Origin: a virus
Lineage: Duplodnaviria > Caudoviricetes
Reading direction: 5' to 3' (one strand)
DNA length: 32,516 bases
IMG/VR virus record: IMGVR_UViG_3300005077_000562
Location: 1 to 32,516 of that record
Part shown: positions 1 through 32,516 of the stretch, in pieces
Position numbering within the stretch: the first letter of the stretch is position 1
Layout: each line of letters begins with the position of its first letter
Translations under genes and position numbers: made by a program
Notes under the pieces: generated by a model
Told to the model about the DNA's origin: nothing
Databases searched by the model: none
What the model saw: the letters and a program-made list of their open reading frames with translations, nothing else

Positions 1-129
1 TGCATCACCATCGAGGGGGATGCGCCGGATCGCCTCACCATTGCGCTGGGCGTGGAGAGAGGGGAAGAACCGTTCACCCTCTGGCGTCATGGAAAGCGCG
101 GGGAGATAGGCCACGTGCTCGATGCCTGA
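1..129 (+). CDS. 3' end of a bacterial CDS, product unknown (partial)
   Basis: Frame 1 is open from base 1 (CITIEGDAPDRLTIALGVERGEEPFTLWRHGKRGEIGHVLDA) to TGA at 127-129, with GC-rich codons. Confidence 0.5.
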   Translation, partial: CITIEGDAPDRLTIALGVERGEEPFTLWRHGKRGEIGHVLDA

Positions 130-319
130 GCCTTCCCGGGGGTTCTGCAATGGCAGCGATTGTTGACGCGGTCGGACAATCAGTGTTTACGGTGACACTT
201 TATCAAGACCGTTCCACGGGATGAGCTGGAGGAACTGCTGAGCAGGGAAATCGTCACCACGGCCATAACGAGTCCAGGGAATGCCCACAGTGTGCTATAA
301 TAGTAAATAAAGAGAGGGA

Positions 320-573
320 ATGAAATCAAATCAAATGGCTAAATTCCCGTCAATGAAAGCAAACAGGCTGTGGTCAATATTGATAAGATATCCTCTCAAT
401 TACAGTGTTTTGCACAGAGTCGGGTCTCACAGAAAGCTCGTATCTTCCAGCGGATATCCAGAAATTCTCTTCGCCTTTCACGATAAGGACACTGTCGGTG
501 GCATATTGGTGAAGAAAATCCTGTGTGACCAGAGATAGGACTCACTGAGGAAGAAGCACTGGGTCTATTATGA
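320..573 (+). pseudogene. hicA: HicA-family mRNA interferase toxin, frameshifted near the 3' end
   Basis: GSHRKL motif and ...FAFHDKDTVGGILVKKIL. The ORF stops at 538, but removing 2 nt (AG) at about 531-534 restores DQIGLTEEEALGLL* ending at 573, directly before the hicB RBS. Start could be 335. Confidence 0.75.
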
Positions 574-586
574 CAGGAGGTGCAGT

Positions 587-784
587 GTGGCAAGAAAAAT
601 TACCATTATTTACCATCAGGAACCAGAGTGCTGGTGGGCAGAGTCTCCAGAGATTGGAAATTATACTGCGACCAGAGAGAGGCTCGAGGATTTGAGATAT
701 ATGATTCACACCGAGCTGCCTGGCTTTCTTGGTGAAGAGCTGGAAATAGCGGAAGTGCTCAGCCAGTATCAGAAAAGCGCATAA
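587..784 (+). CDS. hicB: Short HicB-like antitoxin lacking a DNA-binding domain
   Basis: YHQEPECWWAESPEIGNYTAT pattern; AGGAGG RBS at 575-580, GTG start; directly downstream of hicA. Confidence 0.7.
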   Translation: MARKITIIYHQEPECWWAESPEIGNYTATRERLEDLRYMIHTELPGFLGEELEIAEVLSQYQKSA

Positions 785-994
785 GGGGTAATGCTGCTCA
801 ATTGTAAGGACAACCCTGGAGGAGTTGGATGACAGGGAATTCAGCATTGTTGAAAATGTCTGAGAAGGTAAAGTAGTCTACACAGCCTGACGATTTTACC
901 TGTATATATTAGCTGAGCCGGCTATGCATTTACAATCTTGGCCCATATTTATAATCCTGGCATATAAATTATTTAATCCGGATTATATTTCCCC

Positions 995-2197
995 TTACCT
1001 CTTATCGTTAACATAGTAAGCTCCCTTGGGGGGGTTGCCCTCCATCCTTATCACACCTGTGCTCTTCATCCTGGCAAGGAGTTTTGACGCCTGATTATCA
1101 CTCAGTCCACAGAGCTCTGCCACCTGCGCCCTGGTGATTTTCTCATAGCTGTTGATATATTGAAGCACCATCTGCTCCTGCTGTATCGGCTCAAAACCCC
1201 TGGCCCATATAAAACCGGAGGGCTCTCCCAGTTTCTTGTATAGAAAAGAAGCCAGCATATAGACCCTACCTCGCTTTTCTCCCTTAGCAGATACAAGCCC
1301 CCGGCTCAGTAACTTCTCGAGGACCTTTCCCGCAGAAATAGTCCCTTTTTGAATGAGCTCACCGATCGATACAGTATCAGCCCTCTTCTGGAGAAATAAA
1401 TGGTTGAGAACCATCACCTCATCAAGTGTCAGGGGGGTGCCTGCCCTGTCCTGTTCATAAATAAGAGCGGCGAAGGCAAGGAAAGCATCCCCTCCCATCA
1501 GGATGATACGAACATTGTCGGTATCTGATCGCGAATAATCTGGCGCGGGTCTTCCATACTGAAGTTGGCCCCAGTATATATTGTCAACGCCCCGGCCTGT
1601 ATGCTCGATAATGCCGATTCTCTTGAAAGCCTCTGCCAGAAGTGGGTTACGCGGTTTGGGTTCATGGGTCAGAATATTATCTTTGGTGACTCCTGCAGGG
1701 AACCCCCCTGGGTTTGCCATCAGAATATGGTCATAATGCCATTGGACATAAACAAAGTTCAACCGGGAATAATCCCGGTGAAGTACCGCATTGTTCACTG
1801 CTTCCCGAAAGCCTATGGAAGAGTAATTCGGGATCGGTAGCCTTATAAAGCCCACCATAATCTCCTTCTCTTCATTCCGGGCAGAGAACCTGGATTCAAC
1901 CTCCTCCAGGGTTTTAAGAATAGGGGTCTTGAAGCAGTCATTCATTCTTACATTTCCATACGAATCAATAATCTGAAAATGTACCTGGTGAGTGGGCATA
2001 ATCTTCTCGATGACAGGCGTCTTCCCCAGGAGAAGTATGCCCGCGATATTCGGCACGAGTTTGTCTCCTTGACTTTCAGCAAGCCTCAGTGCCTTCACCA
2101 GTTCTTCATTGGAGAGTTCAGACAGATTTCTGTCTCCACGTAGACGCGCGATGGCCTGCCTGAGCCGATCAAATTCCAGGGGTTCAAGATCATCAAA
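995..2197 (-). CDS. C-terminal part of a bacterial ATP-binding protein (RecG-C/HATPase_c_4 plus winged HTH; family usually has an N-terminal AlbA_2/Schlafen domain, missing here)
   Basis: REAVNNAVLHRDY, NPGGFP, PRNPLLAEAF, EHTGRGVD and C-terminal ITRAQVAELCGLS HTH; bacterial-like GC; N-terminus replaced by phage capsid sequence. Confidence 0.8.
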   Translation of the reverse strand, partial: FDDLEPLEFDRLRQAIARLRGDRNLSELSNEELVKALRLAESQGDKLVPNIAGILLLGKTPVIEKIMPTHQVHFQIIDSYGNVRMNDCFKTPILKTLEEVESRFSARNEEKEIMVGFIRLPIPNYSSIGFREAVNNAVLHRDYSRLNFVYVQWHYDHILMANPGGFPAGVTKDNILTHEPKPRNPLLAEAFKRIGIIEHTGRGVDNIYWGQLQYGRPAPDYSRSDTDNVRIILMGGDAFLAFAALIYEQDRAGTPLTLDEVMVLNHLFLQKRADTVSIGELIQKGTISAGKVLEKLLSRGLVSAKGEKRGRVYMLASFLYKKLGEPSGFIWARGFEPIQQEQMVLQYINSYEKITRAQVAELCGLSDNQASKLLARMKSTGVIRMEGNPPKGAYYVNDKR

Positions 2198-2395
2198 AGA
2201 TACTTCATCAAGAACCTGACGTAACTGATTTTCAAGCAATACTGCCATGTTACTTACTTCATGTTCTTGAGCTAAACCATCTAACAATCCAGTTGGTTCC
2301 CATTTCTTAACCAAACCTCTTGTTTGTTCAAGAACTAATTCTTGAACATTTTTCCCCTCACGAAGTTTATGTAAATTAAACAAATTTTTACCCAT
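2198..2395 (-). CDS. N-terminal ~65 aa of a T4 gp23-like major capsid protein, truncated by the junction
   Basis: LVKKWEPTGLLDGL...MAVLLENQ is the gp23-type N-terminal motif; follows the scaffold gene; GGAG RBS; AT-rich codons. Confidence 0.8.
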
Positions 2396-2409
2396 TATTT
2401 TTCTCCCAA

Positions 2410-3609
2410 TTATTTTTTATATCCAATCAATTTGTGTACTCGATTTCTAACATCAATATTTTCATCTACTATTACATTTTGTTTTTTAAATCCGACTGCT
2501 TTTGATGCACCCTCAACCAAACGTTGAGTTTTTGAAATTTTCTTTTCTCCAACAGCTAAATTTTCCATCAATGTAGCATAAATCAATTTTACTTCACGTA
2601 AATTCTTAGCACGATCAAAATTTTCAATAACTTTCATTTTAGATGTTGTATTTAAATTAAAATTAGAAAATACTTTATTAGTAAATAATAATTTTGCATT
2701 TAATACATTAATTTCATTCAATCTATTTTTTTGATATTTAACTACTTTAATAGCTTCACGAAGTTTTTTTCTTAATTTTGTATTTTCAGTTCTAAGAATT
2801 GATTTTTTATTTTCTGCAATATCTTCAAAATTAATATCATCAGAATTATCCTCAATTTCGATTTCATCCTCCTGCTCTTCAACAGGTTCTTCTTCATCAT
2901 CTTCAATTTCAAATTCTTCATCATCCGATAATTCTTCCTGCTCTTCAACAGGTTCTTCTTCATCATCTTCAATTTCAAATTCTTCATCATCCGATAAATC
3001 TAATTCATCACCATCAGGTTCACCTTCACTATCAATTTCGGTTCCATCTTCATCACCATCAGGTTCTTCATGATCTTCTTCTGTATCTTCATCTTCCATA
3101 ACAGGCTCATCTTCTAATTCATCATTTTCAACTTCACCCTCTAATTCTTTTATTACAGATTCTAAATCAAGATCATCTTCTTCAACATCAGATTCAAGAC
3201 TTTCATCATCAACATCGGATTCAGTATCATCTTCTTCAACATCTTCTTCACTGTCAAATTCTAAATCATCTTCTTCTTGTTCTACCAATCCTTCAACTTC
3301 TTTAGCATCTTCATGTTTTACTTCAACTTCACCTTCTTGATCTTCTGTTGAATCATCAGATGATAATGATGATGGTTCTTTATTATCAGTAGTTCCTATT
3401 TCAGATGATGCCACATTTTCCGTTTCAACTTCAGTCTCATCTTCATATTCATTATCCATTTCTTCATTTATCTTTTTTGAAATCATTTGTTCAATTTTTG
3501 GACTTATTTCATTAAGTAAAGCCGCTTTAGCTTGTTTCATTGCCATTTCCTTTACTGCATTGGCATCAGCAACAGCCTCAACCATTAAATTACTTTTAAC
3601 TTTTCGCAT
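2410..3609 (-). CDS. Prohead core/scaffold protein (gp22-like role)
   Basis: Highly acidic centre, coiled-coil C-terminus (LNEINVLNAKLLFTNKVF, IENFDRAKNLREVKLIY), immediately upstream of the capsid gene. Confidence 0.75.
   Translation of the reverse strand: MRKVKSNLMVEAVADANAVKEMAMKQAKAALLNEISPKIEQMISKKINEEMDNEYEDETEVETENVASSEIGTTDNKEPSSLSSDDSTEDQEGEVEVKHEDAKEVEGLVEQEEDDLEFDSEEDVEEDDTESDVDDESLESDVEEDDLDLESVIKELEGEVENDELEDEPVMEDEDTEEDHEEPDGDEDGTEIDSEGEPDGDELDLSDDEEFEIEDDEEEPVEEQEELSDDEEFEIEDDEEEPVEEQEDEIEIEDNSDDINFEDIAENKKSILRTENTKLRKKLREAIKVVKYQKNRLNEINVLNAKLLFTNKVFSNFNLNTTSKMKVIENFDRAKNLREVKLIYATLMENLAVGEKKISKTQRLVEGASKAVGFKKQNVIVDENIDVRNRVHKLIGYKK
2870..2997. repeat. In-frame tandem duplication, period 66 bp (22 aa), 62 bp identical
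   Basis: 2870-2931 equals 2936-2997; encodes LSDDEEFEIEDDEEEPVEEQE twice. Confidence 0.95.
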
Positions 3610-3707
3610 AATACATCTCCAAATAATATTTTAGATTTTGGATTAACACTATTATAGAGTGTCAATAAATTATTAATTATATAGGTATATCATATATTAT
3701 TCATGAT

Positions 3708-3780
3708 ATATTCAAGATTTGTTATATATAAATATAATAAAAAAATAAAAACATTATATTTTTTAATATTTTTATTAAAT
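3708..3780. repeat. Copy 1 of an imperfect ~75 bp AT-rich intergenic repeat flanking bS21; contains ATATTTATA on the minus strand
   Basis: atattcaagat...tatatataaatataataaaaaa(a)taaaaa...attatatt...atatttttattaaat recurs at about 4052-4131. Confidence 0.7.
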
Positions 3781-3993
3781 TTAATCATTATTTTTTAACA
3801 TTTTCCATCTTTGTCTGGCAATAGCCTTATTTTTTTTATCTTTTCTTTTAGCTGAAGGTTTTATATAATATGATTTTTCATATAAGTCTATCATTAAATT
3901 ACTATCTTTTACTATTTGTTTAAAAATTCTTAATGCTTTATCTAAATTTCCATTATTTACTTCTACATATAAGCCTTTTAATTCTTGTGACAT
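3781..3993 (-). CDS. rpsU: Phage-encoded ribosomal protein bS21
   Basis: VEVNNGNLDKALRIFK...YYIKPSAKRKDKKNKAIAR fits the bS21 pattern; 70 aa, basic; GAGG RBS. Confidence 0.88.
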   Translation of the reverse strand: MSQELKGLYVEVNNGNLDKALRIFKQIVKDSNLMIDLYEKSYYIKPSAKRKDKKNKAIARQRWKMLKNND

Positions 3994-4051
3994 ATTTACC
4001 TCTTTTATGTTATATTTTTATCTACAATCTTAAATTCATTAATAATTTATA

Positions 4052-4131
4052 ATATTCAAGATATATATATATAAATATAATAAAAAATAAAAATTATATT
4101 ATTTTTATATTTTTATTAAATTATTTAAAAT
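4052..4131. repeat. Copy 2 of the intergenic repeat/putative promoter block, upstream of bS21
   Basis: Near-copy of 3708-3780. Confidence 0.7.
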
Positions 4132-4142
4132 AAATATTAAAA

Positions 4143-4523
4143 ATGGAAAAAATACATATGAATTTTAACTTAAAAAAGAAAATTATAACATTAAAAAAGA
4201 AAAGTATAATTTATGAAAATAAAGAATACATAGTTTCTGTTATGCAATCAGAAAAAATAAAAACATTTAAAGGATTTCCAGAAATACTACATGTAACAAT
4301 CATTAAAAAAAATCATAATAAAATTACAAATTGGAATACTATTCAAAAAATAAAAGATATTATAATTGGAAAAGAATATACTGCAATTCAAATTTTTCCT
4401 CCAACATCAGAAATAATAGATTATTCTAATGCTTATCATTTATGGGTATTTAATAATAAAAATTTTAAATTGCCATTTGGTTTAGGAATAAATAAAAGAA
4501 ATATTAAAAATTTGAAAAAATAA
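4143..4523 (+). CDS. Hypothetical protein (DUF7694-like), opposite orientation to its neighbours
   Basis: W..IQKIKD...G.E..AIQIFPP...IID.SNAYHLW motif. Confidence 0.6.
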   Translation: MEKIHMNFNLKKKIITLKKKSIIYENKEYIVSVMQSEKIKTFKGFPEILHVTIIKKNHNKITNWNTIQKIKDIIIGKEYTAIQIFPPTSEIIDYSNAYHLWVFNNKNFKLPFGLGINKRNIKNLKK

Positions 4524-4532
4524 TTTATAACT

Positions 4533-4925
4533 TTATATATCATATCCACCACGTACCCACCAAATAAAATAATAAGAATCTTTTATTCTTTTACCATTTG
4601 AAATTGTCGATTTTGAAAATATTTTTCCAGCTCCTTGAGATGAATTCCATCTTAAATTTTCAAGAAATTCAATATTATTATCATTAATAATACTCATAGG
4701 AACTAACATTTTAGCTTCAAATTCCCAATTTCCATCTGTATAATTTGATACACTTGCAGATTTAATAAAAGTAGTATAATATTGATCATTAAATACATTA
4801 AATAAAGTTTCTTTTACAAATTTCATTGCTTCATTTGGTGACATTTTAATATTATTATTTTTTTCTCTAATTAATTTATATTCATTTATTATTAATTGTT
4901 TTAATTTATTTTTACTTAATTTCAT
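4533..4925 (-). CDS. Putative internal head protein (leader MKLSKNKLKQLIINE)
   Basis: ORF in head operon with shared leader. Confidence 0.6.
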   Translation of the reverse strand: MKLSKNKLKQLIINEYKLIREKNNNIKMSPNEAMKFVKETLFNVFNDQYYTTFIKSASVSNYTDGNWEFEAKMLVPMSIINDNNIEFLENLRWNSSQGAGKIFSKSTISNGKRIKDSYYFIWWVRGGYDI

Positions 4926-5206
4926 TTCATTTTATCCTTTACTTTAATGAGCTTTAAAATTTCTTCTCGTATAATCTTTTTTAAATAAATTAAATTTTCA
5001 GGAACTTTTTCTGGAAGTCCTTTATGAGATGTAGACGCAAAATCAACTGCATCATCATATCCAATTGATGATGCAATTGATTTTATTTTTTTGCGAAGTT
5101 TCTCATTTGGCAAATCATTTAAATTTAATTTTCCAGATTGATACGCATGAACCATTCCCATTAAACGTTGTTGAGATGCCGATTTAGATTTTTCATATAA
5201 TATCAT
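4922..5206 (-). CDS. DUF3008-like protein with C-terminal LKKIIREE motif
   Basis: KSASQQRLMGMVHA...DFASTSHKGLPEKV resembles DUF3008. Confidence 0.6.
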   Translation of the reverse strand: MILYEKSKSASQQRLMGMVHAYQSGKLNLNDLPNEKLRKKIKSIASSIGYDDAVDFASTSHKGLPEKVPENLIYLKKIIREEILKLIKVKDKMK

Positions 5207-5207
5207 T

Positions 5208-5501
5208 TTATTCTAATTCTGATCGTTTTTTTGTTGTAAATCTTTGAAAAGTCTTTTTATCTAATTCCAACATTTCAATTAATTTATCAAATAAAAATTG
5301 TAATTTTTGTCTATTAAATTCATATTTTTTAACTGCCTTTGTTAAAAGTTTTAATGCTCTTTCAACGTCTGCAGGTAAATTAATATTTTCATTGGCAGAT
5401 TCCGAAGTTGATGCATCTTTTTCAACATCTTCTTCTTTTAACATTTGTTCTCTTACTAATTTTCTAATTAAACTACGAAATTGTGTTTCTGTTAATTTCA
5501 T
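5208..5501 (-). CDS. Putative internal head protein (MKLTETQFRSLIRKLVRE)
   Basis: AGGAG RBS; leader motif. Confidence 0.6.
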   Translation of the reverse strand: MKLTETQFRSLIRKLVREQMLKEEDVEKDASTSESANENINLPADVERALKLLTKAVKKYEFNRQKLQFLFDKLIEMLELDKKTFQRFTTKKRSELE

Positions 5502-5531
5502 TATATTATCTCCTTTAAATTGAAATTATAA

Positions 5532-5921
5532 TTATTTTCTACTATTATTTAAATTTTCTATAATTTTATCCATATTTTGTTTTAATTCATGTTCAGCATC
5601 AGCCAATGCATCTGTTTTCATTTCTTTCCAAACTTTCATAATTGACTCTTTACTAATAACTTGTTCATTGCTAAATACTGCATCTATTAAATCTTGAAAA
5701 GTAATACATCTTAATAAATCATCTTCTGTATGAAAATATTCTTCTTTTATTAATGTATCATTTTTTTTAACATTATTTTTAAAATTAGAATTGCCAATAG
5801 ATTCAAGTCCATTAAATTTGAAATTATCTCTTCTTTGTCTTAAACCTATAAGATTGCCAACTGGAAGTAATGATGCAAGCATTACCATTCCTTCATTTAA
5901 ATTTTTTTTCTTTTTTTTCAT
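5532..5921 (-). CDS. Hypothetical head-region protein (NLNE, internal LIKEE)
   Basis: GGAG RBS supports a start at 5921 rather than 5942. Confidence 0.6.
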   Translation of the reverse strand: MKKKKKNLNEGMVMLASLLPVGNLIGLRQRRDNFKFNGLESIGNSNFKNNVKKNDTLIKEEYFHTEDDLLRCITFQDLIDAVFSNEQVISKESIMKVWKEMKTDALADAEHELKQNMDKIIENLNNSRK

Positions 5922-5978
5922 GTTTATTTCTCCATTTTTCATTTTATAATAATAAATATATATTATATTTAAAAAACA

Positions 5979-6242
5979 TTATAAAAATCTTAATAAAAGT
6001 TTAAATATTGCTTCATGTAAATTTTCATACAATTCATTATAATTATCAGGATCAGATGATACATCAACTTCAAATTTATATTTAGATAATTCATTAAGTG
6101 CAGTTTTTCTATTACCAATAATATATCTAACAAAACTATCAGCTATTTTTGATAATTCTTTATCATCACCTTTAAATATCGTAGATTCATTTAAATGTAT
6201 AAAATTATTCCATTTTTTCCAATTAAAATTATTATTTTTCAT
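5979..6242 (-). CDS. Hypothetical protein (leader WKKWNNFIHLNE)
   Basis: GGAG RBS; tightly packed ORF. Confidence 0.6.
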   Translation of the reverse strand: MKNNNFNWKKWNNFIHLNESTIFKGDDKELSKIADSFVRYIIGNRKTALNELSKYKFEVDVSSDPDNYNELYENLHEAIFKLLLRFL

Positions 6243-6263
6243 TAAAAATCTCCAATTAAAATA

Positions 6264-6512
6264 CTAAGAGTATATTAAATAATTATTAACAAGTTCCAAT
6301 TTACCAAGATTTTTCCATTTTTTTAATATAAAATCAATTGCCATTTTTCCACCATTATTTTTTGCCCATGCTCCATTAATTAATTTCATCAAATCTTTTA
6401 ATAAATATTTATTATTATTTCTTAAAAATAATTGACGTAAAGACTTTTCAGCTTCCATCGTTACAGATATTTCATTAATTACTACTTCTTTTATTATTTG
6501 TTCTATTTTCAT
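6264..6512 (-). CDS. Putative internal head protein (MKIEQIIKE)
   Basis: Leader motif; operon packing. Confidence 0.6.
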   Translation of the reverse strand: MKIEQIIKEVVINEISVTMEAEKSLRQLFLRNNNKYLLKDLMKLINGAWAKNNGGKMAIDFILKKWKNLGKLELVNNYLIYS

Positions 6513-6525
6513 ATTAATTCATCCA

Positions 6526-6966
6526 TTATTTAAAATTAAATTTCTTATTCATAATATCAAATCTCCATTTATCCTTTCCAGGAGATGTAGTATAGAACAT
6601 TTCAACATCTTGCCATTTTTTCTTTTTATAAAATATTAAATCTAATAAATAAACAAAATTATCTTCTATTTTTTCTCGATTTCCAATTAAATATGCTTGT
6701 GTTAAATGTCCTCCATTTTCATATTTTACATTATATGTTCTATAATCAATATTAAATCTAATATTACCATTTTTTAATTCATTAGTATCATAAGAAATGA
6801 CAAAATAAATTATATCATCATGTTGTGAACTTTGTATAATTTTACTATCCAATATAAATTTTAAAATTTCATTCTTAACTTCTTCTTTAATTAATTGTTT
6901 TTTTACTAATAACTTATTTAATTCTTCTTTTATTATTTGTTTTATTAATTTTGTTTTTTGATACAT
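6526..6966 (-). CDS. Putative internal head protein with doubled leader (LIKQIIKEE...KQLIKEE)
   Basis: Two tandem copies of the motif; AGGA RBS. Confidence 0.6.
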   Translation of the reverse strand: MYQKTKLIKQIIKEELNKLLVKKQLIKEEVKNEILKFILDSKIIQSSQHDDIIYFVISYDTNELKNGNIRFNIDYRTYNVKYENGGHLTQAYLIGNREKIEDNFVYLLDLIFYKKKKWQDVEMFYTTSPGKDKWRFDIMNKKFNFK

Positions 6967-6989
6967 AATTTTAAATCCTTTTAAATTAA

Positions 6990-7226
6990 TTATTCATGTG
7001 GAAAATATGCATATAAATTCTTATAATCTTTTATTACCTTACTTATTGATAAACTACAAATATATCTTATTAATTTTGCACCTTTTAAATTAGTAGTATT
7101 CTTATTTTTATATAATCTTAAACTTTCATTTTTAACTGAAGATTTAAATTCATCTAATAATAAATCTAAATAACGTTCAAAATAAACTTGATCAATATTA
7201 TTATTTTCATATAATTTCTTTTTCAT
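6990..7226 (-). CDS. Hypothetical protein (MKKKLYE)
   Basis: Operon packing. Confidence 0.55.
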   Translation of the reverse strand: MKKKLYENNNIDQVYFERYLDLLLDEFKSSVKNESLRLYKNKNTTNLKGAKLIRYICSLSISKVIKDYKNLYAYFPHE

Positions 7227-7233
7227 AATTCAA

Positions 7234-7521
7234 TTAATCCAAATTAAAATATTTTTTATTTATTAATATATATTCATTTTCAAATATATCATTAAATTCA
7301 TCAACATTAAAATTATTACTAAATTTCTTTTGTATATATTTTTTTATATCCTTTTTCATATGATCTTTATTAACATTATTCAACATTTTACTAAAAATTA
7401 TATCAGAAATAGTTTCTTTCATTGTTCTATTTTTATTATTCATTCCCATATCATAAACAGACATTTTTTGTCCACGATATAATCTTTTATATTCTTTTAT
7501 TTGAAAATTGAAATCTTTCAT
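7234..7521 (-). CDS. Hypothetical protein
   Basis: ATG at 7521 follows the upstream stop; 7560 is an alternative start. Confidence 0.55.
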   Translation of the reverse strand: MKDFNFQIKEYKRLYRGQKMSVYDMGMNNKNRTMKETISDIIFSKMLNNVNKDHMKKDIKKYIQKKFSNNFNVDEFNDIFENEYILINKKYFNLD

Positions 7522-7522
7522 A

Positions 7523-8473
7523 TTACTTTTTTTCCCATATAACTTTACCATCTCTTTCAATTTTAATTAAATTAGATTTTATTAAATTTGGTGTTATTTT
7601 ATAAATTTTGGGTCTAAAATCTTGCATACTTTTTCCTTTATGATTTCCTAAATATCTAAATATAGTAAGATATAAATTTTCAAAATATAATATATCATCT
7701 TCATTTATTTTAGGTATATTTTGATTATATTTTGAATTTTGTATAAATTTTTCATCAAAATATTCAGGCATATATTTATTAATTAAATCTTTAATATATT
7801 TTTTAGATGTTAGTGATTTTGATGATATACCAATACCATTTAATTTATTTAATTTAATTTGCCAATCATAATTTTCATAAAATGGAATTGCCCATGCAAC
7901 ATCTTCCTCATACCAATATGAACCTTTCCAAAAATGTCCTTGTTCTCTCGCTTGAGGAGTTAATTTCTTTTTTGCAACATTACTTGAAACATATAATCCT
8001 CCATGTGATGGAGTTCCATACCATATTACTCCAGTATCAATATCATATTTAATATCTGCAGTTCCCCAGGGAGTTGATATATTTAATCCATATTTTTCAA
8101 ATAATTTATGAACTTCTTCTTTTATTATTAATTTTATATTTTTTTTATTTTCTTTTAAATTTTTATTTTCAATTTTAATCATATAATTAAGTAATGCACT
8201 CTCATAATCAATTATACCATTTTCTTCTGCATGTTGATTAGATGCAAAATCTTCTATTTCATTTGCAGTATTTAATTCAATATAAGTTTTTAATATATTA
8301 CTTTTTAATTTATTAACACTTAACCAAATTCCTAATTTTTTAGGATCATCATTATCAAATTCTACTTGTCCATGTAAAATATTATTATTTTTTACTTTTT
8401 TATAAACAACTAATAATTCATTTTTTTCATCAAATGATGACAAATATCCATTTTTTATTGATTTTACTTTCAT
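7523..8473 (-). CDS. Two-domain protein with internal IKLIIKEE motif and C-terminal DUF7007-like domain
   Basis: TPWG...TPSHGGLYVS...WYEEDVAWAIP; GGAG RBS supports a start at 8473. Confidence 0.65.
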   Translation of the reverse strand: MKVKSIKNGYLSSFDEKNELLVVYKKVKNNNILHGQVEFDNDDPKKLGIWLSVNKLKSNILKTYIELNTANEIEDFASNQHAEENGIIDYESALLNYMIKIENKNLKENKKNIKLIIKEEVHKLFEKYGLNISTPWGTADIKYDIDTGVIWYGTPSHGGLYVSSNVAKKKLTPQAREQGHFWKGSYWYEEDVAWAIPFYENYDWQIKLNKLNGIGISSKSLTSKKYIKDLINKYMPEYFDEKFIQNSKYNQNIPKINEDDILYFENLYLTIFRYLGNHKGKSMQDFRPKIYKITPNLIKSNLIKIERDGKVIWEKK

Positions 8474-8474
8474 T

Positions 8475-8819
8475 TTACGTCTCCACATATTTTTGAGTTG
8501 ATAATATTTTATGTATAATACCATTAATCCAATTTTTTTGCATAACATTATTAGTCAATCGTTTTTTTAATGACATTTTATTACCATAGTATAATAATAT
8601 ATAAAAATCTTCTTTTATTTTATACGAAAATAATTTATATATTTTAAGATTATGATCCATAGGACTAAAATAAAACAATTTAATATCTTTAGCTTTTTTT
8701 GTAATATGTTTAAATTCTGGATCAGAAGAAGATACATTTACATTATGACCACTATATTCTCTATCTTCTTTAAGTATATAATTAATTTCTTTTTTTATTA
8801 AATTAATAATGTTATTCAT
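8475..8819 (-). CDS. Putative internal head protein (MNNIINLIKKEINYILKE)
   Basis: Leader motif; directly downstream of the protease gene. Confidence 0.6.
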   Translation of the reverse strand: MNNIINLIKKEINYILKEDREYSGHNVNVSSSDPEFKHITKKAKDIKLFYFSPMDHNLKIYKLFSYKIKEDFYILLYYGNKMSLKKRLTNNVMQKNWINGIIHKILSTQKYVET

Positions 8820-8834
8820 TGTATTATTTCCAAT

Positions 8835-9422
8835 CTATTTATTATTTAATAATATTTCCATTATTATTTCATTAATTCTATCATATTTTGTATTTTTATT
8901 TACATTTTCATATAATTTATTCATAAATGCTCCATGAACACTTGGATTACTTACACAATCCCAACATATTAATTCATAATCATCTTGAACTTCATCTCCA
9001 TTTGTTGATTCTCTAATAGAACCAAGTCCTCTTGATGAAACTCCAATTTTTACATCAGATTTTAATAACTCTCGCAATATATTTCCTGACGGAGTATTTA
9101 AAACTTCCAAACTACCCACTAAATCATTACCTTTCCAATGTGCTTCAGTAATAACATGACTAACATTTGATAAATTTATAATACTGGAATCTGGATGATC
9201 TAATTCTCCTAATGATCGTCTTTCTTTAATTAATTGCATATATTTATTTATTTCTCGTTCCAAGATATTTTTTGAATATACTCTTCCATTTTGATTTTTA
9301 GTATTAGCACGTTGCAATACTCCTTGAATAATAACTTTACCATTATTTTTTTCAATAGATTCATTTATTATTTGTGGATTAACTTCTAAAGGTATATAAT
9401 CTACTAATAATCGTTTATTCAT
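8835..9422 (-). CDS. Prohead core protease (T4 gp21-like)
   Basis: NQNGRVY, LGELDHP (catalytic His), TPSGNI, GVSSRGLGS (catalytic Ser), D.VSNPS. Confidence 0.93.
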   Translation of the reverse strand: MNKRLLVDYIPLEVNPQIINESIEKNNGKVIIQGVLQRANTKNQNGRVYSKNILEREINKYMQLIKERRSLGELDHPDSSIINLSNVSHVITEAHWKGNDLVGSLEVLNTPSGNILRELLKSDVKIGVSSRGLGSIRESTNGDEVQDDYELICWDCVSNPSVHGAFMNKLYENVNKNTKYDRINEIIMEILLNNK

Positions 9423-9443
9423 TTTATTTATCTCCCATTATAT

Positions 9444-9731
9444 TCACAAGTTTTTAAATTCATTTTCTGCTTCTTTTTTAAATTCATCTGTATCAAATCC
9501 AAGACTATTTAATAAAAGTTCAAATTCTTGTACATGTATTTCTTCTTCTTTAGCTATATCCAAAAAAACTTTTTTTACTTTATGATTTTTCGATTGCATT
9601 GCAAATTTTTTATAATCAGATATAGCTATATATTCTTCTGCTAATGCCTTTTTTATATTTATTTCATCAATCGATAAAAAAATTTCTTCTTTTATTAATT
9701 GTTTTAAATTATTTTTAATTTTTATATCCAA
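9444..9731 (-). CDS. Short ferritin/rubrerythrin-like (half-ferritin) protein with leader LKQLIKEE
   Basis: LAEEYIAISDY...VFLDIAKEEEIHVQEF: EExxH di-iron ligands on a two-helix hairpin. Confidence 0.75.
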   Translation of the reverse strand: MDIKIKNNLKQLIKEEIFLSIDEINIKKALAEEYIAISDYKKFAMQSKNHKVKKVFLDIAKEEEIHVQEFELLLNSLGFDTDEFKKEAENEFKNL

Positions 9732-10210
9732 ATAGCACGTCTCCTAAATAAATCAAAAAAAACTGAAGCTATTTCTGCTCGAATTATATCTCTTAATTCA
9801 GCATAATCATTTTCATCTATTACTTCATTAACTTTTTTTTTTATTGTATATTCTTTTAACATATTATGTTGTTTAATAAATTTTACTGCTTTATCAATAT
9901 AAGCTTTTGATAAATCACCATAATAATATACATTATTTAAACCATCGTATGCTTTAAGTAATTCAATTTTATTAAAAGCATCATTTCTATCAATTCCATC
10001 AATCCATATTGTTGTTACATAATTAGAATGTGAATTTATAAGATAATCAGAATCATATCCTTTATTTGCTTTTCCTATTAATTTCATTTTATTAAATGAC
10101 TTTGGATGAGCAAAAGCATTCATTTTAAAAATAAATGAACTATCTCCATAATCTTCATTTAATAATTGTTCTTTAATTAATTTTCTTAAATATGAAGTTT
10201 TAATTTTCAT
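9722..10210 (-). CDS. Putative head protein (MKIKTSYLRKLIKE)
   Basis: AGGAG RBS; leader; C-terminal LRDIIRAEIASVFFDLF. Confidence 0.6.
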   Translation of the reverse strand: MKIKTSYLRKLIKEQLLNEDYGDSSFIFKMNAFAHPKSFNKMKLIGKANKGYDSDYLINSHSNYVTTIWIDGIDRNDAFNKIELLKAYDGLNNVYYYGDLSKAYIDKAVKFIKQHNMLKEYTIKKKVNEVIDENDYAELRDIIRAEIASVFFDLFRRRAIWI

Positions 10211-10224
10211 ATTACTTTATCTCC

Positions 10225-10686
10225 TTAATAAAATCGTTTCATTTTAGTAGATATTCTATTTAATCGTTCTTCTATTTTAGAAAAAGATTTTTTACTTCGT
10301 TTCCAATAATCAGAAAATTCAATATTAGATTCACTTTTTAATCTTAAATTCATATCAACAATTTCTTCAATATTTATTAAATTTTCTTTAATTGCACGTA
10401 TTGAATGACCAATTTTTTGTTTTGTATTATATTCAGCATTATCTCTATAATGATGATAAACTCCTCTTCTACCTTCTAATAATGTATCATTATTTTTAGA
10501 TATTTTATTTACAACATTCCAATTACCAGATAATTTTGCTTTTTTCTTTTCCCATTCTTTTCTATTAAATTCATCATCTCCAGAAAAAGCATATGGAGTT
10601 TGATATCCAGCAACATCTGATGTTTGTGTCATTTCATCTAACAATTCTTGTATTATTTCACGAATTATTTTTCTTAATTTATCCAT
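10225..10686 (-). CDS. Putative prohead core protein (MDKLRKIIRE; AGYQTPYAF)
   Basis: Between portal and protease, where T4 has small core proteins; leader motif. Confidence 0.6.
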   Translation of the reverse strand: MDKLRKIIREIIQELLDEMTQTSDVAGYQTPYAFSGDDEFNRKEWEKKKAKLSGNWNVVNKISKNNDTLLEGRRGVYHHYRDNAEYNTKQKIGHSIRAIKENLINIEEIVDMNLRLKSESNIEFSDYWKRSKKSFSKIEERLNRISTKMKRFY

Positions 10687-10696
10687 AATTATTTCT

Positions 10697-11548
10697 TTAA
10701 TTTTTTAATTCTTTAATCAATTCATAATATCGCATCAATTGAATTATTTGATTATCTTTAACAATTTTAGTTCTTTTTAAATTATCTATTTGTCTACATA
10801 CTTCATTTAATTTAATTTGAATAGATTTATCATTAACATTTGATATTAATGAATCCAATTCAAGTTTTACATTTTCAACCAATGAATCCATATATTGTTT
10901 AAATTTTTCAACATCAGATGAACTATATATATATTCTTTTAATAAATCTTTTTGCTTTATATCTAAATCTTTATATTTTTCGTTGAATTTATTAACCATT
11001 ATCTTATATGTTAATTTTTTCAATCCATCATCTTGAGAATCATAACTTTCAAATAAATCATTATAATCAATTTTTTTATTATTTGAAATATGTTCAATTA
11101 ACATATGACGACAATTAACTGATACAAATGGAGATACATAATTAACAGTATCAATTGATGATTCAAATAATTGATAAATTGATGCAAGTATTTTATAATT
11201 ATTTAATTTATTTCTAAAAAATAAATCAATATCATATTTATCTTTAATTTCTTTTATTAAATTATATTTTTCTTTTTTTAATAATTTTTCATTCATTTTT
11301 TGTCTAATTTTAATAACTTCATCAATAAATTGTGATGCTTTATTTTTATCGAAAAATTTAATTTCAACTAATTCTTTATATAATTCTAATTCTTTATTAA
11401 GTAATTTATTTTTAGAAAAATATTTTTTAATCAACTTAACGGACAATGGATCATCTACAGAATTCATTATATCAGATGTTGTTTGTTTAACTAACAATTC
11501 AAATAATATTCCAGTATTTTTAAATTTAGAATGTTTTATTTTTTTCAT
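10697..11548 (-). CDS. Hypothetical head-module protein downstream of portal
   Basis: 283 aa, AGGAG RBS, KHSKFKNTGILFELL N-terminus. Confidence 0.7.
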   Translation of the reverse strand: MKKIKHSKFKNTGILFELLVKQTTSDIMNSVDDPLSVKLIKKYFSKNKLLNKELELYKELVEIKFFDKNKASQFIDEVIKIRQKMNEKLLKKEKYNLIKEIKDKYDIDLFFRNKLNNYKILASIYQLFESSIDTVNYVSPFVSVNCRHMLIEHISNNKKIDYNDLFESYDSQDDGLKKLTYKIMVNKFNEKYKDLDIKQKDLLKEYIYSSSDVEKFKQYMDSLVENVKLELDSLISNVNDKSIQIKLNEVCRQIDNLKRTKIVKDNQIIQLMRYYELIKELKN

Positions 11549-11587
11549 TTTCTAACTCCTTATTAGATTTTTTGCTAATAAATCATA

Positions 11588-11596
11588 TATAAATAT
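11588..11596 (-). promoter_or_regulatory. Putative late-promoter motif ATATTTATA
   Basis: About 40 nt upstream of the 11548 start; same motif at 3727, 4070, 29851 and 30629, variants at about 5952, 17170 and 26781. Confidence 0.45.
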
Positions 11597-11606
11597 ATTA
11601 TTAATT

Positions 11607-13550
11607 TTATTTATTACCTTTTTCATCATTTTTTGTCAAATCAAAATATTTTTTAATATTAGTTAAATCTGATTCTTTCAACATTACTTTTTTAGTTGAA
11701 AATATAGAATTCAAATCTTCAGTTTTTGTATATTTATGTTTTAATCTACGAGATAAATGTTTCTTTTTATTTGAATCATAATTCAATTCTCCATCTAATC
11801 TCAATATATTTTCATAATCTTTTTTTCCAATCGGGTCTTCTCCAAATGGTTCATCCTTTGTTCGAGTTCTTATTTTTTTACTATCTCGCCCATCATCATT
11901 AGAACCACTTGTCATATTTTCAGTAGTAATATCTTCCTCATTTTTATTTTCTGTATCTTTTTTAAAATCTTTCATATTTTTACCATCTGATACTTTAACA
12001 ACATCAGTTTTAATATTTGTTTTAGAATCATCAGTAAAACTATCCATAAATTCATTATTAGTTTGAGATTCATCTTCATTTGAATTTGGCATTGTACCAC
12101 CCATTTCTCCTGTTTCTGAACCTCCCATTGCATTTTGTTCCATTGCAGTAAGTTTAGAAAATAATTCAGTATCTTTTTTCACCCCTTGTCTTTGTAATTT
12201 CATTTCATCTTCATCCATATTAAATATATTTTTATATATCCATTCAGAAGATAATAATTTTATATCTTTAGCATCACGAGCTAAACTAATTTTTGAACCC
12301 CACAATTCAAGTTTTTCTTGTTCATAAATAATTGATGGAGTAGTTAATAATAAATCAAAATCAACCAAATCTTTTCCTCTATATCCTTGAATATATAAAT
12401 GAATTAATGCAATTTTTGCTAATTCAGATATAACTACTTTTTGAATACGTTCAATTGTACGTCCAAATCGAATATCTTCTGAAGCCAATGTAGCTTTACC
12501 AGAAACAGCTTCTTCATATCCAAGAAATGCTCTTGGAACTTTTAATGCCGCCATTAATTTATTCTTTAAATAATCAACATCTTCTATTTGACCTTCATTT
12601 CCAAGACCTTGTAAAGTATCAATATTAGTACCACTATCCGATCCACGAACAGGAAGATAAAAATCTTCAGTCATATTTTGTAAATTAAATTTTAAATTAT
12701 ATTCTCCAGTTTCGGGATCAATATATGGAATTTTTTTAATTTGACCAATAACTTTTTGCATATATGCATCTACTTCATTTGGAGCTATATTACCAACATC
12801 AATTTTAAATATTCTTCGTTCAGGAGCTCTCATTATTCTATGTATTAACATTGCATCTTCTAACAATATTAATTGTTTCCACGTTCTTCTTGCAGGTTCA
12901 ATCATAGCACGACCATATGGTAAAAAATTAGGATCAGTTAATAATCTAAAATGTGCAATTTCAAAATTTTCTAATTTTGTTTTTCTACTACTTTCAAGAT
13001 AAAAATAAACTTTACTTGGATTATTAATATCTTCACCTTCACTTCGTCTTAATTGATATACTGAAAGTGGTATTACACTAACTACCCCATATTTTTCAGA
13101 TAAATCAAGTTTTAAAAAACAATCACCATATTTACACATTGATCTTATCCAAGTAGGAAGATTAAATTCTATATTTAAAATATCATAAAAAAGATTTTCT
13201 AAAACTTCTTTAATTTCGCCATTTGATGATTTAATTGTAATCATATCTCCAAATTCATTTCTTAAACAAGATTCTTCAGAGTAAATATCTAATGCAGATG
13301 CTATAATAGCATCAGTATCCATTGCTTCATAATCTTGAAATAATCTTAATCTCTGAACTTCCATTCCATATGGACTATTTGAAAATTGTCCACTTGTATT
13401 AAGAGAAGAAAACAATCTATTAAATTTATCAAATTTATATCCTACTTTTTCAATTTGATCTGTATCTATTACTTTTAATTTTTTTCCCCCAATGTTTCTA
13501 ACAACAACATCTTGAGAAAATATTTTTTTTAGTGTGTCAAATAATGCCAT
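11607..13550 (-). CDS. Portal vertex protein (T4 gp20-like)
   Basis: KQLILLEDAMLIHRIMRAPERRIFKIDVGN, EDFYLPVRG, KLMAALKVP. Confidence 0.95.
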   Translation of the reverse strand: MALFDTLKKIFSQDVVVRNIGGKKLKVIDTDQIEKVGYKFDKFNRLFSSLNTSGQFSNSPYGMEVQRLRLFQDYEAMDTDAIIASALDIYSEESCLRNEFGDMITIKSSNGEIKEVLENLFYDILNIEFNLPTWIRSMCKYGDCFLKLDLSEKYGVVSVIPLSVYQLRRSEGEDINNPSKVYFYLESSRKTKLENFEIAHFRLLTDPNFLPYGRAMIEPARRTWKQLILLEDAMLIHRIMRAPERRIFKIDVGNIAPNEVDAYMQKVIGQIKKIPYIDPETGEYNLKFNLQNMTEDFYLPVRGSDSGTNIDTLQGLGNEGQIEDVDYLKNKLMAALKVPRAFLGYEEAVSGKATLASEDIRFGRTIERIQKVVISELAKIALIHLYIQGYRGKDLVDFDLLLTTPSIIYEQEKLELWGSKISLARDAKDIKLLSSEWIYKNIFNMDEDEMKLQRQGVKKDTELFSKLTAMEQNAMGGSETGEMGGTMPNSNEDESQTNNEFMDSFTDDSKTNIKTDVVKVSDGKNMKDFKKDTENKNEEDITTENMTSGSNDDGRDSKKIRTRTKDEPFGEDPIGKKDYENILRLDGELNYDSNKKKHLSRRLKHKYTKTEDLNSIFSTKKVMLKESDLTNIKKYFDLTKNDEKGNK

Positions 13551-13587
13551 AAATACCTCTTATATTTTTAAATAATTTTGTAAAAAT

Positions 13588-13740
13588 TTATTTTTCACAA
13601 AATATATTTTTTATATCACTTAATGGAAATTTATCATTTGATAATATTTTCATTTCCTTTGCTGTAATTTTTTTAGTTCCTATTTTATTGGATATATTAT
13701 TTTCTATTTGAGAAATTATTTTTTTTATATCTTGATCCAT
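13588..13740 (-). CDS. Small 50-aa ORF between terminase and portal, absent from the ORF track
   Basis: AGGAG RBS then MDQDIKKIISQIENNISNKIGTKKITAKEMKILSNDKFPLSDIKNIFCEK*; fills the gap. Confidence 0.6.
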   Translation of the reverse strand: MDQDIKKIISQIENNISNKIGTKKITAKEMKILSNDKFPLSDIKNIFCEK

Positions 13741-13750
13741 ATTTATTCTC

Positions 13751-15355
13751 CTATAAATAATCAGTTAAATCCAATTGCTCATTATTACCGACTCTAAGTT
13801 TATATGGATTAATATCATTATATGTTTTTTGATATATTAAAGAATCTATTGTAGATTTTCCAATTTTAGATATCATCATTTTAGACAATTGAATTCCATC
13901 ATTTCTAAGTTTTAATGCAGTATCTCTTACCCACAATAAAATACCAAGACTCATTACTAAGTCATCATTTCTTCCAGGTTGTGCTTGCGCTTTTCCATTT
14001 TTCCAAATAAATGTTTCTAATTCATTTAATAATCTAATAGAATATATAATTAAACTTTTTTCTGTAAAATATCGTTCTATCTTAGATATTAATAAACCCC
14101 TTGTTTTCTCAGTAGTTCCAAATCCTGGTTTTAATTTTTTTTCATCACGATTTAATTTATTAGAATAATGATGTAAAACATCAACAAATTGTAAATCACT
14201 ACTCGAATAAAATAAATTTCCATAATTTATATCTATTAATTCTTGAACAGTATCCCAACCTATACCTTCTCTTTCAACGATTATTAATGCCATATTATAT
14301 GTAATTCCAATTGATGCTAATAATTTAGCAAATGATCGAGTATCTATATGACCTTGATATTCAGCAACTTGTTCCAAAGACTCAATATCAAATATTTGAG
14401 CGGCTGAATAATCTGTTCCATCACCTCTTGCAACGTCTGCGGATATTACATATGATTTATTATTTTCAGGATGCTTAAATATCCATAAACCATTATCAAT
14501 ACCACTTTTTTGTATTGGATTCATTAAAAATTTTGTTTTATATTCAGTAATAATACCCATATCTACAACATTATTACCAGATGCTAAGAAATCAGCATCA
14601 CATTCTTGTGATGCTTTTAATTTCCCCAAATCTATATCTTGTCTATCTCTCCATTCTTGATCACGTTCAGGATGTACCATCCATTTTAATTTTATTGTAT
14701 GAAAATTATTAGAACCTGCTTCTGCATCTAACCACATACTATGAAAAAAATTTCCTACTCCATTTGGTGTTGATAATAATATACAATCTCCACCAGTTGA
14801 AATTGTTTGTTGTGCAGATGTCCATATTTCATCAATTTTATCAATAAAAGCACATTCATCAATTATTAATAAAGAAACTGCTTCTGATCTTGCTCGTTCA
14901 GGAGAACTTGATATAGCAACTGCCTTTGATCCATTATCAAATGATATTGACATTTTATTATTTTCTGTTGATCTACGTTTCATCCAAGATGGTAAAGCCG
15001 TATATGCATAATTAATTTTAGATATAATATTTTTTGCAACATCTTTTCCAGTTGCAATAATTAATATATTTTGATCTTTTTTGAATGTCATTAACCACAA
15101 AGCATAATTTGCAACAACCGTAGATAAACCAAGTTGTCTTGATTTTAAAATAATATTATATCTATGATTAATAAACTCATCCAATATTTTTTCCTGATAT
15201 TCATATAAAATAAAAGGAATCTTTCCTCGTACTGGATGCTGAATAAAACAATATTTTTTAATAAAATATTTATAATCTTTAGCACATAAACCATATTGTT
15301 CAGCAATAATTTCTTTAATCGTCTTTTTTTGTGTAATGTCCATTTTAAAAATCAC
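13751..15355 (-). CDS. terL: Terminase large subunit (T4 gp17-like)
   Basis: LYEYQ, Walker A KSRQLGLST, Walker B LLIIDECAF, STPNG, nuclease SADVARGDGTDYS and NDDLVMS; start may be 15343. Confidence 0.95.
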   Translation of the reverse strand: MIFKMDITQKKTIKEIIAEQYGLCAKDYKYFIKKYCFIQHPVRGKIPFILYEYQEKILDEFINHRYNIILKSRQLGLSTVVANYALWLMTFKKDQNILIIATGKDVAKNIISKINYAYTALPSWMKRRSTENNKMSISFDNGSKAVAISSSPERARSEAVSLLIIDECAFIDKIDEIWTSAQQTISTGGDCILLSTPNGVGNFFHSMWLDAEAGSNNFHTIKLKWMVHPERDQEWRDRQDIDLGKLKASQECDADFLASGNNVVDMGIITEYKTKFLMNPIQKSGIDNGLWIFKHPENNKSYVISADVARGDGTDYSAAQIFDIESLEQVAEYQGHIDTRSFAKLLASIGITYNMALIIVEREGIGWDTVQELIDINYGNLFYSSSDLQFVDVLHHYSNKLNRDEKKLKPGFGTTEKTRGLLISKIERYFTEKSLIIYSIRLLNELETFIWKNGKAQAQPGRNDDLVMSLGILLWVRDTALKLRNDGIQLSKMMISKIGKSTIDSLIYQKTYNDINPYKLRVGNNEQLDLTDYL

Positions 15356-15362
15356 TCAGCAA

Positions 15363-15962
15363 TTAAGATAATAATTCTAAATATTCATCCGTTGCATATC
15401 CAAATCCATTTTCAATTTGAGGTTTATTAAACATTTGACTTAAATCATCATATGATATTAAAGCGTCTCCCTCTTTTGTACCTGGTGCAGTTAATATATA
15501 TGATCCATAATGATCTTCAAATTCATAATATATTAAATGCTTAAATTTCGGATGTCTCCCATTTTTAGGTTTAACATTATGATTAAATCTTCCTAATAAT
15601 AATTTTTTTTTATTTTCAATTATAGGTTTTTTTATTAAAACAGATTCATTCATATCATAAGATTTACCATTTTTTAAATTACTTCCCTGTAACCATTTTT
15701 TAACATCATCATAATATGGCTTATTTTTCACTTGCCCAATATGATATGTCCATCCAGAATCTCTTATTTCATCTGGATTTGGTTTTTTATTAGTATTAGC
15801 ATAATACATATAAAAATGAACCGAATCTTCCATATCTAATAACCAATAAGTATCAGTTCCATCATTAAATTTTAATACTATACTTAATATTCGATCAGAA
15901 CTTTTATTTTCAGATATTATACTATTTTTTCTAAGAAGTTTTGTCCAATCATTTATATTCAT
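15363..15962 (-). CDS. Hypothetical two-segment protein (IISE leader; internal MNES...PIIE)
   Basis: AGGAG RBS; (I/L)xE motifs at the N-terminus and mid-protein. Confidence 0.6.
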   Translation of the reverse strand: MNINDWTKLLRKNSIISENKSSDRILSIVLKFNDGTDTYWLLDMEDSVHFYMYYANTNKKPNPDEIRDSGWTYHIGQVKNKPYYDDVKKWLQGSNLKNGKSYDMNESVLIKKPIIENKKKLLLGRFNHNVKPKNGRHPKFKHLIYYEFEDHYGSYILTAPGTKEGDALISYDDLSQMFNKPQIENGFGYATDEYLELLS

Positions 15963-15977
15963 CTATTTACTCCTAAC

Positions 15978-16358
15978 TTATACTCCAACTCCAAGTCTTT
16001 TTCTTTTTTTCTGAACTTTTCTACTTGCAATATGACCATCTTTTTCATCACTATAAGTCAAAAATGATAATTCTTCTTTTACAAGACGTTTAATTAATTG
16101 ACGTAATTGATTTTCAGTAATTTTTTTTACTTTAGAAATTCTATTTTTTTTATTTAATGATTCATTTTTAGATTTCCAATTATTTTCAATATAACTAAAA
16201 AATTTCTTTTTCTTGTCATCTGGAAGTTCATCTATTTCATCAGGATTAAATCCAAATTTTTCTGCGGACGTTTTAAAGAAATCTTGATATTCAGAATTTT
16301 CTTCTTCATTAAGAACTTTTAATATCATTTCTTTTAATTGATTTCTACTTATTTTCAT
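15978..16358 (-). CDS. Putative internal head protein with N-terminal and internal leader copies
   Basis: MKISRNQLKEMILKVLNE and KITENQLRQLIKRLVKEE; AGGAG RBS. Confidence 0.62.
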   Translation of the reverse strand: MKISRNQLKEMILKVLNEEENSEYQDFFKTSAEKFGFNPDEIDELPDDKKKKFFSYIENNWKSKNESLNKKNRISKVKKITENQLRQLIKRLVKEELSFLTYSDEKDGHIASRKVQKKRKRLGVGV

Positions 16359-16374
16359 TTTATTTTCTCCTTAA

Positions 16375-16746
16375 TTAAAATAATGTTGTATATAATCCAG
16401 TAAATTCAGTAAACAATTCTTGTAATTGATCATTATATATACTATCATATTCTTGCATAATCTTACCATTTTTATAAAAAATCATTTTATAATAGTCTTT
16501 ATATCTATTATATTCTATTTTTAACATATTAGATTTTTTTGATCCTTTAAATGAAAATCTAAGACTTATTATACCATTTTTTTCATCTTCATATAAAAAA
16601 TTATATGCTCCCGTCATAACTTTAAATTTTTGTCCCCCCAATTGTCGAAATATTTCTTTTGCAACAAGTTCAGCATTTTCATTTAAAATTTTAATTTTAA
16701 TATCTTTTCCAATTTTTAATAAATCTTTAATTGTATTAATACTCAT
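16375..16746 (-). CDS. Hypothetical protein (IFRQLGGQKFKVMTGA) after a leader ending KILNE
   Basis: GGAG RBS; the motif resembles a recurring phage/plasmid family. Confidence 0.6.
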   Translation of the reverse strand: MSINTIKDLLKIGKDIKIKILNENAELVAKEIFRQLGGQKFKVMTGAYNFLYEDEKNGIISLRFSFKGSKKSNMLKIEYNRYKDYYKMIFYKNGKIMQEYDSIYNDQLQELFTEFTGLYTTLF

Positions 16747-16761
16747 TATATATCTCCAAAA

Positions 16762-17133
16762 TTAAGATAATACCATTGTTAAATCATATTTATCTAATGG
16801 GTCTTTTACACTTCCAGCTCCAGATGCAGTTATTACACCATCAATCTGTTGAGTTTTTCCATTTTTATTAGTAAATTCAATTGTAAAATACCATCGTTTT
16901 CCGGCAGGATTTCCTGTTGTTTTGTCATGAAAATAGTTTGATTTTTCTAACCACCAATTTAAATTTAAAGTATCGAATTTTTTAAAAATAGAATGTACTG
17001 GAATCCAACTTTGATCATCAAATATACCGTTTAATATATAATTTACTTTTCCATAAATGCTATTAATTGCATTTTGTTTTGATTTTCCATCAATATTAAA
17101 ACCATTAGTTAATATATCATTTAATTTTATCAT
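16762..17133 (-). CDS. Hypothetical protein (MIKLNDIL leader variant)
   Basis: GGAG RBS supports a start at 17133. Confidence 0.6.
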   Translation of the reverse strand: MIKLNDILTNGFNIDGKSKQNAINSIYGKVNYILNGIFDDQSWIPVHSIFKKFDTLNLNWWLEKSNYFHDKTTGNPAGKRWYFTIEFTNKNGKTQQIDGVITASGAGSVKDPLDKYDLTMVLS

Positions 17134-17186
17134 ATTATTCTCCATAAATTTATTTTTAAATAAAATATATATAAATAAATATATCT

Positions 17187-17645
17187 TTATTTTGAAAATA
17201 GATCATATTTAGAAATTAAATTCTCAATTTTATTTAATAATACTTTAACATTATAAGAATTTAAATTACATATATTTAAAAATAAATCGACTAAACAATT
17301 AATTATCTCATTATGTTGATTTGGAATTTTATGTATTTTTTTAATTGCATCTTGAATATATTTATATTCATTATCTGTTAAATCATTATCATTCCAGTCT
17401 CTCCAATTCAAAGTCATTCTAATCCTTTGAATTTTTTCTTCAATATAATATTTATCTCTATATATTTTTTTACCTAATTCTCTTAATATATCTCCTGCAT
17501 TTTCTAATTTAAATGCTATAAAAGCTCCAGTTGAAGATGTATTTTTTGTTCGTAATAAATTGTATTCTAAATTAATATCCCAATAATCTCTACTTTCAAT
17601 TAACTCATCATATATATTTTCTTTTATTAAACTTAATAATTTCAT
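17187..17645 (-). CDS. Putative internal head protein (MKLLSLIKE)
   Basis: Leader motif. Confidence 0.6.
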   Translation of the reverse strand: MKLLSLIKENIYDELIESRDYWDINLEYNLLRTKNTSSTGAFIAFKLENAGDILRELGKKIYRDKYYIEEKIQRIRMTLNWRDWNDNDLTDNEYKYIQDAIKKIHKIPNQHNEIINCLVDLFLNICNLNSYNVKVLLNKIENLISKYDLFSK

Positions 17646-17651
17646 ATAATT

Positions 17652-17966
17652 TTATCCTATTTTAAAATATTTTAATATTACACCAATCAATACTGCTAAA
17701 AATCCAGCAATAAGTCCCCATACACCACTTTTTATTTGTAATGCAGATAATTGACCAGTAACAAATTCTTTAAAAGTAGATAAATCTTTATTAGTAGAAG
17801 AAATTCCAGAAGATATTTTACTAATATCATCTTTAGTAACATAAGTTTTTTTAATATCTTCTATATCAGTTCCATATCTTCGTATAGAATCTATTATCCA
17901 TAATCGATATTCTTCCCATTTTCCATTTTTATCAGAATTATCATTATTTTGTTTCTCAACAGACAT
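17652..17966 (-). CDS. Coiled-coil protein with C-terminal TM helix (holin/lysis-associated candidate)
   Basis: GVWGLIAGFLAVLIGVILKYF hydrophobic tail. Confidence 0.5.
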   Translation of the reverse strand: MSVEKQNNDNSDKNGKWEEYRLWIIDSIRRYGTDIEDIKKTYVTKDDISKISSGISSTNKDLSTFKEFVTGQLSALQIKSGVWGLIAGFLAVLIGVILKYFKIG

Positions 17967-17969
17967 TAA

Positions 17970-18170
17970 TTATTCCTTTTTATTATTAATTGCCTCAGAA
18001 ACTTTTCCTGCCACACTTTCTACCACATTTGCACCTAAATATGATACTAATACCCATTTAGTAAATTCTGCCCATTGATCAAATGTTACAGGAAGTTTAA
18101 ATACAAAAAATAACGTCACTGTTAATAATATTACTGCAGATAATATAAATTTTCTTGATTTAACTTCCAT
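17970..18170 (-). CDS. Small two-TM membrane protein, holin candidate
   Basis: SRKFILSAVILLTVTLFFVF and WVLVSYLGANV, charged C-terminus. Confidence 0.55.
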   Translation of the reverse strand: MEVKSRKFILSAVILLTVTLFFVFKLPVTFDQWAEFTKWVLVSYLGANVVESVAGKVSEAINNKKE

Positions 18171-18720
18171 TTAAATTCTCCTCTAATTTAATTAATTCAT
18201 TATTTATATTATTTAATTCATTTAGCCAAAAATTTTTTACTTCATCAATATTTGACCATTTTTCAGTTTCACCCTTTTCATTAACAAATCCAATATATCC
18301 CTTTTCTAATTGAGCTAAATATTCAGTTATTTCATTTTTAATATCTTTATAATATCCTATTTTTTTAGATTTAATATATTGTTGTTCATATTGATTAAAT
18401 GTTCCATTTTTTACCATTTCAATATCTCTTTTTATAAGACATTTTAAACAAAATCCAAATTTCCAATATACTTCTTCATCTTTTGCTGATTTTCCCATAA
18501 TTCCATTACATTTTGGACAAAATAACGGCATTCGTATATCAACTTTAGGAATTTTAGATATATATCCATCTTTTTGTTCCCATTGATTTCCATCATTATC
18601 AATCCATCGTTCTCCAATTTTTCTACTATTCACATTTTTCTTATGTTCATAACCAAATTGTATTTTTGGATTTTCTCCTCTTAATATTGAACGAATTCTT
18701 TTTGGGTATATATAAGACAT
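18160..18720 (-). CDS. Hypothetical protein with a Zn-binding CxxC...CxxC motif
   Basis: CPKC and CLKC; AGGAGG RBS. Confidence 0.65.
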   Translation of the reverse strand: MSYIYPKRIRSILRGENPKIQFGYEHKKNVNSRKIGERWIDNDGNQWEQKDGYISKIPKVDIRMPLFCPKCNGIMGKSAKDEEVYWKFGFCLKCLIKRDIEMVKNGTFNQYEQQYIKSKKIGYYKDIKNEITEYLAQLEKGYIGFVNEKGETEKWSNIDEVKNFWLNELNNINNELIKLEENLNGS

Positions 18721-18721
18721 A

Positions 18722-19009
18722 TTACCTCCTTTTAAATAAATCTCTATTTTTTAATCCAATTTTATCTGCAAGTTCCAATGCTTCTGGTTCATCTACTAAT
18801 TCAGAAGATATAAGATCACTATAATATGATGGATTTTCAGATAAATGATCCATAGCAATTTTCTTTGCTATTTTTATATCATTTGTATGTTCTTTTTCAA
18901 CTTTTATACCAACTTCAAGTTGTTTCGGGTCTACATCAACATCAGTATTTAATTCCATAATAACTTTATATATTTCTTCCCTTATTATTTTATAAATTTT
19001 ACGATTCAT
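18722..19009 (-). CDS. DUF5661-like protein with leader IYKIIREE
   Basis: GIKVEKEHT...IAKKIAMDHLSENPSYY. Confidence 0.7.
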   Translation of the reverse strand: MNRKIYKIIREEIYKVIMELNTDVDVDPKQLEVGIKVEKEHTNDIKIAKKIAMDHLSENPSYYSDLISSELVDEPEALELADKIGLKNRDLFKRR

Positions 19010-19041
19010 ATTATTTCCCCAAAAATTATAATTATTTTAAT

Positions 19042-19362
19042 TTATTTTTTAAATGATTGAATAATCATATTTTTTCTTATATTAAAATTTTTAGTAGATG
19101 GTTCTGATATAACCCAAAATTTTCCATTTTGATCACGACATTTAATCCATGACCAACCAACTTGTGTTTGAATCCAATTATTAATTGTTTTTATTGCAGT
19201 AGATTCAGTTAATAAATTACTTTTAGAACCACCTCTCCATTCAAGTCTATACAATTTTTCTTCATTTGTAGTATTTAATTGTACATTTTCTTTGATTAAA
19301 TTTTGTTTATGTTGATTTTTATTTTTAAAATTTAAAAATTTTCTCCAACTTTTAGAATCCAT
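19042..19362 (-). CDS. Hypothetical protein (WRKFL...NLIKE leader)
   Basis: AGGAG RBS. Confidence 0.6.
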   Translation of the reverse strand: MDSKSWRKFLNFKNKNQHKQNLIKENVQLNTTNEEKLYRLEWRGGSKSNLLTESTAIKTINNWIQTQVGWSWIKCRDQNGKFWVISEPSTKNFNIRKNMIIQSFKK

Positions 19363-19385
19363 AATAATTCTCCTACAATTAACAG

Positions 19386-21053
19386 TTATTTTTTTGTTTC
19401 TATTGATTTTTTAACAATTGGCTCTAATACAATATTAACTTTATCTTGTATAATACTATTTTTTTTATCATATCCAAGTATCCAATCAATTACATCATAA
19501 CCAGATTGAGTTGCTACTTTTTCTATAAAGTTTTGATATTTTCTAAGTATATCTCCTTTTTTTAATCTTAATCCAGTATTTCCAAATGATACATTACCAA
19601 AAGAAATCTCTTTTTGATAATCAGTTTTATAATTATAATCCGAATATTGATCTTTATTTCCAGTAATATAGTCTAATATATCCCATGCAGGAAGTGTTTT
19701 TAATATTTTCATAATTTGTGTTTTATAATTATTTATATTTTTATAAAAAATATCTTGTCCATCATCAATATCATTTCCAGTAATACTATTTTCACTTAAT
19801 TGTATTCTTTTATTTAATTTACTATCAAATAAATTATATATATCAGTATTTAAATTTTTATATAAATTAATAAAATATTTGGTTTTAAATTGATCATCAT
19901 CTGTTTTAAAATTATTTCGTATTTCTGTTGAATTTATATCATTTTCTACTGGAATTATATAAATATAACAACATTCATTAGCTTTTTTTAATTCTAAATT
20001 ATCAACATATTCTTTATAATATCCACCATTAAAATCAAATCTATCTTTATCTTTAGAACTTATTGCTATAATTAATGAAAATGTATCCAAATTTCCAAAA
20101 TATTGATATTCATTTTTTCTATACGGAAATTTCATATGTATTATATTTTCATCTGAAACATTAAATAATGTATTTATTATATTTTTTTTATCTTTAAAAT
20201 TAAATGGACATTCTGGATATTTTACTTTATTTGAAGTAACAATATATACATTTTTTTTAAATTTATTTATTAAATGATTATATATATAATAATGTCCAGA
20301 ATGAAATGGTTGAAATCTTCCAGCAAAAGATACAATTATATTAGAATCAGATAAATTTTCTATATTTTTTGAGAAAATATATAATGCTTGCCATTTTAAT
20401 AAATTTACTTTAATTATTGGAATTTTATATGAATCTCCATATAATTCTTTAATTGCTAACCATCTATGATGACCATCCAATATAAATCCATCTTTTGATA
20501 CAAATATATAACTAAAATTTATTTTATTATTTTTTATATCTGATTTCATATTTTCAACTTTTTTTGGTATATATTTATCTTGTATTGCTTTTAATTTTGA
20601 ACATGTTGTAACTCCTTTTTCATATCCAATTCCATATTCATCAAATAACTGTAATATATCATCAACCTGATCTTTTTTTATTTGAGGCATATCTTTTTGA
20701 TAAATACTTTCATTTAAAAATTTAACAATAACATAATGATCTGGAAGTGTTTCATAACCTTTAGCAATTATACCATCATATCCTTTATTTTTAATATATT
20801 CAGTTAATTTTTTAGATGATATACTTCGTTCAAAAGAATTTCCTGTTAAAGTTTTAAATTTATTTATTAATTTAACTGCTTGTTCTTTATTCATAATTAA
20901 TGGATTTTTTAAATCCAATACTCCCTTTTTTATTGTTCCATATTGTTTAGCATAATGAATATCAGTTGTCCAATATTCACCAATACCCAAATCTCCAGAA
21001 TCAGATGGATTTTTTGAAATTCCACGATATATTTTTAAATTTTTATTTAACAT
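19386..21053 (-). CDS. Multi-domain protein: ART-like, ParB/Srx-like, HIGH nucleotidyltransferase (NMNAT/NadM-like), unknown C-terminal domain
   Basis: IYRG...LGIGEYWTTD..YAKQY...LKNPL...GYDGII; IFVSKDGFILDGHHRWLA; GRFQPFHSGH and INSTEIR. Confidence 0.7.
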   Translation of the reverse strand: MLNKNLKIYRGISKNPSDSGDLGIGEYWTTDIHYAKQYGTIKKGVLDLKNPLIMNKEQAVKLINKFKTLTGNSFERSISSKKLTEYIKNKGYDGIIAKGYETLPDHYVIVKFLNESIYQKDMPQIKKDQVDDILQLFDEYGIGYEKGVTTCSKLKAIQDKYIPKKVENMKSDIKNNKINFSYIFVSKDGFILDGHHRWLAIKELYGDSYKIPIIKVNLLKWQALYIFSKNIENLSDSNIIVSFAGRFQPFHSGHYYIYNHLINKFKKNVYIVTSNKVKYPECPFNFKDKKNIINTLFNVSDENIIHMKFPYRKNEYQYFGNLDTFSLIIAISSKDKDRFDFNGGYYKEYVDNLELKKANECCYIYIIPVENDINSTEIRNNFKTDDDQFKTKYFINLYKNLNTDIYNLFDSKLNKRIQLSENSITGNDIDDGQDIFYKNINNYKTQIMKILKTLPAWDILDYITGNKDQYSDYNYKTDYQKEISFGNVSFGNTGLRLKKGDILRKYQNFIEKVATQSGYDVIDWILGYDKKNSIIQDKVNIVLEPIVKKSIETKK

Positions 21054-21236
21054 TTATTTAAAATTCTTTTTTAACATAAATACAACAATATTTGAATTTT
21101 GTGTTGTACAAGTTTCAACTTTATATCCATCATTTATATAATTTAATAAATCTTGCGTTACTACTCGTACATCACTACCAGTTATAGCAACCATTAATGT
21201 ATTACTCAATGATCCAGATACTCCTATTATACTCAT
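21054..21236 (-). CDS. Small hypothetical protein (VSGS/ITGS motifs)
   Basis: Coupled to both neighbours; GGAG RBS. Confidence 0.55.
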   Translation of the reverse strand: MSIIGVSGSLSNTLMVAITGSDVRVVTQDLLNYINDGYKVETCTTQNSNIVVFMLKKNFK

Positions 21237-22084
21237 TTATACTTCTCCATTTTTCGTTTTATAAAAAATTTATCATCTGAAATTAATTTCCATTCTCCAT
21301 CCGTTGGTGACATAGATTTTCTTTTCCAATGAAAATGAATTAATCTATCAACCAATCCATTTTTATTATTTCCATTATCCATATAAACATTAAATGCTTT
21401 TTCTATTTTTTTAATATAACTTCGTACAGCAATTTCTCCAATTCCTCTACCTTGTGTCTCTCTTCTCCATTTATCTCTTTCAATAGCTAAATCTATATCT
21501 ATATCTAAATATATAATAGTATTAGTATATTCATTATTTCTTGATTTTTGAAAAAAATCAAATATATGATTATAATTAGCTCCAGTAGAATCTATAATTA
21601 TAATATTTCCAGCATGTATTATTTTTTCTGAAAATAAATCATATGAAATTTGTTTTGCATAATCTCTAAAATCAAAAAATGTCGAATAATAAGATTTATA
21701 AAAAGTAATATAATAATTTTTTATACCAATATCTTTATTTAATATCCACCATTCATATGTTAATGGTATTTTTACATTTTTTCCATCATTATTAATATAT
21801 GCAGAATCTTTAATAAAAGAATTAATATCAGATTCATCTTTAACATTCGATAATAACCAATTATAATGTTTTATTGCAAGCTTATATTGTGATGCCATTA
21901 CTTGATTATCCGAATTTGATATTTTAAATGATTTGGCATTTGGAATATATTTTTTTATATCATTCTTAATAAAAGTGCTTTTTCCAGATGCAGGAAGCCC
22001 CATTAACAATATACATTGTTTTTTTAAATCTTCTTTAAATTCTAATATAACTTCATTTATTACAGTTTTTATATTAAGATTCAT
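21233..22084 (-). CDS. P-loop kinase (AAA_33/zeta-toxin/PNK-like)
   Basis: Walker A GLPASGKST, IIIDSTG, lid RDKWR. Confidence 0.75.
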   Translation of the reverse strand: MNLNIKTVINEVILEFKEDLKKQCILLMGLPASGKSTFIKNDIKKYIPNAKSFKISNSDNQVMASQYKLAIKHYNWLLSNVKDESDINSFIKDSAYINNDGKNVKIPLTYEWWILNKDIGIKNYYITFYKSYYSTFFDFRDYAKQISYDLFSEKIIHAGNIIIIDSTGANYNHIFDFFQKSRNNEYTNTIIYLDIDIDLAIERDKWRRETQGRGIGEIAVRSYIKKIEKAFNVYMDNGNNKNGLVDRLIHFHWKRKSMSPTDGEWKLISDDKFFIKRKMEKYK

Positions 22085-22634
22085 TTATATTCTCCATAGA
22101 TTCAAATCTTTTAATATTTTGTTTTGTATTTTTTATTTTATATCGATATATCCATCTTGCATCAGAATATTCAGTTTCATATTCAATTCCAAATTTATTA
22201 AGTTCCTTATCTAATATTTCATTTATTTTAGTAATATTACTAAATAGCGTATATACTCCAATACCATATGAAGAAGGATATACATGAACTCCAGATTTGA
22301 ATCCTAAATTAATTAAAAATTTTTCTAAATATTTACCCATTCTTTTATAAAAATTATTTGATTTATGTTTAGAAATTATTTTATTTATTATATAATCAAA
22401 TGTTATTTTCTTTTTTTGTGGTAATAATATTTCATAAGAAAATTTCCAATTTTCAACTTCACTATCATACTTTTCTCTTGCTAATACCATTACAGAAGCA
22501 TTTTCTATATCAGTTGTATCATATAAATCATTAGAATTTTTATATAAATGAACTATCCATCCATCTTCTTTTAATTTATCAATTAATCCACTTTCAAATT
22601 TTGATTCAAATAATATTTTTTGTAACTTAACCAT
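22074..22634 (-). CDS. Putative internal head protein (MVKLQKILFE)
   Basis: Leader motif; AGGA RBS. Confidence 0.6.
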   Translation of the reverse strand: MVKLQKILFESKFESGLIDKLKEDGWIVHLYKNSNDLYDTTDIENASVMVLAREKYDSEVENWKFSYEILLPQKKKITFDYIINKIISKHKSNNFYKRMGKYLEKFLINLGFKSGVHVYPSSYGIGVYTLFSNITKINEILDKELNKFGIEYETEYSDARWIYRYKIKNTKQNIKRFESMENINES

Positions 22635-23217
22635 ATATAAATTCCTTTACTAATGTATATTTAATATTAAATACACTTAATAATATTTGCATTTCTTTTA
22701 AACATTCAAGTCTCGATCCACCACATAAATAACTACCAGACCAAGTTTTTAATTTATTAATTTTAATATCTGGTAAATAAATTGATGAATATTCAATATC
22801 AATTTTATGCATTATGTCTGGAAAATATTCCATCCATTTTTCTTCTGGTATTTCATCAGAAGAATTAGCTTTATTTAATAACATAAATCTAATAACTTGT
22901 TTCATAGTACCATCATCAATTCCCATATCCATCCAATCTCTAAAAAATGCATATCCTTTATCAATCCATATTATTTCATTAAATTTATCTTCATTTAATC
23001 CATATTCATATAAAAAATCAGATATACTATATTTTGTATCTGTTCCAACAGTTTCAGTACCATTATAAAAATATAATATTTTATTTTGATTATTTAAAAA
23101 ATTACAAAAATTATACAAACTAAAATCAATAAATTTTTCATAATCTGGCTGAACATCAACAACAATCACATTATTTTTTCTTTTTTCTGTTAATAATATT
23201 TCTTTTAACTTAATCAT
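22627..23217 (-). CDS. Isochorismatase/nicotinamidase-like cysteine hydrolase with leader MIKLKEILLTE
   Basis: Asp-Lys-Cys triad pattern: VIVVDVQ, IDKGYAFF, LCGGSRLECL. Confidence 0.6.
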   Translation of the reverse strand: MIKLKEILLTEKRKNNVIVVDVQPDYEKFIDFSLYNFCNFLNNQNKILYFYNGTETVGTDTKYSISDFLYEYGLNEDKFNEIIWIDKGYAFFRDWMDMGIDDGTMKQVIRFMLLNKANSSDEIPEEKWMEYFPDIMHKIDIEYSSIYLPDIKINKLKTWSGSYLCGGSRLECLKEMQILLSVFNIKYTLVKEFIYG

Positions 23218-24650
23218 ATCGTTTTTTCATATTCTTTTTTAATTATATTTAATGCTTCTTCTTTACTTAATTTAGGATTTTCAAAATAAGCATCCTTTAC
23301 TTGATTTAAAAGATGTTTAATTATATATCCTGGTTTTATATTTAAATATGTCATAATATCATTTCCATTTATAGGTAAAATTGGTTTTGAAGATTCATCT
23401 TTCATTTGATTTAATTTATCTCTTAATTTTGGTATCTGATTAGGCATACTAAATTCATCTGAATGTGATATATTATCAGCATGAATTAATTGCAATGTAG
23501 TTTCTAAATGATCTCCCAAATCATTTTTTAATTTTCTTATTGTTTTATCTGATACAATTTCAGATTCATTTCCAAATTGTTTTGTTCTCATATGATTTTT
23601 TATAGCAATTATTACTTTATTTATTATTTCATTCGGATATTTTAATCGAATCATTATACGTTTAGCTATATCTGATGATATCTTTTCATGAGTATAAAAA
23701 GTAATTTCATTATTTATAATTTGTTGTGTTTCATATTTACCTATATCATGAAATAATGCCGCAAGTCTAATTTCTAATTCAGGAGGTACTTTTTTCAAAA
23801 CATCTAATGTATGTACCATTGCATCATATTTATGGTATTTATTCTGTTGTAATTTTATTAAATTATCCAACTCAACAGCTACAAATTTATTTAATCCTGT
23901 TAATTGTAATAATCTAATAGCTATATCAGGATTTTTAGAAATTAACATTTTATTTAATTCATCTCTCACTCTTTCTGCGCTTATAGTTTTAAGCATATGA
24001 GCATTTCTTTTTAATGCCCTTATCATAAATAATGGTAATTTCCATCCATATTTTACAGTAAATCTTATTGCTCGTAACATTCTTAATGGATCATCAGTAA
24101 AAATAATATCTGGATTAAGTGGAGTTCTAACTATACCATCTTTTATATCTTTTTTACCCATTCCAGTTAAATCGAGTATTTCACCAGTAGTTAAATCTTT
24201 CAATAATGAATTTACTGTAAAATCTCGACGAGTTACATCATCATATAACGTTCCTGCACTAACTTCAGGTTTTCTATTACCATATTGATATTTTTCTTTT
24301 CTTGTCATTACAACTTCAATTTTAATATCAGATAAATTATATCCTTTATATTGTATTCCTTTTAATACAAATGATGCAGTACCATAAGTTGGATATATTA
24401 CAGGATTTGATCCATTTTTATATATGTTTAATTTTTTTGTTATCCAATCCGCAAATTTAATACCACCATTATCCATTTCAACAACAATATCTATATCTTT
24501 TGGATCAAGTCCAAGTAATTCATCTCTAACATATCCTCCAGCAATATATGCTTTACCTTTAAATGGAGAATTTTTTACTAAATTAGATATAAATTCTACT
24601 GCAATTTGTTCTAATATTCCTTCTTTTATTAATTGTTTAAGTTTTATCAT
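23214..24650 (-). CDS. cca: Class II tRNA nucleotidyltransferase (CCA-adding/poly(A) polymerase family) with HD domain; leader MIKLKQLIKE
   Basis: AGGYVRD.LLG..PKDIDI, DVTRRDFTVNS, DDPLRMLRAIRF, ISAERVRDEL, HT...LAALFHDIGK. Confidence 0.9.
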   Translation of the reverse strand: MIKLKQLIKEGILEQIAVEFISNLVKNSPFKGKAYIAGGYVRDELLGLDPKDIDIVVEMDNGGIKFADWITKKLNIYKNGSNPVIYPTYGTASFVLKGIQYKGYNLSDIKIEVVMTRKEKYQYGNRKPEVSAGTLYDDVTRRDFTVNSLLKDLTTGEILDLTGMGKKDIKDGIVRTPLNPDIIFTDDPLRMLRAIRFTVKYGWKLPLFMIRALKRNAHMLKTISAERVRDELNKMLISKNPDIAIRLLQLTGLNKFVAVELDNLIKLQQNKYHKYDAMVHTLDVLKKVPPELEIRLAALFHDIGKYETQQIINNEITFYTHEKISSDIAKRIMIRLKYPNEIINKVIIAIKNHMRTKQFGNESEIVSDKTIRKLKNDLGDHLETTLQLIHADNISHSDEFSMPNQIPKLRDKLNQMKDESSKPILPINGNDIMTYLNIKPGYIIKHLLNQVKDAYFENPKLSKEEALNIIKKEYEKTI

Positions 24651-26243
24651 TTATATTGTATCAATTCCTTCTACTTTTTCTGGATATTTCAATTTAAATA
24701 CTTTTTTTGCCACATATATAATAATATCTTTAATAGTTTTTAATTTTAATTTTTTCATATCATAAAGAAAATTATATATATCATCTCTATATAATTTATC
24801 TGTTTTATAATTATGAATTTCATTTTCAATGCCAATCATTATATCTCTTAATCTATATTCACTATAAGAATAACTTATTAAATTAATTAATTCTTTTGAA
24901 TATTCTTTAGCATCATTTGACAATTCATTATAATTTTTACAATTTAAAATTTCATGTATTAATAAAATTTTTAAATTAAATTTAATAGGCAAATAATCAG
25001 ATGTTTGTTCTTTATTATCATATTTTATACTAACATCATTAAATTTTAAATATGCTTTATTTTTATTTAATACTTTAAATGCAGATTCATCATTATAATA
25101 ATATATATGTTCAAACGATGTATCAATAAAATTTAATATATTTTTATATCGTAAACGAAATTCATTATTAATTGGAATATAAATATGAATTTCTAATATA
25201 TATTTTTTAAAATTATCTATATATGGTTTATCAGAAATTATTCTATCTTCATTTTCATTATTTTTTAACATACGATCTATTTCATATGATTTAAATCCTG
25301 ACCAATAATTAACCGAAATAGCTTTAAAATTATTATTTAATTTTTTTCCATCTAATACCAATATTACCATTGAACCATTTTTATGAAAATTTGATCGGGT
25401 AAATCCTCCAAATTTTATTCTACTTGTAGATAAATAATAAAATTTTTTTCTATTCATATCAAAATCACTCAATGTACCAATTGCAATACTCATTTTAAAT
25501 TTATTATCTTTTAATATATCATGTAAATGATCTATACTTGTAGTATGATATACAATAGAATTTAATGATTCTAATAATAATGGTTTTAATTTTATTAATC
25601 CATCACCTAAACCCTTTCTCATTCTAAATCTTGTTATGACAGGAGGTTCTCCTTTTATAGCTCCAGAAACTCTCTTTCTTGAACCTACCCCATATGGTAC
25701 TTCTTTTTTTTGTTTTAATAGTGGAGATATTATATGAGGAACATTAAATTTCAATTGTTTTTCACTTTTTATATATTTATTAATAGGAATAATTTCAATT
25801 TTATATTCTGAATCAGATGTTATTTCTTCATCCCAATAAATATTATCAGGATTAATAATGTTATCATTCTTAACCACAACTTCAATATTAAATTTATTCC
25901 AAATATCTATTTTTAATTCATTTTCAAGATCATTAACAATTTTTTTTAATTTAATTTTTGTTGGATAAACCCAAAAAGATATTAATTTTTTATTAATCCA
26001 CAATCTTCCAGGATATTGAAATTCTTTTCTTCCCAAATTATGATATATATTTTTTTTGGAATCTTTTGTTATATACATTTGATACAAATCAAAATGATTT
26101 TTTGGTGATGATAATATATATAATTTATCAGATATATAACCAAATACATATGTATCGTTATCCATAAAATCAGCTATAATAATTCCATTATTATTAAAAA
26201 CTTTATCTGGATTTTCTTTTAATATATTTTTAAATAAAATCAT
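24651..26243 (-). CDS. Two-domain protein: N-domain paralogous to 29901-30599, C-domain ADP-ribosyltransferase-like
   Basis: Leader MILFKNILKE; internal LIKLKPLLLE; then VYHTT, YLSTSR, ENEDR (H-S-ExE pattern). Confidence 0.6.
   Translation of the reverse strand: MILFKNILKENPDKVFNNNGIIIADFMDNDTYVFGYISDKLYILSSPKNHFDLYQMYITKDSKKNIYHNLGRKEFQYPGRLWINKKLISFWVYPTKIKLKKIVNDLENELKIDIWNKFNIEVVVKNDNIINPDNIYWDEEITSDSEYKIEIIPINKYIKSEKQLKFNVPHIISPLLKQKKEVPYGVGSRKRVSGAIKGEPPVITRFRMRKGLGDGLIKLKPLLLESLNSIVYHTTSIDHLHDILKDNKFKMSIAIGTLSDFDMNRKKFYYLSTSRIKFGGFTRSNFHKNGSMVILVLDGKKLNNNFKAISVNYWSGFKSYEIDRMLKNNENEDRIISDKPYIDNFKKYILEIHIYIPINNEFRLRYKNILNFIDTSFEHIYYYNDESAFKVLNKNKAYLKFNDVSIKYDNKEQTSDYLPIKFNLKILLIHEILNCKNYNELSNDAKEYSKELINLISYSYSEYRLRDIMIGIENEIHNYKTDKLYRDDIYNFLYDMKKLKLKTIKDIIIYVAKKVFKLKYPEKVEGIDTI
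25602..25736. repeat. 135-bp direct repeat, copy 1
   Basis: 7 mismatches against 29982-30116 by manual alignment. Confidence 0.95.
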
Positions 26244-26255
26244 TTTATTACATTT

Positions 26256-26753
26256 CTATTTAATATTATTTTCTATTACTTTTCTAAAATCGTACATATC
26301 AAAATTCTCAGGATCAGTTTTTCTTCCAGGAGCAATTTCTTTATGACCAAGAACATTTGAAGGTCTAATTGAATACTTTTGACAAATATAAGTAGATAAT
26401 TCATATAATGATGTCATTTGATCTAATGTATAAAAATTACTATTATAATATTCCAATTCAATACCTATTGATCTATTATTAATAAATTGCTCAGTATCAT
26501 CAATTTTCCCATCCATATTATAATCAAAAAAAGATTTTCCACAATGATATGCTATTTTATTATCATCTACTAAATTATATATATTTCCTTTTCTATCGAT
26601 TAAATAATGAACACTAACATTAGACTCTGGATTACATAACCATTCTGCACATCCTGTCATTAATCCTCCAGTATGATGAATAATCAAAGTATCTATCATA
26701 ACAATTCGATTTTTAAAATTAGGACTTCTATAAGTAATATTGTCTATATTCAT
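26256..26753 (-). CDS. N-acetylmuramoyl-L-alanine amidase (Amidase_2/AmpD-like), probable endolysin
   Basis: IIHHT, VSVHYLI, AYHCG, NNRSIGIEL, GHKEIAPGRKTDP; GGAG RBS favours a start at 26753. Confidence 0.9.
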   Translation of the reverse strand: MNIDNITYRSPNFKNRIVMIDTLIIHHTGGLMTGCAEWLCNPESNVSVHYLIDRKGNIYNLVDDNKIAYHCGKSFFDYNMDGKIDDTEQFINNRSIGIELEYYNSNFYTLDQMTSLYELSTYICQKYSIRPSNVLGHKEIAPGRKTDPENFDMYDFRKVIENNIK

Positions 26754-26820
26754 ATATTTCTCCAAAATTATTTTATATTAATAAATATATAGTTTTTTTT
26801 ATTTTATTATATAAAATAAA

Positions 26821-26854
26821 AAAGGTTATGATATATTTCATATACCATAACCTT
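26821..26854 (-). terminator. Intrinsic terminator downstream of the Thg1-like gene
   Basis: Inverted repeat aaaggttatg...cataaccttt followed by a T-run on the minus strand. Confidence 0.7.
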
Positions 26855-26881
26855 TAAAAAATACAAGAATATATAAGTTAA

Positions 26882-27619
26882 TTATAAATCATTATTATTA
26901 TCAATTGTTATAAATAATGGAATTAAATTTCTTAAAACTGTACGATCTTTAGTAAAAATAGGAGGATCAGTAATTACCCATTTAAATCTTTTTGACTCAT
27001 CTTTCATATATGATTCTTTAATAATTAATCTTCCACGTTTATATTTAATTGGATAATCATTCCAATTTATTCCTTTATTAAAACATAATTCTTGCATTTG
27101 AGAAACATTTTTATTATTTAATTCTTTATGACTATATAATGATTGAGCAACTGCCGATATACTATTTCTTGTTGCGTCTTGTTGTCTCCATATAAAATAA
27201 TTTTCAACTTCAATACAATTTGGTATAATAAAAACCCTACTATCAAATAATGCAATTTTATTTGGTCGAAGTTGATTAAATTTTGCAGTTGCTAAACTTG
27301 AAGATATACTAACAATTTTTTGTATATTTCCATCAAACCATGCAGTAGTTTTTAGATTATCAAAATCACTTAATAATATTGAAATTTCATCACTTTGAAC
27401 AAATGCTAATTTAGCACCCTGAATATTTTCACATAAATAAATAGCAACATTATTCATATCATCAATTAGTTTATCATCAAATGGTTTATTCAATCCTTTT
27501 GTATATGAATGAAATGCTTTACCATCAATTCTAATTATTGTATATGTACGTTTTGGCAAATAATACCTTGTAATATTTTCATAATTATTTTTTATTCTAT
27601 TACCAATATCATCTTTCAT
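26882..27619 (-). CDS. tRNA(His) guanylyltransferase / Thg1-like 3'-5' polymerase
   Basis: IIRIDGKAFHSYT, QSDEISIL, FDSRVF, YFIWRQQDATRNSI; AGGAG RBS at the 27619 start. Confidence 0.92.
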   Translation of the reverse strand: MKDDIGNRIKNNYENITRYYLPKRTYTIIRIDGKAFHSYTKGLNKPFDDKLIDDMNNVAIYLCENIQGAKLAFVQSDEISILLSDFDNLKTTAWFDGNIQKIVSISSSLATAKFNQLRPNKIALFDSRVFIIPNCIEVENYFIWRQQDATRNSISAVAQSLYSHKELNNKNVSQMQELCFNKGINWNDYPIKYKRGRLIIKESYMKDESKRFKWVITDPPIFTKDRTVLRNLIPLFITIDNNNDL

Positions 27620-27620
27620 A

Positions 27621-28676
27621 TTACTCCTGTTCATTTGCAAGATATAGTGGACTTCTTTGTTTTAAAAATAATCTTCCAGAAAATTTTTCTAATCGTATAT
27701 TTTTTTCAATCATTGGTTTTATAACTATTCCTTCTCTTAAATGAGTTGGATTTAATATTGAAAATCCATTGCTATATTCTTTTAATGTTTTATCTCCTAA
27801 TACATCAATTAATTTAATATTATATGTAATTGTTGGAACATGTTTTAATTTTAATAATTCGATTATATTCATAAAATCAAATACATCTAAAATTTTATTA
27901 TTTATTTCAATATCAAAAAAATAGATATCATGATTTTTAATATTATAAATATTTTTTTGAATATTATTACCTATTATTTCCCCACGTAATGTTATATTTG
28001 AATTTAAATATTTTTCAGATAATTGTACAATTTTATTTAATAAATCTAAGTTTCTGGCTGTTTTCCATAATGTATTAATATTAAATTCTGTTTCAATTAT
28101 ACTATAATTATGACTATTAACATATATTTTTTTATCAGTATTAATTGAAATAGAAAAATTACTTCCTTCTAATTTTTCACTTATCCACACATATTCATTT
28201 AATAAAACATTAAAAATATATGGATAATTTTCAGCATTTTCTATATCATATGATGATATATATGAAGGCAATCTTACTAAATTTCCAGTATTACAAAATA
28301 ATATTGGAGGTTCATATTTAGTAACTCCTAATGAAGATGTTAAATCAATATTTTGTAATTCATTAATATTAATTTTTAAATAATTTGATATTTGTACACA
28401 ACTTGTAATTAATCCTTGAGATATTGAGCCACGTAATTTTACTGTTTTTACTCTATTACGAGATAAAAAATTAGTAACTCCAAGAAAATCACTAAGTTCT
28501 AATGGTAAAATAGAATCAATTGGAAAATATATAACAGTATCACCTTCTTTATATACTCCTTTTGGAATGCAAAATTCATATTCATTATTAATCAATTTTC
28601 CAATTTCTAAACGATCTGCATTTGGATGATTAAAAATTTTATCAATTTTTTCAAATTTTACTTCAAATAATGACAC
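27621..28676 (-). CDS. ATP-dependent RNA ligase, DRB0094 family
   Basis: N-terminal HPNADRLE...YFPIDS...KLRGSISQGL; motif I SEKLEGSN, LRGEIIG, FFDI, EGIVIK. Confidence 0.88.
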   Translation of the reverse strand: MSLFEVKFEKIDKIFNHPNADRLEIGKLINNEYEFCIPKGVYKEGDTVIYFPIDSILPLELSDFLGVTNFLSRNRVKTVKLRGSISQGLITSCVQISNYLKININELQNIDLTSSLGVTKYEPPILFCNTGNLVRLPSYISSYDIENAENYPYIFNVLLNEYVWISEKLEGSNFSISINTDKKIYVNSHNYSIIETEFNINTLWKTARNLDLLNKIVQLSEKYLNSNITLRGEIIGNNIQKNIYNIKNHDIYFFDIEINNKILDVFDFMNIIELLKLKHVPTITYNIKLIDVLGDKTLKEYSNGFSILNPTHLREGIVIKPMIEKNIRLEKFSGRLFLKQRSPLYLANEQE

Positions 28677-28686
28677 AATTATTTCC

Positions 28687-29034
28687 TTAATTTAAATTTA
28701 TAGGATTATTAATACCACTACTATTATCTAATGATCCTCCAAGTTGAATTATATCCATTAATGTTTGAATACATAATAAATATCCGTATTGAACAGAAAT
28801 ATTACTTAAAAATAATTCATGATCAGTTGGAGCTAAACAATAAACATTTGTTATATTTTCTGCTATATCATATAAAACCTGTAATTCTTGTTTACTTAAA
28901 TGAGTTAAATCTTTATTTAATAAATCTAACCATTCTTTAAATTTTTTTTGTTTGTTTTTATTATATTTATTTATAGTTGGAACACTATGTGAAAATCTTC
29001 TATCCTTTATATAATTTCCTTTATTCTTATTCAT
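28687..29034 (-). CDS. Hypothetical protein
   Basis: Co-oriented, overlapping the upstream stop. Confidence 0.55.
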   Translation of the reverse strand: MNKNKGNYIKDRRFSHSVPTINKYNKNKQKKFKEWLDLLNKDLTHLSKQELQVLYDIAENITNVYCLAPTDHELFLSNISVQYGYLLCIQTLMDIIQLGGSLDNSSGINNPINLN

Positions 29035-29227
29035 TTAATCCTTCCCATATTATCTTATTGTGCATTAATACAAAAAATGCAAATCTTTTACTTCCATATT
29101 CCACACTATTATATCTTATACCAGCAAAAACAATTGAAAAAAAATATTTATTATTATCAGATTCAATTAAATCAAATCCTTCTACTCTATAATGATTTTC
29201 AAAAAATTCTTTATCATAATTAGTCAT
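29027..29227 (-). CDS. Hypothetical protein
   Basis: Co-oriented, coupled; GGA RBS. Confidence 0.55.
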   Translation of the reverse strand: MTNYDKEFFENHYRVEGFDLIESDNNKYFFSIVFAGIRYNSVEYGSKRFAFFVLMHNKIIWEGLNE

Positions 29228-29476
29228 TTATTTTTCCATATAATCTTTAAATATGTTAAACATTTTTATTGCTTCATCACGATCTAATTTTTTCATGTTT
29301 TCTGGCAAACTATTATAAAAAGTACCCATTTGAAATTGCCATCTATCTACTAATTCTTTAGGTATAATATATGTTCCATCTTCATTTTTAATCATTCTAC
29401 TAAACATATATTTCATCCATCCAGACCATGCTTCATGAGCATAATTTGCTAAATTTTCTTGTAACTGAATATTCAT
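29228..29476 (-). CDS. RyR-domain-like small protein
   Basis: LANYAHEAW...FYNSLPENMKKLDR resembles the RyR repeat; AGGA RBS. Confidence 0.55.
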   Translation of the reverse strand: MNIQLQENLANYAHEAWSGWMKYMFSRMIKNEDGTYIIPKELVDRWQFQMGTFYNSLPENMKKLDRDEAIKMFNIFKDYMEK

Positions 29477-29520
29477 ATAATTATCCTTGAACTTTAATTA
29501 ATATAAAATGTTTCTTTTTT

Positions 29521-29829
29521 TTAGTTAATGGATATTTTTTTATATTTATTTAATAATTTTTTTCCGTAATCTGATAAAACAAATTTTCCTGTCATATGAC
29601 CACAACATGGACATTTACCTTGTTTAGAAATTTTACAATATGTAGATGCCAAAGAATCAAGCGTACCATGAACAGAAAGTTTTAAAACATTAGATTTTAA
29701 TTTTGTAATATTTTTTTGTAATACTGTTTGTGTTATACCAGCAGATTGTTTATTTGATCTTAATAAAACTCTATCTTTTGATGTTATTTCCCAATTTTTT
29801 TTATTAATTTTTTTTATAATTTTTTTCAT
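29521..29829 (-). CDS. Basic hypothetical protein with CPCCG
   Basis: ATG at 29829 lies just downstream of a predicted promoter; the TTG start at 29883 coincides with the -35 box. Confidence 0.55.
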   Translation of the reverse strand: MKKIIKKINKKNWEITSKDRVLLRSNKQSAGITQTVLQKNITKLKSNVLKLSVHGTLDSLASTYCKISKQGKCPCCGHMTGKFVLSDYGKKLLNKYKKISIN

Positions 29830-29854
29830 AATTTTCTCATTTTTAATTATTATA

Positions 29855-29883
29855 AATATACATAATAAAAATACAAAAGTCAA
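29855..29883 (-). promoter_or_regulatory. Sigma70-like promoter TTGACT-N17-TATATT overlapping ATATTTATA
   Basis: -35 at 29883-29878, -10 at 29860-29855. Confidence 0.6.
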
Positions 29884-29900
29884 TATTTTAAAAATATTTA

Positions 29901-30599
29901 TTAAAATGATAATTTATGAATTTTTTTTCTTATTCTATTTATATGTTCAAAAATAATATTTTTATTATTATTAATTATTGAATCACCTAAACCCTTTCTC
30001 ATTCTAAATCTTGTTATTACAGGAGGTTCTCCTTTTATAGCTCCAGGAACTCTCTTTCTTGAACCTGCTCCATATGGCACTTCTCTTTTTTGTTTTAATA
30101 ATGGAGATATTATATGTTGTTTATTCATTTCTGTTTCAGAATGTGAATCACTATTATAATATTGATTTATTGGAATATATTTTAATTTTTTATTATCATT
30201 GCTCCAATCTTTTTCTTTAAGTTTTGGATCATATCTTAAATTTGTTTTTTTATCAACAACAATTTCTATTTTCCAAGTATTGTCAAATTTAATTTTGCGT
30301 AATGGACTGCGTGTATTAAGAGAATTTATTATATCATAATTATATTTTTGTTGTATATCTAATAAAATACGTTTTAATTCATTTTTTTTTGGAAATACCC
30401 AAAAAGTTATAATTTTACTTTTAAGAAATAATCTACCATTACATTCTGTATTACTACGTCCCATAATATTTGCATGAGTAGAATTATACCTTCCTATATA
30501 TAATTTATTATCATGATAAGAAAAAGGTACACTTATTTCATCATTCCAGTCTATTTGATTTTTATTATATATAATAGTATCTGGACTTTCATTTATCAT
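29901..30599 (-). CDS. Paralogue of the N-terminal domain of 24651-26243
   Basis: GRLFLKSKIITFWVFP versus GRLWINKKLISFWVYP, plus a near-identical 45-aa block; AGGA RBS. Confidence 0.75.
   Translation of the reverse strand: MINESPDTIIYNKNQIDWNDEISVPFSYHDNKLYIGRYNSTHANIMGRSNTECNGRLFLKSKIITFWVFPKKNELKRILLDIQQKYNYDIINSLNTRSPLRKIKFDNTWKIEIVVDKKTNLRYDPKLKEKDWSNDNKKLKYIPINQYYNSDSHSETEMNKQHIISPLLKQKREVPYGAGSRKRVPGAIKGEPPVITRFRMRKGLGDSIINNNKNIIFEHINRIRKKIHKLSF
29982..30116. repeat. 135-bp direct repeat, copy 2
   Basis: Matches 25602-25736 at an offset of 4380 bp. Confidence 0.95.
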
Positions 30600-30851
30600 A
30601 TATTTATTCCTAATATTTATATTTTATTTATAAATATATATATTTTTATTATTTTTTTATTATTTATTATTTTTTTATTATTTTTTCTTATTTTTGGAGT
30701 TAAAAACTAATAGTTATAATTATTATAGATATATTACCCCTGCCGTTAGCAGATTGAACTAATGAAAATTTAAAAAAGTTCCATGTTTTATAGTAAAAAT
30801 AAAAAAAATTTTAATTCTATTCTATCCTTACAGTGTCAAGGCTTCCAGCTA

Positions 30852-30880
30852 TTGACTTTTTTATTTTTATTTTGTATATT
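30852..30880 (+). promoter_or_regulatory. Sigma70-like promoter TTGACT-N17-TATATT
   Basis: Same hexamers and spacing as 29855-29883; 28 nt upstream of ATG 30908. Confidence 0.6.
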
Positions 30881-30907
30881 ATAATAGTGAGAGAAAGAAA
30901 GGAAAAA

Positions 30908-31282
30908 ATGAAAAATTTAAATAAATATGATATACATAATTTATTTGATGATTTAAGAGATCGGATGCGTAAAATATCAAGATTTAAATATCTTGTATTT
31001 AGGCAAAACAACCAAAATGTGTTTTCATTCATAGTAGATGAATCTATATTTAAAAAAAACATGGATTTTGTTTGCATATGGAAAGACTTCTTCTGGCGAA
31101 GATTATCTGAAAAAGAAGATTGTGTATATGGCAAAGAAGGTATTTCCGAACAAGAAATAAATATGGCAATGGATAATTTTGAAGTTGTTGATATTTATTC
31201 CAAAACAATTTTGCATCGATTGCGTCTTTATTATGAAAATAATAAAACGAAATTAAAAAAATTAGCAGAATTTAAATATTAA
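30908..31282 (+). CDS. Hypothetical protein (probably early)
   Basis: AAGGA RBS and promoter favour ATG 30908 over 30833. Confidence 0.65.
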   Translation: MKNLNKYDIHNLFDDLRDRMRKISRFKYLVFRQNNQNVFSFIVDESIFKKNMDFVCIWKDFFWRRLSEKEDCVYGKEGISEQEINMAMDNFEVVDIYSKTILHRLRLYYENNKTKLKKLAEFKY

Positions 31283-31297
31283 TGAAAGGATTTAAAA

Positions 31298-31738
31298 ATG
31301 AAATTTTTTATGTTTTTAATTGTTTTTATTTCATTGATTGTTTTTTCATGTGATAAAAATCCAATGGAACTGGAAAACAATACAATTGTTGTTGATGTAT
31401 GGAAAACCGACATTCAAGTTGACCGAGAAACAACGTTAAAATATCCTGAAAATATATATATTCCTAATCCATCAAGAATGTATGGATATAATGTAAGAGC
31501 AGGATATATTAAATCTATTTCTTATATGTCAAGTTCATCTGATTCAGAAAAAGAATTTTCAATCAAATTGTCTGATGAAATTGGAAATTCAGTTGAATTT
31601 AATTCAAAAACTGGATTATCAGAAAAACATAATGTAAATTTAAATATGATAAATTTTTATAAAGTTGAAATAATTCGACCTAATGAAACTTGTGGTACAG
31701 TATTTCTTACTGTATATGTAACAATTATACCAAATTAA
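31298..31738 (+). CDS. Predicted lipoprotein
   Basis: MKFFMFLIVFISLIVFS-C signal peptide II/lipobox; AAGGA RBS. Confidence 0.7.
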   Translation: MKFFMFLIVFISLIVFSCDKNPMELENNTIVVDVWKTDIQVDRETTLKYPENIYIPNPSRMYGYNVRAGYIKSISYMSSSSDSEKEFSIKLSDEIGNSVEFNSKTGLSEKHNVNLNMINFYKVEIIRPNETCGTVFLTVYVTIIPN

Positions 31739-31762
31739 CTTAAATTAATTTTATTGAAAATC

Positions 31763-31790
31763 AAAGGGAAAATATTTTATTTTCCCTTTT
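31763..31790 (+). terminator. Intrinsic terminator between convergent genes
   Basis: aaagggaaaata-ttt-tattttcccttt perfect inverted repeat. Confidence 0.7.
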
Positions 31791-31805
31791 ATCATTTCCG
31801 ACCGA

Positions 31806-31838
31806 GAAAACTAAGTCCTTCAGGGCATAGTAGTTCAA
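31806..31838 (+). mobile_element. Possible IS200/IS605-type right-end remnant
   Basis: gaaaactaagtccttcagggcatagtagttcaa: imperfect hairpin then GTAGTTCAA; no tnpA or tnpB nearby. Confidence 0.45.
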
Positions 31839-32515
31839 GTTTCTATTTCCACTAAAATAGTCATATTTTTTATAGTATATTCATTTAAAATTTCAGATTC
31901 ACTGCCTGTTATTACAACTCCAATTACATCATTGGCATTAAATGAAAATGGATTTAATATTGAATAAGAACCAATATTAGATGAATCGTCAATAGTATTT
32001 TCATATGTTGTATATGTTGTTTGTGATTCTCCATTTTTTAATACATTAGATTTTACAAATATAGTAGAACCTCCTCCTCCTGCATCTAAATTAAAATTCT
32101 GAGATATTCCTGTTACTCGTCCATTTCGTATCATTCTATAATTACTATTGCCACTTCCAGATGCAAATTTATAAACTGAAGTTCCTAAATTAATAAATAT
32201 ACTTCCTGTATGTGAAAATGTTAAATATGATTTTGAACCATAAAAACTTCCAGAAATAGATAAACTTCCAGTTATTTGTTGATTTCCTTTTATTTGTGAA
32301 CTTCCTGTAATATATTCACTACCAGATATAGAAATAGAACCTGTAATCATTGTTTTGGTTGCTATTGAATTACCTAATTTAGAATCACCGTGAATTCGTA
32401 ATCCACTTGATGAAACAGGTAAACTTGAAGAAATAGAACCCAAGATTCTTACTGAACCTGTTATTTGAGTATCATTTTGAATAAATGTTTTACTTAAAAC
32501 ATTAAATACTCCCAT
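31835..32515 (-). CDS. Putative virion fibre/structural protein with ITGS repeats (may extend beyond the window)
   Basis: Repeated (I/L)(T/S)GS motifs about every 6 aa, Gly/Ser-rich, beta-rich C-terminal domain. Confidence 0.6.
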   Translation of the reverse strand: MGVFNVLSKTFIQNDTQITGSVRILGSISSSLPVSSSGLRIHGDSKLGNSIATKTMITGSISISGSEYITGSSQIKGNQQITGSLSISGSFYGSKSYLTFSHTGSIFINLGTSVYKFASGSGNSNYRMIRNGRVTGISQNFNLDAGGGGSTIFVKSNVLKNGESQTTYTTYENTIDDSSNIGSYSILNPFSFNANDVIGVVITGSESEILNEYTIKNMTILVEIET

Positions 32516-32516
32516 A

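Follow-up and report, generated by a model that had tools for sequence, protein, structure and literature searches.

A CCA-type tRNA nucleotidyltransferase with a putative capsid-targeting leader in a phage with a T4-type head module

Introduction

Host defences that cut tRNA set a trap for phages, as they also block the making of phage-encoded antidotes. A phage that brought a repair enzyme along in its capsid, if any does, would escape this block on translation. The locus described here raises the question of whether a phage has taken that route, because it encodes a tRNA nucleotidyltransferase that begins with what looks like a capsid-targeting sequence (CTS).

Phage CCA enzymes as such are known. 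They are listed in passages of Al-Shayeb et al. 2020 (PMC7162821) and of the RaK2 paper (PMC3622015), and a passage of Iyer et al. 2021 (PMC7824862) counts them among RNA-repair counter-measures. These jumbo- and huge-phage enzymes (Iyer, Al-Shayeb, RaK2 gp031 and Atu_ph07 gp18) belong to the same class as the one studied here; tRNA maturation or repair against host attack has already been proposed for them in the passages concerned, in which none is described as virion-borne. Among the titles and abstract openings of the open-licence literature, none dealt with a CCA enzyme packaged in virions or with such a leader. T4-type CTS cargo is likewise known already, and what is likely new is the combination of the two, with the packaging that it would entail.

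The phage and its head module

The window, that is, the whole stretch of DNA analysed, makes up an entire record of 32,516 bases. Beyond about position 2200 the sequence is AT-rich (GC 17–33%) and of phage type, and its minus strand carries a T4-type head module comprising terminase, portal, gp21-type protease and bS21 (Pfam, PHROG); Portal_T4 and Peptidase_S77 are both encoded (Pfam). The closest cultured portals are those of Microcystis phage Mel-JY01 (54%) and Flavobacterium phage immuto (52% identical), and the host is likely a member of the Bacteroidota. Immuto, the closest cultured relative tested, belongs to the same head clade and has leader-like N-termini, but no CCA gene. The coordinates of the features discussed below are collected in Table 1.

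Window bases 1–2200 look cellular. Within 995–2395, the major capsid gene stops after about 66 codons at a junction near 2198; the truncated piece matches the capsid protein of the related genome G001 as far as DEVS, and past the junction the frame continues into a bacterial-type HATPase_c_4/HTH gene of 48% GC. The junction is most likely an assembly chimera. The bS21 gene (phrog_21469), at 3781–3993, shares the strand of the head genes. Its position among terL, portal, protease and capsid is that of the bS21 Bacteroidetes phages of Chen et al. 2022 (PMC9723584), but in those phages bS21 is reversed relative to the head genes, and CCA does not occur in the main text of that paper.

Table 1. 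Features of the window on which the analysis draws
Feature	Position	Strand	Basis
Gene for the 478-aa class II tRNA nucleotidyltransferase of CCA type	23214..24650	-	Pfam, PHROG, NCBIfam, alignment, fold
Catalytic head and neck, residues 34–236	23943..24551	-	motif alignment
HD phosphohydrolase region, residues 280–396	23463..23813	-	Pfam, alignment
Leader MIKLKQLIKE, residues 1–10; predicted CTS, predicted protease cut after E10	24621..24650	-	
Upstream 530-aa ORF, leader and second internal leader copy ending E225	24651..26243	-	
Downstream 196-aa ORF, ATGA overlap, leader variant MIKLKEILLTE	22627..23217	-	
ATATTTAT, candidate late promoter of the run amidase, 530-aa ORF, CCA gene	26781..26788	-	
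Terminator-like hairpin between leaderless Thg1/RNA ligase genes and CCA run	26821..26855	-	
T4 gp21-type prohead protease (Peptidase_S77), predicted leader cutter	8835..9422	-	Pfam, PHROG
Major capsid protein, N-terminal piece; predicted propeptide end LRQVLDE, leader-like motif	2198..2395	-	

A class II enzyme of the CCA type

Pfam places PolyA_pol (residues 34–175), RNA-binding (211–261) and HD (286–358) domains in the 478-aa product, which matches the PHROG family tRNA nucleotidyltransferase with an E value of 2.7e-59. Its top NCBIfam model is the CCA-type TIGR02692 at 228 bits, which is under the 438.8 cut-off; the rival models PcnB and A-adding score 117 and 79, respectively. The AlphaFold model has a mean pLDDT of 92, and its best structural matches are solved CCA enzymes (Foldseek E ~1e-15). 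Domain order, motifs and fold are like those of the bacterial class II CCA enzymes with an HD domain (E. coli Cca and M. tuberculosis Rv3907c), and homologues from Bacteroidota, Cloacimonadota and Armatimonadota have the same catalytic, loop and HD motifs. Among the genome loci fetched, the cellular homologues reach at most 46% identity to the window enzyme and are, with few exceptions, leaderless.

We sorted the enzyme subtype by rules given in part of PMC2910056, where ERxxxExxxhh is assigned to CC- and CCA-adding enzymes and sRxxxExxxhh to A-adding enzymes as well as poly(A) polymerases (PAP). Motif A (D52/D54) and motif B (RRD 141–143) are invariant across 35 aligned rows, the basic/acidic motif R117-K-E119 is present, and the flexible loop is undeleted, with a span of 29 that equals both the viral and the cellular median (parsing succeeded for 82 of 83 viral loci and for 79 of 80 cellular ones). 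The segment ERVRDELNKML (226–236) fits ERxxxExxxhh, and E226, R227 and E231 are invariant in the same 35 rows. Since the basic/acidic motif and the full-length loop are both present, a CC-adding enzyme is excluded, and the presence of ERxxxExxxhh excludes A-adding enzymes and PAP. From its motifs, the gene appears to encode a class II CCA-type enzyme, for which CCA addition is predicted. The earlier note had claimed complete class II motifs and an HD domain, and this holds: every CCA signature tested is present except the amino-acid template motif, which reads DDPLR (186–190), i.e., DDxxR where EDxxR is the motif published in part of PMC2532741.

A full CCA-adding activity might be doubted on account of this template, and several homologues bear the name poly(A) polymerase in their source databases. 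The top PDB sequence match also carries the name 'tRNA nucleotidyltransferase cca2', which we take to be the fission-yeast A-adding enzyme. DDxxR itself, however, occurs in 68 of the 80 cellular loci and in 48 of the 83 viral ones. The upstream motif of PAP is absent from the window enzyme and from all the loci (0/83 viral, 0/80 cellular), while the CCA-type ERxxxExxxhh and a loop of the cellular median span are in place. We therefore rate both an A-adding enzyme and a PAP as extremely improbable, the latter being what the note had named as evidence against its own reading.

In the HD region, H280, H301-D302, H321, H353 and D392 are invariant in 35 aligned homologues, and HD-x-G/A-K was found in 120 of 120 sequences. 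Passages of PMC10673834 report phosphatase activity of the HD domain for the M. tuberculosis enzyme of this kind and cite it for that of E. coli.

A leader shared with other phage proteins

The first ten residues of the enzyme must be translated, as codons 1 and 59 are the only ATG, GTG or TTG among the first 60 codons of the gene and a start at codon 59 would lie behind catalytic motif A. The pattern Phi-x-x-Phi-Phi-x-E, ending within residues 7–30, stands at the head of 16 of the 50 window ORFs (one of the 50, 30833–31282, having been read on the wrong strand), compared with means of 2.6 (maximum 9) and 4.0 (maximum 11) in two sets of 1000 shuffles and with 12 of 249 internal windows. Some of these matches, for example at the N-terminus of the terminase, are probably chance amphipathic helices. 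Among the best 119 homologues of the enzyme, 83 have the leader by a strict pattern and 111 by a loose one; near the same position it is found in 55 (strict) or 66 (loose) of the 83 viral loci, which include near-duplicates. Its enrichment in the window and its conservation in homologues show that the leader is real.

The note had also named a shared N-terminus in cellular homologues as evidence against its reading. These homologues begin about 10 residues later than the leader-bearing proteins, and the leader was found in just 3 or 4 of the 79 cellular loci parsed (80 fetched), an outcome that, like the missing PAP motif, favours the note. It occurs in none of the 64 metagenome loci parsed (67 fetched) below 45% identity, the metagenome and genome scans each having covered 3 of 64 parts of their collection. 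The leader behaves as a detachable unit. It remains N-terminal where 55–60 residues are inserted before the core (P0023, P0036, P0090, P0096 and P0119), or about 90 residues in L021, and an internal copy is retained in the fusions P0007, L035, L037, L043 and L059. Synonymous codons vary at the conserved leader positions, so the constraint acts on the peptide, and an origin of the leader at the nucleotide level, as a translation enhancer, was rejected. In the AlphaFold model, residues 1–9 are the sole unconfident segment (mean pLDDT 40 for residues 1–10 vs 92 for 11–20), and DSSP assigns a single helix spanning residues 5–25. Low pLDDT is common at protein termini. The leader is a module that phage proteins of unrelated kinds have in common and that cellular homologues almost entirely lack.

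A FastTree phylogeny of 101 dereplicated rows, among them 5 metagenome loci and roughly one third of the cellular ones, and with no test of its root, places the leader-bearing (tagged) enzymes in one clade of 63 rows (SH 96) beside leaderless viral and Cloacimonadota sequences. Most members of the clade missed by the regular expression have degenerate leaders, and L060, L076 and L095 look by eye like true losses. These losses, together with the amphipathic motif in the few cellular loci and at the start of the terminase, would fit a relic or generic helix that plays no part in targeting, on a jumbo-phage CCA enzyme of the ordinary kind whose task is the maturation of phage tRNAs. Against this stand the enrichment of the leader over shuffles, its modularity and its conservation in more than 100 homologues. 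Two tagged relatives, moreover, have at most one tRNA call each, and L076, which adjoins a tRNA array, is leaderless (see below). A relic is thus very unlikely.

None of the best 60 matches in the phage collection is a cultured phage with a CCA enzyme of the tagged clade; the only close record among them is an uncultured 735-kb phage (58%). In the clade of this 735-kb phage a different leader dialect is found on the neighbouring genes and on the enzyme of the related genome G002. Across genomes, the leader of the CCA enzyme matches the dialect of its own genome in 30 of 49 cases (permutation 21/2000), a correspondence that is weak overall. L004, L018 and L044 (G002) have this second dialect, of the MIKKFKLFE / MKKYNEFLNE type and nearer to the T4 CTS, which in G002 occurs on 47 of 286 ORFs by a loose pattern as well as on the CCA enzyme. 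We also noted CCA enzymes with N-terminal extensions of 285–790 residues (L004 17694–21395, L018 8114–11428, L041–L043, L059 and P0112); several have a leader-like motif just ahead of the CCA core and are candidate cleavable polyproteins.

Similarity to capsid-targeting sequences

The T4 CTS is given as MKTYQEFIAE in part of a preprint (bioRxiv 10.1101/2021.01.19.427310). Both it and the window leader have ten residues, with hydrophobic residues at −6, −3 and −2 and Glu at 10, but unlike the T4 YQEFIAE the window leader is rich in Leu and Lys (LKQLIKE). In T4, the CTS of IPI–III and Alt is cut by gp21, which according to an excerpt of PMC12991175 cleaves after I/LxE. The window leader likewise ends in Phi-x-E (I8-K9-E10) and fits a propeptide of about 10–20 residues ending in I/L-x-E, and portal and protease of the T4 types are also encoded in this genome. 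The capsid proteins of the clade contain a similar motif, [AL]-x-Q-Phi-Phi-x-E, at about residue 60–64 and near the T4 gp23 cut position, although the gp23 cut maps about 7 residues ahead of the Glu of the motif. Taken together, these features make it very probable that the leader is a CTS and protease site. Its cargo would be a tRNA nucleotidyltransferase, unlike T4 IPI–III and Alt, and its packaging is here predicted from sequence.

Virion mass spectrometry of the distant cultured phage Atu_ph07 (table and supplement of PMC6102473, in part) allows a comparison. We called 844 ORFs (714 annotated) and matched 134 of the 140 table rows by mass, with gp199–206 partly mismatched; detection meant two or more peptides, and single-peptide rows were counted as undetected. 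Of the ORFs with the phage's own leader, 20 of 22 were in the virion vs 90 of 822 others, in a sample that was only PEG-purified and with a pattern picked after gp53–62 had been viewed; the held-out part gave 9 of 11 vs 76 of 764. The strict pattern of the window showed no enrichment in the Atu_ph07 virion list (4/31 vs 106/789, odds ratio 0.95). The CCA enzyme of Atu_ph07, gp18, is leaderless and absent from the virion table. In a single cultured phage, and a distant one, leaders of the Atu_ph07 type thus mark proteins of the virion, and by extension the window leader may do the same for the CCA enzyme. A search of the literature by title found no virion data for immuto, Mel-JY01 or RM378. 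The match to the T4 CTS, the capsid-propeptide motif and the Atu_ph07 enrichment lend packaging indirect support, and we consider it rather likely that the enzyme is present in mature virions.

Gene order and late expression

The CCA gene lies 7.9 kb upstream of terL and shares its strand with the terminase, portal, protease and scaffold genes; in G001 it is 14 kb from terL, also on the same strand. Among relatives, a head gene lies within the fetched flanks of 12 of the 83 viral loci and of 2 of the 33 long ones. The earlier note had placed the gene in a late, structural run and called for a survey of the leader together with head-module location. The placement stands in the window, on the strand of the head genes, and is loosely conserved elsewhere; the survey bears out the leader but not the head location.

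The motif ATATTTAT, which was picked by eye, occurs on the window minus strand at 30637, 26788, 17182, 11596, 5959, 4137, 4078 and 3735, and is a candidate late promoter. The copy at 26788 stands just past the terminator-like hairpin, and the run that it heads includes the CCA gene and extends on the same strand as far as the head genes. Eight of 18 copies are intergenic, compared with an intergenic share of the region of 4.4%, and the motif precedes 18 of 186 G001 genes, portal included. Of 63 distinct viral loci, only 7 have the motif directly upstream of their CCA gene. A sigma-70 promoter scan was uninformative (125 sites vs 148 in shuffles). Judged from this motif and the terminator-like hairpin, the CCA gene would probably be expressed late.

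Late expression is also what one would expect if the leader were real, as a protease site or scaffold tag, but the enzyme worked late in the cytoplasm and was not usefully delivered. It would then keep tRNA charged for capsid synthesis, much as bS21, which is in the same run and is reported to be late-expressed (PMC9723584). A few virion copies would, moreover, add little to the CCA enzyme of the host. Hosts do possess a CCA enzyme of their own. In Atu_ph07, however, almost all leader-bearing proteins are virion proteins, and passages of PMC5694885 describe the T4 CTS as packaging foreign proteins by itself. The Thg1 and RNA ligase of the window, in addition, have no leader, so the leader is not placed on all RNA enzymes. 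We consider purely cytoplasmic work of the CCA enzyme unlikely.

Substrate and purpose

No tRNA genes were found within the 32,516-base window, and tRNA calls were made in 9 of 60 loci scanned. G002 (243 kb, rated 100% complete, with a tagged CCA enzyme) has one doubtful tRNA call, and G001 (168 kb, 78% complete, also tagged) has none, whereas the leaderless L076 adjoins a 22-gene tRNA/tmRNA array. Unlike the jumbo- and huge-phage systems, the tagged relatives are often without tRNA genes nearby, and the enzymes of G001 and G002, with zero and one tRNA call, probably act on host tRNA.

We propose that the leader would target the CCA/HD enzyme into the prohead, that the gp21-type protease would cut after Glu10, and that the mature enzyme would enter the host with the DNA and, early in the infection that follows, mend the 3' ends of host tRNAs. 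The HD domain would clear 3' or cyclic phosphates before C-C-A addition, judging from the enzymes of E. coli and Mycobacterium. Our best reading of the locus, on balance, is a tRNA 3'-end repair enzyme that is packaged in the capsid and injected; the step in which the enzyme is ejected and acts on host tRNA has, taken by itself, slightly better than even chances. With the leader as a sequence rule, the injected proteome could also be predicted for many large phages that are uncultured.

What the injected enzyme would be for is a further question. According to part of PMC12851939, Cas12a3 cleaves tRNA tails at 2–4 nt from their end, as far as the discriminator. In passages of PMC13594972, about 45% of its homologues come from gut Bacteroidota and its cleavage of CCA tails is termed irreversible. 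Cas12a3 is a plausible opponent of the window enzyme, which offers a direct test of whether phages undo tail cleavage by this nuclease. A CCA enzyme is unable to rebuild a lost discriminator base. We infer an anti-defence role from these parallels, and regard the offsetting of tRNA-tail-attacking immunity such as Cas12a3 as possible but doubtful. Revival of dormant hosts, the other role that the note had suggested, would likewise be speculative. A bolder picture, less likely than not, is that a wide clade of aquatic phages with T4-type heads (~170–735 kb) tagged the CCA/HD enzyme once and kept it as a virion antidote to tRNA-tail immunity. The enzyme would heal and re-tail cut host tRNAs before any phage protein synthesis, with Cas12a3-like nucleases and acceptor-end toxins as opponents. 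If so, an enzyme delivered in the particle would reverse a shut-off of translation.

The same delivery step could instead serve upkeep of the tRNA pool in slow-growing or starved hosts, with no part in counter-defence. No defence system was found linked to the CCA enzyme, and HD-type CCA enzymes repair spontaneous end damage according to a passage of PMC10673834. That the leader arose at the base of a wide phage clade and was then retained for long suggests strong selection, however, and immunity that cuts tRNA tails does exist in Bacteroidota, as parts of the literature cited above describe. Delivery for upkeep is therefore improbable in our view, more so than purely cytoplasmic work though less so than a relic leader.

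Neighbouring genes

The Thg1 and DRB0094-type RNA ligase genes (26882–28676) are adjacent to each other, leaderless and upstream of the terminator-like hairpin, and form a second tRNA-repair pair, probably a cytoplasmic one. A linked tRNA-repair operon was considered and rejected: a Thg1 match is present in 2 of the 83 viral loci and the window RNA ligase in none, both genes lack the leader, and the hairpin separates them from the CCA gene.

The first module of the upstream 530-aa ORF is fused to a CCA enzyme in the homologue P0007, and 24651–26243 and 29901–30599 share one module in two copies. In the 530-aa ORF, the module is followed by the internal leader and then by a second domain with H-T-T, S-T-S and E-x-E, a pattern that by eye resembles that of ADP-ribosyltransferases. 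Pfam gave no match for this second domain, and its Atlas neighbours are DUF2971-cluster structures, which fall under the naming bar. The downstream 196-aa ORF belongs to a phage-specific family with only a weak isochorismatase lead. Two genes downstream of the CCA gene, 21233–22084 encodes a leader-bearing P-loop kinase with weak Zeta/PNK matches; L005–L007 have a homologue of it no more than 2 kb from their CCA gene. The 555-aa protein at 19386–21053 has an N-terminal ART-PolyVal-like piece (E 2e-5, under the cut-off), a middle domain and a HIGH-type nucleotidyltransferase; in several relatives, homologues of this protein are encoded close to the CCA gene.
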